Below are positions 1 through 64,000 of a stretch of DNA of 64,000 bases, in pieces. Both the position numbers and the translations under genes were made by a program. The notes under the pieces are model-generated. The model was not told the origin of the DNA. It did not search any database and was given only the letters and a program-made list of their open reading frames with translations. How positions within the stretch are numbered: position 1 is the first letter of the stretch; each line of letters starts with the position of its first letter. The stretch covers positions 1-64,000 of IMG/VR virus record IMGVR_UViG_3300029983_000007; one strand, written 5' to 3'.

Positions 1-268
1 CACCACTCTCAGAGCCATCAACTATCTGATCACCAATAACCCAAACAACAACTCCTCCATCTTTAGTTATTCTATATAATTCCTCTACCATTGGTATAAA
101 TGGAAAACTATAACCATCAAACTCATTCTTATCTTTTACAACACCTTTATATGTTCGCAATGAACCATATGGAGGACTTGTGACTGTAAGGTCAACACTA
201 TTATCAGGCATTTTTGACATTATATCAACAGCATCACCACATATTATTTTATTCAAAAAATCATTCAT
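1..268 (-). CDS. N4-cytosine/N6-adenine DNA methyltransferase, 5' part only (runs off the window)
   Basis: Manual translation MNDFLNKIICGDAVDIMSKMPDNSVDLTVTSPPY...ELYRITKDGGVVVWVIGD contains the catalytic SPPY motif; not in the ORF track. Confidence 0.85.
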   Translation of the reverse strand, partial: MNDFLNKIICGDAVDIMSKMPDNSVDLTVTSPPYGSLRTYKGVVKDKNEFDGYSFPFIPMVEELYRITKDGGVVVWVIGDQIVDGSESG

Positions 269-401
269 ATTTATATTTATATTTATATTTATATTTATCT
301 ATCTTTTATATAAATAAAAACTTATTATGTTTAACAAAAAAAAGAGAATACAAGTTAATGTATTCTCTTTTTTTTACTAAAAATTATTATATGTAATTAA
401 A

Positions 402-833
402 TCAACTAAATATACATGCAATTAAAATATCAACAAACCCAAATCCTAAACCAATCAAAAACATTGTACCTGCAAATGAAAAATCACCAACCAAAAATGA
501 TAAAAATGAAATAACAATAAATATTAATGCTATGATAAATATTATAACACCTATCATTGGAATTTTACTTTTACTATTCCAATCAATACCTTCGAGGGTT
601 TTTTCATTTGAAGTTTTTTGATCACCACTAATACCTTCACCAGGATTGAATTTTTTCCCACATTTTAAGCAAGTTATTTTAGTTTTATTACTACCTATAA
701 ATCCTGCTAATAAACCAACACCACCTGTTAATGCTGCACCTGCAGCAGCTTTTCCAACTCCAAATCCTTTTTTTTCTGTTGATAATTGTATTGATCCACA
801 CTTAGGACATCTAATTTGATCATTATTTTTCAT
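402..833 (-). CDS. Zinc-ribbon protein with Gly-rich hydrophobic segment and C-terminal TM helices
   Basis: CPKC and CLKC pairs flank a GKAAAGAALTGGVGLLAG segment; hydrophobic C-terminus. Confidence 0.7.
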   Translation of the reverse strand: MKNNDQIRCPKCGSIQLSTEKKGFGVGKAAAGAALTGGVGLLAGFIGSNKTKITCLKCGKKFNPGEGISGDQKTSNEKTLEGIDWNSKSKIPMIGVIIFIIALIFIVISFLSFLVGDFSFAGTMFLIGLGFGFVDILIACIFS

Positions 834-929
834 ACATAAATAACTTTAACCTATACAAGTGAGGTTTTTAAATTTTATATAAAAATAATAAAATTATTTC
901 ATATATGCAAATATTTTTAATAAAATTAT

Positions 930-1118
930 TTAAAATTCTTCTTCAAATTTTTCACCTCTACTAATCAAATCATCTTTTATAAGTTTTTCAATATACTTTG
1001 ATTTATTTGTGTAACCATTCTCAGTTAAGTAAGATTCTAATTTTTCATTGAGTAATATATTCACTGAAACAGAAAACTCTTTCTTTTTCTCATCATCTGA
1101 TAGTTTTTTCCTAGACAT
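930..1118 (-). CDS. Small ribbon-helix-helix-like DNA-binding protein
   Basis: Beta-strand FSVSVN, a helix, then NKSKYIEKLIKDDL, a typical RHH pattern. Confidence 0.6.
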   Translation of the reverse strand: MSRKKLSDDEKKKEFSVSVNILLNEKLESYLTENGYTNKSKYIEKLIKDDLISRGEKFEEEF

Positions 1119-1241
1119 AAATAATTTTTTATTTTTATATCGTAAAAATCAAAAAAAGATTGAAATATTTTTAAAATAATTGTAAAATAATTGTTTTTGA
1201 CTTTAAAATATTTATATATACTATAAAATAAAGAACATAAC

Positions 1242-1409
1242 ATGAAAAGACAAGTAACAAAAAAATCTATGACAGTTGTAATAGATAAGAATATATATGA
1301 AGCAATTGAACGTTTATTCTGTAACAAATCTAAATATATAAATTGGCTTATATATCAGGACTTATTGAAGAATACTAATGATGAAGAAATTAAAAAATTA
1401 TTATTGTAA
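1242..1409 (+). CDS. Small ribbon-helix-helix-like protein (55 aa), paralog of 930..1118
   Basis: Manual translation MKRQVTKKSMTVVIDKNIYEAIERLFCNKSKYINWLIYQDLLKNTNDEEIKKLLL; preceded by a TATATATA motif. Confidence 0.6.
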   Translation: MKRQVTKKSMTVVIDKNIYEAIERLFCNKSKYINWLIYQDLLKNTNDEEIKKLLL

Positions 1410-1410
1410 A

Positions 1411-2676
1411 ATGAAGAAATTAACTACAGAAGAATTTATACAGAAAGCAAAAAATGTACATGAAGATAAATATGATTATTCATTAGTTGAATATATAAAT
1501 TCATATACTAAGGTGAAAATAATATGTCCTACACACGGCATATTTGAACAAAAACCGAATGGTCATTTAGATAAAAAAGGTTGTTCAGAGTGTAGTGGTA
1601 ATAAGAAATTATCTAAAGATGAATTTATACAAAAATCAAAAAATATACATGGTAATAAATATAATTACAGTTTAGTGAATTATTTTAATTCTAAAACAAA
1701 AGTTAAAATTATATGCGAAAAACATGGCATTTTCGAACAAAATGCAAATAGTCATATTATAGGATATGAATGTTCAAAATGTAGTTATAATGATAGATAT
1801 GTATTTATTGAAAAATCTAAACAGATACATGGTAATAAATATGACTATTCTTTAGTTAATTATACAAATGCATTAAATAAAATAATTATAATATGTCCTG
1901 AACACGGTGAATTTACACAATTACCATATAATCATTTAAGTGGTAATGGTTGTAAAGAATGTTGCACATTAAATAAAAAATTAAAAATTGATGAATTTAT
2001 ACAAAAATCTATGGTTACACATGGAGATAAGTATGATTATTCTTTAGTTAATTATAAAGATAGTAAAACAAAAGTTAAAATTATATGCAAAAAACATGGG
2101 GTATTTGAACAAAAACCAAATGAACATTTAAATGGTAAAGGATGTGCAAGGTGTTTTAATACATTCAAATTAACAACAACTGAATTTATAATTAAATCAA
2201 AGGAAATACATGAAAATAAATACAATTACAGTTTGGTGAATTATGTTAATTCCAAAACAAAGGTTAAAATTATATGTTCTATACATGGCATTTTCGAACA
2301 AATACCTAATTGTCATACAGCACAAAAACAAGGATGCCCGATATGTAAAGAAAGTAAAGGTGAAAGAATTATTAGACAATTTTTATTGAAAAATAATATA
2401 ATTTTTATAACACAGAAAACATTTAGTAAATGTTTATCAGATAAAAATAAAAAGTTAAAATTTGATTTTTATTCAATAGACTATAATATGTGCATAGAAT
2501 ATGATGGTATTCAGCATTTTGAATCTGTTGAATATTGGGGAGGTGAAAAAGATTTCATAAAAAGACAAATGTATGATCAAATAAAAAACGAATATTGTTT
2601 AAAAAACAATATTCGTTTAATACGAATTAGATATGATGAAAATATAGAAGAAATACTAAATAGTTATTTTTTATAA
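1411..2676 (+). CDS. Homing endonuclease: five DUF723-like zinc repeats plus C-terminal PD-(D/E)XK/Vsr-like nuclease
   Basis: 5x YDYSLVxY...KVKIIC..HG.FEQ...H...GC..C; FDFY...IEYDGIQHF; ATG at 1411 follows the upstream stop (ORF track starts at 1378). Confidence 0.85.
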   Translation: MKKLTTEEFIQKAKNVHEDKYDYSLVEYINSYTKVKIICPTHGIFEQKPNGHLDKKGCSECSGNKKLSKDEFIQKSKNIHGNKYNYSLVNYFNSKTKVKIICEKHGIFEQNANSHIIGYECSKCSYNDRYVFIEKSKQIHGNKYDYSLVNYTNALNKIIIICPEHGEFTQLPYNHLSGNGCKECCTLNKKLKIDEFIQKSMVTHGDKYDYSLVNYKDSKTKVKIICKKHGVFEQKPNEHLNGKGCARCFNTFKLTTTEFIIKSKEIHENKYNYSLVNYVNSKTKVKIICSIHGIFEQIPNCHTAQKQGCPICKESKGERIIRQFLLKNNIIFITQKTFSKCLSDKNKKLKFDFYSIDYNMCIEYDGIQHFESVEYWGGEKDFIKRQMYDQIKNEYCLKNNIRLIRIRYDENIEEILNSYFL

Positions 2677-3851
2677 TTATTAATATGTATATATTTCATT
2701 GTTTCAACCATTGTAGGATCACCAATTGCCTTAATTGCATCATCTGATAACTTAACACAAGGAATTCCATTTGCACTAGTAAGTTTAATTACCATGTTCA
2801 TTGGTTTACTTTTTTCACATTTATTACTTTTTTTTGAAAAATCCGATGTCAGAAAAGTTCCAATTCCCATTGAACAACGTATTTTACCTTTACAATAGTC
2901 AACAATTTTTAAAGATCTATCAATATCTAAACCATTGCTATATACAATAATCTTAGTAGTTGGATCAATATTTAACTTTTTATAATGAGCAATCATTTTA
3001 TCAGTATAAGTATATTCTGATCCTGAATCCCAGCGTGTACCATCCCATAATTTTGAGTCTTCCAAAGAGAAATCTTTTAAGAATGAATCAATACCGAATG
3101 TATCTGGAAGCATAGTACCCAAATCTCCACTATAAGTTTGTTGCCATTTTTTCATAACAACTTTATTCGGATGATTCAAACTTTCTAATGCTGCTACACC
3201 TGAAATAATTTCATGAGCCAAAGTTCCTACGCATCTAACATCATGTTTCATAGATAGATACGGATTACTTGTGCCTACAAATACTGAATATTTTTTCAAT
3301 TCTCTAACAACCATATCTTGAACCGAGAAATCTCTCCTACGGCGAGTTCCAAAATCAGCTAATGATGCGCCAGCATCACTTAATGTTTTTCCTTTTGAAT
3401 TAATCAATTCAATTTGTCCATCCATACTCCAATCTTTATCCATCACTTTGAAGTACACTTCAGATATAATTGCCATCAATGGAACTTCCCATAATATTGT
3501 ATCTCTCCAAAAACCACTAATATTAATATTTAGTTCACCATTTTTTTCATGAGTAATATAAACTTGTTCAGGATTAAATCTGTAAGCCGCTAAATATTGA
3601 CGATAAGAAACTGGTAGATATTTAAATTTTTCTTTTAAAAAGTCATATTCTTCATCTGTTAATTTCAATTTAGACATCATATTGATTTGTTTTTTAATCA
3701 TTTTGAATGCTTCATCATTAAAAATCATAGATTTATCACGATTGCTAAATGTATATTCACATTCTACATCAGGGTAGTGCTGAATTACAAAATTTTGCAT
3801 ACTTAACTTGTAGATGTCAGTATCTAAGATACTTTTGATAATTTGCTTCAT
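2664..3851 (-). CDS. pncB: Nicotinate phosphoribosyltransferase
   Basis: SILDTDIYKLSM, DFGTRRR, GTSN, GTLAHE, LPDTFG, GTRWDSG and MVIKL motifs. Confidence 0.92.
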   Translation of the reverse strand: MKQIIKSILDTDIYKLSMQNFVIQHYPDVECEYTFSNRDKSMIFNDEAFKMIKKQINMMSKLKLTDEEYDFLKEKFKYLPVSYRQYLAAYRFNPEQVYITHEKNGELNINISGFWRDTILWEVPLMAIISEVYFKVMDKDWSMDGQIELINSKGKTLSDAGASLADFGTRRRRDFSVQDMVVRELKKYSVFVGTSNPYLSMKHDVRCVGTLAHEIISGVAALESLNHPNKVVMKKWQQTYSGDLGTMLPDTFGIDSFLKDFSLEDSKLWDGTRWDSGSEYTYTDKMIAHYKKLNIDPTTKIIVYSNGLDIDRSLKIVDYCKGKIRCSMGIGTFLTSDFSKKSNKCEKSKPMNMVIKLTSANGIPCVKLSDDAIKAIGDPTMVETMKYIHINNYKK

Positions 3852-3876
3852 TATTTTTAAATTTTTAAATTATTTA

Positions 3877-3906
3877 CAAAGATAATACTATTATTTCAAA
3901 ATACAA
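3877..3906 (-). promoter_or_regulatory. Bacteroidota-type housekeeping sigma promoter for pncB
   Basis: Minus strand TTG-N19-TATCTTTG. Confidence 0.65.
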
Positions 3907-3919
3907 TAAAATATCAGTT

Positions 3920-4543
3920 TTATTTTTTTGAATATGGATTTTTACTTAAATAAGAATTATAATATTTCTTATTACTTGTAACTTCTTCTCCTAACCATTC
4001 TGGTTTTTCATAAGATTCATTTTCACTTTGAAGTTCAACCTCAGCCATTGTTAATCCTTCATTATCTCCATGAAATTCATCAACTTCAAATATATGATTT
4101 CCAACTTGAATATTATAACGAGTCTTATCAATTTTACCATCTCTACACAATAGAAGTAACTCTTTTGCCTCATCAACTAATATTTCTTTTTCAAACTCAT
4201 AACGAGATACACCAGTTTCATTAAGTTTACCTTTAATAGTTATATAGGCTTTATCACTTTTGATACGAATTCTAATAGAAGGATTTTCTGATATATATCC
4301 TTGAATAATATGATATTCATTAACAGCTAATGATTTATATTCACCTTTAACAAGAAATTTTCTTTCAATTTCTTGTGGCATAGGCTTTCTATCCATTTGT
4401 TTTAAAATTTTTTGTTGAATATCAATAATACACAATGTTATCTCATATATTCTATTTTTTATTTCTTCAGTTTGTTCTAGACTTTCAAGATATTTCAATC
4501 TACCATCCATACAATCATATATTTCTTTATACATTCCAATCAT
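3920..4543 (-). CDS. CYTH-domain protein (adenylate cyclase/triphosphatase fold); domain begins at Met55 (4381)
   Basis: EIERKFLV, RIRIK, FEKE, IDKTRY, FEVDEF, AEVE and KYYNSYL motifs. Confidence 0.88.
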   Translation of the reverse strand: MIGMYKEIYDCMDGRLKYLESLEQTEEIKNRIYEITLCIIDIQQKILKQMDRKPMPQEIERKFLVKGEYKSLAVNEYHIIQGYISENPSIRIRIKSDKAYITIKGKLNETGVSRYEFEKEILVDEAKELLLLCRDGKIDKTRYNIQVGNHIFEVDEFHGDNEGLTMAEVELQSENESYEKPEWLGEEVTSNKKYYNSYLSKNPYSKK

Positions 4544-4835
4544 AGTTTTTATTTTTTATTTTATCAAGTTCTTCTAATTTTTCTTTTCTAACTTCTATTA
4601 GTGTTTTTTCTGGTTTTTCAACCCAACTATTTGATTCACTTACTTCCCATCTCCACCTATACAAATCAAATTTTTTCTGTTTGATTTCCACATATCCGTG
4701 CAAATTAAAATCACGACCAATTGGACGCATATACAAATCATAATATTCATTTGGAATATTCTTGATAATCTCTGAATTAAATATTTGTTCACAAACAATA
4801 TGACCACTTGTTGAATTTTTATAATATTTGTTCAT
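4527..4835 (-). CDS. Hypothetical protein with C-terminal RKEKLEEL tag
   Basis: ORF in a tightly overlapping operon. Confidence 0.6.
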   Translation of the reverse strand: MNKYYKNSTSGHIVCEQIFNSEIIKNIPNEYYDLYMRPIGRDFNLHGYVEIKQKKFDLYRWRWEVSESNSWVEKPEKTLIEVRKEKLEELDKIKNKNYDWNV

Positions 4836-5076
4836 TTATTTTTTCTAATTTTTCTTTTCTTATTATTAATAAAGCTTTACTATAATATTGTGCTATATGT
4901 CCTGTATTTTTTTCATATGAATGTTGCATACAGAATACATATTGTGTTATTGGTTCTTCAAAACCTAAAGAGTGAAGCCAATTATCATAATCTTTAAGAA
5001 AAAGATAATATGCAAGTTCATCTAAATAACTACAATTTCCTAAATTCCAATATCCTAAAGATTTATCTATGTTCAT
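4819..5076 (-). CDS. Hypothetical protein with C-terminal RKEKLEKI tag
   Basis: ORF in operon. Confidence 0.6.
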   Translation of the reverse strand: MNIDKSLGYWNLGNCSYLDELAYYLFLKDYDNWLHSLGFEEPITQYVFCMQHSYEKNTGHIAQYYSKALLIIRKEKLEKINEQIL

Positions 5077-5395
5077 TTTTATCTATGATACGATTAATTT
5101 TCATTTTATCAGCAAGAATCCATGCTCCACCTTGGGATTCAGGTCTATCATAAGTTTTTATACCTTCAACTTCAACTTCTACCCATACTCTTATTTCGCC
5201 ACTTAATAGTTTTTCTTTCAAGTGTGGCGCACTTGGAGTGAAACAACAATGCCAACCAAATCTCTCAGCAAATCCATTTGTAGGTATAAACTCAGCATTC
5301 ATCCAAACATTCAATGAATATACTTCTTTAGCATTTATAAACAAACTACCAAGAGTACCATTCTTTCTTTGTTTCATTAATTTATATGCTATCAT
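5063..5395 (-). CDS. Conserved phage hypothetical protein
   Basis: ORF in operon; GFAERFGWHC...PHL...QGGAW pattern. Confidence 0.6.
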   Translation of the reverse strand: MIAYKLMKQRKNGTLGSLFINAKEVYSLNVWMNAEFIPTNGFAERFGWHCCFTPSAPHLKEKLLSGEIRVWVEVEVEGIKTYDRPESQGGAWILADKMKINRIIDKNEHR

Positions 5396-5628
5396 TTTAA
5401 ATTATTTAGTTTTTTAAGTTTTCGTTTTCTATATTCAGATAATGTTTCAAATTCATCTGACATAAATGGTACACATGTTTCAAATCCAACCAATACATAT
5501 AAATCATAACCATGATGATGATTTACATATTTTATTGTATAATTTGAATCAAGAATTAATTCATCATAAACTATTTTATCAGGAGCATAACCAGTATATA
5601 TGACTCTATCACCTTTTTTGCATATCAT
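5392..5628 (-). CDS. Small SH3/KOW-like protein with RKRKLKKL tag
   Basis: KKGDRVIYTG start; paralogous to 5630..5869. Confidence 0.55.
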   Translation of the reverse strand: MICKKGDRVIYTGYAPDKIVYDELILDSNYTIKYVNHHHGYDLYVLVGFETCVPFMSDEFETLSEYRKRKLKKLNNLK

Positions 5629-5629
5629 A

Positions 5630-5869
5630 CTATAATTTTAAGTTTTTTAGTTTTTTAAGTTTTAGTTTTCTATATTCAGATAATTTTTTAAATTCATTGA
5701 AATTAAATGGTATATCAAATCCAAATAATAAATATCCTGAACTATTACGTATACAGCTTATATCTTTCACAATATAAATTGAATTTTTAGTCAACAACCA
5801 ATTCACATGATGATAAAGTTCACCAATATAAACAACTTTATCTCCAGCTTTTGCTAGATTTTTTATCAC
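5630..5869 (-). CDS. Small SH3/KOW-like protein with RKLKLKKL tag
   Basis: KAGDKVVYIG; LSEYRK shared with the neighbouring gene. Confidence 0.55.
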   Translation of the reverse strand: MIKNLAKAGDKVVYIGELYHHVNWLLTKNSIYIVKDISCIRNSSGYLLFGFDIPFNFNEFKKLSEYRKLKLKKLKNLKL

Positions 5870-5879
5870 AATCTAAATC

Positions 5880-6557
5880 TTAAATTACTTCAATTTCATC
5901 AGCAGAATTAACAACTACAATCCTACTACCAACACTATTGACTTTATATTTTTCAACTAAAGAATCTACATAGTTTTTAACATCTTCATCAGAGCCAATA
6001 CCTCGACAGCCACCAAGGTTAAGAATGACATCAAAACCAGCATCAAGCAAATCTTCAACTGTTGAACCTACACAGTAGTTTGTAGCTAATCCTGCTACAA
6101 TAACAGTATCAATATGTTTAGCTATATACCATTCAATAAGTCCTGTTGATATTTTTTTATTTAAGTCATGATAACAACTTGAATAAGGATGTAAATCTGG
6201 TTCAAATCCTTTTGCAACAAAGAAATCATACTCACACATTTTAGGAAGTCCTGCTATAAGTTCAGAACCAAATGTACCTGATATACAATGAGATTTCCAA
6301 GCAATGTCTACATTTTCTCCTTCTACTGGTGAAAATTGAGGTTGGCTATCATTAGCTATCCAAATTGAATTAATAGGATGCATATCTTTAGATACAGTCT
6401 TATATTTCACAAGATTATTTTGCTTATTCAATTCATCTACAATTTCATTACCACCTATTACAGGCAACTCATCTGGACACAATGGAGTAAATCCATTTTG
6501 AGGATCTACATTGTGGCTTGCTGTCAAATTTTTAAATACTGTTATTTTTTTATACAT
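5880..6557 (-). CDS. pncA: Nicotinamidase/pyrazinamidase
   Basis: VDPQNGF (catalytic Asp), D.H, W..HC, KG, and GLATNYCV (catalytic Cys). Confidence 0.9.
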   Translation of the reverse strand: MYKKITVFKNLTASHNVDPQNGFTPLCPDELPVIGGNEIVDELNKQNNLVKYKTVSKDMHPINSIWIANDSQPQFSPVEGENVDIAWKSHCISGTFGSELIAGLPKMCEYDFFVAKGFEPDLHPYSSCYHDLNKKISTGLIEWYIAKHIDTVIVAGLATNYCVGSTVEDLLDAGFDVILNLGGCRGIGSDEDVKNYVDSLVEKYKVNSVGSRIVVVNSADEIEVI

Positions 6558-6561
6558 TGTG

Positions 6562-6900
6562 TTATTTTTTAATTTTTTGTTTATAATATGCTTCTACTTT
6601 TTCAAAATGTTCTGGCCATTTGTCAATTAAATTTGTATTAGAAAAATCAATTCTTATTTTTATAGCTGGTATATTATTTTTTACATAAAATCTTTTTCTT
6701 GTGTCTATTGAATTAACAGTATTTGTAAATAAAGAATTAATATCACAACTATAAATAAATATAAATTCTTCAAATCTTGAAATATCTTTTTTTATATCAT
6801 GTAAATTAACAAAACCTAAGTCATGTTTACCAACTTTTATTTGTTCTTTATAATTGGTTTCAAATATTTTACGATATTCAAGATATTTTTCTAATTTCAT
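6562..6900 (-). CDS. Hypothetical protein
   Basis: ORF track, in operon. Confidence 0.55.
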   Translation of the reverse strand: MKLEKYLEYRKIFETNYKEQIKVGKHDLGFVNLHDIKKDISRFEEFIFIYSCDINSLFTNTVNSIDTRKRFYVKNNIPAIKIRIDFSNTNLIDKWPEHFEKVEAYYKQKIKK

Positions 6901-6901
6901 T

Positions 6902-7075
6902 TTACCAATGTATTTTTATATGTTCTAAATAATCATTATAATTTTCATCTAATATATCAATCATGTTTGCATATCCAATATCTTGAATTGCTATTTTAAT
7001 GCCATCTTTTTCAATTACTTCACCTTTTGTGAGTTTTTTAAAATCTTCTTCGTCTAATAATATATTTTTTGCCAT
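6902..7075 (-). CDS. Hypothetical protein (57 aa)
   Basis: Manual translation MAKNILLDEEDFKKLTKGEVIEKDGIKIAIQDIG...; fills the operon gap. Confidence 0.55.
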   Translation of the reverse strand: MAKNILLDEEDFKKLTKGEVIEKDGIKIAIQDIGYANMIDILDENYNDYLEHIKIHW

Positions 7076-7089
7076 AATTTTTTAATATT

Positions 7090-7428
7090 TTAACACCAAC
7101 CTGATTGTTCATTTATCTTTTTAATTTTTTCATCATCAGTGACTAATGAAACTTCAGAGCCAATTAGATTTCTCAAATCAAAATCTTTCATATTATCAAA
7201 TTTTGTTGCATAATAGCCTACTTCACAAGCATCTACAATCAAGTTTTCACCTTTAATAGAAATGTCTTTTGTTTCAAAGTGATGTGTTTTATTATCAAAA
7301 ATCACATCAATATACTTACCTATTGTTATATTGACATTTGTTTCAAATGTAATATAGGTACCTTTTTTTACTTTTCTTCCTGATGATACTATTACAGCAT
7401 CTATTACTTTACCTAAATAATTTTCCAT
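7090..7428 (-). CDS. Hypothetical protein
   Basis: First gene behind the promoter at 7449-7479. Confidence 0.6.
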   Translation of the reverse strand: MENYLGKVIDAVIVSSGRKVKKGTYITFETNVNITIGKYIDVIFDNKTHHFETKDISIKGENLIVDACEVGYYATKFDNMKDFDLRNLIGSEVSLVTDDEKIKKINEQSGWC

Positions 7429-7448
7429 ATTTTATATTTATTTTTGTA

Positions 7449-7479
7449 CAAAGATATAACTAATTTTTATAATATCAAA
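7449..7479 (-). promoter_or_regulatory. Bacteroidota-type promoter; a divergent -7 box TATATTTG lies at 7520-7527 on +
   Basis: Minus strand TTTG-N19-TATCTTTG. Confidence 0.65.
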
Positions 7480-7547
7480 ATAAATTGAGATAATATTTTT
7501 TTATTTGAATATAATTTATTATATTTGTAATACAAATTAAAAACAAA

Positions 7548-7862
7548 ATGTCAATAGTAATTAAAGAAATAAACAATGAACAATGGCTACACTCTATTGG
7601 TGATATTCCTATAAATTTTACACCATATACGAATAGTAATAGAGGAACTTTTAGTGTATCTATTAGAATTGGTAAAATAAAATATTCTAATTTAATAGTT
7701 GATGAAATATATGACTTAGATTACGATAAAGATTTTATGATAATAGAAAGAATAAAACAAGTAAAACATGAAGATGGACTTATATATGATGATTTAATAT
7801 TTATAAATAAATCTCAATATTTAAAATACACAAGAAAACAAAAACTAAAACAAATACAATGA
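7548..7862 (+). CDS. Hypothetical protein with RKQKLKQI tag
   Basis: ORF track. Confidence 0.55.
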   Translation: MSIVIKEINNEQWLHSIGDIPINFTPYTNSNRGTFSVSIRIGKIKYSNLIVDEIYDLDYDKDFMIIERIKQVKHEDGLIYDDLIFINKSQYLKYTRKQKLKQIQ

Positions 7863-8245
7863 AATTAACGGAAGAACAAATAGATAAAATAAACAGTGAA
7901 TGTACAATATCCGATCAGGGAGTATTCATAGAACCATATGGATGTGATGGCATTAAAGAATTAGTAATTTATATGCGTTGGTCTGAAGGTGGTGCGCAAG
8001 GTGGTAATTGTTGGAATGATGATGAACCTGAAGAATATGATGGAGAAGGTAAACCAAAATTCAAAGTTCTTGATATGGTTTTAGAAATATTAACACCAGG
8101 TATGACATATTTACAATATAAAGCAGTAGAAGAATTGTTGATATCAACAACTAAACATGAATGGGAATATTACGGTAACTATGATAATTATGGTATAGAG
8201 TATATTAAATTAAAGGATTTGATAGATTTATTAGAAACTTTTTAA
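7859..8245 (+). CDS. Conserved phage hypothetical protein
   Basis: ORF track; W..GG..GGNCW motif. Confidence 0.6.
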   Translation: MKLTEEQIDKINSECTISDQGVFIEPYGCDGIKELVIYMRWSEGGAQGGNCWNDDEPEEYDGEGKPKFKVLDMVLEILTPGMTYLQYKAVEELLISTTKHEWEYYGNYDNYGIEYIKLKDLIDLLETF

Positions 8246-8255
8246 ATTTTTTAAT

Positions 8256-8285
8256 AAAAAGAGAGCCTAAGTGCTCTCTTTTTTT
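8256..8285 (+). terminator. Intrinsic terminator
   Basis: AAAAAGAGAGC-ctaagt-GCTCTCTTTTTTT. Confidence 0.75.
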
Positions 8286-8366
8286 ATTTATTTAACCAAA
8301 TATAATTAGTGTATCTTTATATAATTATCTATCTTTGCATTAAATAATCATTAAAAAAATAATTTT

Positions 8367-8789
8367 ATGAAAACAGTTTTTAAAGTAAAATTAATAGACG
8401 GCGGTTGGGTATTTTGGAACCAATTTGGTATTATAATTAGTATTAGTACTGATAATGAAGGAATTCATTTAAATAAATATATTAGTCAATATAAAGTTAT
8501 TACTGAAACAGTATGTCAATTTACTGGGATAACTGATAAAAATAACATTGATATTTTTGAAAATGATTTATTATCAGATGGTAATATAATTTATAAAGTT
8601 GAATGGAATCAACAAAATACCTGTTGGTGGATTAATCCAATAAAAACAATAAAAAAATCTGAAATATCAGAAAAAGATAGTTTCATAACACTAGTACTAA
8701 GCAATGAAAAACTAGGAAATGGGTATTATTCAAGAAGAGATATGGAAGTAATAGGAAATACAATAGATGACTTAAACTTACTATCATAA
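8367..8789 (+). CDS. YopX-family protein
   Basis: TVCQFTGITDKN..DIFENDLL...EVIGN. Confidence 0.75.
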   Translation: MKTVFKVKLIDGGWVFWNQFGIIISISTDNEGIHLNKYISQYKVITETVCQFTGITDKNNIDIFENDLLSDGNIIYKVEWNQQNTCWWINPIKTIKKSEISEKDSFITLVLSNEKLGNGYYSRRDMEVIGNTIDDLNLLS

Positions 8790-8968
8790 ATAATAAGTAA
8801 TCTATTGATTAATAGACACATACAAAACAATTTATATATAATATATATAGTATATATATCATGATCTTGCATGTTTTTATAATTATACATGAAAATCAGG
8901 TGTTTAGTCACCTGATTTTTATTTTTTATTTGATTAAACTTTATTATTTGATTTTTATATCATGAATT

Positions 8969-10186
8969 ATGGCAAAAATAGACATTGAGTATATAAAGAG
9001 TAAGATTTCAGAAGTATTAAAAAATGCTCATTCTGATCCCCGTAAATTTATTATTAAAGATTATAATGATAGAATAAATTTTGCATGTCCAGTATGTGGA
9101 GATTCACATAAAGATCCTAACGCAAAAAGAGCAAATATATATAAGGATAACCCTACATTTATGGTTTGCTTCAATGAAGATTGTAGAGCAAGTGTTACTC
9201 ATTTGTGTCGTGACTTTAATGTAGAAATAGGATTAGAAGAAAAACAAGCATTGTATGATTTTGCTGATTCTCACATGAAGTTTGATAGGAAGAAAGATGT
9301 TTATATTCCTTCGAATTTGAATAAATTGATTGATATAGATGAATTTTCAAACTATGTAAATGAACATTCAGAAAATCAGATTTCAAAATTTAAACCAATA
9401 CAATTTAATTCTGCAGCTTATCAATATTTGAAATATGATAGATTAATTGAAGATTTTGAAAATATTTATGAGTGTGATTATAAGTTAACAGATAGATGGA
9501 CTGAGAAGTGTATTGTTATGCTGAATAAGTCAGGTAAGAAAATGTTAGGAATGCAAATTAGAAACATGAAACCTGGAGATAAAAGATTTTTTAAGATTTT
9601 TAATTTTGAAAAAGTATATTCAATTTTACATCCTGATGAAGTATTAGATGAATTAGAAATGTTATCTTATAATAAGCTTTCTAATTTTTTCAATATATTA
9701 AATGTTGATTGGAATGAACCAGTGACAATATTTGAGGGTATGTTAGATTCATTGTTTATGAATTATGGTAATTCACATAGTAATTCAATTGGAGCAATAG
9801 GGTTGAATAGTATTGATACAGACTTATCATTTTTATTTGATTCTGACTTGGATATTCAATTCTTTTTAGACCAAGATAATGTTGGTATCAGAAAATCTCA
9901 AACTCTCTTAGAACAAGGATATAAGGTTTTTTTGTGGCAAAAATTAGTAGAAGATTTATTAAAAAACAAAAAAGATAAATATGTAGCTAAGAAATATTTA
10001 ATTAAAATTAAAGATTTAAATAAATTGGTACAGGAAATAAAAGATATGGAAAAATTTAAAAAAATAAATTTACAAAAATATTTTTCAAATGATGTTTTTG
10101 ATAAATTATATTTAGATGAAACTTTATATCCTAAACCAGATAAGTTTGGTAAAAAACCATATGATAAAAACAAATATAAAAAATGA
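8969..10186 (+). CDS. DNA primase, T4 gp61-like
   Basis: N-terminal CPVCGDS zinc finger with KRANIY and C..C; TOPRIM IFEGMLDSLF...DQD..G. Confidence 0.88.
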   Translation: MAKIDIEYIKSKISEVLKNAHSDPRKFIIKDYNDRINFACPVCGDSHKDPNAKRANIYKDNPTFMVCFNEDCRASVTHLCRDFNVEIGLEEKQALYDFADSHMKFDRKKDVYIPSNLNKLIDIDEFSNYVNEHSENQISKFKPIQFNSAAYQYLKYDRLIEDFENIYECDYKLTDRWTEKCIVMLNKSGKKMLGMQIRNMKPGDKRFFKIFNFEKVYSILHPDEVLDELEMLSYNKLSNFFNILNVDWNEPVTIFEGMLDSLFMNYGNSHSNSIGAIGLNSIDTDLSFLFDSDLDIQFFLDQDNVGIRKSQTLLEQGYKVFLWQKLVEDLLKNKKDKYVAKKYLIKIKDLNKLVQEIKDMEKFKKINLQKYFSNDVFDKLYLDETLYPKPDKFGKKPYDKNKYKK

Positions 10187-10878
10187 AAAATGATATTGAT
10201 GAATGGAATGATTTTTTAAATGAATTTGACAATTCAATTTTGAATATTTATAAGAAACATGAAAATAGTTTTGATGAATATGGAATTCATGGAAGACGTC
10301 ATATCTCACGTTCTATTGTTTTTTCTGAATTTATGTCAAGATTTTATACAAAGGAATTAGGTAAAGATATAGATTTTAAAGCAATAAGATATGCTGTATC
10401 ATTTCATGATAGTGGTAGGCAAGGTAATGGTATAGATGTATGGGAAAACGATAGTCAAAAAAATTGTTTCAAATATTTAATGAATGATTCTGATTATGAT
10501 AATCATTCTGATTATGATGAAACTAAATGTAAATACATATCTTCATTAATTAGTAAGAATCTAACAAATGATATAAATCATAATATTGTTTATGATTCTG
10601 ATGTTTTAGATATAATGAGACCTTGCTGTGGACATGGTGAGATTGAAAATTTTAGAAGAAGTGAACTTCGTTTTTTAGGACCAAAAGATAATTTTGCAAA
10701 TTGTCATTTATATGATGAAATAAGAGAAGAATTAATTATTGATGCTTGGAAATTGATAGAATACACAGAAGATAATGAAATGCTATTCAACACAAAAGAA
10801 AATAATCAACTTTATTATATGCTTAATATAGTAGATAAAAATAAATTAAATTTTAATATATTACATAAATATTTTTAA
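10183..10878 (+). CDS. HD-domain phosphohydrolase
   Basis: HG..H..R...FHDSGR...D.DVLD. Confidence 0.75.
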   Translation: MKNDIDEWNDFLNEFDNSILNIYKKHENSFDEYGIHGRRHISRSIVFSEFMSRFYTKELGKDIDFKAIRYAVSFHDSGRQGNGIDVWENDSQKNCFKYLMNDSDYDNHSDYDETKCKYISSLISKNLTNDINHNIVYDSDVLDIMRPCCGHGEIENFRRSELRFLGPKDNFANCHLYDEIREELIIDAWKLIEYTEDNEMLFNTKENNQLYYMLNIVDKNKLNFNILHKYF

Positions 10879-10910
10879 TATTTATGTAATATATAAATAT
10901 TGTAAAAATT

Positions 10911-10942
10911 TTTGGTATATACAAATAAAAATATTACATTTG
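10911..10942 (+). promoter_or_regulatory. Bacteroidota-type promoter upstream of infC
   Basis: TTTG-N20-TACATTTG. Confidence 0.7.
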
Positions 10943-10963
10943 CACAAATAAATAATAAAATAA

Positions 10964-11491
10964 ATGGCTAAACAAGAAATTAAAAACAAAATCAATAGAT
11001 TTATTACAAATCAAAGTGTTAGATTAGTTGGAGATAATGTTGAAAATTGTGTATTAGACACTAGAAAGGCACTTAGACTTGCTGATGAAATGGAATTAGA
11101 TTTAGTTGAAATATCATCTAATGATAACGTTTCTATATGTAAAATTGTTGATTATGAAAAATTTCTTTATGACAAAAAGAAAAAAGAAAAAGAACAAAAG
11201 AAAGTTCAAAAACAAAATCAAGCAGAGCTGAAAGAGATTAGAATGACTCCTAATATTGATGAGCATGATTTTAATTTTAAATTAACTCACGCAAAAAACT
11301 TTTTATCTGAAGGTAATAAAGTTTTACTATCAGTGTTTTTTAAAGGAAGAGAGATAGTGTATCAAGATCAAGGTAAAGTTAAACTATTGAAGTTTGTTGA
11401 AGCATTGGATGGTATTGGTATGGCAGAGTCTATGCCAAAATTAGAAGGTAAAAGAATGCAAATGACTATAAAACCAAAAAAGACAAAATAA
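10964..11491 (+). CDS. infC: Translation initiation factor IF-3
   Basis: VRLVG, ELDLVEIS, CKIVDYEKF, KEIRMTPNIDEHDF, FL..GNKV and PKLEGKRM motifs. Confidence 0.95.
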   Translation: MAKQEIKNKINRFITNQSVRLVGDNVENCVLDTRKALRLADEMELDLVEISSNDNVSICKIVDYEKFLYDKKKKEKEQKKVQKQNQAELKEIRMTPNIDEHDFNFKLTHAKNFLSEGNKVLLSVFFKGREIVYQDQGKVKLLKFVEALDGIGMAESMPKLEGKRMQMTIKPKKTK

Positions 11492-12211
11492 ATGGAGAAA
11501 AATGAAATGCTTAATAGCATTATTAAACTTACAAAAGAAACTGGACAAGGTTTAGCATTATCAATTATTAGAGTTGCATCTCCCGAGTATGGGAGATTAG
11601 TTGATGAGCTTATTGAAGAAGGTAAAGTAGATATTCACATCAAACATTATTCTATGTTACCATCTGATGAATGGGTTGTACCTGCAGGTTGTTATTTTGC
11701 CATTAAAGATGATGAAACATATCATCCAGGTGCTTTAATTTTTATGAGAATGTATCTAGAAATTGAAGATTTAGGAGTTGGACTTAAAATATCTAAGGTA
11801 TTAAAAGATGTTCATAGCATGGAAAATTATGCTAAATGGCTAAAAGACAATGAACAAAAACTGATTGATTTAGTTAATATGAAAGAAATTGAATTTATAC
11901 CAAATCAATTAGATGACAATACAAAAAATTGGATAAAAGATAAAACTTGGTATAAAAATAATGATACTGTAGAATCTTGTCTTAATCTGTCAGAAAAAGT
12001 TTCAAAAGAAAATGGAGATAATACACAATTAGATTTGTATGATCAACTTATGCCTTTATATAATACAGACAAAAGTAGATTTGTCAAAGAAATTGAAGAC
12101 TCTAAAATAGATATTGAAAAATTAAAAGAAAATATAAAAAATAGAAATAAGGTAAATAATTGGCTGAAAAGTCAAACACAAACAGATAAAATACAAACAC
12201 TTATAAATTAA
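11492..12211 (+). CDS. Hypothetical protein
   Basis: ORF track, co-operonic with infC. Confidence 0.6.
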   Translation: MEKNEMLNSIIKLTKETGQGLALSIIRVASPEYGRLVDELIEEGKVDIHIKHYSMLPSDEWVVPAGCYFAIKDDETYHPGALIFMRMYLEIEDLGVGLKISKVLKDVHSMENYAKWLKDNEQKLIDLVNMKEIEFIPNQLDDNTKNWIKDKTWYKNNDTVESCLNLSEKVSKENGDNTQLDLYDQLMPLYNTDKSRFVKEIEDSKIDIEKLKENIKNRNKVNNWLKSQTQTDKIQTLIN

Positions 12212-12213
12212 AA

Positions 12214-14013
12214 ATGGAAACAAAATTAAGAAAAGACATTTCAGTTGAGTTTAAATGGGATTTAACTCATATTTACAAAAATAGAGAAGATTTTGATTGT
12301 GAATGCGATAAAATTGAAGGTTTTACTGAAAAAATTCAATTATTTAATGGTAAATTATCTGATCCAAAGGAATTAAAAAATTGCTTAGATTTGATGGGCG
12401 ATGTACGAAAAATGATAACAAAACTTCATTGTTATGCTAATATGTATTTAGATCAAGAGCAAAATAATGAAGATGCTGATAAATTAGTTCAGAAAGTAAA
12501 AGATGCTGCTGTTAAGTTAGGCTCAAAATGTGCATTTATTACAGATGAAATTATCAATTTTGATGATGATACAATTTCTATGATGTTATCTTGTGATGAT
12601 TTGAAAAATTATCATTTTGATATCAAAGATACAATAAAAAATAAGAGTCACATCTTATCAAAGATAGAAGAAGAACTACTCACTAAAATCTCAGATGTTT
12701 TTTCTACGTCAAATGATGTATATACAATTTTCAAAAATACTGAGTTAAAATACTCAACTGTTACATTATCCAATGGAGAAGAAGTTTTGGTTGATGATAG
12801 AAATTATAGAGTTTTAATAGAATCAAGTAATAGAGAAGATCGTAAATTAGTTTATGATACATTCTATAAAACATTTGATGAATATAAGAATACTCTAGCT
12901 AAACTAATGTTCAAATTTGTAAAAAGTTCAACAACAGGAAGCAAAATCAGAAATTATAAATCATCTTTAGAACAGTCTCTATCATCAGAAAATATTCCAA
13001 TATCAATTTATGATGGATTGATTGAAAATGTTTCTAATAACCTTGATAAAATGTTTGATTATCTTAATTTAAGAAAAGATATTTTAGGTTATGAAGATTT
13101 GAATTATTATGATTTATATAATCCTATAGTTGATAATGTTGATTATGAATATTCATATGATAATGCTAAGAAATTACTTATTGAATCAACTGCTATTCTT
13201 GGAGAAGAATACACAGATATTATGAAAAGAGCAATTAGTGAAAGTTGGATAGATATATATCCAAATCAATTCAAAGACACTGGTGCTTATATGAATGGCT
13301 CTGTGTATGATGTTCATCCTTATATTTTATTGAATTATAAAGGTAAATATGATGATGTTTCAACTATGCTTCATGAAGCAGGACACGCAGGACATTCTGT
13401 GCTGAGTAATGCGAACCAACCTTATAATAAAGCAAGTTACTCAACATTTATTGCTGAAATTGCATCAACAACAAATGAACTTTTGTTACTCAATCATATG
13501 TTGACAACAACAGATGATAAACAATTGAAAATTTTCTTGTTGAATAACTATATTGAACATTTTAGGACTACCGTATTTAGACAAACTATGTTTGCGGAGT
13601 TTGAGAAATTTATGTATGAATCAGTAGAAAATGATGAGGTTCTAACAGCATCAATGATGAATGATAAGTATTATGAGTTACTTAAAAAGTATCATGGAGA
13701 AGATAAAAATATCATTAAGATTGATAAAATGTATGCAAATGAATGGTCACGTATTCCTCATTTCTATTATGATTTTTATGTGTTCCAATATTCAACTAGT
13801 TTTATTTCTGCAGTCATTCTTTCAACAAGAATATTAAATGGAGATAAAGAACAACTTGATAAGTATATGGAATTATTGAAATCTGGTGGTAGTGATTATC
13901 CTGTAGATTTGTTGAAAAAGGCTGGTATTGATTTAACTGACGGAGAATGTTATAAAGATGCATTCAAACAATTCTCAGAATATTTAGAAGAACTGAAGTC
14001 TTTATTGAAATGA
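12214..14013 (+). CDS. pepF: Oligoendopeptidase F (peptidase M3B)
   Basis: KWDLTHIY start, WID..P...K..GAY, HEAGH zinc motif, EIAS, W.RIPHFY..FYVFQY. Confidence 0.93.
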   Translation: METKLRKDISVEFKWDLTHIYKNREDFDCECDKIEGFTEKIQLFNGKLSDPKELKNCLDLMGDVRKMITKLHCYANMYLDQEQNNEDADKLVQKVKDAAVKLGSKCAFITDEIINFDDDTISMMLSCDDLKNYHFDIKDTIKNKSHILSKIEEELLTKISDVFSTSNDVYTIFKNTELKYSTVTLSNGEEVLVDDRNYRVLIESSNREDRKLVYDTFYKTFDEYKNTLAKLMFKFVKSSTTGSKIRNYKSSLEQSLSSENIPISIYDGLIENVSNNLDKMFDYLNLRKDILGYEDLNYYDLYNPIVDNVDYEYSYDNAKKLLIESTAILGEEYTDIMKRAISESWIDIYPNQFKDTGAYMNGSVYDVHPYILLNYKGKYDDVSTMLHEAGHAGHSVLSNANQPYNKASYSTFIAEIASTTNELLLLNHMLTTTDDKQLKIFLLNNYIEHFRTTVFRQTMFAEFEKFMYESVENDEVLTASMMNDKYYELLKKYHGEDKNIIKIDKMYANEWSRIPHFYYDFYVFQYSTSFISAVILSTRILNGDKEQLDKYMELLKSGGSDYPVDLLKKAGIDLTDGECYKDAFKQFSEYLEELKSLLK

Positions 14014-14285
14014 TAAAAGTTGGTGATAAATTATATTGTCATGATAATAGTTATAGTTTGATAAAACTAACTGAAGGAAAGTTGTACACAGTATCAGATA
14101 TTCGTGAATATGGTCATATTATAAGTACCAATAGTCGGTTAACTATAAAAGATGACGAAGATGAAAATATTTTTTTCTCAATAGATCAAGATGAAAATGA
14201 ATTATCATATAAAAACTGGTTCATAGAAAATAATGAATATAGAAAAAATAAATTATTAAAAATAGAATATAATGTTCAATATTAA
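14010..14285 (+). CDS. Small SH3-like protein with RKNKLLKI tag
   Basis: KVGDKLYC start; paralog of the next gene. Confidence 0.55.
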   Translation: MIKVGDKLYCHDNSYSLIKLTEGKLYTVSDIREYGHIISTNSRLTIKDDEDENIFFSIDQDENELSYKNWFIENNEYRKNKLLKIEYNVQY

Positions 14286-14288
14286 TAG

Positions 14289-14552
14289 ATGATGAGGTCA
14301 GGAGATAAATTGTATTGTGAACGCAATGATATCGGTATAGTAAATTTATCTATTCACAAAATATATGAAATTATTGAAGTTAAAACAGATAATTCTTATG
14401 GTAAAATTTTAATTCATGATGATGTTGATAGAATTATTAGTTTTACTATATATGTAGATAGAAATAATCTATCATATCGTAATTGGTTTCGGTTAATTAA
14501 TATAAAGGAAGAGAGAAAAATAAAACTATTTGATATAGAACATAACATTTAA
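14289..14552 (+). CDS. Small SH3-like protein with RKIKLFDI tag
   Basis: SGDKLYC start; LSY.NWF shared with the previous gene. Confidence 0.55.
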   Translation: MMRSGDKLYCERNDIGIVNLSIHKIYEIIEVKTDNSYGKILIHDDVDRIISFTIYVDRNNLSYRNWFRLINIKEERKIKLFDIEHNI

Positions 14553-14573
14553 CATAAAAAAATCTGAATTACT

Positions 14574-14604
14574 TTTGTAGTTCAGATTTTTTTATGTACC
14601 TTTG
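14574..14604 (+). promoter_or_regulatory. Bacteroidota-type promoter overlapping a terminator hairpin
   Basis: TTTG-N19-TACCTTTG within the AAAAAATCTGAA...TTCAGATTTTTTT inverted repeat. Confidence 0.6.
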
Positions 14605-14642
14605 TATTCAATTAATTATAAAACAATCTAAAAATTAAAAAA

Positions 14643-14783
14643 ATGAATGAACAATTAATTTCTTTTTACAATGTCTACATTTCTACTGGATCGAACATTG
14701 CTGAATATGCAGAGAAAAATGGTATTACACCTACTCAGTGCTTTCAATTGATCACAATGGGAGAATTTTACAGCAAAAACTAA
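14643..14783 (+). CDS. Small monocistronic protein (46 aa)
   Basis: Manual translation MNEQLISFYNVYISTGSNIAEYAEKNGITPTQCFQLITMGEFYSKN, with its own promoter and terminator. Confidence 0.6.
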   Translation: MNEQLISFYNVYISTGSNIAEYAEKNGITPTQCFQLITMGEFYSKN

Positions 14784-14802
14784 TTTGAATATTAGTTTAT
14801 AT

Positions 14803-14836
14803 AAAAAAACCAACATTAATAATGTTGGTTTTTTTT
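14803..14836. terminator. Bidirectional intrinsic terminator
   Basis: AAAAAAACCAACATT-aat-AATGTTGGTTTTTTTT between convergent genes. Confidence 0.75.
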
Positions 14837-14837
14837 G

Positions 14838-15068
14838 TTATGTATTCAATGATTTATTTATTTCTCTGTGTGTTCTTCCTCTATGAGCTAATGGGAAATT
14901 TTCATAAAACTCTTTAATTTCCTTTGAGTGTAATTTATTGTAGATAGATTCAAATTTATCTAAGAACGTTATGTCTTCATTAGATATATTAAATTCATCA
15001 GATATATTCTTGTATCTACTGAAATTTTCAGAAATCCACTTAATTCTATCTTTATTTGTCAATATCAT
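14838..15068 (-). CDS. Hypothetical protein
   Basis: ORF track. Confidence 0.5.
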   Translation of the reverse strand: MILTNKDRIKWISENFSRYKNISDEFNISNEDITFLDKFESIYNKLHSKEIKEFYENFPLAHRGRTHREINKSLNT

Positions 15069-15070
15069 AA

Positions 15071-15973
15071 TTACATAACTTTCTTAACACTTCTATCTCC
15101 AGTATCAAATACAGAATATGTTACATTTTTAGTTGATAATCTTAATTCTAAGAATTGATCCATTGCAGCCTTGACAAACTTAGGATCATCATCAGAGAAA
15201 CCATATTCAACATTTATACCTAAATTGTTTGCATACTTATTAACTAATACATTAAATTCTTGTAGTGCAACTTTTTTAGAATCTTCCACTGACATTATAC
15301 CATATTTTTCAATAAAATAATCAGAAGAAACAGTGTAAATTGGACATAACTCAATATAGTAATCAATTACTTGATGTGATTCAGTACCAAATATCTTGTG
15401 GTATTTCAAAAGATTATTAATCATTTGAGTTTTAAAATCAACATCTTTATCTACATTTTCAATTTGTAAATCTTTGAAATTTTCTAACCCGTATTCATAT
15501 ATAAGCCAATATAAAGCTTTCTTTATGTTTTTTGGTGAGTGTCCTCTCGATGTTACAATAGAGAATATATTACCATTTATGATGCATTCAAGAAATGTTG
15601 TCCAAGAAGGTGCAAATTTCTTATTCATTACAGCATCTTTGAAATCAACAATGAATGTCTCATCTTTTAGTTTGCCCCAATCTCTAAAATTTGAAAATGA
15701 TAGTTGTCCTGGTTTGTATCTCCATCCTTCTGCACTTCTAACTTGAGAAAACATTATGGTATCTACTTCTTCATCAATCCATTCATCTTTCACTAAATGT
15801 TCCATGATAATTTTTGTGTTTGTATACAGTAAATTATCATCAATATCAAATGAATAATATTTGAATATATTTTCGTTAATTTTACTTTTCTTTTGAGGTT
15901 TTGAATTTTCAACTTTTGTATTCATTATATATCTTTTAAGTGAGTTATTATAATTATGAATACAAATATACAA
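15071..15973 (-). CDS. HAD-superfamily-like hydrolase
   Basis: FDIDDNL (motif I), IVTSRGH (motif II), GFSDDD (motif IV). Confidence 0.7.
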   Translation of the reverse strand: MYICIHNYNNSLKRYIMNTKVENSKPQKKSKINENIFKYYSFDIDDNLLYTNTKIIMEHLVKDEWIDEEVDTIMFSQVRSAEGWRYKPGQLSFSNFRDWGKLKDETFIVDFKDAVMNKKFAPSWTTFLECIINGNIFSIVTSRGHSPKNIKKALYWLIYEYGLENFKDLQIENVDKDVDFKTQMINNLLKYHKIFGTESHQVIDYYIELCPIYTVSSDYFIEKYGIMSVEDSKKVALQEFNVLVNKYANNLGINVEYGFSDDDPKFVKAAMDQFLELRLSTKNVTYSVFDTGDRSVKKVM

Positions 15974-15994
15974 ATAATATTTTGAATAAAAAAA

Positions 15995-16270
15995 TTATAA
16001 GTTATATTTTTTTGATGATAGATGTATTTTTATTTCAGGTATTGCATTTAAGTCTACAATTTCTTCTGTTACTTTTTTTATCCACATATTATTGTCATAT
16101 CCTTTCATACATAAATAACAGTTAACAATTTCATCTAAATCAAATGGATTTGCATCAGGTTCAATTTCTTCTGAATCTCCATTTTTATCAATTTTCATTA
16201 GTTTATATTCAGGATCATATATAACTGGGTCAATTATATTTTCAAATTTTTCAAATTTTCTAATTTCCAT
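15995..16270 (-). CDS. Putative virion-packaged protein (CTS-like N-terminus, KKYNL C-terminus)
   Basis: MEIRKFEKFE...SSKKYNL. Confidence 0.55.
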   Translation of the reverse strand: MEIRKFEKFENIIDPVIYDPEYKLMKIDKNGDSEEIEPDANPFDLDEIVNCYLCMKGYDNNMWIKKVTEEIVDLNAIPEIKIHLSSKKYNL

Positions 16271-16272
16271 AT

Positions 16273-16527
16273 TTAATTATTATGTTTATTATAATATTTC
16301 GAAACAGTAGGATTGAAGAAATTACGTACAATTAAGTTAGATTCTATTGTATAAACTAATAATTTTTTAAGTTTATCAAGAAATGTGCTTGTTGTTTCAT
16401 TTTGAAACATTAAGTTAGATAATGATTTTGTCATTAATTCATCTTCATAATCAAAACCTTTTTCAATATTATCATTTATATGTTTTAAATCATATAATTC
16501 TTTAATTTGCATATCTTTTTCTATCAT
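16273..16527 (-). CDS. Hypothetical protein
   Basis: ORF track. Confidence 0.5.
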   Translation of the reverse strand: MIEKDMQIKELYDLKHINDNIEKGFDYEDELMTKSLSNLMFQNETTSTFLDKLKKLLVYTIESNLIVRNFFNPTVSKYYNKHNN

Positions 16528-16529
16528 AG

Positions 16530-17069
16530 TTAAATATTGAATTTTTTTGTTGCGTCATAAGATTCTATGTCATTTATGAAATATATTAATAATTGATATT
16601 CATCTTTATTGAATGTGTAATCCCTGCTACGATTGAATACATCATTGTCTGTTATTCCTATTTCTAATGCATCATTTCCAGTTTCAGTATAAGTATAAAA
16701 ATCAACATATTCAGAATCTTTACATAAATTATTAAATTTTAGATATTCAGTGATCCATACAAATGTATCATTTCTATCAGATATTATTTTTATATAATTA
16801 TTTATTCCATTTTCCTTTAAATGTTTCTTATATTCTATCATTCTATTTTTTGATATTTCAAATTCTTCTTCATTTTCTATGCTATCAGTATATGCTATCA
16901 TATTACCATCCCAAAAATCAGTTATTTTAACTATATCTTCTATTTCCTCATATATTTTCAAATATTCAATTGTATATTCTAGTAATTCATCATATCTATC
17001 TACAATTTTAGATAATTTATCTTCCTGAATTGTACTTTCATTTAACTGAATAAATCTTTTAATTATCAT
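16530..17069 (-). CDS. Putative virion-packaged protein (CTS-like N-terminus, KKFNI C-terminus)
   Basis: MIIKRFIQLNE...ATKKFNI. Confidence 0.55.
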   Translation of the reverse strand: MIIKRFIQLNESTIQEDKLSKIVDRYDELLEYTIEYLKIYEEIEDIVKITDFWDGNMIAYTDSIENEEEFEISKNRMIEYKKHLKENGINNYIKIISDRNDTFVWITEYLKFNNLCKDSEYVDFYTYTETGNDALEIGITDNDVFNRSRDYTFNKDEYQLLIYFINDIESYDATKKFNI

Positions 17070-17677
17070 TCTGTTAATTTATTCTTTTTATCTGTCCAAA
17101 TATAATAACCATTGAATTCATTGTCATATACCATATTACCTAGTGTAGATATCACATTTAATGTTGTATCAAATGTTATAGTTTGTTGAAAAGAATATTT
17201 GACTTTTTCTTTATCAATAAAAGACAATGGTTTCATCATTATACCAAAAACATTTAATGAATCAGGTATATCTGAATAAAATTCTGATAACGCAAAAGTT
17301 ACTAAATTTTCTCTGATGTTTTCAATATCTTCTTTATCAAAAATACTACATTTGAATACTACTTTTTCAGTACCTAAAATGTCACCTGACATATCATTGA
17401 TCTTATATTGATGTTTCTTTTTGTCCATTAAATCAATATATTGATCATATGTTTTAAAATAATCAACAAGAGTTTTTGTGTATTTAGGTGTTGCTAATTT
17501 TATGTTATAAAAAAATTCATCTAATTTTACATTAGGTATTTGAAACTCATATAATGGAGACCATTCTGTAAATTTTTTTATACTATTTATTTCATTTATC
17601 ATTTTTGTGTAATTATTTTTTATATCAAAGACCTTCACCTGCATAACTATCAGCTTCATCCGCCTGTGCTTCTTCAC
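17066..17677 (-). CDS. Hypothetical protein
   Basis: ORF track; true start probably downstream of the annotated one. Confidence 0.55.
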   Translation of the reverse strand: MKKHRRMKLIVMQVKVFDIKNNYTKMINEINSIKKFTEWSPLYEFQIPNVKLDEFFYNIKLATPKYTKTLVDYFKTYDQYIDLMDKKKHQYKINDMSGDILGTEKVVFKCSIFDKEDIENIRENLVTFALSEFYSDIPDSLNVFGIMMKPLSFIDKEKVKYSFQQTITFDTTLNVISTLGNMVYDNEFNGYYIWTDKKNKLTE

Positions 17678-17858
17678 GAAGTATCATTATATATTCTTTC
17701 TCTTTTGTTGACAATTTGTTAAACCAATTTATTATATTTAGTTTTTCTTCTTTAGATAAATCAGAATTCCAGTTGAATAATCCACTGCCATTGATTGAAT
17801 ATTCTTCTTCCTGAGTAATATTTTCATTTGTTGTACTATATTCTCTAACATTTTTCAT
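17625..17858 (-). CDS. Hypothetical protein
   Basis: ORF track; starts MKNVREYSTTNE. Confidence 0.5.
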   Translation of the reverse strand: MKNVREYSTTNENITQEEEYSINGSGLFNWNSDLSKEEKLNIINWFNKLSTKEKEYIMILREEAQADEADSYAGEGL

Positions 17859-17859
17859 T

Positions 17860-18546
17860 TTATTTATTTATTATTTTTAGGAAATCTTTGTATTGTTCAT
17901 CTGATAATTTAAGTTCTCCACTAGTGTCACCTCCATTTGATGTATAAGAAATATTTAACATTTTTTCATTTTTTAATAATCTAATACTAAAATCTATGTT
18001 ATTTAAACTAAATCTTATAAAAAATCTATCATTCAAGTCTATTATTGGAATTTTATCTAATTTCTTTAATTCATCTAGTATATTTAAAACTAATAATTTA
18101 TTGAATTCTGAAGTTTTGCTTCTTATTTTTTTGATATTATTAGAAATGAATACTGATTTTAAAAATTTATATAAAAAGAATCCAATTGCAAAAGATGTTA
18201 TTAATCCTAATGATTCATTTTTGTAATCATAAGAATTAAACTCTTTTATGTGTGTTAGTTTTTTATTTTTATATACATCATCTTTATCTTTTGCTATTAA
18301 GTCATCTAATATATCATTTAATACGCTTCTCACTAAATTCTTATACTCAGTATCATCTGTTATTATATTAGCACCTTTGTTTTTTATATCTTCTAAAACT
18401 TCATTAAACCTTTTTGAGTTTCTGTAATATTTTTTTAATGATTGAGGAGTTGCACCTTTATTTATATAAAAATTTATAATAGGATATAATTCAGAGAATA
18501 TATCTGATTTCGCTTGCTTAGTTAAGTTAGAATTTTCCATATTCAT
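17860..18546 (-). CDS. Hypothetical protein with internal CTS-like motif and one TM segment
   Basis: Internal LTHIKEFNSYDYKNE followed by a hydrophobic helix. Confidence 0.55.
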   Translation of the reverse strand: MNMENSNLTKQAKSDIFSELYPIINFYINKGATPQSLKKYYRNSKRFNEVLEDIKNKGANIITDDTEYKNLVRSVLNDILDDLIAKDKDDVYKNKKLTHIKEFNSYDYKNESLGLITSFAIGFFLYKFLKSVFISNNIKKIRSKTSEFNKLLVLNILDELKKLDKIPIIDLNDRFFIRFSLNNIDFSIRLLKNEKMLNISYTSNGGDTSGELKLSDEQYKDFLKIINK

Positions 18547-18592
18547 ATATATTAATATTTATTTTCTAAAAATATTTTTTATATATAATTAC

Positions 18593-18958
18593 ATGATAAC
18601 TAACTTTAAACTATTTGAAGATTATGATAAAAAATTAGTTTGGAATATACCAGTAAAAATGCCAGATTTTTATTTGTCATTGAAAAAAATTGGAATGTCA
18701 GATAGAGTAATTAAAGATTGGTTAAGGCTTCGTCAGAATAAAGTGTTTTCAACTAAAGATACTAATACTAATTTTGAAACTATTTCATTAGTAAAAGATT
18801 CAGAACAAGAAGACTCATATACATGGTATTGGTATCCAACATCAGAAAGTGATGAATATACTATATATATGGGTAAATTAGAATGTACTCCAGAAGAAAT
18901 TCATAAATACTATGATGACATTGAATTTAAAAAAAATATTACCAAATTTAATATATGA
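18593..18958 (+). CDS. Putative virion-packaged protein
   Basis: MITNFKLFE...ITKFNI; preceded by TTTTTTTATATATAA. Confidence 0.6.
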   Translation: MITNFKLFEDYDKKLVWNIPVKMPDFYLSLKKIGMSDRVIKDWLRLRQNKVFSTKDTNTNFETISLVKDSEQEDSYTWYWYPTSESDEYTIYMGKLECTPEEIHKYYDDIEFKKNITKFNI

Positions 18959-19266
18959 TAACTAACTTTAAACTATTTGAAACAATTAATGTAGGTAAAC
19001 CAGAAATTGGAGATTTTGTGATATGTAATGAAGATGATTCTACGTCTGAGGTTACGTATTTTACCTCAAATAATATAGGTAAATATATTAAGTATAATTA
19101 TGACATTGAATATCATTATGCTATATATTATGAAGATACACCAAAAGATTTAGGTGTATATTTTTCAAACGGTGAAAGAAATATGACATTAGATGAAATA
19201 AAATATTGGTCAAAAAATAAAGAAGAATTGGAATATATAATTAAAACAAATAAATTCAATTTATGA
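18955..19266 (+). CDS. Putative virion-packaged SH3-like protein
   Basis: MITNFKLFE...PEIGDFVIC...TNKFNL. Confidence 0.6.
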   Translation: MITNFKLFETINVGKPEIGDFVICNEDDSTSEVTYFTSNNIGKYIKYNYDIEYHYAIYYEDTPKDLGVYFSNGERNMTLDEIKYWSKNKEELEYIIKTNKFNL

Positions 19267-28589: not shown

Positions 28590-30005
28590 ATGAAAATTTA
28601 CTCTAATGAATATATTACAGATTTTAATAAATTAAAAAATTCTGTTATAGGGTTTGAATTTGAATTTTATACAGATAAATCATATTTTAAATTAATAGAA
28701 TTATTAAATAATACTCTTGCGCCTATTCAGGTTCATGGATATAGAAAATATCACTCTACTTTTACTCCAGATGAAAATAATTTTAAAATTGAACCAGATT
28801 TATCTGGTGGCGCTGATCTTGTTGAATTGATAACAGGACCAATACCTTATGTAAATTCAAAAATAATTTTATTGAAAATTCTTAAAGTATTAGATAAATA
28901 TGCAAGAACAGATGAAAAATGTTCAATTCACATCAATATTTCTTTTGAAGATATTGGAAATGGTAAAGTATTAGATAATTTAAATAAGTTAAAATTGATT
29001 TTATCTGTAGATGAAGAACGAATATACAACTTTTTTCCTGAAAGAAAAAATAATATCTATGCAAAAAGTGTTAAAACATTAATTCCATTTAAAGGATTTG
29101 ATTTTTCGACAAATGCAGTAGACATATTACAGAATAATGTTCAAATAGGAAATACTAAATATTATGGCATAAATTTTTTACCAGCAGAAAACATCGAAAC
29201 ATCTGGACAAAGATTAGAGTGGAGATATATTGGTGGTGATAACTATAATCAGAAATCATCAGAAATATTATCATTAATGGATTATTTTATTGCTATAACT
29301 TGGAATTGTTGTGATGCTAAATTGACTGATGATGATTTGAAAAAATTACAAAAATATTTATTTGAAAATATTAATATATTTAAGACATTTTCAAATTATA
29401 ATGATTTTATTGCTGAATTTCCAACAATTGATATTCAAGTTGATAAACTAAATGATTATAGTATAGTTAAAGCTTATTATGATACTATTTATACTAAGAT
29501 ATTTGATATAGTAAGAAATGTTTACAACCTTAAAGATTGTATTATAAATTTGGACACTGAAGTTAATAGAATTGAATTGGTTGATGCCACATTCAAAACA
29601 ATATTTGATTTATATGATTTAGATTTTATAGAATGCTCTATGAATAGTGGTAGATACACAAGCTGTAATTTTATTTCATCAGAATTAGTTAATGGCACCA
29701 TACATGGTGGAGAAATATCAGATACTGATGTATTGAACTCTAAAATAGAAAGTGCTACAATTGATTTAGATTCAGAAGTAAGTGATTGTTATTTATATCA
29801 ATGTATGATTAATTGTAGAGTAAAAGGTAATTCTGTTATAAGAATGTGTAAACTTGGACCAAATGCAATAATAGATGACTCTGTTAAAATTGCAACTGAT
29901 ACTAATAACTATTTTCATACCATTCCGACTGAAGAAGATGTTAAAAAGGGTCCAGATAATTTGAAAGATATGAAGATACCTTTCACAAAAGGTAAAAAAT
30001 GGTGA
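28590..30005 (+). CDS. Putative amidoligase (COOH-NH2 ligase) with C-terminal beta-helix-like repeats
   Basis: IGFEFEF, ELITGP, CSIHINIS, KYYGIN and LEWRYIGG motifs. Confidence 0.65.
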   Translation: MKIYSNEYITDFNKLKNSVIGFEFEFYTDKSYFKLIELLNNTLAPIQVHGYRKYHSTFTPDENNFKIEPDLSGGADLVELITGPIPYVNSKIILLKILKVLDKYARTDEKCSIHINISFEDIGNGKVLDNLNKLKLILSVDEERIYNFFPERKNNIYAKSVKTLIPFKGFDFSTNAVDILQNNVQIGNTKYYGINFLPAENIETSGQRLEWRYIGGDNYNQKSSEILSLMDYFIAITWNCCDAKLTDDDLKKLQKYLFENINIFKTFSNYNDFIAEFPTIDIQVDKLNDYSIVKAYYDTIYTKIFDIVRNVYNLKDCIINLDTEVNRIELVDATFKTIFDLYDLDFIECSMNSGRYTSCNFISSELVNGTIHGGEISDTDVLNSKIESATIDLDSEVSDCYLYQCMINCRVKGNSVIRMCKLGPNAIIDDSVKIATDTNNYFHTIPTEEDVKKGPDNLKDMKIPFTKGKKW

Positions 30006-30006
30006 T

Positions 30007-30342
30007 ATGATAATACATAAATTTAATGAAAATAATAACGAAGATTATGATGATTTTGTGAATAAAGTGAAAACTTTATTTTTAGAATTGTGGGATGATA
30101 AAATAGGAATTTCAAATTTTAAAATTGATACAAATGTTCAATATAATGTAAGTTTTAAAATTGGCTATAATTCAGTTACAAATAAAAATTTTACAGAATA
30201 TAATGAATTGTTTAAAATATTAAACAATTCTGGTCCAGAATTTCAATTCATTTCTGGTACTATGTATGCAAAGATAACTAATTTTAGTAAACTAATTGAA
30301 GATATGAAACTATTATTAAATTCAAAAAAATTTAATTTATAA
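30007..30342 (+). CDS. Putative virion-packaged protein
   Basis: MIIHKFNE...SKKFNL; paralog of the next gene (LFL.LWDD). Confidence 0.6.
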   Translation: MIIHKFNENNNEDYDDFVNKVKTLFLELWDDKIGISNFKIDTNVQYNVSFKIGYNSVTNKNFTEYNELFKILNNSGPEFQFISGTMYAKITNFSKLIEDMKLLLNSKKFNL

Positions 30343-30680
30343 TGGAAATAGATAGATTTAGAAATGAAGCAAAAATATTATCTAATGACACAAAAGAATT
30401 GTTTTTAGATTTGTGGGATGATACATTATTTCTAACTAAATTGTGTGTACAATCATATGTAGATACATCCAATAATATTTTTTATCAATTGTCTTGCTCA
30501 ATGCACAAATCTATTGATAAAGACACATATAATATTTATAAAACTTTATTTGATATTCTAGTTAGATGTGATGTTGATTTTAAGTTCGATAAAAATGAAT
30601 TATCAGCTCAATTTGAGGATATCAATACTTTTATAAAAGAAATGAAAACATTAAAAGATTCAAAAAAATTTAACATATAA
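30342..30680 (+). CDS. Putative virion-packaged protein
   Basis: MEIDRFRNE...SKKFNI. Confidence 0.6.
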   Translation: MEIDRFRNEAKILSNDTKELFLDLWDDTLFLTKLCVQSYVDTSNNIFYQLSCSMHKSIDKDTYNIYKTLFDILVRCDVDFKFDKNELSAQFEDINTFIKEMKTLKDSKKFNI

Positions 30681-31105
30681 TGATTACAAACTTTAATACT
30701 AAATCAACAGACCACAATTTTTATTATCCTTCTGTTACAGGACCCCAAGGTAAAATTCCTTTTGCTGGTACAAATTATGGTGAGGAACCAAGAATTAAGA
30801 ATTTTAAACAATATTTTGGTGAATACAGAAAGGGATCTGATAAATTTGGAAAATTAGTTGAAAGAATAATGGAATTTTTGAGATTACCAGAATTTAAAGA
30901 TAGACTTAGTGAAAATGATGGATTGAAATTCTTTATTTATGACTTTGAAGCAAGATCTCACATCAAAGTAGATAAAATAAAGCAATTATTAAGTAATGAT
31001 ACAAACCTTTATAGTTTTGATATTAAGATAGATGATAAATATATAACATTTTCTAATATAAACAAAACCAGAAAAGGTAGATATGTATCAGGTAGAAAAG
31101 ATTAA
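30680..31105 (+). CDS. Hypothetical protein
   Basis: ORF track. Confidence 0.55.
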   Translation: MITNFNTKSTDHNFYYPSVTGPQGKIPFAGTNYGEEPRIKNFKQYFGEYRKGSDKFGKLVERIMEFLRLPEFKDRLSENDGLKFFIYDFEARSHIKVDKIKQLLSNDTNLYSFDIKIDDKYITFSNINKTRKGRYVSGRKD

Positions 31106-31109
31106 ATTT

Positions 31110-32285
31110 ATGAATAAAAATTGGACATATATAATATTATTATCAATTGCGGCATTATCATTAGCAGGTACTGCCGCATATTTTTCGATATTTGGATTAA
31201 CAAAATTATTTGCTTCAGCAGGTTTAGGTATAACTATATTAGCAGCAGCACTTGAGTTTTCTAAATTAGTTACCGTATCGTATGTTTATCGTTATTGGAA
31301 AAAGATTAAACCAATATTAAGAGGATTTTATATTTTTGCTGTTGTTTTTATTATGTTTTTGACTTCGGTGGGTATATATGGATTTTTAACTGGAGCATAT
31401 CAACAATCTGCTAATAAATTAGAAAGTAGAGATTCACAAATAAAGATAATGGAAAGTAAGAAATCTCTATTTATAACTCAATTAGATATGATGAATAAAT
31501 CTATTGAGAGTTCAAATAGTAGAATTAACACTTTGTCTGGATTAAGAATACAGCAAGAAAAAAGATTAGATGATCTTTATAATAAAAAAAATAATAATGT
31601 TGCAAAAAATGCAGAGAGCCATATAGCAGGTTCAGATAATCAGATCAATATAATAAATTCTGATATTACATCAAAAATGAAACAAGTCAGTATGTATAAT
31701 GATTCTATTTCATTTTATGAACAGAAAATTATTGATTTGAAGTCATCAGATGCTACAAATGAAATTGGTCCTTATAAATTTGTTGCTAAATTGACAGGTA
31801 TTCCTATAGATAATTTAGTTAATATTGTAGCATTACTTATTATATGTGTATTTGACCCATTAGCTATCGCATTATTGATAGGTGTCAATCAATTAACAGA
31901 AAATGAAGAAAATGTAAAAAAAGAAGATGATAAAAAAGAAGATGAAGATGAAATACCTGATGTTAAAAATAATTCAGAGAATATATTAGATAATCAAATA
32001 ATATCACAAAAAAATAATATATCATCTGACAATATTAATTTTCATGATAATATTAGTTCAAATCAACAATATTACAATGATATGAAAGAAATATATGATG
32101 AATGGTTAAATGAAGAACTATTAAAAGAAAAATCAAAAGATGAATTAGTTGAAGAAAAAGTATCAGTTGAAGAAATTGAAGATTTTATGACATTATTTGA
32201 TAAAAATTACGATGAAAATGAACTAATTACTGTAATAAAAAGAGATAACTTAATTACTGAGTATCACTACGATAAAAAACACTAA
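31110..32285 (+). CDS. Multi-pass membrane protein with coiled coil (DUF4407-like)
   Basis: Three N-terminal TM helices, ALEFSKL, GIYGFL, coiled coil, FDPLAIAL. Confidence 0.65.
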   Translation: MNKNWTYIILLSIAALSLAGTAAYFSIFGLTKLFASAGLGITILAAALEFSKLVTVSYVYRYWKKIKPILRGFYIFAVVFIMFLTSVGIYGFLTGAYQQSANKLESRDSQIKIMESKKSLFITQLDMMNKSIESSNSRINTLSGLRIQQEKRLDDLYNKKNNNVAKNAESHIAGSDNQINIINSDITSKMKQVSMYNDSISFYEQKIIDLKSSDATNEIGPYKFVAKLTGIPIDNLVNIVALLIICVFDPLAIALLIGVNQLTENEENVKKEDDKKEDEDEIPDVKNNSENILDNQIISQKNNISSDNINFHDNISSNQQYYNDMKEIYDEWLNEELLKEKSKDELVEEKVSVEEIEDFMTLFDKNYDENELITVIKRDNLITEYHYDKKH

Positions 32286-32345
32286 AATCGTCAAAAAACA
32301 TAAACAACATATATAATATTTAATATAATATAAAAATAATTATGA

Positions 32346-33935
32346 TTGATGATAAAATATGATAAAATAGAAATAAAAATATCAAGTAATAATGTTAATC
32401 ATTATAGAAGTAAAGGATATGAATGTAATATTAAAGATATTATAACTATTAATGTTACTGATTTGATGAATCAATCAACAAAAAAAATAATAGCGGTGTG
32501 CGATGTATGCGGTTCTGAACAAGAAATAGAATATAGAAAATATGTTAATAATAAAAAAAATAAGAATTTTTATGTTTGTTCACCATCATGTGCTAGAGAA
32601 AAAGTGAAAATAACTAACAAAGAAAAATATGGAGATGAGAATTATTCAAATGTAGAAAAAAGAAATAAAACTTGCTTAGAAAAATATGGAGATGAAAATT
32701 ATAAAAATTTTGAAAAAACAAAGAAAACAAATTTAGAAAAATATGGGTTTGAATATACTATACAAAATAATGATGTAAAAGAAAAAAGACAAAAGACAAA
32801 CATAATAAAATTTAATTTTGATTCACCTATGAAAAATGATGAAATTAAAATTAAAAGAAGTAATACCATGATAAATAGATATGGTGTGAAAAATTATAAT
32901 AATATTGAAAAATCATTATTTGCAATAAAAAATTCAAATATTGAAAAATTGAAACTTAAATTTAACGTTAATGTAATTGATTATAAAGATAAGTTATTTT
33001 ATATAAAATGTGAAAAAGGACATGAATATAAAGCTACGTATGATATAATAAGTAAAAGATATTTATATAATACTGATATTTGTACAATTTGTAATCCAAT
33101 TGGAGTGACATATTCTAATGAGGAAAAAAAATTATCAGAATTTATATCTGAAAATTATAGTGGAGAAATAATATTAAACAATAGAAGTGTAATAAAACCA
33201 TATGAGTTAGATATTTATTTGCCTGAATTGAATTTGGCATTTGAATATAATGGATTGTATTGGCATAGTGAGCTATATAAAGAAAAAAATTATCATAAGA
33301 ATAAATATAAAATGTGTGAAATAAATAATATACAACTCATACAAATTTGGGAAGATGATTGGTTAAATATAAATGATGTTGTTAAATCAATGATATTAAA
33401 TAAGTTAGTAAAAACTAAAACTAAGATATATGCTAGAAAATGTGAAATAAGAGAAATTTATGATAATATATTAATTAAAGAGTTTTTAAACCAAAATCAC
33501 ATTCAAGGTTTTGTTGGATCAAAAATTAAAATTGGACTTTTTTATTGTAATGAGCTGGTGAGTCTAATGACATTTTCAGAAAAAACTAAAACTAAGATTT
33601 ATGAATTAAATAGATTTTGTAATAGTCTTAACACTAATGTTATTGGAGGCGCTAGTAAACTATTTAATTATTTTATAACAAATTATAAGTACGATAAAAT
33701 AATATCATTTTCAAATAATTCTTATTCTAATGGTAAATTATATGAAAAATTAAAATTTATCAAAACAACAGAACTAAAAGAAGATTATTCTTACATTGTG
33801 AATGGTATAAGAATTCATAAATTTAATTTTAGAAAAAAAGAAAATCAAATAGAAACCGAAAGAGAATTAATGTTAAGTAAAAAATGTTATAGAATTTATG
33901 ATGCTGGTAAAATAAAATTTACCTATCCATTATAA
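32346..33935 (+). CDS. Homing endonuclease (KYG repeats, PD-(D/E)XK, GNAT-like C-terminal domain)
   Basis: ELDIYLPELNLAFEYNGLYWHS, QNHIQG, ELNRFC, RIYDAG; paralog of 22003. Confidence 0.82.
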   Translation: MMIKYDKIEIKISSNNVNHYRSKGYECNIKDIITINVTDLMNQSTKKIIAVCDVCGSEQEIEYRKYVNNKKNKNFYVCSPSCAREKVKITNKEKYGDENYSNVEKRNKTCLEKYGDENYKNFEKTKKTNLEKYGFEYTIQNNDVKEKRQKTNIIKFNFDSPMKNDEIKIKRSNTMINRYGVKNYNNIEKSLFAIKNSNIEKLKLKFNVNVIDYKDKLFYIKCEKGHEYKATYDIISKRYLYNTDICTICNPIGVTYSNEEKKLSEFISENYSGEIILNNRSVIKPYELDIYLPELNLAFEYNGLYWHSELYKEKNYHKNKYKMCEINNIQLIQIWEDDWLNINDVVKSMILNKLVKTKTKIYARKCEIREIYDNILIKEFLNQNHIQGFVGSKIKIGLFYCNELVSLMTFSEKTKTKIYELNRFCNSLNTNVIGGASKLFNYFITNYKYDKIISFSNNSYSNGKLYEKLKFIKTTELKEDYSYIVNGIRIHKFNFRKKENQIETERELMLSKKCYRIYDAGKIKFTYPL

Positions 33936-34671
33936 ACCATCCAGTATTTGTTTCTGATCTAACTTTCTCTATTATAGCATCCATTTTTTCTTTACCTTGA
34001 GAAATCATGTCGGCAGCATTATATTGAAATGAACCAGGCATATTGAAATTAAATCTTCCTACTGCTTGTCCCATCCTCATTTGACATAATCCTATAAGAT
34101 ATTGTTTGAAATATACATTATCAAAAAGTTCTTCTTCTTCAATTCTTGAATATATCTCTAACATCATATCAGTATCAATCATTGTTAATAAATTTAGATG
34201 CTTGCTTATATGATTGAAATTAAATCTTAATGTATTAGTTGTCATTTTGTTTATTTGATCTGCAAAACTACTAATAACTGAACGATATACTCCTAATTCA
34301 CCTGCTGTTGTTACAAAACTTGTCAAAAATGGCTGATTAGTTACTCCAAGATTAATTGATAATTGAGGTGCTTGAATACCAAGTCTAAACATATTTGGAT
34401 TATCAATTTTAACTATTCTAACCAAATCTTCTACTTCAGGTGGTAATACAATTGTTTTATTTCTATGATACTCATCAGTGTATATAAAATCTTTTTTAAG
34501 ATAATAAAACATTTTAATTTTAGAGAATTGATAATTTTTATAAAACCAATCCAATGCTTCTTCTCTAATTAAACGAATTATTTCCATATCAGGTAAAATT
34601 TTATCAAAAAGTCCAGATATTGTCAAATCACCTTGAACGATATCAACCAATTGATCGATTGTCATTGCCAT
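33919..34671 (-). CDS. Neck/head-completion protein, T4 gp13-like
   Basis: C-terminal YFKQYLIGL...MPGSFQYN...ISQGKEK resembles the gp13 W.K.Y..AL...LPGG pattern. Confidence 0.6.
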   Translation of the reverse strand: MAMTIDQLVDIVQGDLTISGLFDKILPDMEIIRLIREEALDWFYKNYQFSKIKMFYYLKKDFIYTDEYHRNKTIVLPPEVEDLVRIVKIDNPNMFRLGIQAPQLSINLGVTNQPFLTSFVTTAGELGVYRSVISSFADQINKMTTNTLRFNFNHISKHLNLLTMIDTDMMLEIYSRIEEEELFDNVYFKQYLIGLCQMRMGQAVGRFNFNMPGSFQYNAADMISQGKEKMDAIIEKVRSETNTGWFIMDR

Positions 34672-35014
34672 AATTACAAATTATTATTTTTGGTATATAT
34701 AAATTTTAAGAATCATAAATTAAAAATTTCAGATTCTTTTATTAAATATTCTTAATATATTTTAGAATATTATTATTTAATTATTCTTTAATTAACATCC
34801 AAGTGAGTCCAGACTATATGTTCTTCAATATTAAAATTTCTAAATACTTTATCAAATATTTTTATACTATTTTATTTTTTGTAGGATATATTATTATATC
34901 TATATATAATAACAGGTAGTCAATTGATTACTGCGAGATGTGCTAATTCGTTGAGTTTTTTGATATTTGTATTTTTATATATAAAAAATAAATTAATAAA
35001 TTATATATAAAACT

Positions 35015-35656
35015 ATGGAGATATTCAAATTCGGGAATTTTGTTATAAATGAAAATATATCATTAATTGATCATGACGGTATATTATTAATTGTTGACGT
35101 TCAATCTAATTTTAAAAAATATTTTCCTACTGATCCTAATGGATTTATTAAAAAAATAGACAAATATTGTTTAGATTTTCCATCAGATGACACAGGAAAA
35201 GGAGTTTATCAAATATGGGATTCAAATCAAGGATCTAAACCAACATACAAATTTAAAAATGAGATAGATTTAATTGAAAAAAAATATGGAGTCAAAAAAT
35301 TTTATTCTAAATATAAAGGGGGGTTTAAAGAATGGATAACACACATATTTGATAATAAAACATTAGAAGAATTCAAATCTAGAAATAATGTATTTAAAAA
35401 AGGTGATGCATTTAAGTTAAGGGATAAAAATGAATTTTTGATATATATAGGAAATAATCATCAATGGTTTTACGTTAATGAAGAATTGGTAGAATTATTT
35501 AAAAAATTAAGAAATAAAAAAGTTATAATATGTGGAGGAGCAGAAGATGAATGTTTAGATGACGTGTATATAGCATTAAAGTCGTTTAATGTTAATGTAA
35601 TTAAAAATCATCAATATATATATAGTGCAGAAACAGGTAACTATTTGAAGAAATAA
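35015..35656 (+). CDS. Isochorismatase/cysteine-hydrolase-like protein with CTS-like N-terminus
   Basis: ILLIVDVQ..F and VIICGGAEDECL. Confidence 0.6.
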   Translation: MEIFKFGNFVINENISLIDHDGILLIVDVQSNFKKYFPTDPNGFIKKIDKYCLDFPSDDTGKGVYQIWDSNQGSKPTYKFKNEIDLIEKKYGVKKFYSKYKGGFKEWITHIFDNKTLEEFKSRNNVFKKGDAFKLRDKNEFLIYIGNNHQWFYVNEELVELFKKLRNKKVIICGGAEDECLDDVYIALKSFNVNVIKNHQYIYSAETGNYLKK

Positions 35657-35673
35657 AAATAAATAAATTAAAT

Positions 35674-36378
35674 ATGTTAAATTTAATAATGGCAATAAAT
35701 ATTCTCAATATATTTGAAGATTATGGTTTTATAATTACAGTTTTTTTGGTAATAATCCTAATCGCATATATGATGATTAATAGTTCTGCTAAAAGAATAA
35801 AAGAACAAGAAGATAAGATTGATTCATTGTATAATAGATTGGATAATATGATGAAAAAAATACCAAATGATGATCATTCTGATTTACCTGCTAAATTTAT
35901 GAATTTTGCTGAAAACGCGAATAAAATACAAATACAGATGTATCATTTATTGCAAATTTTTGATAGTGAAAGAATATCTATTTTTGAATTCCATAATGGC
36001 GGTAAAAATTTAGCTGGAATTGAATTTAAAAAATGTAGTAATACATATGAAGCAGTGTCATTAGAAACAAAGCCAATAATAAAAGAAATGCAAAATATGC
36101 CTCTGAGTATAAATCCTCTTTGGAATAGAATATTGGCAACTCGTGATGAAATTTGTATACCACTGGTGTCTAATCTAAATGATCATTTCTTAAAAGATTA
36201 TTTAACATCATTAGGAATAAAAACTTATTATTCAACAATTTTAGAAGATTATGACAATACCCCAATTGGACTAATAACAATGGAGTATTATAATTATACA
36301 AAAGAGTTGACATCAGAACAATTTAACGAATTTGCTGAAACAGCCATAAAAATAGCGGTATTAATAAATAAAAAATAA
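35674..36378 (+). CDS. Membrane-anchored protein with GAF-like C-terminal domain (possible holin)
   Basis: N-terminal TM helix, coiled coil, FHNGG...KCSNTYE, PIGLITMEY. Confidence 0.45.
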   Translation: MLNLIMAINILNIFEDYGFIITVFLVIILIAYMMINSSAKRIKEQEDKIDSLYNRLDNMMKKIPNDDHSDLPAKFMNFAENANKIQIQMYHLLQIFDSERISIFEFHNGGKNLAGIEFKKCSNTYEAVSLETKPIIKEMQNMPLSINPLWNRILATRDEICIPLVSNLNDHFLKDYLTSLGIKTYYSTILEDYDNTPIGLITMEYYNYTKELTSEQFNEFAETAIKIAVLINKK

Positions 36379-36389
36379 TTCATAAGAGT

Positions 36390-37022
36390 ATGAATGAAAT
36401 TGCTATCTGTGTATTTGTAGTTTTAGTTGTTATATTTTTTATTTTATTTTTAAAAAAATTACATAACACTAACAAAAAAAAATATTATATATTAATTGAT
36501 TATTTAATTAAATATATTAAAATGCTAACATATCATGAAAACATAAATTACATGAATATGTTGAAAGATTCTAGTGCGTTATTTTCTCATCCTAAAAAAG
36601 AAATATACAACTTACCATTTAATTATAGCGGAGTTTTTAAATATAATCATAAAACAGATTTTTTTTCATCAGATTTTTTGTTCACATTGAAAAATTCTGG
36701 CTACATTACTGACGGTATTATATTTGACGATTTAACAATGTCTGTTAGTATAATATCATCTGCTTCTTTTAGAAGTGAAAATGATTTTGATTGTATGTAT
36801 ATTGATGAGATAGAAACTATTAATTATAATAAATCTATGTATAAAATACATAAAGAAAGAGACATCTATAAAATATACTATAATAATATTAACAATTTAG
36901 AAAATGATGAATCAGATATAGTAGGATTCTTTTTTGCTTCTCACATAGACAAAAGTATCATATCAGAAGAAGAACAAAAAACATTATCAGATATCATATC
37001 ACAAGTAAGAGAGATAATTTAA
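36390..37022 (+). CDS. Membrane-anchored hypothetical protein
   Basis: N-terminal TM helix; IVGFFF...LSDIISQV end parallels the previous gene. Confidence 0.5.
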   Translation: MNEIAICVFVVLVVIFFILFLKKLHNTNKKKYYILIDYLIKYIKMLTYHENINYMNMLKDSSALFSHPKKEIYNLPFNYSGVFKYNHKTDFFSSDFLFTLKNSGYITDGIIFDDLTMSVSIISSASFRSENDFDCMYIDEIETINYNKSMYKIHKERDIYKIYYNNINNLENDESDIVGFFFASHIDKSIISEEEQKTLSDIISQVREII

Positions 37023-37154
37023 TATAATTTAAGATAAATTAATATTGAAATATTAAAACATATTAAATATTTATAATCCTTGATAATATATGTATCAAGG
37101 ATTTTTTATTAGGCTAAATTGTTGTATCTTTGTACTATAATTAAAAACAAAGAT

Positions 37155-37661
37155 ATGAAAAAAGAAACTCTGTATCAGTTTGAAAATGTCGAAGACATTA
37201 AAAATTTCATAGTTGGAGGTAATGCTATTTTCACATTGGAAAGTAAAGTTACTGGTAATTGGTTTACTTATAGAATCAGAAAAATGAAAAATTCTGATGA
37301 AAAAGCTCCTTTGTTTGTGTCTGTTCTCACTGGTAGTGATAATGAAGAAGCATACACTTATATGGGAGCAATTTTTAATTATAATTCATTGAGTTTTAAA
37401 TTAACAACAAAATCTAAAATAGGAACTGATGCATTATCATATAAAGCATTTATGTTCTTTTTTAATTTGTTGATGATGAACAAAACTCATAAAGATATGG
37501 GAATTTATCATAAAGGTATTTGCTGTGTTTGTGGTAGAGCTTTAACCACACCAGAGTCATTAAAAAATGGAATAGGGTCATTTTGTTCAGGAGTATTTTT
37601 TAATAAAAAAACAAATAAGGTTTCTATTAAGAATAAAAAATCTTTATCATACTCAAATTAA
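37155..37661 (+). CDS. DUF6011-like zinc-finger protein
   Basis: CCVCGRALTTPESLKNGIGSFC; TATCTTTG promoter box at 37125-37132. Confidence 0.7.
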   Translation: MKKETLYQFENVEDIKNFIVGGNAIFTLESKVTGNWFTYRIRKMKNSDEKAPLFVSVLTGSDNEEAYTYMGAIFNYNSLSFKLTTKSKIGTDALSYKAFMFFFNLLMMNKTHKDMGIYHKGICCVCGRALTTPESLKNGIGSFCSGVFFNKKTNKVSIKNKKSLSYSN

Positions 37662-37720
37662 TAATTAAATAAAATAAACAAAAAATCTTTTATCTTATAA
37701 AATAAGATAAAAGATTTTTT

Positions 37721-37930
37721 ATGTGGAAATACCTTATTATTACACTTTTCTTTAATGCCATATTATTTTATACTTATAATGTATTCGGATTTGAAGTAAC
37801 AATTATATTTGCCTTGTCTATTATTTGTTCAAGCCTTATTAATCCTACAATTCTTAATAAAAATAAGAGAGTGAATCAAAGAACAAATCAACAAATGTAT
37901 TCTACTAATAAAAACAAGATTAGAAGTTAA
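37721..37930 (+). CDS. Small membrane protein
   Basis: Two hydrophobic helices and a basic tail. Confidence 0.5.
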   Translation: MWKYLIITLFFNAILFYTYNVFGFEVTIIFALSIICSSLINPTILNKNKRVNQRTNQQMYSTNKNKIRS

Positions 37931-38595
37931 TGCTAAGAGCATATCAAAAAATTGCATTTGATAAAATTAATGATAATGATAAATCTATTATAATTTGGCC
38001 AAGGCAAACAGGTAAAAGTTATTTGATAAATAAAATAATAGAAAATTTTGTCATTAATAATTCAAATAAAAAAATCATTTTTATTACAGAATCAGAAAGT
38101 TATTTTGCTCATTCAACATTAAGAATAGAAAAGGACATAAATAATGTTGTTGTTAGGTATAATAAATATGATATTAGTTTTATAAATAATAATAAATTGA
38201 TATTTTTTTCAATAAGAAATAATATATTCCCCTTATTAAGTAATTATAATCCTCAATTAATTGTGGCCGATTGCTATAAGAAAATTCAAAAGTCGAAAAC
38301 AAATAATATATTAGAAATTAATATGTATTCTGATATTTCAAAATGTAAATGCTTGTATACATTTTTTTATGATATAAATATTATTAAAGATATTGATTAT
38401 AAAAATGATTGCTATATAAATATACTTCCATATGAAAAAATAAACAATTACTCATTTGATACTGATGAATCTATTATAAATTCAAACGTAGTAAAAGATT
38501 TGAGTTACAAACCTTGTGTATTATTAGATTATTATAATTTAACTTTCATTAGAAAACGGAAAATACAAATACTAAATAGTTTAAATTCTATTTAA
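37930..38595 (+). CDS. Degenerate terminase-like/helicase-like P-loop protein with RKRKIQIL tag
   Basis: LRAYQK...IIWPRQTGKS. Confidence 0.5.
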   Translation: MLRAYQKIAFDKINDNDKSIIIWPRQTGKSYLINKIIENFVINNSNKKIIFITESESYFAHSTLRIEKDINNVVVRYNKYDISFINNNKLIFFSIRNNIFPLLSNYNPQLIVADCYKKIQKSKTNNILEINMYSDISKCKCLYTFFYDINIIKDIDYKNDCYINILPYEKINNYSFDTDESIINSNVVKDLSYKPCVLLDYYNLTFIRKRKIQILNSLNSI

Positions 38596-38946
38596 TGCTT
38601 GTATTTTATTTTTTCTAATAATACTATTACTAGTTTTTATCCAATTATCTATATTAAAATATTCTTTACCATAAATAAAGTAGCTATTATAATACCAACC
38701 AGTTGAATCTGTTCTTGTGATACAGGATGCACCGTAAATGTTGTGTTCTTTTCTGTTGTGATAATATGTAATTATTTTATCGTAACGATTATTTATTATA
38801 AATTTAATATCTTTAGATTTTTTATATTTTTTTGGTATTTTATACCAAAAATCTTTTCCAATAATATTATTCCAACTATTATAATCACTATCTTCTATTA
38901 CTAAATAATTTATATTGTTTTCAATCGATTTATATATTTTCTTCAT
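38581..38946 (-). CDS. Hypothetical protein with RKNKIQAL tag
   Basis: ORF track. Confidence 0.5.
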   Translation of the reverse strand: MKKIYKSIENNINYLVIEDSDYNSWNNIIGKDFWYKIPKKYKKSKDIKFIINNRYDKIITYYHNRKEHNIYGASCITRTDSTGWYYNSYFIYGKEYFNIDNWIKTSNSIIRKNKIQALNRI

Positions 38947-40672
38947 CTATTACTGTGAATGACATTTTTTTTGTTATTTTTAAAATTCTATTGAAATAAT
39001 TTCTCATTGGAGAACTTTCTGTGAAATATACTTTTGGATCAAGTATAATTATATTTAGATTAAATTCTTTTGTGAATTTTTTTAATACATTTAATGCAAA
39101 TTCTACATTTTCAGGACCCATACTAGAAAATACTTCATCTAAAAATAAAATATTCAATTTTCTGAATTTCAATATTAATTTAAGATAAGAAAGAGCAATT
39201 CCAATATTTATTTTCTTTGATTCACCCATAGATAAACTTTCAGGATGTATTTCAATTGTCAGTCTCTCATATATTTTAACATTAAAATTTTCGTCTATTT
39301 TAACACTATATGTAGATTTCATTTCATCTAAAATATCCTTCAAATAAACATTTATAGGTTTTACTATATTTTTTACTATGCTTTTTCTAACTCCATTAGT
39401 AGAAAATATAGTTTTTAATTCTTCATAGACTTGATTTTTTTCATTTAGTTCTATTATTTTTTTACTATTTTTAATGTTGCTATTTTTAAGTTCTTCTATA
39501 TTTTTTTCTAATTCATTAATTGATACATGATCAGAAGTATCTATTAAATTTGAAATTTGCTTTGTTATTATTTTTAATTCATATATCAAATTATTATATT
39601 CAGAATTAGTTATATTTTTTTTATTAAATAAAGAATCTCTACTATTTGATATCTGTGTTAATTTTAAAGTTAAATCATCTTTTTTAGAATTTAAGTCTTT
39701 AAACTTTTCCTTTTCCTTTTCTAATTTTAAATTAATATCACTCAAATCATGCTTGTGATTTTCGTCACATAAATTAGTGTTACACAATGGGCAAATTCCA
39801 GATTCATAAACGTCTAATTTTTCTTCTATGACTTTTATTTCAAATTTTATTTCAATTATATTATTTGATATTATATTTCTTTGATTTTCAAAATCCTGTC
39901 TTTCTTGTTCTAACTTTTTAAATTTATCATCATATGAACTCAATTCTTTTTTAGCATTTATGTATGGTTCTCTTTTAGAATTTTTCTCTTTTTCTAATTT
40001 CTCTTTTTCTAATTCTTTATCTAATATACCACTTTTTTTAATATTTACAATATTTTGATTTAACGTTTTTATTGTTTGTTCATTTGTTTCAATTATAGAT
40101 ATTAATTTTAATTCATTTTCTTTGTTTTGTCTAATTAAGCCATTGCTTAACGTTAAATATTCATCTAAATTTTGCAAATTAAACAATCTATTTATTATGC
40201 TTCTTTTCTCTTCTGGATTTAAATCAATAAAATTTGCAAAATCTGATACTGACATAGAAATAAAACTTTTATATGTATCATAATCAAATCCTATTAATTT
40301 ATCTCTATCTTCTTTTTTTAAATTTTTAAATTTTCTTGTTTCATCTATATCATTGATAAATACTTTTGCACGATTAGGTTCTAAACATCTCTGAATTTTA
40401 ATGTTATCAGACATATTATTAAAAAATTGTATTTCAGTTTCTAAATTTTTATTAATTCTATTCGGTAGTATTGATTGTGGAACTCTTTTACCACTTTTGC
40501 CCCTCACTATACCAAAAATAGAAAAATCAAATGATTGTTGAAAAGAAGATTTGCCTCCACCGTTATTTGCAGTTAATAGAATCAAATCAGAAGAATCTTC
40601 TTTGAATTTTACTGTTTGTGTGTTATTTCCAAATGATTTGAAATTTCTAAGTGAAATGGATTTAATTATCAT
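38930..40672 (-). CDS. sbcC: Recombination endonuclease ATPase subunit (gp46/SbcC/Rad50)
   Basis: NFKSFG, Walker A NGGGKSS, CPLC zinc hook, LSMGE signature, LFLDEVF Walker B. Confidence 0.92.
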   Translation of the reverse strand: MIIKSISLRNFKSFGNNTQTVKFKEDSSDLILLTANNGGGKSSFQQSFDFSIFGIVRGKSGKRVPQSILPNRINKNLETEIQFFNNMSDNIKIQRCLEPNRAKVFINDIDETRKFKNLKKEDRDKLIGFDYDTYKSFISMSVSDFANFIDLNPEEKRSIINRLFNLQNLDEYLTLSNGLIRQNKENELKLISIIETNEQTIKTLNQNIVNIKKSGILDKELEKEKLEKEKNSKREPYINAKKELSSYDDKFKKLEQERQDFENQRNIISNNIIEIKFEIKVIEEKLDVYESGICPLCNTNLCDENHKHDLSDINLKLEKEKEKFKDLNSKKDDLTLKLTQISNSRDSLFNKKNITNSEYNNLIYELKIITKQISNLIDTSDHVSINELEKNIEELKNSNIKNSKKIIELNEKNQVYEELKTIFSTNGVRKSIVKNIVKPINVYLKDILDEMKSTYSVKIDENFNVKIYERLTIEIHPESLSMGESKKINIGIALSYLKLILKFRKLNILFLDEVFSSMGPENVEFALNVLKKFTKEFNLNIIILDPKVYFTESSPMRNYFNRILKITKKMSFTVIDEENI

Positions 40673-40801
40673 GTATAATTATATATGAACATAAAAAAAA
40701 AGTTTTCTATAAAAAATGTTATTTTTAAATTAATATTAATAATATTAATAATATTATTAATTAGGACACGAAAAGATTTATATATAAATAAAAAACAAAA
40801 T

Positions 40802-41476
40802 ATGAAAACAATAAAAACATACTCAATAGATGAAACCCTATATGATGCATTTGATACATTGGCATCAGAGAAAAATATTAATAAAAGTTCTTTTTTCGAA
40901 GATGCTATTAAAAAATATTTAAAAGAAAATAATTTAGAAATTGTAGGAGAAGATTATAGATTAAAAACAAATGATGCTTATATTGTAACAATTCTATCTC
41001 AAAATGATAAAATATGTAATTTGAGTAGTGGTGATAAAATTCAAAGAAGATTATTTTATGATTTATTTATGCCAGTTGATGGTGTTAATCCAGAAGAATT
41101 TTTTGGTAGTAATAATAAAGTATTAGAAGATGTATTTAATAAAGTTAAAAAATTAAATCCAGACGATGTAGGAGATATTAATTGTGTTCCTACCAACGAA
41201 TTTTATAGTAAAGATTTGTTTAATGTTATTAATACTGAAAATAAATCTGATGATATAGTGTCTACAATTAAAGAAAGTGCAGAAGATGTAAAGGAATTAT
41301 TTAAAATTAATTATAATTACAAATCAAAAGAGTATTTAAATTGTTCTAAACTTGAAATTTGTGATATAATTATTAAATTGAAGATAATGACATTTGAATA
41401 TGACAACTCTTCAGATAATTTGAGGAATTTGTTAGTAGATATTTACACAATTTATAAAGATACACTTATTATATGA
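40802..41476 (+). CDS. Protein with N-terminal ribbon-helix-helix domain
   Basis: MKTIKTYSIDETLYDAF...NKSSFFEDAIKKYL; TATATATA motif just upstream. Confidence 0.6.
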   Translation: MKTIKTYSIDETLYDAFDTLASEKNINKSSFFEDAIKKYLKENNLEIVGEDYRLKTNDAYIVTILSQNDKICNLSSGDKIQRRLFYDLFMPVDGVNPEEFFGSNNKVLEDVFNKVKKLNPDDVGDINCVPTNEFYSKDLFNVINTENKSDDIVSTIKESAEDVKELFKINYNYKSKEYLNCSKLEICDIIIKLKIMTFEYDNSSDNLRNLLVDIYTIYKDTLII

Positions 41477-41505
41477 AAAAAAGAGATTCAAATGAATCTC
41501 TTTTT
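41476..41505. terminator. Bidirectional intrinsic terminator
   Basis: AAAAAAAGAGATTCA-aa-TGAATCTCTTTTT. Confidence 0.7.
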
Positions 41506-41525
41506 GTTATTTTAATTTTTAATTT

Positions 41526-42293
41526 TTAATTCATTTTCTCAAATCTCCATTTAAAGTAATAATAGTCATTATTTTCTATATGGTAAGTATCTTCATTTAT
41601 CTTCATTATGATATATGGCTTATTGTTACTATTGATATTATATCCTAAAATTTCAACTACTTTGTTTTCGTTTATTTCAAATAGTTTGCCTATATTATCT
41701 TTTACCTTAGTTTCATTTTTCATATTTTTATAAAACCCTTTATCTGGTATGAACCATTTATCTAACTTTTTATAAAAATAATTACTCAATTTTAGTTTAT
41801 ATTCACTATCAAATCTGTATAAGTATTCTGGCTCGAAATATACTTCTGATTCAAGTGTTGGTCTTATTAAACCATTATAATTTCTGAATACGCCAAAATA
41901 TTCTTCTTTATCAAATTCAAATGATATAAATACATCTAATTTTAAACTACTATTTTCATATATTCTTAAAATTTTAATGTTGTCATACAATTCAATATCT
42001 TCCAAAAATGGATTACTATCTTTATAGATTAAGTTATTTTGACCACGTAAGCCTTTTATTACTCTATCTAAGTTAGATACTAAGCCAGATTGACGGGCAT
42101 AAAAATCAGTATATGGACTATCCTGATAGTTATAATACGATGAGCTTGGATCCTGAGCAAAGGCAAAGTCTCCTCCTCCTCCTGCAGTACCCATTGGTTC
42201 AATCCCGAATTGAAATTGTTGAAATTCTGAATCCTCTGTTATTAGGTTTGCTTCATTAAAAAATGAATATCTACTATATTTTAATACTTTCAT
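41526..42293 (-). CDS. Hypothetical (putative virion) protein
   Basis: Starts MKVLKYSRYSFFNE. Confidence 0.6.
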   Translation of the reverse strand: MKVLKYSRYSFFNEANLITEDSEFQQFQFGIEPMGTAGGGGDFAFAQDPSSSYYNYQDSPYTDFYARQSGLVSNLDRVIKGLRGQNNLIYKDSNPFLEDIELYDNIKILRIYENSSLKLDVFISFEFDKEEYFGVFRNYNGLIRPTLESEVYFEPEYLYRFDSEYKLKLSNYFYKKLDKWFIPDKGFYKNMKNETKVKDNIGKLFEINENKVVEILGYNINSNNKPYIIMKINEDTYHIENNDYYYFKWRFEKMN

Positions 42294-42381
42294 ACTGTTA
42301 TATATAAATTTTTCGATTTATTATTTTAATATATATTTAAAGGAATAAATAAAATTAATATATAAAGATAAAAGAATATTT

Positions 42382-42876
42382 ATGTCAGAAGAATTAGATA
42401 ATAATCAAGAAAATAAAAAAAATATCAATTATAATAAAAAATTTGATATTATTGAAAAATATCAATTTAAAGATGATTCTGTTGAACTAATAACAGATTC
42501 TCCTTCTGAATCATCGATTAAAAAAAATATCGAAGGAGTTTTAATTAAAGATATACCATCCAAGTCACTTAGTAAGAAAAGTGAGAGTAAAAACGCAGAA
42601 AAAATAACAGAAGTTAATAAAATAGAAAAAGTAGACTCAACTGAAATAAAAACTGAAAAAAAATATACTATTATGAAATCCAATAAAGAATTGTATGGTT
42701 CTTTTATTAAAGAATTGAAATATTATTCATTGAGCATTAACGATGAAGTTATTTATGATTCAAGTATTGATAAATCTAAAGACTGTCCTGTTAAATTTGA
42801 AAATGATTATTTTATCTTATTTGGTAAAAAATATTCATATAATGGCTTAAAAATTAAAAAAATTAATTTAAAATAA
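42382..42876 (+). CDS. Hypothetical protein
   Basis: ORF track. Confidence 0.55.
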   Translation: MSEELDNNQENKKNINYNKKFDIIEKYQFKDDSVELITDSPSESSIKKNIEGVLIKDIPSKSLSKKSESKNAEKITEVNKIEKVDSTEIKTEKKYTIMKSNKELYGSFIKELKYYSLSINDEVIYDSSIDKSKDCPVKFENDYFILFGKKYSYNGLKIKKINLK

Positions 42877-44847
42877 ATGGAATTAAAAAATATTCAAAAT
42901 CGTAAAGATTTTATTAAAATGAATGAAATTTTTGGTGGAACTCAAGGTGGAGTTGGCGCTAGAGATGGATTTGCAAATAATTCTGAATTGAAAGATACTT
43001 ATTTAGGAAAACTAATGAATGGTTTATTTAAAGGATTGAGTTGGTTATGGAGAAAAAGTAAAGAAAATTTCATTATTAACAGAATGATTGCAAAATTAAT
43101 TAATGAATTAGTTCGTGGAGTTATAATATATTGCTTCATAAAAAAAATTGATTTACAATCAGGTAAAATATCAGAATCAGAATCTGAATCAGTAAACAAA
43201 GAAAATGTAGAATCAAATGATAACAAAGTTAATTTTGATGTAATTAAAAAGGATATTGGAGAGGATTTGTTTAATAGAATGATGAGCGGTAATGAAGATG
43301 AAGATGTTGAAGAATTGATTAAAAAATCAGGAATAAAAACAGATAATGATAGAACGATAATAAAAAATATCAATGACGTAAAAGAAGTTGTAGATAAGGA
43401 AGATTATAATAGAATGGAAACTGAAACATACGAATTTTTGAAGAAAAATATTCAATATTTTGACGAAATTAAGAAAAATGCAGATGACGGCGATGAAGAT
43501 TCTAAAAAGAAACTTGATATGATAAAAGCTATCTATGTCAATTATGAAATAGTTAGAAAATTAAAAGAAAAAGAAACAAAAAATAAAGGAGCATTAGGAG
43601 AAGCATCATTAACAAATGAGGCATTAACTAAACTGAGAACAGATTCTAGTGCTGGTAAAATTGGATTAGGATCAAATTCTCCAACTATAAGTCCTGCTAT
43701 CAATCCAAAATCACTTATTAAAAGTTTTGTTAGTGTTAAAAGCATTATAACTAAAAGAGATCAAGACAAATATAAAGAGCGTGAAGCTGATTTTTCTCTA
43801 CCAATATCAGATATAAATTTAGCTGAAATAGAAAAAACAATTAATAGAAAAACTGATGTTATGAAAGAAGTTTCATCAAATGTAAATTCTGAAAGTTTGA
43901 AAGTAATTCAACTTACTGTGAAAGAATTATTAGTTTCAAATAGTCAAGAACAAAATGTAGAAAAAGAAAAATTAAAATTGAGATGGGATAAAGAATTATC
44001 AAAGGTGTATGCTAGTTTTTCTTTACTGATGGATATACCAAGTGTTGATATAAGAGATGGAAACTACGGATCAGGCTTAAATTTATCAGGCTCAACATCA
44101 AGGGTATATAAAGAAGTTAAACAAATTGGTTCTGATACAGAATCATTGAAAATTGGCGATCAATTGGGTGATTCATTAAATCCAGTTGAAACTAAAATAG
44201 GTGGATTGGAAGGAAATTGGCAATATTGTATTTTTGATTATCAAGGAATAAATTATAATGCTACAATAGCACCAATTAGTTCTGCACCATCAAATGGATT
44301 TTATATGTTTATGGTTACGCAGACAATTAAGAAAATAGAAAATAATGTTGTCACATCAAATTTTAAAGAATTTGAGAAAATTTTTACATCTACAAATTTT
44401 GCAAATGTTAATCTTAAAAAAGATGATGTAGTTAATGTATACTTCATGTTAAAGAAAGGTGCTAGTTTACCATCAGGTACAAGTGCAAATACAAATGGGC
44501 AAAGCAATAGTTTTTTAGTTTTTAATAATTATATTAGTTCTGACAATAAAACCAATAAATTGTTTCTATGTGAGCCATCAGGAGAGAAATTTATAGCTGA
44601 TTTGGATTTAAGTAATCCTAGTAATACAATTGATGGCGTAATAGCTAGTAATTATCAAAAAGATAAAATTAGTATTAAGAGCTGTCGTAAGTTTGATAGA
44701 GTTAAATTTTGGTGGAAAGCATTAAATCTTATAACTGATACTAATGATAAAAAATTCTGTGCTTTTAAAGATGATGAAAGTAATCCTGTATTTTGGAATG
44801 ATAAAGTAGTATTAGATAATCTAAAGAAAATTGCATCTAAATTTTAA
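42877..44847 (+). CDS. Large putative internal head protein
   Basis: Starts MELKNIQNRKDFIKMNE; 656 aa. Confidence 0.55.
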   Translation: MELKNIQNRKDFIKMNEIFGGTQGGVGARDGFANNSELKDTYLGKLMNGLFKGLSWLWRKSKENFIINRMIAKLINELVRGVIIYCFIKKIDLQSGKISESESESVNKENVESNDNKVNFDVIKKDIGEDLFNRMMSGNEDEDVEELIKKSGIKTDNDRTIIKNINDVKEVVDKEDYNRMETETYEFLKKNIQYFDEIKKNADDGDEDSKKKLDMIKAIYVNYEIVRKLKEKETKNKGALGEASLTNEALTKLRTDSSAGKIGLGSNSPTISPAINPKSLIKSFVSVKSIITKRDQDKYKEREADFSLPISDINLAEIEKTINRKTDVMKEVSSNVNSESLKVIQLTVKELLVSNSQEQNVEKEKLKLRWDKELSKVYASFSLLMDIPSVDIRDGNYGSGLNLSGSTSRVYKEVKQIGSDTESLKIGDQLGDSLNPVETKIGGLEGNWQYCIFDYQGINYNATIAPISSAPSNGFYMFMVTQTIKKIENNVVTSNFKEFEKIFTSTNFANVNLKKDDVVNVYFMLKKGASLPSGTSANTNGQSNSFLVFNNYISSDNKTNKLFLCEPSGEKFIADLDLSNPSNTIDGVIASNYQKDKISIKSCRKFDRVKFWWKALNLITDTNDKKFCAFKDDESNPVFWNDKVVLDNLKKIASKF

Positions 44848-44866
44848 ATAAAATATAAAATATAAA

Positions 44867-45958
44867 ATGAAAAAAACATATTCAGATTTCATATTAAATG
44901 AACAAGATTCATCAACAGCAGTTGCTCCTAGTGCAACTACAAAAGTAGAGCCAACTAATACTGCTGAAACAACAAAAACAATCAATCCTGATGTACCTGG
45001 TGAAGAAAAAACAACAGTTGATCAAGAACAAGATGATACAAAAAAAGATGACAGTCAAAAAGATGAAATAATATCAAATTTTGATGAAACAAAAGGAGAA
45101 GAGATTATCAAAGAAATTCGTGATTTTTGGATAAATAAAATAATAACAGAAAATGAATTAAATTTTTCTGGTAACACATTAAAGATTCTTTATGTCAAAC
45201 AAAAAAATTCAAAATATATTAAATACAAAGATACTATTAATGAAGTTATTGCATCAAAAACAGCAGAATGTAATCAAAGATTGATTGATTCTGATGTTAA
45301 CGATATGTTTTTTTATGTTGATTATCCTATTAAACTTATCAAAAAAGGATTGACAGGCAAACCTAGTATTGTTTCATTCTTTAATAGACAAACTGATGAA
45401 AAATATAACTCTAAAATAAAAGAAATAATAAGTAATAATGAATATGCTGATAGCTCAGGATTACCTGAATATCAGAAAAAATTAGTATTGGGTGAATTCG
45501 AATTATTAACAGACATAGATGAAAAACATACATATATGTATGATAATCAGCCAGTTGAATTTACATTCGAAAATGGTGCAATAAAAACAATGGTCAATGC
45601 AGATACAAATAATTCAATTAGTTTAGTAGATAAAAACGACAAAAATATATTTGATATCACAAAATTGAAAAAATATGATGAATCAGCCAAATCAGATATA
45701 ACAACAAACACTACAACTGTTGCTGCTACCACAACAAACACAACAACTGTTGCTGCTACCACAACAAACACAACAACTGTTGCTGCTACCACAACAAACA
45801 CTACAACTGTTGCTGCTACCACAACAAACACTACAACTATTGCTGCTACCACAACAAACACAACAACTATTGCTGTGAGTAAGAAAAATGTTATGAATAG
45901 TAAAGATTTTAAAAATAATAAAATTTTAAATAAAAATAAGAATAAAAACACATTTTAA
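44867..45958 (+). CDS. Putative internal head protein with Thr-rich repeats
   Basis: MKKTYSDFILNE resembles T4 CTS MKTYQEFIAE; TTNTTTVAAT repeats. Confidence 0.6.
   Translation: MKKTYSDFILNEQDSSTAVAPSATTKVEPTNTAETTKTINPDVPGEEKTTVDQEQDDTKKDDSQKDEIISNFDETKGEEIIKEIRDFWINKIITENELNFSGNTLKILYVKQKNSKYIKYKDTINEVIASKTAECNQRLIDSDVNDMFFYVDYPIKLIKKGLTGKPSIVSFFNRQTDEKYNSKIKEIISNNEYADSSGLPEYQKKLVLGEFELLTDIDEKHTYMYDNQPVEFTFENGAIKTMVNADTNNSISLVDKNDKNIFDITKLKKYDESAKSDITTNTTTVAATTTNTTTVAATTTNTTTVAATTTNTTTVAATTTNTTTIAATTTNTTTIAVSKKNVMNSKDFKNNKILNKNKNKNTF
45701..45875 (+). repeat. 30-bp coding tandem repeat, about 5.8 copies
   Basis: ACAACAAACAC(T/A)ACAACT(G/A)TTGCTGCTACC. Confidence 0.9.
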
Positions 45959-45972
45959 AAAAACTTAACAAA

Positions 45973-46407
45973 ATGAAACATATAAACAATTATGAATTTT
46001 TTTTAGAAAATGGTACGAGTAATCCTAACACACCACAAGGTTATGTAAATTCATTATCAAACAAAACAAAATTAAAACCAATCCAAAATAACAACAATCA
46101 ACAGATAAACAAACAGAAACCTACAGATGAAGTAGATAATATATTACAAGACACTGAGCAACAGAAACAAAATATTGTGGCAAAGAAAGATGTTATAGAA
46201 AAAGGTTTACTTCAGAATATTCAAGATTTAGAACCTGAAAATCAAAAAGTGGTAAAAACACAAGTACAGGATTATAAAAACCAAGTACAAGAATTTGATA
46301 AAACTGTACAGCAAATAGATAAATTAAATAAGACACTTAAAAAATCTAATGTTAATGTAAATGCAAACATAAACATGAAAAATGCAAGAAAACAAAATAA
46401 TTTTTAA
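45973..46407 (+). CDS. Putative virion coiled-coil protein
   Basis: Starts MKHINNYEFFLE; Gln/Asn-rich. Confidence 0.6.
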   Translation: MKHINNYEFFLENGTSNPNTPQGYVNSLSNKTKLKPIQNNNNQQINKQKPTDEVDNILQDTEQQKQNIVAKKDVIEKGLLQNIQDLEPENQKVVKTQVQDYKNQVQEFDKTVQQIDKLNKTLKKSNVNVNANINMKNARKQNNF

Positions 46408-46413
46408 TTATAA

Positions 46414-49395
46414 ATGTCTAAACTAGATGAAAAATACATAGAATCATTAGATACATTCACAACAGCACTAGAAAAAATCGTAGAAATATTAAAAGAACAG
46501 CAAAAAACTGGTAAAGCAGATGTTGTTAACGATTTTTTAAAAACTCCTATGGATGATTTGAGTCATGTTGTTAAGGATTTGCAAAAAATAACTGAGGACG
46601 GATTCAAAAATGTCAAAACAGACAACGAAAAAATATTACAGAAAATTGATGGTATAAAGAAGCAAAAAGAATCTGGAATGTTTGGTAGTATAGAGGATCC
46701 TAAAAATAAGAACAAAATTGTTGATGGTATTAAAGTTGTTGTATTAATTGCGGCAGGCGTTTTAGCATTAGGATTAGCATTTAAAATAATTGGAAAAGTT
46801 GATTTTCTGTCTGTTGTAGCGTTATCTGTATCTATGATATCTATGTCCATGGCTTATAGTAAAATAGCGGATATTAAAAATTTAAAATATACTAATATAC
46901 TTTTGATATCCGCTATTATGCCTTTGATGGCAATTGGATTAGCATTATCTGGATATATTTTGAAAGGTATGCCTAATTTTTCAATAATGCAATCAATATC
47001 TATACTTCTTATTAGTACAGCTATGGGACTAGCAACATATTTTATAATGAAATCAATTTCTAAGATTAGTACATCATCATTGAAAATGATACCATTATTA
47101 CCTTTTATTTTACCAATGATAGCATGGGGTATAGTCAAATCTTCCCAAATTTTAAAGAACGTTGATAGAATATCATTTGTCCAAGTACTATCTGTAGGAT
47201 TGATTGGATTAGCTTTGGGTGTAGCGACATTTGGTATATCATTAGCATTAAGGGGATTGAAAAACGTGACATACAAAGAAATGTTAGCATTACCATTCAT
47301 GATACCATTAATAGCAGGTGGTATAGTTTTGGCTAGTGAAATATTTAAAGGATTTGTACCGCTTAGTAATCCATTAGATTTATTAATTGGTAGTGCTGTT
47401 ATAGGATTGTCTTTATTATTTTTTACTCCAGCAATTTATTTTTTAGGTAAAATGAAGTTAGAAGATGTTATTACTGGAGCATTGATGATATTGCCAATGT
47501 CTTATGCTATTACTCAATCTAGTATTATTTTTAGTAAATTTATACCTCTTTCTGATCCATTGAATGTTGTTTTTAGTACATTAGCAATGGGTATATCAAT
47601 ATTGATTTTTACTCCTACCATTGTGCTATTAGGTAAATTGTCAATTTCTGATTTACTTGTTGGTATAGCAGGAAGTGTTTTGACTTCTGTTGCTATTGTA
47701 TTGGTTGCTAATATATTTGCATCATTACCAAATAATATGATAGCTCCAGATTTCATGTGGACATTATCTGCTGGATTGGCAATAGGAGGATTTGCTCTTA
47801 TAGCTGCTGGAGTTGGATTTTTTGCTGGAACTAATCCATTTTTCTGGATTGGACTTGCCGCTATTTTAGCAGTTGCTGGAATTATGGTTCTTGTTTCTCA
47901 TATTATACCAACTGGTAACTACGCTAAATATCCACCTTTGGATTGGGCTTTAGGAGTAGGTGGATCATTGATAGCATTTAGCTCTGCTATGATTTTAGCA
48001 TCAGCAGGTAGTATTGCAGGAGTAATTTCAAAAGTGTTTACTGGCGGAGAAGATCCTTTAATTAAGATAGCAAATTCCATGGTAGCTGTATCTTGGCTTT
48101 TACAGAGTGGAAAATGGGATAGTGGTTATCCAACATTAGGTTGGGCTTTAGGTGTTGGTACTGCGTTATCATTGTTTGCTGCTTCTTATGTTGCTATAAC
48201 AGGATTACAAGGAATTAATAAAGTATTTTCATTTTTAACTGGTACTAAATCACAAAGTTTCAATGATTTTGTTATATCAGCAGCAGGTGCAATGAAAACT
48301 GCAAATGCTGAATTATCAAGTGTGAATTGGAGTGCAGCAGGTAGTTATCCATCTAAAGATTACGCAGATGGAGTAGGAGAATTATTAAAATCATTTGCTG
48401 AAACATATGCAATAATATCTGTTTCAAATATATTTAGTAAAACTCCTGAGAATTTTGGAGTATTTGTTGAAAATGCTGCGAAATCTATGGTTACTGCAAA
48501 AACAATACTAGATAGAGCTGACTGGACTACTTCTGGACATCCTACAAAAGAGTATTCTGAAGGTATTGGAGCTTTTCTTGTGTCTATGGCTACTGCATAT
48601 TCTAAAATCAACGATATTGGAATTATGGAGTTTTTTGCAAAATTATTTAATGTTGGTAATAAATTGACAATAAATGATTTCGTTGAGCAATCATCAAATG
48701 CAATAGTTTTAGCATCTAATATATTAGCAGGTGGTGATTTTACTACAATTCCAGATTCAAAATATTTAACTAATTTTACTAATTTCCTAATTTCAATGGC
48801 AGATAATATTAACAATTTTAAAATTGACACATTGGATATGGCAGCTTTCACTTCAAATTTGAATTTATTAGCACCATCATTATCTTCATTATCAAATGCT
48901 ACTCAAAATCCTTTATCTGATATTTATATACAAGGCTTTGATAAGTTAGTTAAATTACTAGATAATATGCCGGATAAAAGTGCTCAAATACATAAATTGG
49001 CTGATTCATTTGTTGATTTATCAAATTCATTGAAAGATATTACAACTTTTGATAATTTATCAAAAGTCTCAGCTAGTGTGGTGCTTTTAAGTGCTGTTGA
49101 TGATACAAAACTACAAATAGTTCTTGATAAATTAAAAGATAACCAAGATACAATAAAAACTATTTATGGTAATTCAAGCTCAACACCAAATATAATGAAA
49201 ACAATGGGTAAATTTTTTGATACATTAACAGGCAATGATAAAATTGAAGCCAATAATAAATCAAATGAGCCAATTGTTGTTACTACCAAAATAGATCCAC
49301 AATTTTATAGTGACATGGCTGAAATGAAAAGATATTTGAAATCAATTAAAAATTCTTTAGATAAACCTGCACCTGCATCAAGTTTTCATAGATAA
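46414..49395 (+). CDS. Tape-measure-like protein
   Basis: 993 aa, helical, many Ala/Gly/Leu-rich hydrophobic repeats. Confidence 0.55.
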   Translation: MSKLDEKYIESLDTFTTALEKIVEILKEQQKTGKADVVNDFLKTPMDDLSHVVKDLQKITEDGFKNVKTDNEKILQKIDGIKKQKESGMFGSIEDPKNKNKIVDGIKVVVLIAAGVLALGLAFKIIGKVDFLSVVALSVSMISMSMAYSKIADIKNLKYTNILLISAIMPLMAIGLALSGYILKGMPNFSIMQSISILLISTAMGLATYFIMKSISKISTSSLKMIPLLPFILPMIAWGIVKSSQILKNVDRISFVQVLSVGLIGLALGVATFGISLALRGLKNVTYKEMLALPFMIPLIAGGIVLASEIFKGFVPLSNPLDLLIGSAVIGLSLLFFTPAIYFLGKMKLEDVITGALMILPMSYAITQSSIIFSKFIPLSDPLNVVFSTLAMGISILIFTPTIVLLGKLSISDLLVGIAGSVLTSVAIVLVANIFASLPNNMIAPDFMWTLSAGLAIGGFALIAAGVGFFAGTNPFFWIGLAAILAVAGIMVLVSHIIPTGNYAKYPPLDWALGVGGSLIAFSSAMILASAGSIAGVISKVFTGGEDPLIKIANSMVAVSWLLQSGKWDSGYPTLGWALGVGTALSLFAASYVAITGLQGINKVFSFLTGTKSQSFNDFVISAAGAMKTANAELSSVNWSAAGSYPSKDYADGVGELLKSFAETYAIISVSNIFSKTPENFGVFVENAAKSMVTAKTILDRADWTTSGHPTKEYSEGIGAFLVSMATAYSKINDIGIMEFFAKLFNVGNKLTINDFVEQSSNAIVLASNILAGGDFTTIPDSKYLTNFTNFLISMADNINNFKIDTLDMAAFTSNLNLLAPSLSSLSNATQNPLSDIYIQGFDKLVKLLDNMPDKSAQIHKLADSFVDLSNSLKDITTFDNLSKVSASVVLLSAVDDTKLQIVLDKLKDNQDTIKTIYGNSSSTPNIMKTMGKFFDTLTGNDKIEANNKSNEPIVVTTKIDPQFYSDMAEMKRYLKSIKNSLDKPAPASSFHR

Positions 49396-49547
49396 TCAGA
49401 GATAATCTATCATACCTGTAAACTTTAATTTAATTTTAATCTATAAGTTATTAAAGTAAATATTTTGATATTGTATAGTATCAAAATATTTATTGATATA
49501 TGTTCATTTGAACCTATATCAATAAATATATAAATAAAAAAGAAGAT

Positions 49548-49973
49548 ATGAAAAGATTTTTATATTTGATAAGATATTTTAAACTTCTTAAGAAGAATGA
49601 GAAGATTTTATCTGAATCCAGAATTAATAAAAATGTTAATCCCTATGGTATTCAATACGATTGGATAGGTAGATTATATACAGTACTAAATTTACCATTG
49701 GATGACAAAGAAAACATTGATAAGTATGGCTATTATTATGTTGATAATATGGTTAGAAATCATGTTATTGAAATTAATAATTTTTTATTTGAGTTAGGAA
49801 TGTTAGAATATGTAGAATTAGATACAGATAATATACAACAAATTGATGATTTAAATATAAGAATAGTATTAAAATTTAAGTATCTAAATACAAAAATTAT
49901 CGCAAGATTTCTTATAGGTACAATAGTATTAGGATTTTTATTTGGAATATTTTCTTTATTATTTTTATTATAA
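49548..49973 (+). CDS. Hypothetical protein with C-terminal TM helix
   Basis: ORF track; DWIGRLYTVLN. Confidence 0.55.
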   Translation: MKRFLYLIRYFKLLKKNEKILSESRINKNVNPYGIQYDWIGRLYTVLNLPLDDKENIDKYGYYYVDNMVRNHVIEINNFLFELGMLEYVELDTDNIQQIDDLNIRIVLKFKYLNTKIIARFLIGTIVLGFLFGIFSLLFLL

Positions 49974-50015
49974 ACTTTATTAAACAATTACAATATATTT
50001 AAAAAACAAAAAATT

Positions 50016-50453
50016 ATGGCAAAAGAACAATATCACGAATTAGCAGATTATATAATAGACTATTTTAAAGTCTTAGAAGAAAAATTATGCATTCCAATAA
50101 ACTTGAAATTTGTATATCAAGCAGACGATAAACAAAAAACACTAATAAAAATATGTAAAATTAACGATAGATACGTGAGCTTATTGAATGCTGAACTATT
50201 AGTTAGTTTTAATGAAAATTTTTTTGATGCTTTTGACGATGAAATAAAAAACATATTAATTGATCAAGAGTTAGCATTAATAGAAGCAGATCTTGATAAA
50301 GGTACAATTAAATTGGGAAAAGCAGATTTGATAACATCATATGGTATTATTAGTAGATATGGAGTTGAAGCTGTTGAAAGAGCAAATAAATGTAGAGATT
50401 TATATAATAGTCAACAAGCTGAGAAAGATAAAGAATCAAAATCAAACAAGTAA
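50016..50453 (+). CDS. Phage metallopeptidase-like protein lacking HExxH
   Basis: ILIDQELALI at the usual LL.HEL.H position; D.....GIISRYG. Confidence 0.45.
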   Translation: MAKEQYHELADYIIDYFKVLEEKLCIPINLKFVYQADDKQKTLIKICKINDRYVSLLNAELLVSFNENFFDAFDDEIKNILIDQELALIEADLDKGTIKLGKADLITSYGIISRYGVEAVERANKCRDLYNSQQAEKDKESKSNK

Positions 50454-50485
50454 TAAATAAAAACAAAAATAAATAAATAAAAACA

Positions 50486-51268
50486 ATGGAAGAAAAAAAA
50501 TTTTTCAATTTTAACGGTGATGAAACATTCGACTTAAATACAGAATATACAAAATTATTTGTAGATGGAGATGAACAAAAAACTAGTTCAAATGATAATA
50601 AAATTAAAGATGCTGAAAAAATTATTTCAGAAACAGGACAGAAATATATCGAAGTTACATCACTTCAAAAATATGAATATCTATTCACAAATTTAGATGT
50701 ATTTTTAAATAGGTTTCAAACTGATTCAGAAGAAGTGAAATCAATGACAAAAGAAGATAGAGACAAATTATTTGGTTATGGTAGAGAACTATTTTCAACA
50801 TATCAAACTCAATATAGTTCATTGAATTTTAATTTTGAACTTTCAATGAAAGAATGGAATTATATGGATAATATATTAACAAAGAAATTATCATATAATG
50901 GAAATGAACTTTTTAATTTTTGGGAGTTATTTACTAAATTTATTGATCCAACTAGAAATTACATTAAAAGTTTACCAAAAGGTATAGAATCATTTGTACC
51001 AGTTTGCTCAATTCAAAGTTTAGTTTTGGTTAGTCATTTATTGATGAAACACGAAGAAAAAGGATCAACTGATCATTTCTTCTATTTTAAAAATGTATTA
51101 ACTGAAGTTGGTTTGATGACAAGACTTTTCAATGCTTATGGTGTAGTACTAGAAAGATACACTAATATGTTTAATAATTGGGTAGATGCATTGAACACTA
51201 TGGATGGATATAATAACATAGATAGAATAGATGAAACAGGAACAGTGTCAGAGTCACAACAACAATAA
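50486..51268 (+). CDS. Hypothetical protein
   Basis: ORF track. Confidence 0.6.
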   Translation: MEEKKFFNFNGDETFDLNTEYTKLFVDGDEQKTSSNDNKIKDAEKIISETGQKYIEVTSLQKYEYLFTNLDVFLNRFQTDSEEVKSMTKEDRDKLFGYGRELFSTYQTQYSSLNFNFELSMKEWNYMDNILTKKLSYNGNELFNFWELFTKFIDPTRNYIKSLPKGIESFVPVCSIQSLVLVSHLLMKHEEKGSTDHFFYFKNVLTEVGLMTRLFNAYGVVLERYTNMFNNWVDALNTMDGYNNIDRIDETGTVSESQQQ

Positions 51269-51593
51269 GGAGATTTTTTGTGAAATACGAGACATGATAT
51301 ATAAAAATAGTGAAAAAGCTATTGGTATAAGTGATGTTAAGATTTCCTCATTGAAAAATCCTCATATTATTGATGATATAAAAAATATCAAGATTATTGA
51401 ATTAAATAATCTTGCTGATTTTATGTCTTATGTGAATTATGACCACTACCTAATATTTAAAGTTGATAATTTTTATTATTTCTGTGATACAGAGCTTGCT
51501 TCATATTTGTATAATCTTAGTTTGATTAAAATATCAGATTTTAATTTGTATCTCAGAAAAGATAAAATAAATAAAATAGAAAATTTTAACTAA
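51231..51593 (+). CDS. Hypothetical protein with RKDKINKI tag
   Basis: ORF track; start probably at the internal MIYK. Confidence 0.5.
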   Translation: MKQEQCQSHNNNKEIFCEIRDMIYKNSEKAIGISDVKISSLKNPHIIDDIKNIKIIELNNLADFMSYVNYDHYLIFKVDNFYYFCDTELASYLYNLSLIKISDFNLYLRKDKINKIENFN

Positions 51594-51663
51594 TTAAATA
51601 GTTAAAATTTTTATTATAAACTATACCTAAAATTTAGTTTATATAAAATAAAAACATAACAAT

Positions 51664-51984
51664 ATGCCAAAGTCAAAAAATCGAAAAGGACACGATTCTA
51701 AAGTTAGAAAATATAACGCCAATAAGAAAATTCAACAAGAGATATTAAAAAATAAAATGATGGAAGATTATATTAAACTTCAAAAGGAAATTATGGCTGG
51801 ACAAGCTCATACATCGACAGAGGATGTTATAGATTCAGATATTAATATTGATGAATTGAATGATATTAATGATATTTCATTGATTGATATTGATAATCTT
51901 GTTGAAATTCCAGAAAATGATATTAATGAAGAACTAGTTAATGAAGAACTAGTTGATGTAGAATTGATAGAACCTAATAAATAA
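51664..51984 (+). CDS. Hypothetical protein, basic N-terminus and acidic C-terminus
   Basis: MPKSKNRKGH... Confidence 0.55.
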   Translation: MPKSKNRKGHDSKVRKYNANKKIQQEILKNKMMEDYIKLQKEIMAGQAHTSTEDVIDSDINIDELNDINDISLIDIDNLVEIPENDINEELVNEELVDVELIEPNK

Positions 51985-51993
51985 TTTAATATT

Positions 51994-53034
51994 ATGATAA
52001 CCATAACAAACAATAAAATCTATTACAGTGAAGAACCAATATCATATTTAAATTCAATAGATAACGCTGATGTTATAGATCCAAATGATATACTACTTTT
52101 CTTGTCTGATACAGTTGAATTGGGAGAAAATCTAATATTCAAAAGATTATTTGATATCATATCATACAATGTAAATGATTTTAATGATATTTTTTATTCA
52201 TCCTTAGATGGTTATTATATTGATCCATTTCTACAAGAAATAGAGAATAATCCAACTGATAAATTAGATATGGATTATATTGAAGTTAATTGGAGTTGCA
52301 ATAAGTATGACAATGAACTAAGTGCAATATCAACAATTCACGGCGTTTCATATAATGATACAGATTTTTATGCAATAGACTTTGTTCCTCTTAATAATTT
52401 GAAAAAATTGAATATTTCAATTAATAAAAATTTTATTGTGTATGATTATAATAAATTAATAGAGGGTAAAAATGAAGAAGAATCCACAATTAATTTGGGA
52501 GAAAAATCATTTACTCTATTTGATTTGTATAATGCAATATTTAGTGAGATTACATTTCATGGAGGTCCTCTTGATAAAAAAGAAAGATTTGAAGAATTAG
52601 AAAAATGTATAGAAGAAGAGAATATTAATGCTGATGAATATAAAGAATTAAAATCTTCTACTCTGAATGATTTGATAGAAAAATACGAAAAAGAAGATAA
52701 ATATTTAGTAAAATATAAAGATTTCAGAGATAGAGTAGACGAAAGTCGAATTAAAAATAATGAGAACTTATCAAAATTAAAAGATTGTTTGAAAAATAAA
52801 ATGATTATTTATGATGATATCAACAATTGTGAAGGTAGCTTAAAAAAATATTATAAAAAATTAACAAATATTGAGTTTAATATGCAATCATTGTATGGTG
52901 AAGACGAAGATATTTTATATCACAAATTTTGGCAAACACCAAAATGTACATGTCCAAAAATTAATAATATTGAAATTTATCCTTCTAAAAATTGTTTAGT
53001 TGATGATAATTGTCCAATTCATGGTAAAAAATAA
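51994..53034 (+). CDS. Hypothetical protein with C-terminal CTCP...CP.HG zinc motif
   Basis: ORF track. Confidence 0.6.
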   Translation: MITITNNKIYYSEEPISYLNSIDNADVIDPNDILLFLSDTVELGENLIFKRLFDIISYNVNDFNDIFYSSLDGYYIDPFLQEIENNPTDKLDMDYIEVNWSCNKYDNELSAISTIHGVSYNDTDFYAIDFVPLNNLKKLNISINKNFIVYDYNKLIEGKNEEESTINLGEKSFTLFDLYNAIFSEITFHGGPLDKKERFEELEKCIEEENINADEYKELKSSTLNDLIEKYEKEDKYLVKYKDFRDRVDESRIKNNENLSKLKDCLKNKMIIYDDINNCEGSLKKYYKKLTNIEFNMQSLYGEDEDILYHKFWQTPKCTCPKINNIEIYPSKNCLVDDNCPIHGKK

Positions 53035-53059
53035 ATTAAAAAAGCTTCATATTTAAATT

Positions 53060-53093
53060 AAAAAAGCTTCATATTTAAATATGAAGCTTTTTT
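53060..53093. terminator. Bidirectional terminator, with a 22-nt direct duplication of its left half
   Basis: AAAAAAGCTTCATATTTAAATATGAAGCTTTTTT. Confidence 0.75.
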
Positions 53094-53350
53094 AATTTTT
53101 CTTTTCTTGTGTGCTTAATAGAATATTCCAAACATTCTTCAGATATGCTTTCATAAGTTACACCATTTATAGTATTATTTGTTATCATTCCTGGTTTATC
53201 AGAGTCCCAATAATCAGTATAATAACTTTTACCATATTCAGAAAAAACAATAATTTTCATGCTATTTGTATGATACCAAGGGTATTCTTTAATGTCATTA
53301 CACAATACACTACACACAACTATGTCACCTATTTTAAATTTTCTTTTCAT
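53075..53350 (-). CDS. Small SH3-like protein with RKEKLKKL tag
   Basis: FKIGDIVVC start. Confidence 0.55.
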   Translation of the reverse strand: MKRKFKIGDIVVCSVLCNDIKEYPWYHTNSMKIIVFSEYGKSYYTDYWDSDKPGMITNNTINGVTYESISEECLEYSIKHTRKEKLKKLHI

Positions 53351-53636
53351 TATTTTTAGAATTTAAATAATCAGACTCAATTTGCGTCCAATTTTGAATA
53401 GGACATGTACCTCCAGCATCTTGATATGTTTTAGGCGTGAAAATCTTTGCTTTTAATGCACATCCACATAAATTACATCTTGCAAATATATCAAATTCAC
53501 CTATTGCTATCATTTCTTTGTGCTCACAACCATTACAAATTTCTATACGTTTACAAGCTAAATCATATTCAGGATCATCCTTGACAACAGTCAGAGCAAT
53601 TCTCCAAGATGTGAAAATTTCTTCAATTTTATTCAT
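53334..53636 (-). CDS. Cys-rich small protein (DUF6171-like)
   Basis: R..IC..C...C..CGC.L.AK...CP...W. Confidence 0.6.
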   Translation of the reverse strand: MNKIEEIFTSWRIALTVVKDDPEYDLACKRIEICNGCEHKEMIAIGEFDIFARCNLCGCALKAKIFTPKTYQDAGGTCPIQNWTQIESDYLNSKNNEKKI

Positions 53637-53687
53637 ATAATATAATTATTTTTTGTTATTATATATAAAATTGAAATGATTCAAACA

Positions 53688-54884
53688 TCAAATATCTTTA
53701 TTTGGCGTACGAATATATCCATTATTTATATGATTTTTAAATAATTTTTCTAATAACACTTTTTTACGAGCTGCATTATATGCGCCCACACTATTTTTAG
53801 TAAATTCGCATATGTTGTCATATTTATTAGCTTCTTCTTGTAATGTTTCTTCTGTCCAATATCCAAGTTTAACTTGTTTTTCTGAATAACCTTGATTTTT
53901 GTGATTTTTAAATAATTCATCTAACATTTTTCTACTTTTGGCTGCAATATAAGCAGAACTATTTTCTCTAAATTCTTTTCTTGTTTTATATTTATTAGCT
54001 TCTTCTTGTAAAGATTTTATTGTCCATTTTAATCCACCTGATCCTAATGATCCAGCTTTGACTGAATTTATCATAATCCATTCATTATTTTCATAAACAT
54101 CAACCCAATATATTTCCTTTTTTATAGCGTCATTAGAATTTAAATTTTCTTCTAATAATTTATACTTTGGAAGAGGAATATTATTTATTTTACAAAAATT
54201 AATCAATGATTCTTTTTCACTAAATAAATGTTCTTTGTCTCGTCTATTTATATTGTTTGTTAATCCAACATAAGCATTATTATAATTTGTGAATTCATAA
54301 ACATATATAACATAACTATTTTCTTTCCATTCAATTATATTCCGACGTCCTTGATTGTCGTGATTTTTAAATAATTCATCTATTAATCTATTTTTATACG
54401 CAATTTTATAACCTGTGCTTTTTTTCTGAAATTCTCCTCTTGTTATATATTTATTAGCTTCTTCTTGTAATCTATCAAACGTCCAATAACCTTTTTTATT
54501 TACTTTAATATCAAATCCGTTATTAGAATGATTTTTGAATAATTCATCTATTAATTTTTTACTTAATGCTGCACTATATGCAGATTTGTTTTTACGAAAT
54601 TCTCCTCTTGTTTTATGTTTGTTTGCTTCTTCTTGAAGTTTTTCTCTATTCCAATGCCCAATAGTCATTTTACCTTCTTCGTAACCTTTATTTATGTGAT
54701 TTTTAAATAAATCATCAATTAATTTAATTTTAGATGCCGCTATATAAGCGGAGTTGCATTTTTCTCTAAATTCTTTTCGATTTTCGTATTTATCAGCTTC
54801 TTCTTGCAATTTGTCAATAGTCCAATAACCAATAGGTTTACGACTTTCATTTATAAAAATATTATAATTTTTACTTATTTTCAT
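53688..54884 (-). CDS. GIY-YIG homing endonuclease with five helical repeats
   Basis: VIYVYEF...YVGLTNN..RR..EH; 5x W..E.LQEEA.KY..R.EF...LFKNH. Confidence 0.8.
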   Translation of the reverse strand: MKISKNYNIFINESRKPIGYWTIDKLQEEADKYENRKEFREKCNSAYIAASKIKLIDDLFKNHINKGYEEGKMTIGHWNREKLQEEANKHKTRGEFRKNKSAYSAALSKKLIDELFKNHSNNGFDIKVNKKGYWTFDRLQEEANKYITRGEFQKKSTGYKIAYKNRLIDELFKNHDNQGRRNIIEWKENSYVIYVYEFTNYNNAYVGLTNNINRRDKEHLFSEKESLINFCKINNIPLPKYKLLEENLNSNDAIKKEIYWVDVYENNEWIMINSVKAGSLGSGGLKWTIKSLQEEANKYKTRKEFRENSSAYIAAKSRKMLDELFKNHKNQGYSEKQVKLGYWTEETLQEEANKYDNICEFTKNSVGAYNAARKKVLLEKLFKNHINNGYIRTPNKDI

Positions 54885-54947
54885 TGAATAATATATTTTT
54901 AACTATATATTTATAAAAAAATCAATGATAAATTATTGAATTTTTTG

Positions 54948-55027
54948 AACCTATGATGGGAGTCAAACCCACATTTACAACTTCAATTACAGTTACTTGA
55001 TTCGTAGTCAAGACTGGTTACATAGGC
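54948..55027 (-). ncRNA. D-armless tRNA-like RNA, anticodon ACG (Arg)
   Basis: Acceptor GCCTATG/CATAGGT; stem CTTGA/TCAAG with loop CTACGAA; T-arm GTGGG-TTTGACT-CCCAT; no D-arm. Confidence 0.7.
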
Positions 55028-55040
55028 ATATTATATCTAC

Positions 55041-55523
55041 TCATTTTTTTATAACAATATCTATATTTTCTAATTTTTCTTTTCTTGAGTATCTATATTT
55101 ATATTTATTAATACCTTCTATATCTGAATCTAAAAATTGTTCTATAAATTCTTCAGTTTGCATAGTAACATATTTTTTAGTACAATTTTCTTTATTGTCA
55201 CCATAATGACTAGTATCAAATCCTACTATCCAATAATTGTTGAATTTTTTATAATTTTCCTTTGTCACATCACCATCAATTTCTAAGCCTTCAGTCCAAT
55301 TTAAAAATGAATCAGAATCAAAAAATCGTCCATATGTTAATCCTCCATGTACACTTATGGTATTCATATCATCATATGAAACTTCATACAATGGATGATT
55401 AGTAGGTAATAATATATAACCATTCCCCCATCCAAATTCCATTATTAATGGATAATTTTGTATAGTAGATAAATGTTTAGTAAGATAATTCTCAACTATT
55501 AGTGTGTAAATTCCGTATTTCAT
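55041..55523 (-). CDS. Conserved phage protein (HGGLTY...GFD..H) with RKEKLENI tag
   Basis: WGNGY, VHGGLTY, WIVGFDTSHYGD. Confidence 0.65.
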   Translation of the reverse strand: MKYGIYTLIVENYLTKHLSTIQNYPLIMEFGWGNGYILLPTNHPLYEVSYDDMNTISVHGGLTYGRFFDSDSFLNWTEGLEIDGDVTKENYKKFNNYWIVGFDTSHYGDNKENCTKKYVTMQTEEFIEQFLDSDIEGINKYKYRYSRKEKLENIDIVIKK

Positions 55524-55543
55524 AATATTTTTTTATAATAAAA

Positions 55544-55574
55544 CAAATATACAAAAAAATTGTTATATATACAA
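55544..55574 (-). promoter_or_regulatory. Bacteroidota-type promoter
   Basis: Minus strand TTG-N20-TATATTTG. Confidence 0.6.
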
Positions 55575-55581
55575 CTTAAAA

Positions 55582-56106
55582 TTATATTTTTTCTTGAATA
55601 TTGTCAACATCTGTATCAACTATTTTCAAATCATCTTGTATGTCATCCACATGATCTGTTATATTGTCAACATCTGTGTCAACAGATTTTAAATTTTCTT
55701 GTATACCATCAATGTGATTTTTTATGTTGTCTACATCTGTATCAACATATTTTAATTCTACTTCTATATCATCAACATGATATTTTATATCATCTACATC
55801 AGTTCCTATGTGCTCAGTCATAACTTCTATTTTTTCAGATAACTCTGCTATCTTAGATATAATAGCATCAGTTCTACTTCCACTTATTTTAGCAATATAA
55901 CCTAAGACTGGTAAAGCAACTCCTTGAAAAAAAACAGAAACTATATATTGCATCCATGCAACTGTTCCTGATGGTTGACTAAAAAATAATGGAATTATAA
56001 CTAACAATGTTATTATCCAAAACATTGTCATACTAGATAATGAATCTGATAAAAAAATTGCAAATTTTTCTTGCGATGACTTTAATTTCTCAACTAATTT
56101 ATTCAT
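55582..56106 (-). CDS. DUF1003-like membrane protein with 21-aa C-terminal repeats
   Basis: Two TM helices, Q...LPV motif; repeats of DTDVDNI..H.D.IQ..LK.V; true start MNKLVEK at 56106. Confidence 0.6.
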   Translation of the reverse strand: MNKLVEKLKSSQEKFAIFLSDSLSSMTMFWIITLLVIIPLFFSQPSGTVAWMQYIVSVFFQGVALPVLGYIAKISGSRTDAIISKIAELSEKIEVMTEHIGTDVDDIKYHVDDIEVELKYVDTDVDNIKNHIDGIQENLKSVDTDVDNITDHVDDIQDDLKIVDTDVDNIQEKI

Positions 56107-56160
56107 ATATTTTTTATATTTATATATAAATAGTATAAATAATATTAATTTTTTTTTTTG

Positions 56161-56243
56161 TGGGACTAGTGGGGCTCGAACCCACAACCTCCGAAGAGAT
56201 CAGTTTTACAGACTGACATGACTACCTGTGTCATATTAATCCC
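56161..56243 (-). tRNA. tRNA-Tyr(GTA), long variable arm
   Basis: GGGATTA/TAGTCCC; TCAGT-CTGTAAA-ACTGA; TTCGAGC T-loop. Confidence 0.9.
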
Positions 56244-56252
56244 ATATTTTTG

Positions 56253-56377
56253 TGGTAGCAGATGGACTCGAACCACCAACTTCTGAGACATCGGCCCAGC
56301 ACTCTATCCTTCGCTCGTTTCAAATTATTTATTCTAGATTCATAATTATCCCCTTTGTGCTTTTGAGTTACACTACC
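56253..56377 (-). ncRNA. tRNA-like RNA with about 50-nt D-loop insertion, apparent anticodon GAT
   Basis: GGTAGTG/TGCTACC; D-stem ACTC/GAGT around a 60-nt loop; CTGGG-CCGATGT-CTCAG; GGTGG-TTCGAGT-CCATC. Confidence 0.65.
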
Positions 56378-56419
56378 TTTTTTTATTGTAATATTCTTTA
56401 TTTAATTTTTTATTGAGTG

Positions 56420-56498
56420 TACTGCCGAAGGGACTTGAACCCTCATACACCAATTACCTTGTTAATGACTGGATATAAGCCAGTGGGGATACGACAGT
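56420..56498 (-). ncRNA. D-armless tRNA-like RNA, anticodon TAT (Ile)
   Basis: ACTGTCG/CGGCAGT; ACTGG-CTTATAT-CCAGT; GAGGG-TTCAAGT-CCCTT. Confidence 0.7.
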
Positions 56499-56514
56499 GT
56501 ATTTATTTTTGTTG

Positions 56515-56591
56515 TTGGTGAAGTGGGACTTGAACCCACATGTGACCAATTAACCTTTCTACTACTTATCAGGCAGAGGGTATATTCACCA
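56515..56591 (-). ncRNA. D-armless tRNA-like RNA, anticodon GAT (Ile)
   Basis: TGGTGAA/TTCACCA; CTGC-CTGATAA-GTAG; GTGGG-TTCAAGT-CCCAC. Confidence 0.7.
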
Positions 56592-56602
56592 ATGTTATTT
56601 AG

Positions 56603-56676
56603 TAGTCTCGGTGAGACTTGAACTCACGATTTATTGCTTATCAGGCAATTGCTCTAACCAACTGAACTACAAGACT
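56603..56676 (-). tRNA. tRNA-Ile(GAT)
   Basis: Canonical cloverleaf; ATTGC-CTGATAA-GCAAT. Confidence 0.93.
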
Positions 56677-56716
56677 ATTTTAGTTTATTATTTTTTTATT
56701 GGTATGATACTATTTG

Positions 56717-56797
56717 AGCACATTGACAGACTCGAACTGTCGGTGTTTATATCTCGCTTTTGCAGAACGATGCCTTCGCCACTCAGACCAAATGTGC
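56717..56797 (-). tRNA. tRNA-Cys(GCA)
   Basis: GCACATT/AATGTGC; U73 discriminator; loop CTGCAAA; 12-nt variable region. Confidence 0.9.
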
Positions 56798-56806
56798 ATT
56801 TCTATT

Positions 56807-57682
56807 TTAAAAATTAATTTTTCTTCCTTTTGTCCAACCATTAAATATCCATTCATCTAATTCACATTTTTTAATTTTCTTGTTTTTATTGATATTTAAA
56901 TTATAAATCCAACAAGTATTAAATTGTGAATTTTTATTTCCTTTTTGTTGTATTGAATTTTTTTCTCCAATTTTACGTTTCGTTTCATCAGTAATTTTTC
57001 TGCCAGAAAAAATATGCTTTAATTCACCAGATAAATATCGAGGATCATTTGTTGATACGTTTAATGTATTATTTTTATTGTCTTTAACCGTAATAAATCC
57101 TTTCTTGTGAAATATTAATTCACCAGATAAATATCTTGGATCATCAATAGAAACTCTAATTTTTTCGTTGTTTTTATTTTTAACAACAACAAAACCTTTA
57201 CCAACACACTGAAATTCACCTGATAAATATCTTGGATCTTCTGAATTCACAGATAATGTATTATTATCTTTGTCTTTAACCATAATCAATCCTTTCATTA
57301 TACTTACCAATTCACCTGATAAATACCTTGGATCTGTTTTATGTACTGATAATGTATTGTTATCTTTATCTTTAACAGTAATCAAATTATATGAATTAAA
57401 TCCTCCTCCACCTAATATTATATTATAAGTATTACCATTTTTAATAAATTCATCATTTACCAATTCTTTTTCTTTTTCCAACATTTTTTCTTTATCATCA
57501 AAATTAAATAACACAATTTTTTCAAAATTTTCAACTCCAAATTCTTTTATAGCTTTTTTAATATTAGATCCAGAACCCATATATTTATCATGTATGTTTT
57601 CTGTAATATGAATACCAATATAAATTTTATTATTTAACTTATTTGTTATTTGATAAACTATATAATATTTTTTATTTTCCAT
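56807..57682 (-). CDS. GIY-YIG homing endonuclease (Seg-like) with internal repeats, inside the tRNA array
   Basis: YIVYQITN..N.KIYIGIH...Y.GSG; 4x V..DDPRYLSGE repeats; NUMOD3-like end. Confidence 0.85.
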   Translation of the reverse strand: MENKKYYIVYQITNKLNNKIYIGIHITENIHDKYMGSGSNIKKAIKEFGVENFEKIVLFNFDDKEKMLEKEKELVNDEFIKNGNTYNIILGGGGFNSYNLITVKDKDNNTLSVHKTDPRYLSGELVSIMKGLIMVKDKDNNTLSVNSEDPRYLSGEFQCVGKGFVVVKNKNNEKIRVSIDDPRYLSGELIFHKKGFITVKDNKNNTLNVSTNDPRYLSGELKHIFSGRKITDETKRKIGEKNSIQQKGNKNSQFNTCWIYNLNINKNKKIKKCELDEWIFNGWTKGRKINF

Positions 57683-57751
57683 AAGTCGAACTTTTTATCA
57701 CTATATATAAAAAGTTCGATATCAATTTTATTAATATTTATTTATTTTTAG

Positions 57752-57838
57752 TACCGTTAGGTGGAATCGAACCACCGCAATCTATAAGACTGAAAGGTTT
57801 ATGAGACCTCCGTAATAACCAACTCTACTCATAACGGT
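57752..57838 (-). tRNA. tRNA with CAT anticodon (elongator Met or Ile2), long variable arm
   Basis: ACCGTTA/TAACGGT; GAGGT-CTCATAA-ACCTT; variable stem AGTC/GATT. Confidence 0.8.
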
Positions 57839-57911
57839 ATATTTATGTTTAAATATATAGTTAATATCATACTAATAGTATGATATTGTTAAATATTTTA
57901 AACTATTTTTG

Positions 57912-57985
57912 CGGGAAAGTTGAGATTTGAACTCAAGACACTTTGCTTAACAGGCAAACGCTCTAACCAACTGAGCTACATTCCC
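57912..57985 (-). tRNA. tRNA-Asn(GTT)
   Basis: Canonical; TTTGC-CTGTTAA-GCAAA. Confidence 0.93.
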
Positions 57986-57990
57986 TTATG

Positions 57991-58078
57991 CGCACTGGGT
58001 AGGATTTGAACCTACGGTGGAGATTACTCTCACTGGATTAACAGTCCAGACTTTTCGACCAACTAAAGCAACCAATGC
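57991..58078 (-). tRNA. tRNA-Asn(GTT), long variable arm
   Basis: GCATTGG/CCAGTGC; CTGGA-CTGTTAA-TCCAG; variable stem GAG-TAAT-CTC. Confidence 0.88.
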
Positions 58079-58080
58079 AT

Positions 58081-58117
58081 ATAATAACTTAATAATAACT
58101 TAATAATAACTTAATAA
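58081..58117. repeat. 11-bp tandem repeat (3 copies) in a tRNA spacer
   Basis: ATAATAACTTA x3. Confidence 0.85.
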
Positions 58118-58119
58118 AG

Positions 58120-58194
58120 CGGACTATAACGGTTACGGTCCGTTAATTTTACTTGAGTGACAGTCAAGTTCTCCACCAAGGAGCCTAATAATCC
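58120..58194 (-). tRNA. tRNA-Asp(GTC) with non-canonical T-loop
   Basis: GGATTAT/ATAGTCC; CTTGA-CTGTCAC-TCAAG; AACGG-ACCGTAA-CCGTT. Confidence 0.8.
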
Positions 58195-58201
58195 ATTTTT
58201 G

Positions 58202-58286
58202 TACTGGTAACGGGGTTCGAACCCGTGAGGAAATTTCTTTCCACAACATTGAAAGTGTTGCGACCTAGCCACTAGTCCATACCAGC
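58202..58286 (-). tRNA. tRNA-Glu(TTC), long variable arm
   Basis: GCTGGTA/TACCAGT; CAACA-CTTTCAA-TGTTG; variable stem GGAAA-GAAA-TTTCC. Confidence 0.88.
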
Positions 58287-58296
58287 ATTTTATTAG

Positions 58297-58373
58297 CGGA
58301 TTATATCGGGCTCAAACCGACTTCCTCAACCGTGACAGGGTTGTATGCAAAGTATCACTCACACCTATAATCC
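58297..58373 (-). tRNA. tRNA-Asp(GTC)
   Basis: GGATTAT/ATAATCC; CAACC-CTGTCAC-GGTTG; TTTGAGC T-loop. Confidence 0.85.
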
Positions 58374-58382
58374 ATTTTTTTG

Positions 58383-58453
58383 TGGGATAGGAGGTAATCG
58401 AAACCTCGTAGTTATGATTTACAGTCATTCTAAGTAACCCTGACCTCTATCCC
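58383..58453 (-). tRNA. tRNA-Tyr(GTA), short variable arm
   Basis: GGGATAG/CTATCCC; ATGA-CTGTAAA-TCAT; GAGGT-TTCGATT-ACCTC. Confidence 0.82.
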
Positions 58454-58487
58454 ATTTATTCATTATCCAGTATTTCAAAGATCATTT

Positions 58488-58532
58488 AAAAACAAAAAAC
58501 TCAGTTCTTATTTTTAAGAACTGAGTTTTTTT
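58488..58532 (-). terminator. Attenuator terminator ahead of the tRNA array
   Basis: Transcript AAAAAAA-CTCAGTTCTT-AAAAAT-AAGAACTGAG-TTTTTTGTTTTT. Confidence 0.85.
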
Positions 58533-58557
58533 ATTATTCACATAATAATTTATATAC

Positions 58558-58689
58558 TTATCCAGTTCTTCCTACATTATTTTCATCATCATTAATATAA
58601 TCATTAATCATATCAATACATATCTCTTCCATATTGTAATTGATATTACAATTGCGATAAATGCTATATATGTTATTAATGTTATTCAT
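58558..58689 (-). CDS. Putative attenuator leader peptide (43 aa)
   Basis: MNNINNIYSIYRNCNINYNMEEICIDMINDYINDDENNVGRTG; last codons complementary to the terminator 5' arm. Confidence 0.75.
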   Translation of the reverse strand: MNNINNIYSIYRNCNINYNMEEICIDMINDYINDDENNVGRTG

Positions 58690-58718
58690 GATATTTACTT
58701 TTACTTTGTTTTTATTTG

Positions 58719-58789
58719 TTGCGGACGTCTGATTCAAACAGCGACTATGGGTTATGAGCCCATTGAGATATCATTTCTCCACCTCCGCG
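58719..58789 (-). tRNA. Initiator tRNA-fMet(CAT), copy 2
   Basis: C1:A72 mismatch; ATGGG-CTCATAA-CCCAT with three G-C pairs; irregular T-stem. Confidence 0.8.
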
Positions 58790-58805
58790 ATATTTTTTTT
58801 ATTTG

Positions 58806-58876
58806 TTGCGGACGTCTGATTCAAACAGCGACTATGGGTTATGAGCCCATTGAGATATCATTTCTCCACCTCCGCG
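58806..58876 (-). tRNA. Initiator tRNA-fMet(CAT), copy 1 (identical, 87-bp period)
   Basis: Exact duplicate of 58719..58789. Confidence 0.8.
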
Positions 58877-58883
58877 ATATATT

Positions 58884-59510
58884 TTAATTTTTTCTGTTTC
58901 TATGATACAATTTTAGTGATTCTGAAATCTTTATTTTAGTTTCATCTGAAATTTTACTTTTATTTACTGTTTTATATGAATCAGACATTTTTTTCTTACT
59001 TTCATCTGATACAAAATGATTTTTTAATTTATTAGATATTTTATTTCTTTCTTCTTCAGATTCAAATCTTTTTTTAGCTGAATCTGACAATTTCTTTCTT
59101 GTTTCTTCTGATACAATTCTACATTTTAAAGATTCTGAAATCTTTTTCTTCGATTCATCAGAAAAAATTTTACCTATTGATGATTCTTTTAATTTATTTT
59201 TAGTTTCATCACTATGTTTTTTACCTTTAAAATGTGGACCACCTTCTCCTCCAATTCCTATATTATAATTTCTTTTTGATTTTATAAAATCTTCTGTTAT
59301 AATTTCTTTTTCTTTTTTATTCATTTCTGATTCATTATCAAAAATAAACAAAATTTCTTTTTTGAAATTTTCCTTACCATGCAATTTAATTGCATTTTCT
59401 AAGGCTTTACCAGAACCATAATAAGAATCATTTGTATTTTCAGTTTGATGCTTTCCAATATAATACTTATCATTTAATATATTTGTTGTTTTATAAATTG
59501 TATAGTACAA
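58884..59510 (-). CDS. GIY-YIG homing endonuclease with NUMOD3 repeats
   Basis: YTIYKTTN..N.KYYIGKH...Y.GSG; repeated S.ET..K.S.S; TTG start. Confidence 0.85.
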   Translation of the reverse strand: MYYTIYKTTNILNDKYYIGKHQTENTNDSYYGSGKALENAIKLHGKENFKKEILFIFDNESEMNKKEKEIITEDFIKSKRNYNIGIGGEGGPHFKGKKHSDETKNKLKESSIGKIFSDESKKKISESLKCRIVSEETRKKLSDSAKKRFESEEERNKISNKLKNHFVSDESKKKMSDSYKTVNKSKISDETKIKISESLKLYHRNRKN

Positions 59511-59582
59511 AATTATTTCTTTTTTATGTATATATAAATATATAAAATCAGAAATTAACCTGTTACCACTATACTATATATT

Positions 59583-59816
59583 TTAATCTTTTTCTTTATC
59601 TATTTTCTTATAAAGTTTCTTAGCAATCTCTTTTGCTTTTGAATTCATTCCTTTTTCTGTTTTAGGAACTTCACTATAATCAATTTTGATTTTATCAGCA
59701 AACATTATAAATTTTTCAGTTCTATCAGATTTCTTTTTCAGTTCATCATAATTTCCTTGAATTCTATTTACTACTTCTGCTGATTCATCAATTTTATTTT
59801 CTTTAACTTTTTTCAT
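59583..59816 (-). CDS. Lys-rich small protein (77 aa) directly behind attenuator 1
   Basis: MKKVKENKIDE...KIDKEKD; ATG lies 3 nt after the terminator U-tract. Confidence 0.6.
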   Translation of the reverse strand: MKKVKENKIDESAEVVNRIQGNYDELKKKSDRTEKFIMFADKIKIDYSEVPKTEKGMNSKAKEIAKKLYKKIDKEKD

Positions 59817-59819
59817 AAC

Positions 59820-59853
59820 AAAAAATCCAGTCATTTTTTAATTGACTGGATTT
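59820..59853 (-). terminator. Attenuator terminator 1
   Basis: Transcript AAATCCAGTCA-ATTAAAAAA-TGACTGGATTTTTT. Confidence 0.85.
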
Positions 59854-59880
59854 ATATATTTATAGGCATAAGCCTTAAAT

Positions 59881-59970
59881 TTATTTCTCAGTCAATTGGG
59901 ATGTATCATCAATATTATTGATAATTTCGTTGTTACACATTTCCTCATTTATATATAAATTACGATACAT
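59881..59970 (-). CDS. Putative attenuator leader peptide (29 aa)
   Basis: MYRNLYINEEMCNNEIINNIDDTSQLTEK; AATTGACTG in the last codons pairs with the terminator 5' arm. Confidence 0.72.
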   Translation of the reverse strand: MYRNLYINEEMCNNEIINNIDDTSQLTEK

Positions 59971-60075
59971 CTTGTTTTGTTTTTTTATTATTATTTTTGT
60001 TGAAAGTTTAATATTTTATTCTTTGTTATATATTATAGAAAAAAAGTCATTTTTTTCTATTTTTAATTTGTAGTA

Positions 60076-60107
60076 CAAAAGTAATACAAAGTTTTCATTC
60101 TACCAAA
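60076..60107 (-). promoter_or_regulatory. Bacteroidota-type promoter feeding attenuator 1
   Basis: TTTGGTAGA...N20...TACTTTTG. Confidence 0.75.
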
Positions 60108-60174
60108 TGTTTTTCAATCTTTTTTATATATTATTGAAAAAATATCATTTTTTTCTACTTTTAATATGATAGTG

Positions 60175-60206
60175 CAAAATTACAATAAAGTTTTCATTCT
60201 ACCAAA
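60175..60206 (-). promoter_or_regulatory. Second tandem Bacteroidota-type promoter
   Basis: TTTGGTAGA...N20...TAATTTTG; shares a 21-nt repeat with the promoter at 60076. Confidence 0.7.
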
Positions 60207-60589
60207 TCTTTTGATTGTTTTTCTTCAATATGTTTTTTAAATAGTTTATTAAATAATTTATAAATATTACTGAATTGTATATCATTGTAGAAATTTGTTT
60301 GTTTTTCAATTTCTTCTTTAGATTTAGTTTTTAAATCTGTTGGACTTAATCCTGTAATTGATCACCTTTCATACTCACTATTCATGTGTTTTGAAAAGTT
60401 TTCATCTATTGTGGTTACTCCTGCTCTGGTTGAACCACCAAAATGATGGGCTTTTACTGTATCACCTTCATTGAACATAGTACCATAAAAAGGTCTTGCT
60501 ATTGTACCATCAGCATTGACATATAATCCTAAGAAATCTTTTCTTATTTTTACTATTTTAGACATAACCTTATTGTTGTATTGACTCAA
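60194..60589 (-). pseudogene. Gene with a single internal TGA at 60362-60364
   Basis: The ORF-track protein ends YER*, but the frame stays open for 55 more codons (SITGLSPTDLK...DLVE*). Confidence 0.5.
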
Positions 60590-60803
60590 TAACTATCGAA
60601 TTTTCATAACTTTCTAATTCTTCATAATATTCTTGTTCATCACATTGATTATCTTCACAATATTCTTCTTTTGATTCACCCATATATTCTTTTATGAATT
60701 CTGTTTTTGCAGTATTTGCATCTTTTGGTGTATCAAATATTCCTATGAATATATTATCTGACATTGTACCAGTACTTGTAACGTAATCTACTTTGTATTT
60801 CAT
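60570..60803 (-). CDS. Small acidic hypothetical protein
   Basis: ORF track; promoter-like site at 60826-60857. Confidence 0.55.
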   Translation of the reverse strand: MKYKVDYVTSTGTMSDNIFIGIFDTPKDANTAKTEFIKEYMGESKEEYCEDNQCDEQEYYEELESYENSIVIESIQQ

Positions 60804-60938
60804 ATTAAATTATTTTTAATTTGTGTAAAAATACAATAATTTTTTCATTTTACCAAATGTTTATCAACTTATTTAAAAAAATAACCTTTCTTTTCAATGA
60901 AGAAAAGAAAGGTTTATGTATTTCTATTTATTGTTTTT

Positions 60939-61118
60939 TTACATTGAAAGTTCTTTCTTTTTCTTTGTATAGAATGAGAAACCACCATATTCTTTATCAA
61001 TACCAGGAATTACCATGAAATTTTTAAGATTAACACTTTCTTTTACTGAATAATATTCTTCTTTTGTTAAAAAAAATACTTTTGTAGATTTTGCTGAGTT
61101 ACTTGAGTTGGTTGTCAT
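60939..61118 (-). CDS. Hypothetical protein (59 aa)
   Basis: Manual translation MTTNSSNSAKSTKVFFLTKEEYYSVKE...; behind the promoter at 61166-61197. Confidence 0.55.
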   Translation of the reverse strand: MTTNSSNSAKSTKVFFLTKEEYYSVKESVNLKNFMVIPGIDKEYGGFSFYTKKKKELSM

Positions 61119-61165
61119 AATGTTTAATTTAAATTGTTTAAATGATTGTTGTTTTAATTTCTACA

Positions 61166-61197
61166 CAAAGATACTTCTGTTTTGAATATCTACCAAA
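61166..61197 (-). promoter_or_regulatory. Bacteroidota-type promoter
   Basis: TTTGGTAGA...N20...TATCTTTG. Confidence 0.75.
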
Positions 61198-61317
61198 TAT
61201 TTTAGTGTTTTTTAATGATTTAGATATATTTTGACTTATATTTTATATTTTAGTAACATTATAAATAAAAAATCAGTTTTATAATATAAATATATACTAA
61301 AAAAAGATATTATAAAT

Positions 61318-61560
61318 ATGAAAAATATTAAAAATTTTGTAGATTATAAATCTATGAATGAAAAATGGAAAGATGATGTTAAAGTTAAGCACACTGGCGA
61401 ACATTCTGGTAAGACTATTGAAGAGTTAGAAAGTGAATTATCATCACTTAAGAAAAGAAGCAAAAAATATCAAGAATCAGGTAAAGATGTACCAAAGAGT
61501 ATCATTGATCAAGAGCAAGAAATAAATTTTGCAATTCGAGCAAAAAAACATTGGAAATAA
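61318..61560 (+). CDS. Small putative virion protein
   Basis: Starts MKNIKNFVDYKSMNE; AT-rich TATATA motif upstream. Confidence 0.6.
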   Translation: MKNIKNFVDYKSMNEKWKDDVKVKHTGEHSGKTIEELESELSSLKKRSKKYQESGKDVPKSIIDQEQEINFAIRAKKHWK

Positions 61561-61588
61561 AAAAAGCTTCTTAAAAAGAAGCTTTTTT
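61559..61588. terminator. Bidirectional intrinsic terminator
   Basis: AAAAAAGCTTCTT-aaa-AAGAAGCTTTTTT. Confidence 0.75.
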
Positions 61589-61589
61589 G

Positions 61590-62108
61590 TTAATGTTGAC
61601 TAACAGTTACATTTTTTAATTTGTTAAATAGTCCATCGTGTTCAAGAGAACTAAAATATGAGCTATCATTATCTGAATAACTGAAGCAATACATAACTCC
61701 ACTTTCCACATCTTTACCATCAATTACTTGAAGTTTTAATTTTCTTTCATTGAAGAATTCGTTAAGTGCTTTTTTACCATATCTATTCATTGCATCGTTG
61801 TAGGCATCCCATTTGTCTTGGTCATTCTCAATATGGTTAAAATCATTATAATCAGGAGCGCCTATTAAATAATCACTTTGACATATAATATTAGTTGCCT
61901 TTTCAGTATCATTCTTTTCTTGTTCGCAGATGTCTTTCCATACTGTTTCAGCTACTTGATCAACTGAATATATATCATCTCCATAATACAATTGAGTATC
62001 ATCGAATAACATTTTTTTAACATCTTCAGCGCATTTAGGTTCCATTGGAAAAATAACTACAAAGCTACTTGATGATGAATTACCAACAAATCCCGTTCTA
62101 ATTTTCAT
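61590..62108 (-). CDS. MKIRxGFVxNSSSSSF-family protein
   Basis: Starts MKIRTGFVGNSSSSSF. Confidence 0.7.
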   Translation of the reverse strand: MKIRTGFVGNSSSSSFVVIFPMEPKCAEDVKKMLFDDTQLYYGDDIYSVDQVAETVWKDICEQEKNDTEKATNIICQSDYLIGAPDYNDFNHIENDQDKWDAYNDAMNRYGKKALNEFFNERKLKLQVIDGKDVESGVMYCFSYSDNDSSYFSSLEHDGLFNKLKNVTVSQH

Positions 62109-62266
62109 ATTTTATCTTTTTTATCATTTAAATCTATTGTAATATCAGATTTTCTAAAAATTGCTTTAATTATTTATGTTATTATACCACCAGTAATAGA
62201 AATTAATGAAATACAACCTACAAATATCCAAAATCCTGATGTTACATATTTTAAAAATTATAACAT
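62105..62266 (-). pseudogene. Small membrane protein gene with in-frame TAA at codons 3 and 31
   Basis: ML*FLKYVTSGFWIFVGCISLISITGGIIT*IIKAIFRK...; final TGA overlaps the next ATG (ATGA). Confidence 0.55.
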
Positions 62267-62305
62267 ATAATTTTATTATTTTTTTTTTTTGCAAATTTAC
62301 TAAAA

Positions 62306-62989
62306 TTATTTGATAATACAAAAATTTATTGTCAAATAATTATTATGAATTTTTTTTATCTCACACAATTTATCTTTTCTTTTGTATACAGGATTACACA
62401 CTAGGCATATAAGACCGTGTTTTTTTGTATTCCACATCATCTGATAATCACCTTTTTGTTTGCATTTAGGACATGATTCGTTACTTTCTGAACCTATAAC
62501 TTGATAATCTAATGAATAATAATCATTATCAAAAGAATAAAATTCAGAGTCTCCATCAAGTAAACTGTTTATGCTATACCATCCATCGTCATTATCGTTA
62601 TATTTTTGTAGTATAATTTTAAGTTCTGATTTAGCATCTTCTGATAATTTAGTATTATATTTCCATAAATCCCAATCTTCATTATTACATGTTGAAATTA
62701 AATAGCAATCTGCAACTTTTTTTATATAAGTATCATAATTGCAACTTTGAAATGTTATTGCCTGATTCTCATCTAAATTTTGTAAAAAATTTAGATATTT
62801 ATCGTGCTCATTTTTTCGATATTCATCCTGTTTTTTATCTCCACCTCCATAATCTCCATAATCTCCATATTCATCATATTTTCTATTAATCATATATGTA
62901 GCAAGTTCACGTACACTTTTAAAATTCTTATCTGATATTATAAAACTACTTGATGATGAATTACTAACAAATCCAGTTCTTATTTTCAT
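62306..62989 (-). CDS. MKIRxGFVxNSSSSSF-family protein with zinc ribbon and RKDKL tag
   Basis: MKIRTGFVSNSSSSSF; CPKC...CLVC. Confidence 0.7.
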   Translation of the reverse strand: MKIRTGFVSNSSSSSFIISDKNFKSVRELATYMINRKYDEYGDYGDYGGGDKKQDEYRKNEHDKYLNFLQNLDENQAITFQSCNYDTYIKKVADCYLISTCNNEDWDLWKYNTKLSEDAKSELKIILQKYNDNDDGWYSINSLLDGDSEFYSFDNDYYSLDYQVIGSESNESCPKCKQKGDYQMMWNTKKHGLICLVCNPVYKRKDKLCEIKKIHNNYLTINFCIIK

Positions 62990-63008
62990 TTTCTATTATT
63001 TTCTATTA

Positions 63009-63311
63009 TTAACAATATGTCGTACCAGTTATCAATTCAACTTCACTAATATCAACATTTAATGTGTCTGCTACTAATTTAGATTTTTCTATTATATCTG
63101 ATATCGATGTTGCACTATCACTTAACTCTTCACTTCTTGATATTATATAACCAACAATATATTCGTAATTACTATTTTCAACATTAATTACTTCAATATT
63201 ATTGTCAAATCCTTGTTCAATTTCATCTGTAGTGCAATTTGCTCTTTTGATACCAATTACCACAAAGCTACTTGAACTTGAATTACTCACAAATCCTTTT
63301 CTTATTTTCAT
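63009..63311 (-). CDS. MKIRxGFVxNSSSSSF-family protein
   Basis: Starts MKIRKGFVSNSSSSSF. Confidence 0.7.
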   Translation of the reverse strand: MKIRKGFVSNSSSSSFVVIGIKRANCTTDEIEQGFDNNIEVINVENSNYEYIVGYIISRSEELSDSATSISDIIEKSKLVADTLNVDISEVELITGTTYC

Positions 63312-63324
63312 ATTTTCTTATTTT

Positions 63325-63786
63325 TTATCCATTTCTACCTGCGCCAAAATAAACTTCTGATTTATTTAAGTCTAACCCTGATTTTTCACTATAAAAAGCA
63401 TTATAAACTTTTTTGTCATTATTCTCAAAGAATGACATATCAATATCATAATCAATATCATCATAATCAGATGTCATAAAATCTGAATCACCTTCATTAT
63501 TGCATATATTAACAACTAAAAATAAATCTTCATCTTTACAATCTTTAGTATCTAACGAAGCATTTGTTTGAAATGACTCTACATAAATTTTATTATTGTT
63601 AAAATGTATATCATAATTACCGCTTTCTTTAATATTAGATAACGTTAATACTTTAACATAATAATCCAATTTAATATTATTATCTTTTGTGTATTGTGTA
63701 AATTCGTTGTAATCATTAATCTTGGCTATACCAACAATAAAACTACTTGATGATGAATTACTTACGAAACCATTTCTTATTTTCAT
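63325..63786 (-). CDS. MKIRxGFVxNSSSSSF-family protein
   Basis: Starts MKIRNGFVSNSSSSSF at 63786; ends GAGRNG. Confidence 0.7.
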   Translation of the reverse strand: MKIRNGFVSNSSSSSFIVGIAKINDYNEFTQYTKDNNIKLDYYVKVLTLSNIKESGNYDIHFNNNKIYVESFQTNASLDTKDCKDEDLFLVVNICNNEGDSDFMTSDYDDIDYDIDMSFFENNDKKVYNAFYSEKSGLDLNKSEVYFGAGRNG

Positions 63787-63799
63787 ATTCTTATTTTTT

Positions 63800-64000
63800 T
63801 TACAATAAATGTGGTCTTGCTTCAGCAATTCCAGCATTTGTTACTTGATACCATTTTGGATTGTATTCAGATAGATTGTTAGCTCCTCCATAAGATAATG
63901 CTGAACGAACTCCATAAATTAATCCTTCTATTACAAATCTTACTCCACCTTTGAATGGTATAGTTGTTGACTCTCCTTCTACATTTCTCTCAGCTTGACC
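63800..64000 (-). CDS. IMP dehydrogenase/GMP reductase family, 3' part only
   Basis: VEGESTTIPFKGGV...GVRSALSYGGA...VTNAGIAEARPH matches the GuaB/GuaC C-terminus. Confidence 0.85.
   Translation of the reverse strand, partial: GQAERNVEGESTTIPFKGGVRFVIEGLIYGVRSALSYGGANNLSEYNPKWYQVTNAGIAEARPHLL

What the first reader, a model, noticed from the sequence alone, without database searches (positions are those of the whole stretch)
56253..56377. tRNA-like RNA with an SD plus mini-ORF inside its D-loop
Seen: all four stems are present, but the D-loop is 60 nt long. It contains AAGGGG followed 6 nt later by ATG AAT CTA GAA TAA (Met-Asn-Leu-Glu-stop, 56329-56343) inside an AATTAT/ATAATT hairpin. The anticodon loop CCGATGT has C33 and G37, which is atypical for Ile(GAT). 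Inference: it may be a D-loop intron-containing tRNA, a tRNA-mRNA hybrid or a decoy. The mini-ORF may be chance.
Basis: partly seen in the sequence, partly recalled or inferred. Interest (0 to 1): 0.68.

Follow-up and report, generated by a model that had tools for sequence, protein, structure and literature searches.

The report
Phage tRNA-Ile gene with giant D-loop
A huge, AT-rich phage carries a complete tRNA-Ile(GAU)-type cloverleaf with 51 extra bases in its D-loop; the extra piece is well conserved in four related phages, but the supposed ribosome-binding site and four-codon ORF inside it look like chance.

Summary
Window 56253-56377 (minus strand) is a 125-nt tRNA-like gene. Rfam's tRNA model scores it 39 bits (threshold 29). 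All four stems are present, the D-loop is 60 nt, and the anticodon loop is CCGAUGU (GAU with C33, G37, U38).

It sits in a minus-strand cluster of about 17 tRNA(-like) genes in a 25 %-GC huge phage full of homing endonuclease genes.

The SD/mini-ORF reading fails. Only 4 of 62 ORF starts here have any SD-like motif. The SD + ATG + stop pattern appears in 8 % of shuffles of the loop, and the AU hairpin in 7 %.

No known intron type fits: no bulge-helix-bulge motif, no Rfam ribozyme or group I hit, and the insert is too short for group I.

The core tertiary residues are all kept. The insert lies between D-loop nt 17 and G18. Across four phage lineages only 3 of 125 positions vary, with no indels, and both changes outside the insert keep their base pair. 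The neighbouring tRNA-Tyr and the spacers vary more.

An unrelated 462-kb phage has a tRNA-Asp(GUC) with an insert at the same spot.

Best reading (0.42): a maintained, non-canonical tRNA-Ile-type RNA whose D-loop expansion is retained. Main rival (0.28): a young pseudogene.

The parts
56253..56377 (-). Whole 125-nt tRNA-Ile(GAU)-type gene with an expanded D-loop
   Evidence: Rfam RF00005 scores it 39 bits, covering model positions 1-71. My strict cloverleaf finder also picks it up.
56371..56377 (-). Acceptor stem, 5' strand (GGUAGUG)
   Evidence: Pairs 7/7 with 56254-56260, including 2 G-U.
56365..56368 (-). D-stem, 5' strand (ACUC)
   Evidence: Pairs 4/4 with GAGU at 56301-56304.
56305..56364 (-). 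60-nt D-loop. A14, A15, G18, G19 and A21 are kept at its two ends.
   Evidence: Read from the sequence. The Rfam alignment shows 57 inserted nt.
56310..56360 (-). Approximately 51 nt of extra sequence between D-loop nt 17 and G18. The exact boundary is ambiguous within an AAG microrepeat.
   Evidence: One substitution in four phage lineages and no indel. It is not repeated elsewhere in the window. It has no predicted stable fold.
56350..56355 (-).
   Evidence: Present. SD motifs are not used by this genome's genes.
56329..56343 (-). Mini-ORF ATG AAT CTA GAA TAA, judged to be chance
   Evidence: The pattern occurs in 7.9 % of shuffles. Codon 2 is AAA (Lys) in L010.
56301..56304 (-). D-stem, 3' strand (GAGU)
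56283..56299 (-). Anticodon arm CUGGG-CCGAUGU-CUCAG. The anticodon GAU is at 56290-56292; the loop has C33, G37 and U38.
56261..56277 (-). T-arm GGUGG-UUCGAGU-CCAUC
   Evidence: In L010 G50 becomes A, turning a G-U pair into A-U.
56253..56260 (-). Acceptor stem 3' strand (UGCUACC) plus discriminator A73. No CCA is encoded; the trailer begins CAAAAA, as in most of the neighbouring tRNA genes.
   Evidence: In L112 A70 becomes G, turning U3-A70 into U3-G70.
56160..56243 (-). tRNA-Tyr(GTA), 10 nt downstream. It travels together with the element in all four lineages.
   Evidence: ARAGORN.
56602..56676 (-). Canonical tRNA-Ile(GAT) paralogue, 225 nt upstream
   Evidence: ARAGORN and Rfam at 69.7 bits.
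56807..57682 (-). SegB-like GIY-YIG homing endonuclease gene inside the tRNA cluster
   Evidence: Pfam GIY-YIG; phrog_314; blastn similarity to T4-type segB.

Best explanation
This is a diverged extra copy of the phage's tRNA-Ile(GAU) gene. About 51 A/U-rich nucleotides were inserted into the solvent-exposed alpha region of the D-loop, between nt 17 and G18.

Proposed mechanism (all inferred):
- It is transcribed with the minus-strand tRNA cluster.
- Its ends are cut like those of its neighbours: RNase P at the 5' end, trimming at the 3' end, then CCA addition, since no CCA is encoded.
- It folds into the normal L-shape because every core contact residue is kept.
- The extra 51 nt loop out near the elbow and stay in the mature RNA.
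- It is not an mRNA.

Proposed role (inferred): it is one of several structurally disguised Ile-type tRNAs of this phage. The others are the canonical tRNA-Ile(GAU), a GAU form without a D-arm, and a UAU form without a D-arm. Together they would keep the very heavy Ile decoding going, or soak up host enzymes that attack tRNA. The changed anticodon loop (C33, G37, U38) and the bulky D-loop would make it a poor substrate for host tRNA-targeting nucleases.

Shown: the anatomy, the retained core residues, the conservation pattern, and the absence of known intron signatures.
Inferred: transcription, processing, retention of the insert, and the role.
For: - It is a complete cloverleaf at 39 bits against a threshold of 29.
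- Deleting the insert in silico restores an ARAGORN tRNA-Ile call.
- U8, A14, the A15-U48 pair, G18, G19, A21, G26 and the T-loop UUCGAGU are all present; the insert lies exactly between nt 17 and G18.
- Conservation in four lineages (window, L010, L100, L112) whose flanking proteins are 68-77 % identical:
  - the insert has 1 variable site in 57 nt and no indel;
  - the rest of the gene has 2 variable sites, both pair-preserving (G-U to A-U; U-A to U-G);
  - the adjacent tRNA-Tyr has about 8 variable sites in 84 nt;
  - the neighbouring D-arm-less gene at 56422-56500 has 6 in 79 nt;
  - the spacers carry substitutions, a 29-nt indel and a whole HNH endonuclease gene inserted 6 nt upstream of the element, without touching it.
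- The 3' trailer begins CAAAAA, as in most of the neighbouring tRNA genes.
- An independent parallel exists: LR756500.1 (462 kb) has a 137-nt tRNA-Asp(GUC) with a 64-nt insert at the same D-loop position, a G15-C48 pair and a canonical anticodon loop.
- The clade keeps other non-canonical tRNAs under clear structural selection: in the D-arm-less family, 16 of 17 pairs show compensatory changes.
- Ile makes up 9.9 % of codons, and ATT 4.7 %.
- Phage tRNAs with altered anticodon loops are proposed to escape host anticodon nucleases (PMC10264068). Host systems that cut tRNA bodies are known (PMC13096335, PMC12445682).
Against: - C33 replaces the near-universal U33, and G37/U38 replace the A37/A38 expected for an ANN-reading tRNA. 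Efficient decoding and IleRS charging are therefore doubtful.
- A D-loop of 60 nt is unknown in functional tRNAs; a review of non-canonical tRNAs gives D-loops of 4-11 nt (PMC7609411).
- The insert has no predicted stable structure; the z-score of the whole RNA is +0.9.
- The element is absent from the next relatives (L009, L102) and from more distant ones.
- The four carriers share a nearly identical block, which may have been spread recently by endonuclease-driven recombination. Sequence identity is then weak proof of selection.
- There are no expression data.
Confidence: 0.42

Rival explanations
1. It is a young pseudogene. A redundant tRNA-Ile(GAU) copy was disrupted by a 51-nt insertion, a by-product of endonuclease-driven breakage and repair in the cluster. 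It is already decaying in its anticodon loop. It looks conserved only because the whole block spread recently between phages.
For: - C33, G37 and U38.
- ARAGORN rejects it.
- An intact tRNA-Ile(GAT) lies 225 nt upstream.
- It is restricted to four closely related lineages and absent in L009 and L102.
- The region is a hotspot of homing endonuclease activity: GIY-YIG genes at 56807-57682 and 58884-59510, an HNH gene inserted next to it in L100, and an 87-bp tandem duplication at 58709-58885.
- T4 SegB cuts inside tRNA genes and drives their rearrangement (PMC2330249, PMC13096335).
- The insert is unstructured.
Against: - All 21 stem pairs and all tertiary-contact residues are intact.
- It is the least variable segment of its block: 3 of 125 sites, against about 8 of 84 in the adjacent functional tRNA-Tyr.
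- It has no indels although the spacers around it are full of them.
- Both changes outside the insert keep their base pair.
- Compact phage genomes tend to delete useless DNA.
Confidence: 0.28
2. The 51 nt are an intron of a new kind for viruses of bacteria. It would be cut out and the halves ligated by phage or host enzymes, giving a 74-nt tRNA-Ile(GAU).
For: - The two halves join into a complete tRNA that ARAGORN accepts.
- The insert sequence is conserved.
- Other tRNA genes of related phages carry inserts of about 65 nt. L005 has one in the D-loop. L049 and L055 have one in the anticodon loop, where decoding would need its removal.
Against: - None of these genes has a bulge-helix-bulge motif.
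- There is no group I or small-ribozyme hit, and 51 nt is far too short for group I.
- No RNA ligase or splicing endonuclease was found among the window ORFs scanned, though only 64 kb of at least 330 kb is visible.
- No protein-dependent tRNA splicing is known in bacteria (background knowledge).
- The spliced product would still have C33 and G37.
Confidence: 0.12
3. It is a tRNA-mRNA hybrid. The AAGGGG motif recruits ribosomes and the Met-Asn-Leu-Glu mini-ORF is translated, or acts as a peptidyl-tRNA drop-off minigene.
For: AAGGGG, then 6 nt, then an ATG and an in-frame TAA are present and are retained in all four lineages.
Against: - Only 4 of 62 ORF starts in this genome have any SD-like motif, so SD-led initiation is not the rule here.
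- The pattern arises in 7.9 % of shuffles.
- The only substitution in the insert is non-synonymous.
- The analogous inserts in L005 and L054 lack such a feature.
- No tmRNA is called.
Confidence: 0.03
4. The insert carries a DNA-level signal, such as an internal promoter or terminator for tRNA-Tyr and the downstream membrane-protein gene, or an endonuclease target or immunity site. In that case it would not be an RNA feature.
For: - The insert contains AATAAATA-like A/T motifs that resemble T4-type late promoters.
- The element and tRNA-Tyr always travel together.
Against: - Such A/T motifs occur 50 or more times in the window.
- The sigma-70-type scan gives no more sites than shuffles do, and finds no terminator in the insert.
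- T4 SegB recognises the T-arm, not the D-loop (PMC2330249).
Confidence: 0.05

Closest known systems
Canonical bacterial/phage tRNA-Ile(GAU) (Rfam RF00005)
   Same: It has the four stems and the 7-nt anticodon loop with GAU. It keeps the T-loop UUCGAGU, U8, A14, the R15-Y48 pair, G18, G19 and A73. It lies in a phage tRNA cluster.
   Different: The D-loop is 60 nt instead of 4-11 nt. The loop has C33 instead of U33, and G37/U38 instead of A37/A38. ARAGORN does not call it.
Phage T4 RNA C (species 1 RNA, about 140 nt), a stable RNA of unknown function at the end of the T4 tRNA cluster near segB
   Same: It is an over-long RNA with tRNA-like ends in a phage tRNA cluster that also holds a SegB-type endonuclease gene. 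T4 RNA C is made late in infection and its function is still unknown (PMC9697503).
   Different: There is no sequence similarity. The T4-type RNA C region has only an acceptor stem and a T-arm, and does not match the tRNA model; its best hit is tRNA-Sec at 17 bits, E = 1.3. The window element is a full cloverleaf.
Archaeal and red-algal/nucleomorph tRNA genes with introns at non-canonical positions, including the D-loop
   Same: An intervening sequence of tens of nucleotides interrupts the D-loop of an otherwise complete tRNA.
   Different: Those introns are defined by a bulge-helix-bulge motif cut by the splicing endonuclease. No such motif is present here, and the carrier is a phage with T4-like features and a genome that makes no use of SD sequences.
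tmRNA (the known tRNA-mRNA hybrid)
   Same: It combines a tRNA-like part with a short open reading frame.
   Different: tmRNA lacks an anticodon arm, its ORF sits between pseudoknots and has no start codon, and it encodes a degradation tag. ARAGORN and Rfam find no tmRNA here.
Phage tRNAs with anticodon-loop changes proposed to resist host anticodon nucleases (PMC10264068; PARIS PMC11464382; retron/Septu PMC11555353, PMC13096335)
   Same: It is a phage-encoded duplicate of a heavily used tRNA whose anticodon loop departs from the consensus.
   Different: The described cases are otherwise canonical tRNAs. None has a D-loop expansion. No host nuclease is known for this system.
tRNA-Asp(GUC) with a D-loop insert in uncultured huge phage LR756500.1
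   Same: The insert lies at the same place, between nt 16/17 and G18G19. The cloverleaf and Levitt pair are intact. A second tRNA gene with the same anticodon lies within 1 kb. It is flanked by homing endonuclease genes.
   Different: That insert is 64 nt, is unrelated in sequence and is predicted to be well structured. Its anticodon loop is canonical. Rfam gives only a local 23.7-bit hit.

Membership tests
tRNA (Rfam RF00005) | Covariance-model score at or above the gathering threshold over the full model | tested here: met
   39.0 bits against 29, model positions 1-71.
tRNA (Rfam RF00005) | Four stems plus the core tertiary residues (U8, A14, R15-Y48, G18, G19, A21, T-loop TTCRA) | tested here: met
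   Stems of 7, 4, 5 and 5 bp are all paired. The residues were read from the sequence.
tRNA (Rfam RF00005) | D-loop of normal size (4-11 nt) | tested here: not met
   The D-loop is 60 nt. The normal range is taken from PMC7609411.
Decoding tRNA-Ile(GAU) | Anticodon loop with U33 and A37 (t6A) / A38 | tested here: not met
   The loop is CCGAUGU, with C33, G37 and U38.
Decoding tRNA-Ile(GAU) | Aminoacylation by IleRS and use on the ribosome | not testable with these tools
   This needs charging assays or tRNA-seq.
tRNA with a bulge-helix-bulge (archaeal/eukaryal-type) intron | A helix-bulge(3)-helix(4)-bulge(3)-helix motif spanning the two splice sites | tested here: not met
   There were no hits with outer helices of at least 3 bp. 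The single hit at 2 bp lies outside the insert, and such hits occur in 84 % of shuffles.
tRNA with a bulge-helix-bulge (archaeal/eukaryal-type) intron | A splicing endonuclease and RNA ligase available | tested here: inconclusive
   None was found among the roughly 44 of 74 window ORFs of at least 100 aa that were scanned. Only 64 kb of a genome of at least 330 kb is visible.
Group I intron in a tRNA gene | A P1-P9 catalytic core of about 200 nt or more, typically in the anticodon loop | tested here: not met
   The insert is 51-57 nt and lies in the D-loop. No Rfam intron hit appeared even at E up to 1.
Small self-cleaving ribozymes (hammerhead, twister, HDV-like and others) | A match to a curated covariance model | tested here: not met
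   No such family appeared in the E up to 1 scan of 55500-59500.
tmRNA | A tRNA-like domain without an anticodon arm, plus a tag-encoding ORF | tested here: not met
   ARAGORN and Rfam find no tmRNA, and an anticodon arm is present.
T4 RNA C / species 1 RNA | Sequence or structure homology to the T4-type RNA | tested here: not met
   blastn of the element against 50,697 phage records gave no match. The T4-type RNA C region does not fit the tRNA model.
SD-led protein-coding minigene | A functional ribosome-binding site in the style of the genome's own genes | tested here: not met
   4 of 62 ORF starts have any SD-like motif; leaders are A/T-only.

The most novel reading that the evidence does not exclude
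Huge phages of this clade deliberately diversify the architecture of their tRNAs. The variants are D-loop expansions at nt 17, tRNAs without a D-arm, and extra variable arms on class-I tRNAs. On this reading the D-loop-expanded tRNA-Ile is a working member of that toolkit. It would either be a decoder or decoy that host tRNA-cutting defence nucleases cannot recognise, or carry the first protein-dependent tRNA intron of a bacterial virus.
Probability: 0.2. Interest if true: 0.75.

Novelty: new variant of a known kind. Interest (0 to 1): 0.42.

Why it matters
Phage tRNAs are now seen as weapons against host defences that cut tRNA. Examples are PARIS, Septu/retron, OLD, Schlafen-type nucleases and anticodon nucleases.

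If a tRNA can carry 51 extra nucleotides in its D-loop and still be made and kept, three things follow:
- The known limits of tRNA architecture would widen.
- It would provide a natural insertion-tolerant site for RNA engineering.
- Together with the D-arm-less and extra-arm tRNAs beside it, it would point to structural disguise as a counter-defence strategy.

If it is only a pseudogene, it still documents how homing endonucleases remodel phage tRNA clusters. It also warns that SD-plus-mini-ORF patterns in AT-rich, SD-free genomes are noise.

Tried and rejected
- **More homologues of the element.** Exact and degenerate DNA pattern scans of IMG/VR found only the two lineages already known; all other 15-mer hits were chance matches in coding DNA. 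blastn against 50,697 phage records gave no match. A scan of GTDB genomes for the T-arm plus acceptor 3' strand gave no match, so no host or ancestral tRNA was identified.
- **Insert as a multi-copy mobile element.** No second copy exists in the window; the longest matches are 12 nt or less.
- **Insert pairing in trans with other RNAs of the cluster.** I noticed GGGGAUA complementary to the UAUCCCC linker of the D-arm-less gene at 56422-56500. RNAduplex energies are not better than shuffles for any partner; all z-scores are above -1.1.
- **Insert derived from the extra region of the D-arm-less family.** Local alignment scores are not significant (p of 0.09 or more).
- **Promoter or terminator in the insert.** The consensus scan finds no more sites than shuffles do, and A/T motifs are ubiquitous.
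- **Shared motif AGAAUAAAU between the window insert and the L005 insert.** My rough estimate is that a 9-mer shared by chance has about 8 % probability, so this is not used as evidence.
- **Relatives of the L005 and L049/L055 insert-bearing tRNAs, sought for covariation.** Only the same contigs came back.
- **Thermodynamic stability.** The MFE z-score is +0.9, and the cloverleaf is not the MFE fold. This is uninformative for a tRNA.
- **Open frame through the insert.** A 17-codon open frame runs through the insert in another frame. This is expected in about 1 in 5 cases per frame at this composition, and it has no start codon.

Full report
**1. What is there**

On the minus strand of 56253-56377 lies a 125-nt sequence that folds as a complete tRNA cloverleaf:
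- a 7-bp acceptor stem;
- U8 and A9;
- a 4-bp D-stem (ACUC/GAGU);
- a 5-bp anticodon stem with the loop CCGAUGU;
- a 5-nt variable loop;
- a 5-bp T-stem with the loop UUCGAGU;
- discriminator A.

Rfam's tRNA model aligns it end to end at 39.0 bits (gathering score 29) and reports 57 inserted bases in the D-loop. ARAGORN does not call it. When I delete the extra bases in silico, ARAGORN calls tRNA-Ile(GAT) for a wide range of deletion end-points.

**2. Context**

- The window has 25 % GC and is densely packed with short ORFs.
- It encodes a family-B DNA polymerase fragment, a primase, IF3, NAPRTase, a DNA methylase and many HNH and GIY-YIG homing endonucleases.
- The same tRNA region occurs on a 330-kb IMG/VR contig. 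The neighbouring protein is on record on a 711-kb contig. This is a huge phage.
- The element is one of about 17 tRNA or tRNA-like genes on the minus strand between 54948 and 58875.
- A SegB-like GIY-YIG gene (56807-57682) interrupts the cluster, and another bounds it (58884-59510).
- T4 SegB recognises the T-arm motif of tRNA genes, cuts inside them, and drives preferential inheritance and segmental amplification of tRNA regions (PMC2330249, PMC13096335). An 87-bp tandem duplication carrying a tRNA(CAT) at 58709-58885 fits that picture.

**3. The SD and mini-ORF**

- I listed the 22 bases upstream of 62 ORF starts. Only 4 contain any SD-like tetramer; the leaders are almost pure A/T. This phage-host system evidently does not rely on Shine-Dalgarno pairing.
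- An SD-like motif followed by ATG and an in-frame stop appears in 7.9 % of shuffles of the D-loop. A perfect 6-bp hairpin appears in 6.7 %.
- The only substitution found in the insert changes the second codon from Asn to Lys.
- The inserts of other long tRNA genes (L005, L054) have no comparable feature.
- No tmRNA is detected.

I conclude that the SD/mini-ORF is chance and that the tRNA-mRNA hybrid reading is not supported.

**4. Is it an intron?**

- At 51-57 nt the insert is far below group I size.
- No intron or self-cleaving ribozyme family matches, even at E up to 1.
- A direct search for the bulge-helix-bulge motif across the boundaries found none. This holds here and in the four other long tRNA genes found in relatives. 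Relaxed hits are as common as in shuffles.
- No RNA ligase or splicing endonuclease is among the roughly 44 of 74 window ORFs of at least 100 aa that I scanned. Most of the genome is out of view.

Splicing therefore has no positive support, but it cannot be excluded.

**5. Where the insert sits**

The D-loop begins A14 A15 A16 A17 and ends G18 G19 A U A21. The following residues are all in place:
- U8;
- the A15-U48 Levitt pair;
- G26;
- T-loop U54 U55 C56.

The extra 51 nt therefore occupy exactly the alpha region of the D-loop. From established tRNA structure, this region varies in length and points to solvent. The boundaries share an AAG microrepeat, so the exact junction is ambiguous. The insert has no convincing fold of its own.

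**6. Relatives**

I used the neighbouring genes to fetch loci from IMG/VR, JGI metagenomes and Logan assemblies. The element turned up in four lineages whose flanking proteins are 68-77 % identical:

| Lineage | Difference from the window element |
|---|---|
| Window | (reference) |
| L010 | 2 substitutions: one in the insert; T-stem G50 to A |
| L100 | none |
| L112 | 1 substitution: acceptor A70 to G |

- The T-stem change turns G-U into A-U, and the acceptor change turns U-A into U-G. Both keep the base pair.
- The insert has one variable site in 57 nt and no indel.
- By comparison, the adjacent tRNA-Tyr has about 8 variable sites in 84 nt. The D-arm-less gene at 56422-56500 has 6 in 79 nt. 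The spacer upstream of the element measures 14, 15 or 43 nt, or holds a whole HNH endonuclease gene ending 6 nt before the element.
- At a spacer-like or Tyr-like rate of about 10 % variable sites, seeing at most one variable site in 57 nt has a probability of about 0.02 (my arithmetic).
- The element is absent from L009 (Ile-GAU, canonical Ile-UAU, then Tyr), from L102 and from more distant relatives.

Caveat: the block from the first D-arm-less gene to tRNA-Tyr is nearly identical in the carriers, whereas the tRNA-Ile and tRNA-Cys genes just upstream differ. Recent endonuclease-mediated exchange could therefore explain part of the identity.

**7. Parallels**

A strict cloverleaf finder run over about 1 Mb of fetched loci found a D-loop longer than 13 nt in only two families:
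- this element;
- a 137-nt tRNA-Asp(GUC) in the unrelated 462-kb phage LR756500.1.

The LR756500.1 gene has its insert at the same place. It keeps G15-C48 and a canonical anticodon loop, and its insert is predicted to be structured. It sits between two homing endonuclease genes, next to a second tRNA-Asp. Rfam gives it only a local 23.7-bit hit.

Relatives L049 and L055 carry a tRNA with a normal D-arm and an insert of about 65 nt in the anticodon loop.

The clade also maintains two other kinds of non-canonical tRNA:
- tRNA-like genes without a D-arm, with canonical GAU, UAU, ACG or UCG loops; 16 of 17 pairs show compensatory changes;
- class-I tRNAs with extra variable arms.

Non-canonical tRNA architecture is therefore a maintained feature of these phages, not just decay.

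**8. Interpretation**

I rank the readings as follows.

(a) **0.42 - retained expansion.** This is a maintained, non-canonical tRNA-Ile(GAU)-type RNA. It is processed like its neighbours and keeps the D-loop expansion as a looped-out appendage. It may be a nuclease-resistant decoder or a decoy, in a genome where Ile is 9.9 % of codons. This fits current ideas on phage tRNAs versus host tRNA-cutting defences (PMC10264068, PMC11464382, PMC13096335). Transcription, processing, retention of the insert and the role are all inferred.

(b) **0.28 - young pseudogene.** The gene would have been created by the endonuclease-driven turnover of the cluster.

(c) **0.12 - a new intron type.**

(d) **0.05 - a DNA-level signal.**

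(e) **0.03 - a translated minigene.**

**9. Comparison with known things**

- It is a member of the tRNA family by the covariance model. It fails two features of a standard decoding tRNA: D-loop size and U33/A37.
- It resembles T4 RNA C in being an over-long tRNA-like RNA in a SegB-containing tRNA cluster with no known function (PMC9697503). It is not homologous to it.
- It resembles archaeal D-loop-intron tRNAs in gene layout only.
- A review of non-canonical tRNAs lists no tRNA with such a D-loop and does not mention phage (PMC7609411).

I rate it a new variant of a known kind. It is of moderate interest, and the interest rises if the retained-expansion or intron reading is confirmed by RNA data.

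Noticed in passing
window 56514-56591 (-), 56422-56500 (-), 54948-55027 (-); also L049 1521-1602, L053 6944-7024 and 7031-7113, L054 183-262 and 277-356, L102 595-676 and 687-765, L052 1388-1465: A conserved family of tRNA-like genes without a D-arm. Each has a 7-bp acceptor stem, a 7-8 nt linker, a canonical anticodon arm (GAU, UAU, ACG or UCG), a 21-27 nt extra region with a ..GUAAUUGGU.. motif, and a T-arm. RNAalifold finds 17 pairs, 16 of them with compensatory double changes, and no D-stem. I know of no description of tRNAs without a D-arm in phages.
   Followed up: partly
window 58201-58286, 57990-58078, 57751-57838, 56716-56797 (all -); likewise in L013, L049, L055: tRNAs with class-I anticodons (Glu UUC, Asn GUU, Met CAU, Cys GCA) carry 10-16 nt hairpin-forming extra variable arms. 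In relative L009 the Glu and Cys genes are of normal length. The extra arms recur across the clade.
   Followed up: partly
window ~58115-58195 (-) and ~58295-58380 (-): Two further tRNA-like genes begin with GGAUUAU and carry CUGUCAC (Asp GUC) anticodon loops. One has a non-standard T-loop and the other an odd D region. Neither ARAGORN nor Rfam calls them. The first is conserved in L009 at 8535-8612.
   Followed up: no
window 58709-58885 (-): An 87-bp tandem duplication (2.0 copies, 98 % identical) carries a 69-nt tRNA(CAT) with a shortened T-loop. It lies next to a GIY-YIG endonuclease gene and is reminiscent of SegB-driven segmental amplification of tRNA genes.
   Followed up: partly
L100 2076-2663: In one relative an HNH homing endonuclease gene (phrog_2255) is inserted 6 nt upstream of the element, in the spacer that is 14-43 nt long in the other lineages. 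This spacer is a hotspot of genetic exchange.
   Followed up: partly
L049 1786-1918 and L055 8230-8367: A tRNA gene with a canonical D-arm has an insert of about 65 nt in the anticodon loop (Rfam 49.7 bits). The two phages share a conserved UAAUCU/AGAUUA hairpin and a UUAACCGC motif in the insert. There is no bulge-helix-bulge motif, and the insert is too short for group I.
   Followed up: partly
L005 4801-4937 (LR756500.1 86244-86380): A 137-nt tRNA-Asp(GUC) in an unrelated 462-kb phage has a structured 64-nt insert at the same D-loop position. It is flanked by two homing endonuclease genes and lies next to a second tRNA-Asp.
   Followed up: partly
L054 548-669 and 671-912: A 122-nt tRNA-like RNA has an acceptor stem, a T-arm and a 5-bp D-like stem enclosing two hairpins. 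It is followed by about 240 nt of structured-looking sequence and another odd tRNA-like gene that shares the motif GAGGAUUCUG. This is unexplained.
   Followed up: no
window 10964-11491 (+): The phage encodes translation initiation factor IF3 (both Pfam domains, E = 1e-30 and 1e-23).
   Followed up: no
window 2664-3851 (-), 3920-4543 (-), 5880-6557 (-): A NAD-salvage-like set of genes: nicotinate phosphoribosyltransferase, a CYTH-domain protein and an isochorismatase/nicotinamidase-like protein.
   Followed up: no
window 23642-25003 (+) and 25092-26075 (+): An ORF with only part of the family-B DNA polymerase domain is followed directly by a homing endonuclease gene (phrog_3339). The polymerase gene may be split by a mobile element. 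HNH endonuclease genes also lie at 1378-2676 and 20915-21997.
   Followed up: no
whole window, ORF starts: Genes lack Shine-Dalgarno motifs (4 of 62 starts) and have A/T-only leaders. One exception is the HNH endonuclease gene at 20915, which is preceded by GGAGG. This suggests a host with SD-independent initiation, possibly Bacteroidota (my inference, not tested).
   Followed up: partly
window 55582-56106 (-): A membrane protein with a 63-bp repeat (VDTDVDNI motif) lies next to the tRNA cluster. The exact protein is on record on a contig of 711,471 bp, so the phage genome may be far larger than the 330-kb IMG/VR contig.
   Followed up: no

Follow-up and report, generated by a model that had tools for sequence, protein, structure and literature searches.

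Putative leader-peptide attenuators whose codons match the tRNA genes downstream in huge phages

[quoted passage not shown] The conservation and covariation of these structures and the matching of leader codons to tRNAs were found across many phages. Based on this comparative evidence, and without any experimental data, we consider that these modules likely work by ribosome-mediated leader-peptide attenuation and act as demand sensors for the phage's own tRNA supply (probability of about 0.8).

Leader 1 and the tRNA array behind it

Leader 1 was initially noticed in a first-pass annotation of the window made without database searches, which described it as an unannotated 43-codon ORF of the minus strand. 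Its coordinates (58689..58558) were confirmed and the composition then reported holds exactly: 36 of its first 38 residues are N (12), I (8), Y (4), D (4), E (3), M (3) or C (2), and it is devoid of K, L and F, which represent 11%, 8% and 5% of the residues encoded by the long ORFs of the window. In total, 86% of its codons are cognate to anticodons of the array, the highest value among the 188 small ORFs of the window (mean 39%, sd 10%). Among all stop-free windows of 38 codons in the six frames (n = 22,700), at least 33 cognate codons were found only at the leader 1 locus and in the leader 1 frame. The first-pass annotation had also claimed that the only Arg codon of the sensing part, CGC, is read by the ACG anticodon of an element located at 54948. 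This claim held, both by the presence of a tRNA-Arg(ACG) gene at 55027-54948 and by the choice of synonymous codon. At their conserved Arg position, the leaders use CGC or CGT (1% and 11% of the Arg codons of the window, compared to 75% for AGA), which match the phage tRNA-Arg(ACG/GCG), rather than the usual AGA. Furthermore, one lineage with Arg(TCG) and Arg(GCG) in its array has CGA and CGC in its leader.

The tRNAs encoded behind leader 1 had been listed as Tyr, Asp, Glu, Asp, Asn, Asn, CAT, Cys, Ile, three Ile-like and Tyr; this list also held, the second gene being Asp-like. Most tRNA genes were identified using ARAGORN and Rfam, and four degenerate genes by reading of their anticodon loop. 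The Asp-like gene (58296-58373, minus strand) has no Rfam match. The three Ile-like genes (56253-56591, minus strand) have the anticodon loops GAT, TAT and GAT, and one of these genes contains a large insert and measures 125 nt. Several tRNAs of the array have a length of 82-89 nt though they are not Leu, Ser or Tyr. In lineages D and F, the gene immediately downstream of terminator 1 was first considered to be an opal-suppressor tRNA(UCA), but this was withdrawn, as its loop fits Glu(TTC) better. Recoding of a stop codon in the window was also rejected: the long ORFs end with TAA (43), TGA (9) or TAG (1), and reading TGA or TAG as sense merges no genes.

Neither leader is preceded by a Shine-Dalgarno sequence; both have an A-rich upstream context, as do the real genes of the window. 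Since such a sequence is absent from 56 of the 58 long ORFs of the window, its lack before the leaders is normal here.

A second putative attenuator module and the layout of the operon

Leader 1 is not located at the head of the tRNA array but belongs to the second of two tandem attenuator modules; two upstream tRNA(CAT) genes, a second leader with its terminator and a pair of promoter-like sites at the true start of the operon had been missed in the first-pass annotation (Table 1). The two tRNA(CAT) genes are carried by an 87-bp tandem duplication (58706-58885). Because they sit upstream of leader 1, this leader is internal to the operon. Its RNA may thus undergo processing at the 5′ end, which weighs against the attenuation model. 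The whole unit comprises, in order, the promoter-like sites, leader 2, terminator 2, a gene encoding a 77-aa protein, a homing-endonuclease-like ORF, the two tRNA(CAT) genes, leader 1, terminator 1 and the tRNA array. Leader 2 is a paralogue of the leader 1 module, with peptides that are fairly well conserved at the N-terminus; with 76% of codons cognate to the array, it ranks third among the 188 small ORFs.

The two promoter-like sites, whose function is inferred, belong to the TTTG-N20-TAnnTTTG class. This motif class is enriched in the window, and the TAnnTTTG box of the proximal site is conserved in one relative (L094). Promoters of this class and the lack of Shine-Dalgarno sequences are typical of Bacteroidota. 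A Bacteroidota host of the window phage is only an inference, and it is an assumption that such a host couples transcription to translation. A scan for sigma-70 promoters found 61 sites compared to 56 expected and is uninformative in the AT-rich DNA of the window.

It should also be mentioned that homing-endonuclease ORFs are found at different points of the tRNA operon depending on the lineage: GIY-YIG/NUMOD3 in the window and HNH-like in a relative (L016, 6491-7180).

Table 1. Features of the putative tRNA operon of the window, in the order of transcription
Feature	Coordinates	Strand	Remarks
Promoter-like site, upstream copy (TTTG-N20-TAnnTTTG, Bacteroidetes type)	60175..60206	minus	Function inferred
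Promoter-like site, proximal copy	60076..60107	minus	About 105 nt upstream of the leader 2 ATG; function inferred
Leader 2 ORF	59881..59970	minus	Operon head; 29 codons + TAA; conserved in eight lineages
Leader 2 antiterminator strand, AATTGACTG	59889..59897	minus	Pairs with 59848-59840
Spacer hairpin	59858..59880	minus	In the loop of the leader 2 antiterminator; stem letters vary between lineages, complementarity kept
Terminator 2	59820..59853	minus	11-bp stem and T-run
77-aa protein gene	59583..59816	minus	First gene behind (putatively gated by) attenuator 2; no Pfam or PHROG match
GIY-YIG/NUMOD3 homing-endonuclease-like ORF	58884..59510	minus	Within the operon; absent at that place in relatives
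Two identical tRNA(CAT) genes	58875-58807 and 58788-58720	minus	Rfam 42.6 bits each; missed by default ARAGORN
Leader 1 ORF	58558..58689	minus	ATG, 43 codons + TAA (TAA at 58560-58558)
Leader 1 antiterminator strand, AAGAACTGG	58562..58570	minus	Ends 1 nt before the stop codon
Small A/U hairpin	58531..58548	minus	In the spacer; enclosed by the leader 1 antiterminator helix
Terminator 1	58494..58531	minus	Perfect 17-pair stem, 4-nt loop, T-run
Conserved box, TCTTTGAMATMYTGG family	58467..58482	minus	Just 3′ of terminator 1; once per related phage locus, always there
tRNA block 1 (Tyr, Asp-like, Glu, Asp, Asn, Asn, CAT)	57751..58453	minus	Behind terminator 1; ARAGORN/Rfam; Asp-like by anticodon loop
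GIY-YIG ORF	56807-57682	minus	Between the two tRNA blocks
tRNA block 2 (Cys, Ile(GAT), three Ile-like, Tyr)	56160..56797	minus	ARAGORN/Rfam, loop reading
tRNA-Arg(ACG)	54948..55027	minus	Matches the CGY codon conserved in leaders 1 and 2

Mutually exclusive helices and their conservation

The first-pass annotation had proposed that the terminal codons of leader 1 pair with the 5′ arm of terminator 1, in the geometry of ribosome-dependent attenuation known from trp, his and thr operons. The pairing held: AAGAACTGG (58570-58562) and TCAGTTCTT (58524-58516, terminator 5′ arm) form eight Watson-Crick pairs plus one G-U. Random 37-mers drawn from this strand reach the energy of the duplex (-11.2 kcal/mol) in only 0.65% of cases. 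Folding confirmed that the two helices are mutually exclusive, since leader 1 RNA truncated before the terminator 3′ arm adopts the antiterminator helix and the full-length RNA adopts the terminator fold (MFE -44 kcal/mol, z -5). Truncated leader 2 RNA also adopts its antiterminator fold (z -6.6). The proposed geometry held only in part, as a trp-style 1:2 hairpin was not seen: neither the folds nor the alignment revealed a conserved upstream partner of the antiterminator strand that could form an anti-antiterminator or pause hairpin of this type. Such a hairpin is a trp-type feature and is not found in every attenuator. In its absence, an untranslated leader should default to read-through. 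The last three to four cognate codons of leader 1 would be too near the antiterminator strand for stalls there to free it, which is inferred from sequence alone. Both points weigh against the model.

Relatives of the locus, found by exact-pattern and protein-anchored scans, fall into eight lineages whose flanking proteins are 47-72% identical to those of the window, using a 160-aa neighbouring protein as the measure. No close relative was found among GenBank phages searched with the window locus, and a scan of bacterial genomes with the 160-aa protein gave no match. An identical copy of terminator 1 is present in eight public contigs. The block 58716-58450 has 93-95.5% identity to relatives, compared to 68-84% for nearby genes. 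In all eight lineages, both leaders are kept as ATG ORFs that close at the antiterminator strand, their stop codon being located no more than about 9 nt downstream of the antiterminator core. For leaders 1 and 2 of the window clade, the antiterminator strand either overlaps the stop codon or has its end 1-17 nt upstream of it; that of the Gln leaders described below starts at the stop codon or a few nt after it. The sensing part of relatives shows the substitutions D to N, I to N and N to I, as well as one AAT triplet inserted in frame, all of which remain in the cognate set. Overall, each of the 19 modules of the window clade has an ATG leader ORF of 13-43 codons, as do more than 20 modules from other phages. 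However, these module counts overstate the number of independent events because many modules are related by descent.

The duplex between the 3′ end of the ORF and the 5′ arm of the terminator has an energy in the top 0.15-1.6% of random genomic 37-mers for 16 of the 17 modules, the exception being a module cut off by the limits of the interval analyzed. Because MAFFT misaligned the 3′ regions of leader 1, the invariant CTG/CAG core was used to anchor the alignment from which the covariation of leaders 1 and 2 was counted. In this set of 13 distinct leader 1 or leader 2 modules, the six core antiterminator pairs are formed in 13/13, with compensatory changes at three positions (G-C/U-A 5:8, A-U/G-C 2:11 and A-U/G-C 12:1). 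For one of these three positions, four of the 13 modules have a mismatch between the 3′ and 5′ arms of the terminator itself. Therefore, the antiterminator is under selection of its own. In the leader 2 alignment, 96% of the cells are paired for the terminator and 90.8% for the antiterminator, with two compensatory pairs each, compared to only 3-45% for registers shifted by 1-3 columns. As a control, 128 terminators from 22 sources were analyzed; a Watson-Crick complement of 7 nt or more was found upstream only in the 13 leader modules. According to the first-pass annotation, homologous loci lacking the frame or the antiterminator pairing would refute its reading. Both comparisons turned out in its favour: the frame and the stop position are kept in the eight lineages, and the helix is kept with compensatory changes.

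Leader codons track the downstream tRNAs in other phages

Three lineages of the window clade carry a separate cluster of two or three tRNA-Gln genes behind an ORF of 13-17 codons that includes four or five consecutive Gln codons. Counted from the first base of the final Gln codon, the antiterminator strand of this Gln leader, TGATTGGGT, begins 12 nt downstream, and a terminator with the same chassis follows. A search of IMG/VR with an exact 15-mer of the Gln leader returned 44 matches, of which 42 were chance matches. A scan of IMG/VR for the terminator chassis revealed many more modules in other AT-rich contigs, up to 436 kb in size.

These additional modules have leaders with very different compositions. 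Leaders with 6-10 Leu codons of mixed types precede four or five Leu tRNAs with different anticodons (L241 and L259). Other leaders have their tRNAs directly downstream: YYYEAYEE with Glu and Tyr tRNAs and GNGAIAGGG with Gly, Gly and Ala tRNAs (both in L218), SSSSSRSS with Arg and three Ser tRNAs (L184), HSKHSSFSSKWF with Trp, His, Phe, Ser and Lys tRNAs (L241), a Thr/Val/Gly/Arg/Ala-rich leader with tRNAs of the same set (L159), and Pro/Gln/Lys/Tyr/Thr/Gly-rich leaders, also with tRNAs of the same set (L172, L198 and L235). Some single genomes have a matching leader for each successive tRNA segment (L218, L241, L208 and L239). Leu, Glu/Tyr and Ile/Gly/Ala modules were also found in LR756501.1 (735,411 bp) and LR745206.1 (634,780 bp). 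The module loci of these two GenBank records, both unannotated, are L276 (LR756501.1, 189084-201225) and L277 (LR745206.1, 359425-371895). Al-Shayeb et al. (2020) predict Bacteroidetes hosts for their genomes larger than 634 kb (PMC7162821); "attenuat", "leader" and "terminator" do not occur in the main text of that paper.

The matching was quantified with an uncurated rule, taking the longest ORF for each terminator and the tRNAs up to the next terminator. The mean enrichment of leaders in codons of their own tRNA set (z 2.74, compared to 0.16 ± 0.25 after permutation) was not reached by any of 20,000 permutations (P < 5e-5). Moreover, it is specific to the reading frame: z is 2.78 in frame but 0.30 and -0.14 in the two other frames (P about 4e-7 and 5e-10). 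All 17 folded modules of the new types show the same antiterminator/terminator alternative. This codon tracking, observed for at least nine amino-acid sets in unrelated huge phages, is the strongest evidence for the attenuator reading, and it answers in the affirmative the suggestion of the first-pass annotation that leader composition should follow tRNA content.

One locus also counts against the model: in L201 (IMGVR_UViG_3300037087_000760, 7234-7404), Ile, Asn, Met and Gln tRNAs are preceded by an ORF that resembles a leader and abounds in Ile, Met, Gln and Asn, but that has no in-frame stop codon before the terminator. A variant mechanism or an assembly error could be involved. In L184 (minus strand, 3055-3158), a protein gene takes the place of the tRNAs behind a module with the same terminator and antiterminator chassis. 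Therefore, the device is not restricted to tRNA cargo.

These data bear on three alternative explanations. The first assumes an ordinary terminator next to an ORF that either arose by chance as a low-complexity frame or encodes a functional micropeptide, the match with the tRNAs being coincidental. In its favour, the G+C content of the genome (about 24%) makes frames rich in N, I and Y common, and the leader 2 peptides show some N-terminal conservation. However, the rank of leader 1 among the 188 small ORFs and its unique position among the 22,700 windows speak against a chance frame, the permutation and frame tests argue against coincidence, and neither the covariation of the antiterminator nor the lack of such pairing at about 115 other terminators would be expected. 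We consider this explanation very unlikely.

The second alternative is that a trans-acting factor, either a protein or the tRNA itself as in T-box leaders, operates the two-helix switch and that the ORF is incidental. T-box leaders indeed choose between terminator and antiterminator according to tRNA status and regulate translation-related genes, two features that they would share with the present modules. However, their recognition of the tRNA is direct, relies on the T-box sequence and a single specifier codon and involves no ribosome, whereas the signal found here depends on the reading frame and vanishes in the two other frames. Moreover, a leader can have up to eight cognate amino acids and is always in frame with an ATG and closed at the antiterminator. 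No T-box (RF00230) was detected in the window region at E ≤ 1, nor at the gathering score in 10 related loci. More generally, no Rfam leader family (His, Leu, Thr, Trp and others) was matched: in 53500-60500, only tRNA hits reached the gathering score of their family, and the few other Rfam matches at E ≤ 1 fall well short of it and do not coincide with any leader or terminator. There is thus very little to recommend this second alternative.

In the third alternative, the terminator merely insulates the upstream unit and the tRNAs are mainly transcribed from a downstream promoter, for example the conserved box located at 58482-58467. Members of the TCTTTGAMATMYTGG family were found in the relatives L018 (4100-4114), L094 (6250-6264) and L148 (4212-4226). 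This box could be a processing site, a special promoter or an unrecognised promoter that bypasses the gate. In favour of this alternative, the box directly follows terminator 1 in all relatives, and matches resembling sigma-70 promoters are present there, but at chance frequency. Against it, the box occurs once per phage and is therefore not a reused promoter motif. Furthermore, the first Gln tRNA of L034 starts only 13 nt after the T-run, leaving no room for a separate promoter, so that this tRNA would be made only by read-through, and the first tRNA of L235 and L172 starts 56-61 nt after the T-run of the terminator. Finally, a downstream promoter would leave both the conserved antiterminator and the codon tracking unexplained. 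This alternative is unlikely, although less so than the two previous ones.

Proposed mechanism and comparison with known systems

In the attenuation model that we favour, transcription would start from the promoter pair near 60100-60200 and meet two gates in series, leader 2/terminator 2 then leader 1/terminator 1, each leader being translated during its own transcription. If decoding is fast, the ribosome would reach the stop codon and cover the last codons, which constitute the antiterminator strand; the terminator would then form and the polymerase would halt before the tRNAs. The sensed codons of the window are almost only those of Asn, Ile, Tyr, Asp, Glu, Met, Cys and CGY-Arg. If a charged cognate tRNA is scarce, decoding would slow down and the ribosome would lag more than about 12-15 nt behind the antiterminator strand, which would be free to pair with the terminator 5′ arm, so that the polymerase would read through into the genes of tRNAs for the same codons. 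Rising tRNA levels would then accelerate the decoding of the leader and close the gate. Because the cargo consists of tRNAs for the sensed codons, this loop would exert a negative feedback on tRNA supply, and two gates in series should sharpen the response. Comparative evidence thus supports the attenuation interpretation of the first-pass annotation. However, several elements are inferred: that the leaders are translated and that this translation is coupled to transcription, how efficiently termination occurs, that the switch depends on the ribosome and what the physiological trigger is. Candidate triggers include a mismatch in codon usage, cleavage of host tRNAs and starvation; the host anticodon nucleases proposed in the first-pass annotation remain speculation, without evidence in this analysis.

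A fourth alternative accepts a ribosome-driven attenuator but assumes that it reports amino-acid starvation, the global translation capacity or the stage of infection (a timer), the tRNAs being mere cargo. In the model established for trp and his attenuation, a stalled ribosome cannot distinguish an uncharged tRNA from a missing one. Furthermore, leader 2 also precedes a protein gene, and the L184 module is followed by a protein gene only. However, this alternative accounts neither for the segment-by-segment tuning of leaders within one genome (L218, L277 and L241) nor for the rare synonymous codons that match the phage anticodons, and we regard it as unlikely.

The phage modules thus appear to work like leader-peptide attenuators and meet most of the features that define them; their cargo, inferred feedback logic, modular retuning and viral setting are new. 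They would share with the enterobacterial attenuators of trp, his, leu, thr, ilvGMEDA and pheA a short translated ORF with regulatory codons, an intrinsic terminator and an antiterminator strand occluded by the ribosome. Leaders sensing several amino acids are also known for ilv and thr. However, these bacterial attenuators control enzymes, whereas the phage modules would gate tRNA genes, sense up to eight amino acids and lack a 1:2 or pause hairpin. Since tRNA genes and not enzymes are the cargo, the product would feed back directly on the sensor. In Escherichia coli, the pheST operon, with its pheM leader, couples phenylalanyl-tRNA synthetase to the speed of the ribosome on cognate codons. 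It is similar in that a component of translation is governed by ribosome speed on its own cognate codons, but it concerns one cellular synthetase and one amino acid, compared to modular sets of tRNA genes in a virus here. In the mgtCBR leader of Salmonella, two short ORFs have been proposed to control the choice of stem-loops and downstream transcription (PMC3641672). This leader is chromosomal, belongs to a virulence/Mg2+ operon and responds to other signals, whereas the phage has two complete serial attenuator modules with their own terminators and a tRNA cargo.

The tRNA arrays of phages have been viewed as a means of codon compensation or of replacement of tRNAs cut by defence systems (PMC10264068, PMC11464382). 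These works concern the same cargo, i.e. clustered phage tRNAs, and address the question of why phages carry tRNAs. Our full-text literature search did not find any paper linking leader peptides, attenuation or codon sensing to tRNA genes or to phage tRNA arrays. Although this is not a proof of absence, it agrees with the first-pass annotation, which knew of no description of such a phage circuit. If confirmed, this would be the first case found of tRNA genes regulated by the decoding speed of their own codons, in a closed feedback loop on tRNA supply, and the tRNA arrays of the largest phages would be segmented regulons, one per amino-acid set, rather than passive cargo. Why and when phages need their own tRNAs would then become testable, as read-through at each gate would report which codons are limiting during infection. 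These modules would also provide natural, compact and orthogonal sensors of codon speed for at least 19 amino acids, reusable in synthetic biology. All of these amino acids come from the per-segment sets, except Pro, which comes from the terminator chassis scan; Asp, Met and Lys are mainly represented within multi-amino-acid sets. A bolder reading is also conceivable: the tRNA arrays of huge Bacteroidota-type phages could be amino-acid-specific "codon-demand regulons", with each segment behind its own leader attenuator, that sense, during infection, the loss of tRNAs due to tRNA-cleaving immunity of the host or to host shut-off and replace tRNAs only for the codons that fail.

Other genes of the window

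Besides the tRNA operon, the window carries several other genes that deserve mention. Four adjacent paralogous genes (61590-63837, minus strand) encode proteins with a common N-terminus, MKIR.GFV.NSSSSSF. Two paralogues of about 510 aa, encoded on the plus strand (22003-23529 and 32346-33935), resemble DUF7487/HNH homing endonucleases. A gene resembling those of M3 oligopeptidases (12214-14013, plus strand) is an unusual cargo for a phage. Finally, a 398-aa protein (53688-54884, minus strand) is made of internal repeats (KLQEEANKY...EF motif), with related copies that vary between lineages.

Follow-up and report, generated by a model that had tools for sequence, protein, structure and literature searches.

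Leader-peptide transcription attenuators have been characterized in amino-acid operons, such as trp, his, leu and pheA of E. coli, in which a short translated leader enriched in regulatory codons precedes a Rho-independent terminator whose 5' arm can alternatively pair with an upstream segment, so that the position of the ribosome chooses between the two folds. In the multivalent attenuators, such as the ilvGMEDA, ilvBN and thr leaders, a single leader mixes codons for 2-3 metabolically linked amino acids, and a shortage of any of these relieves termination. The pheST attenuator applies the same principle to a component of the translation machinery, with a Phe-rich leader controlling the phenylalanyl-tRNA synthetase operon in a feedback loop on the supply of charged tRNA. 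T-box riboswitches also report tRNA status through a terminator/anti-terminator switch and control translation-related genes, but bind uncharged tRNA directly, through a specifier codon and the T-box loop, without the involvement of a ribosome. Among phages, the tRNA gene cluster of T4 is invaded by a GIY-YIG homing endonuclease, SegB.

Here we describe a locus of a giant, very AT-rich phage that is best interpreted as a leader-peptide attenuator placed in front of the phage's own tRNA genes. In comparison with the trp-type leaders, this element lacks the region-1/2 pause hairpin and consists of only three interacting strands plus a nested mini-hairpin; its leader is written in codons for eight amino acids rather than one, the putatively regulated genes are tRNAs and not enzymes, and the element is encoded by a phage. 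In contrast to the ilv and thr leaders, to which it is closest in logic, it lists the entire specificity set of a tRNA array, down to the Arg CGY codon family. Unlike pheST, which is a single-amino-acid synthetase control in a bacterial chromosome, it precedes tRNA genes. A search against Rfam at E <= 1 yielded only tRNAs and sub-threshold noise: there was no leader-family match at 59816..59970, where the only hit was a sub-threshold sRNA-family match on the opposite strand over the terminator, and no T-box match anywhere in 54000..64000, and the conserved open reading frame with codon-level constraint points to a ribosome-dependent mechanism. As in T4, a GIY-YIG endonuclease gene lies within the locus, and it aligns with T4 segB.

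The analyzed window is a stretch of 64,000 nucleotides of the IMG/VR contig UViG_3300029983_000007, a 330-kb phage contig with 20-30% GC. The phage uses the standard genetic code: although an in-frame continuation after a TGA at 60362 raised the possibility of TGA recoding, the long ORFs contain no internal TGA and use TGG for Trp. All features discussed here are located on the minus strand:

60175..60206 (-), upstream copy of a Bacteroidota-type promoter motif (TTTG-N20-TAATTTTG)
60076..60107 (-), proximal copy of the Bacteroidota-type promoter motif (TTTG-N20-TACTTTTG)
60026..60059 (-), conserved palindromic 5' element (A-run, 4-nt centre, T-run, then TATAATATATAA), with a second copy at 60124..60157
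59971..59992 (-), A-rich, Shine-Dalgarno-free start context of the leader (ending in AAAAAACAAAACAAG before the ATG)
59881..59970 (-), leader ORF 2, 29 codons plus TAA, encoding MYRNLYINEEMCNNEIINNIDDTSQLTEK
59905..59967 (-), putative sensor codons 2-22: Tyr, Arg(CGT), Asn, Ile, Glu, Met, Cys and Asp codons plus one Leu
59889..59897 (-), segment 2, AATTGACTG, the 5' strand of the predicted anti-terminator, inside the last codons of the leader
59864..59875 (-), small 12-nt GC hairpin (AGGC-TTAT-GCCT) enclosed by the anti-terminator
59839..59853 (-), terminator 5' arm, of which positions 59848..59840 (CAGTCAATT) also form the 3' strand of the anti-terminator
59820..59833 (-), terminator 3' arm (TGACTGGA) and T6 run
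59583..59816 (-), predicted first regulated gene, a 77-aa Lys/Glu-rich protein whose start codon lies 3 nt after the T run
58884..59510 (-), GIY-YIG/NUMOD3 homing endonuclease (SegB-like), a mobile insertion
58720..58875 (-), two identical initiator-like tRNA(CAT) genes (58875..58807 and 58788..58720)
58494..58689 (-), leader 1 (43 codons, 58689..58558) and its terminator (58531..58494), the second attenuator in series
54948..58453 (-), tRNA array: Glu, Asp, Asn x2, Met/Ile2(CAT), Cys, Ile and Tyr, plus aberrant tRNA-like genes, interrupted by GIY-YIG and other non-tRNA ORFs

The arrangement noticed in the initial annotation, namely a 29-codon ORF dominated by a restricted residue set and carrying near its end a 9-nt complement of the following terminator arm, is real and far beyond chance. 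Of the first 22 residues of the ORF, 20 belong to the set N/I/Y/D/E/M/C, the exceptions being R3 and L5. Segment 2 is the exact complement of CAGTCAATT, inside the 5' arm of a hairpin with arms TCCAGTCA (59850..59843) and TGACTGGA (59833..59826), in which A3/T3 extensions lengthen the stem of 8 core pairs and a T6 run lies at 59825..59820. This predicted hairpin (-13.4 kcal/mol) was not listed by a consensus terminator scan because its loop is 9 nt and the scan allows at most 8. A complement of 9 nt or more to the arm arises in 0.15% of dinucleotide shuffles of the ORF, and in 0.035% if it is required to lie in the last 30 nt. Among all ATG ORFs of 15-70 codons on both strands of the window, this ORF and the 58689..58558 leader rank second and first, respectively, for enrichment in the above residue set, and the two leaders are likewise the top-scoring small ORFs in each of the four relatives scanned.

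The region folds better than all 200 shuffles (z = -4.0), with the anti-terminator, in which the mini-hairpin is nested, as the minimum-energy structure and the terminator as the centroid. The nascent transcript cut before the 3' arm folds into the anti-terminator at -20.4 kcal/mol (z = -6.1, with 0 of 200 shuffles as good), and the same truncated fold gives the helix between segment 2 and the 5' arm in 20 of 20 relatives. Conversely, masking the stretch covered by a ribosome at the stop codon leaves the terminator in all 9 sequences tested. However, at equilibrium the full-length RNA prefers the terminator in 7 of the 9 sequences folded, and a stalled-ribosome mask did not by itself switch the full-length RNA to the anti-terminator in most relatives, so that the case for read-through rests on co-transcriptional order and kinetics. 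We found no conserved pairing of segment 2 with upstream leader sequence.

A search with the downstream 77-aa protein, followed by a profile of its homologues, recovered about 20 distinct loci from viral and lake/bog metagenome contigs, including a Trout Bog hypolimnion assembly, in which this protein is 52-100% identical to that of the window; a further pattern scan of viral contigs added no new lineages, and a blastn search against 50,697 phage records found only the SegB-like endonuclease and no relative of the locus. In these relatives, the leader ORF, its composition, the complementarity of segment 2 to the terminator arm, the terminator and the serial arrangement with the second leader are conserved, contrary to what would have spoken against the initial annotation, which had named lack of conservation of the leader as grounds for rejection. 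The ORF is open in all 20 aligned relatives, 19 of which have 21-29 codons, whereas one contig-end sequence has only 14, and the A-rich context preceding the ATG is nearly invariant. Segment 2 is conserved as (A)TTGRCTGR at or just before the stop codon, which lies from 2 nt inside this segment to 5 nt after it. The GGC/GCC stem of the mini-hairpin is kept in 19 of 20 relatives, with variable loops and with the closing pair flipped in L025 and L036, and is followed by a CCAGTC/GACTGG terminator with a T6-8 run and by the start codon of the small protein, which lies 0-8 nt after the T run in the eight relatives checked. The order of leader 2, terminator, small ORF, tRNA(CAT), leader 1, terminator and tRNA array is conserved as well. 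Searches of Pfam, PHROGs, NCBIfam and a PDB profile search assigned the small protein to no family.

The alignment of the leader-terminator region (20 sequences, 170 columns) shows compensatory changes in both alternative helices. The anti-terminator pair 95-144 reads A-U in 15 sequences, G-C in 3 and G-U in 2, with no mismatch, whereas in the terminator column 144 is mismatched with column 158 in exactly those three sequences; the T-to-C change in the arm is therefore compensated in the leader and not in the 3' arm. In L025 and L036, a C-to-T change in the arm (column 140) is matched both in the leader (column 99) and in the 3' arm (column 162), and the terminator pair 139-163 shows three pair types (CG in 8, AU in 6 and UA in 6). 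Admittedly, independent compensatory events are few, about 2-3 per helix, and the shuffle control for the anti-terminator as a whole is not significant because five of the eight pairs never vary. Furthermore, TTGACTGG is conserved although it is read in two different frames (QLTG-stop or LIDW-stop), as Leu-Thr-Gly in most lineages and as Ile-Asp-Trp in one group of relatives (the L027 group), which indicates that the 3' end of the ORF is constrained as RNA.

Upstream of segment 2, in contrast, the ORF is constrained as codons: synonymous variants occur (CGT/CGC, TTA/CTA, GAG/GAA, AAC/AAT) and indels are multiples of three. The link between the composition of the leader and the downstream tRNA genes was only implied in the initial annotation. 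In the window, these genes are the two initiator-like CAT tRNAs (Rfam tRNA, 42.6 bits each, with a C1/A72 mismatch and a GGG/CCC anticodon stem), Glu, Asp, two Asn, a CAT elongator, Cys, Ile and Tyr, plus aberrant tRNA-like hits with GAU, UAU and ACG anticodons. In the relatives, the arrays contain up to 18 tRNA genes but, within the 6-10 kb flanks that were read in these 100-350 kb genomes, only Glu(TTC), Asp(GTC), Asn(GTT), Tyr(GTA), Cys(GCA), Ile(GAT/TAT), Met(CAT) and Arg(ACG/GCG/TCG), with one call unassigned. With the residue set defined independently by the tRNA genes (M, E, D, N, Y, C, I, R; 44% of phage protein residues), codons 2-23 of the window leader score 20/22 (P = 6.5e-6); only 10 of 125,970 possible eight-amino-acid sets cover those codons as well, and the tRNA set is among the best 4-10 of these sets. 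In the 14 full-length relatives, leader-2 cores have 13-20 of 14-22 residues in the tRNA set, the truncated relative L028 has 6 of 7, and leader-1 cores reach 36 of 36. Lys and Phe are absent from the pooled leader-2 cores although 26 and 13 were expected. Moreover, Arg in leader 2 is written CGT or CGC in 18 of 18 cases, against 12% in phage genes, which use AGA 77%, CGT 11% and CGC 1% of the time; the arrays carry only Arg tRNAs that read CGN and never one with a UCU anticodon.

Given these observations, we propose that the locus is a ribosome-mediated transcription attenuator, the first of two in series, that gates a phage operon consisting of a small protein, an initiator-like tRNA and, after the second attenuator, an array of elongator tRNAs; in the absence of transcript, ribosome or 3'-end data, we assign this reading a probability of about 0.7. 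Under this model, transcription starts at the tandem promoters and the 29-codon leader is translated while the polymerase proceeds. A ribosome that runs through to the stop codon, 5 nt after segment 2, would cover this segment and part of the mini-hairpin, leaving the 5' arm free to pair with the 3' arm, so that the hairpin plus U-tract forms and transcription ends at about 59820. A ribosome held up on the Asn, Ile, Tyr, Asp, Glu, Met, Cys or Arg(CGY) codons among codons 2-22 would leave segment 2 free to capture the 5' arm as soon as it emerges, with the small GC hairpin nested inside, and the polymerase would read on. In the window, the three non-sensor codons Thr-Ser-Gln separate the last sensor codon from segment 2 by 7 nt, so that a ribosome stalled there would presumably cover little of segment 2. 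Because no upstream region-1 partner or pause hairpin of the trp type was found, an untranslated leader, for example when initiator tRNA is short, would be expected to read through as well. Since the sensor codons are those decoded by the downstream tRNA genes, the circuit would be a negative feedback on decoding capacity, in which the phage probably makes more tRNA only when ribosomes run short of it. Stalling, the coupling of translation to transcription, the direction of regulation, a pause role for the small hairpin and an additional occlusion of the start region of the 77-aa gene by the terminator hairpin are all inferred. Some features sit less comfortably with the model: the terminator has only 8 core pairs, a 9-nt loop and a T6 run, a conserved Leu codon (TTA) at position 5 has no counterpart tRNA-Leu(UAA) in the arrays as read, and the leader core is almost invariant at the nucleotide level, which is more than a pure composition constraint predicts.

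Alternative interpretations appear considerably less likely. A leader of this kind can only sense aminoacyl-tRNA at the ribosome and cannot distinguish a lack of tRNA from a lack of amino acid, so that it could be a classical sensor of amino-acid starvation, as in biosynthetic operons, with the match to the tRNA array being secondary; multivalent leaders are indeed known for the ilv and thr operons. However, the production of tRNAs would not relieve amino-acid starvation, the Arg codon specifically matches the phage tRNA-Arg anticodons rather than the preferred AGA, and the same eight specificities recur in all arrays and both leaders, which makes this reading unlikely. It is also conceivable, although doubtful, that the ORF encodes a functional or arrest peptide, of the erm, cat or tnaC type, whose sequence rather than codon demand matters and which might sense a ligand or factor. 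In favor of this possibility, the core R-N-L-Y-I-E-M-C-N-E is almost invariant, it includes the unmatched Leu, and it is more conserved than the neighboring protein. Against it, leader 1 has the same composition in a different order, the variable half of leader 2 changes order and length but keeps its composition, and the codon choice for Arg tracks the tRNAs.

The proximity of the hairpin to the start codon of the 77-aa gene, together with the use of unstructured, A-rich initiation regions without Shine-Dalgarno sequences by the phage genes, would be compatible with mainly translational control in which leader translation opens or closes the initiation region and the T run is incidental. We regard this as improbable because the A-tract, stem and T6-8 run are conserved and match the other terminators of this phage, and because leader 1 has the same design but is followed by tRNA genes, which are not translated. 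Finally, at 24% GC, short open frames rich in Asn, Ile and Tyr are easily found, and the 9-nt match alone has a P of about 1e-3, but a chance micro-ORF beside a constitutive terminator is strongly disfavored by the conservation of the ORF, its composition and the complementarity in about 20 diverged relatives, with covariation and a frame-independent RNA constraint, and by the depletion of Lys, Phe and Leu codons, the commonest AT-rich codons.

Why phages carry tRNA genes is a long-standing question, with codon-usage compensation, independence from a degrading host pool and escape from tRNA-targeting defenses as the candidate answers. Here the phage itself appears to state which codons it finds limiting and to tie tRNA synthesis to that signal. 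In the literature we could search, which excluded most subscription journals, there was no report of a leader peptide or attenuator controlling phage tRNA genes or tRNA arrays. If confirmed, this would be, within that literature, the first case of leader-peptide attenuation controlling tRNA genes, the first such attenuator encoded by a phage and the most multivalent leader known, covering eight specificities chosen at the level of the codon family, as well as a compact, portable sensor of decoding capacity. More tentatively, the leaders might be codon checklists through which the phage monitors in real time whether the host still supplies the eight tRNA species on which it depends, responding to depletion or cleavage of host tRNAs, by host defense nucleases, phage-induced shut-off or the codon demand of a 24%-GC genome, by switching on replacements that include an initiator tRNA and non-canonical versions of ordinary tRNAs with long variable arms. 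Because the untranslated state is expected to be "on", the first attenuator would then also sense failure of initiation.

The two sites described in the initial annotation as host-type promoters are two copies of a 99-nt tandem repeat, each carrying a Bacteroidota-type TTTG-N20-TAnnTTTG motif and a conserved A-run/T-run palindrome, on which a sigma-70-like hit also lies. The motif TTTG-N18-21-TAnnTTTG occurs 13 times in the window against 4.7 expected, with 0 of 100 shuffles reaching 13, and the proximal motif aligns upstream of the leader in several relatives. The start context of the leader resembles that of the phage genes in the window, of which only 2 of 39 have a Shine-Dalgarno sequence and which have 55-70% A upstream. 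A protein scan of bacterial genomes found nothing, and a search with a DNA pattern found a single 1.8-kb contig binned into an uncultured Bacteroidetes MAG as the only bacterial-genome hit to the leader, which is weak evidence; a Bacteroidota host is therefore likely but not shown. The palindrome has two exact matches in the window, where none is expected, and is found in every relative whose upstream sequence was aligned. A pattern scan found one copy per locus, only upstream of leader 2, in 9 of the 10 relatives scanned, and never upstream of leader 1, which argues against a general phage promoter. A hairpin predicted by RNAalifold inside the leader coding region never varies and is split by insertions in two relatives (L010 and L050), so that it is neither supported nor excluded.

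The second attenuator shares the design of the first. Leader 1 has 36 of its first 38 residues in the set N/I/Y/D/E/M/C, and its tail AAGAACTG is complementary to its own terminator arm CAGTTCTT; in more distant relatives, leader 1 instead has GGACTGG against CCAGTCC; all three strands have changed together. Although the initial annotation considered the two attenuators to be independent, in most relatives both use the same GACTGG/CCAGTC core, the same YRN motif and the same TG-stop or DW-stop endings, suggesting that they are probably old, diverged paralogues rather than independent inventions. In the window, only about 30 nt separate the second initiator-like tRNA from the leader-1 start codon, and thus leader 1 is most likely read on transcripts that have passed the first attenuator, in agreement with the tiered control that the initial annotation had inferred. 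The GIY-YIG gene, which was included there in the regulated unit, is absent at this position in a relative (L003) whose small protein is 96% identical and in which the tRNA follows the small protein directly; it is a mobile insertion and not a conserved part of the unit.

Many of the array tRNAs for Glu, Asn, Met(CAT), Cys and Asp (58286-58202, 58078-57990, 57838-57751 and 56797-56716 in the window; 6781-8703 in L037, one of the relatives) have long variable arms, with total lengths of 82-90 nt, like class II tRNAs, and often sit beside a canonical 72-76 nt gene of the same anticodon. In bacteria, long arms are normal only for Leu, Ser and Tyr (plus Sec). In addition to these genes, the tRNA region of the window contains several weak or atypical tRNA matches:

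58453-58383, a weak tRNA-like hit (32.5 bits) immediately after the leader-1 terminator
56591-56515, 56498-56420 and 55027-54948, three marginal Rfam tRNA hits (29-31 bits) with GAU, UAU and ACG anticodons
56377-56253, a tRNA hit (39 bits) with a 57-nt insertion in the D-loop region

In the three marginal Rfam hits, a 4-5 nt linker replaces the D arm and the variable region is about 20 nt long; they may be either aberrant tRNAs or tRNA-derived elements. The hit with the D-loop insertion is of unresolved identity; relaxed ARAGORN instead calls it a Phe tRNA with an intron. The hit next to the leader-1 terminator is read by relaxed ARAGORN as Leu(TAG) with a poor acceptor and D arm. Between the leader-1 terminator and the first elongator tRNA, a conserved motif of the form CTTTGA(C/A)AT(A/G)TTGG is present both in the window (58478-58455) and, just after the leader-1 terminator, in the relatives L010, L011, L024, L027, L037 and L050.

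Three GIY-YIG-type homing endonuclease genes (59510-58884, 57682-56807 and 54884-53688) interrupt or flank the tRNA region. The first of these aligns with T4 segB, which also lies in a tRNA cluster. The initiator-like tRNA next to it is duplicated, and it differs in sequence from the tRNA at this position in L003, a relative whose small protein is 96% identical.

Upstream of leader 2, a palindromic element (A-run, 4 nt, T-run, then TATAATATATAA) is conserved in the relatives; a regular-expression scan detected one copy per locus in 9 of the 10 relatives scanned, and never upstream of leader 1. In the window, this element (60026-60059 and 60124-60157) is duplicated within a 99-nt tandem repeat. 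Farther upstream (60589-60199), the 75-aa ORF ends at TGA (60364-60362), but the same frame then continues for 55 protein-like codons with no ATG/GTG start (the only TTG lies three codons before the end), up to another TGA inside the first promoter repeat. This arrangement could represent stop-codon read-through, a decayed gene or a non-canonical start, whereas genome-wide TGA recoding is excluded.

Four tandem paralogous genes at 61590-63837 begin with MKIRxGFVxNSSSSSF (phrog_7397, unknown function). Two of the matches to the Bacteroidota promoter motif (62060-62090 and 63263-63293) fall inside the conserved 5′ coding region of these genes and so may be codon-driven. Moreover, a sub-threshold Rfam Phe_leader hit at 61557-61625 (35.8 bits; gathering score 55), which probably reflects terminator similarity only, overlaps an ordinary A-tract/stem/T-tract terminator at 61560-61588.
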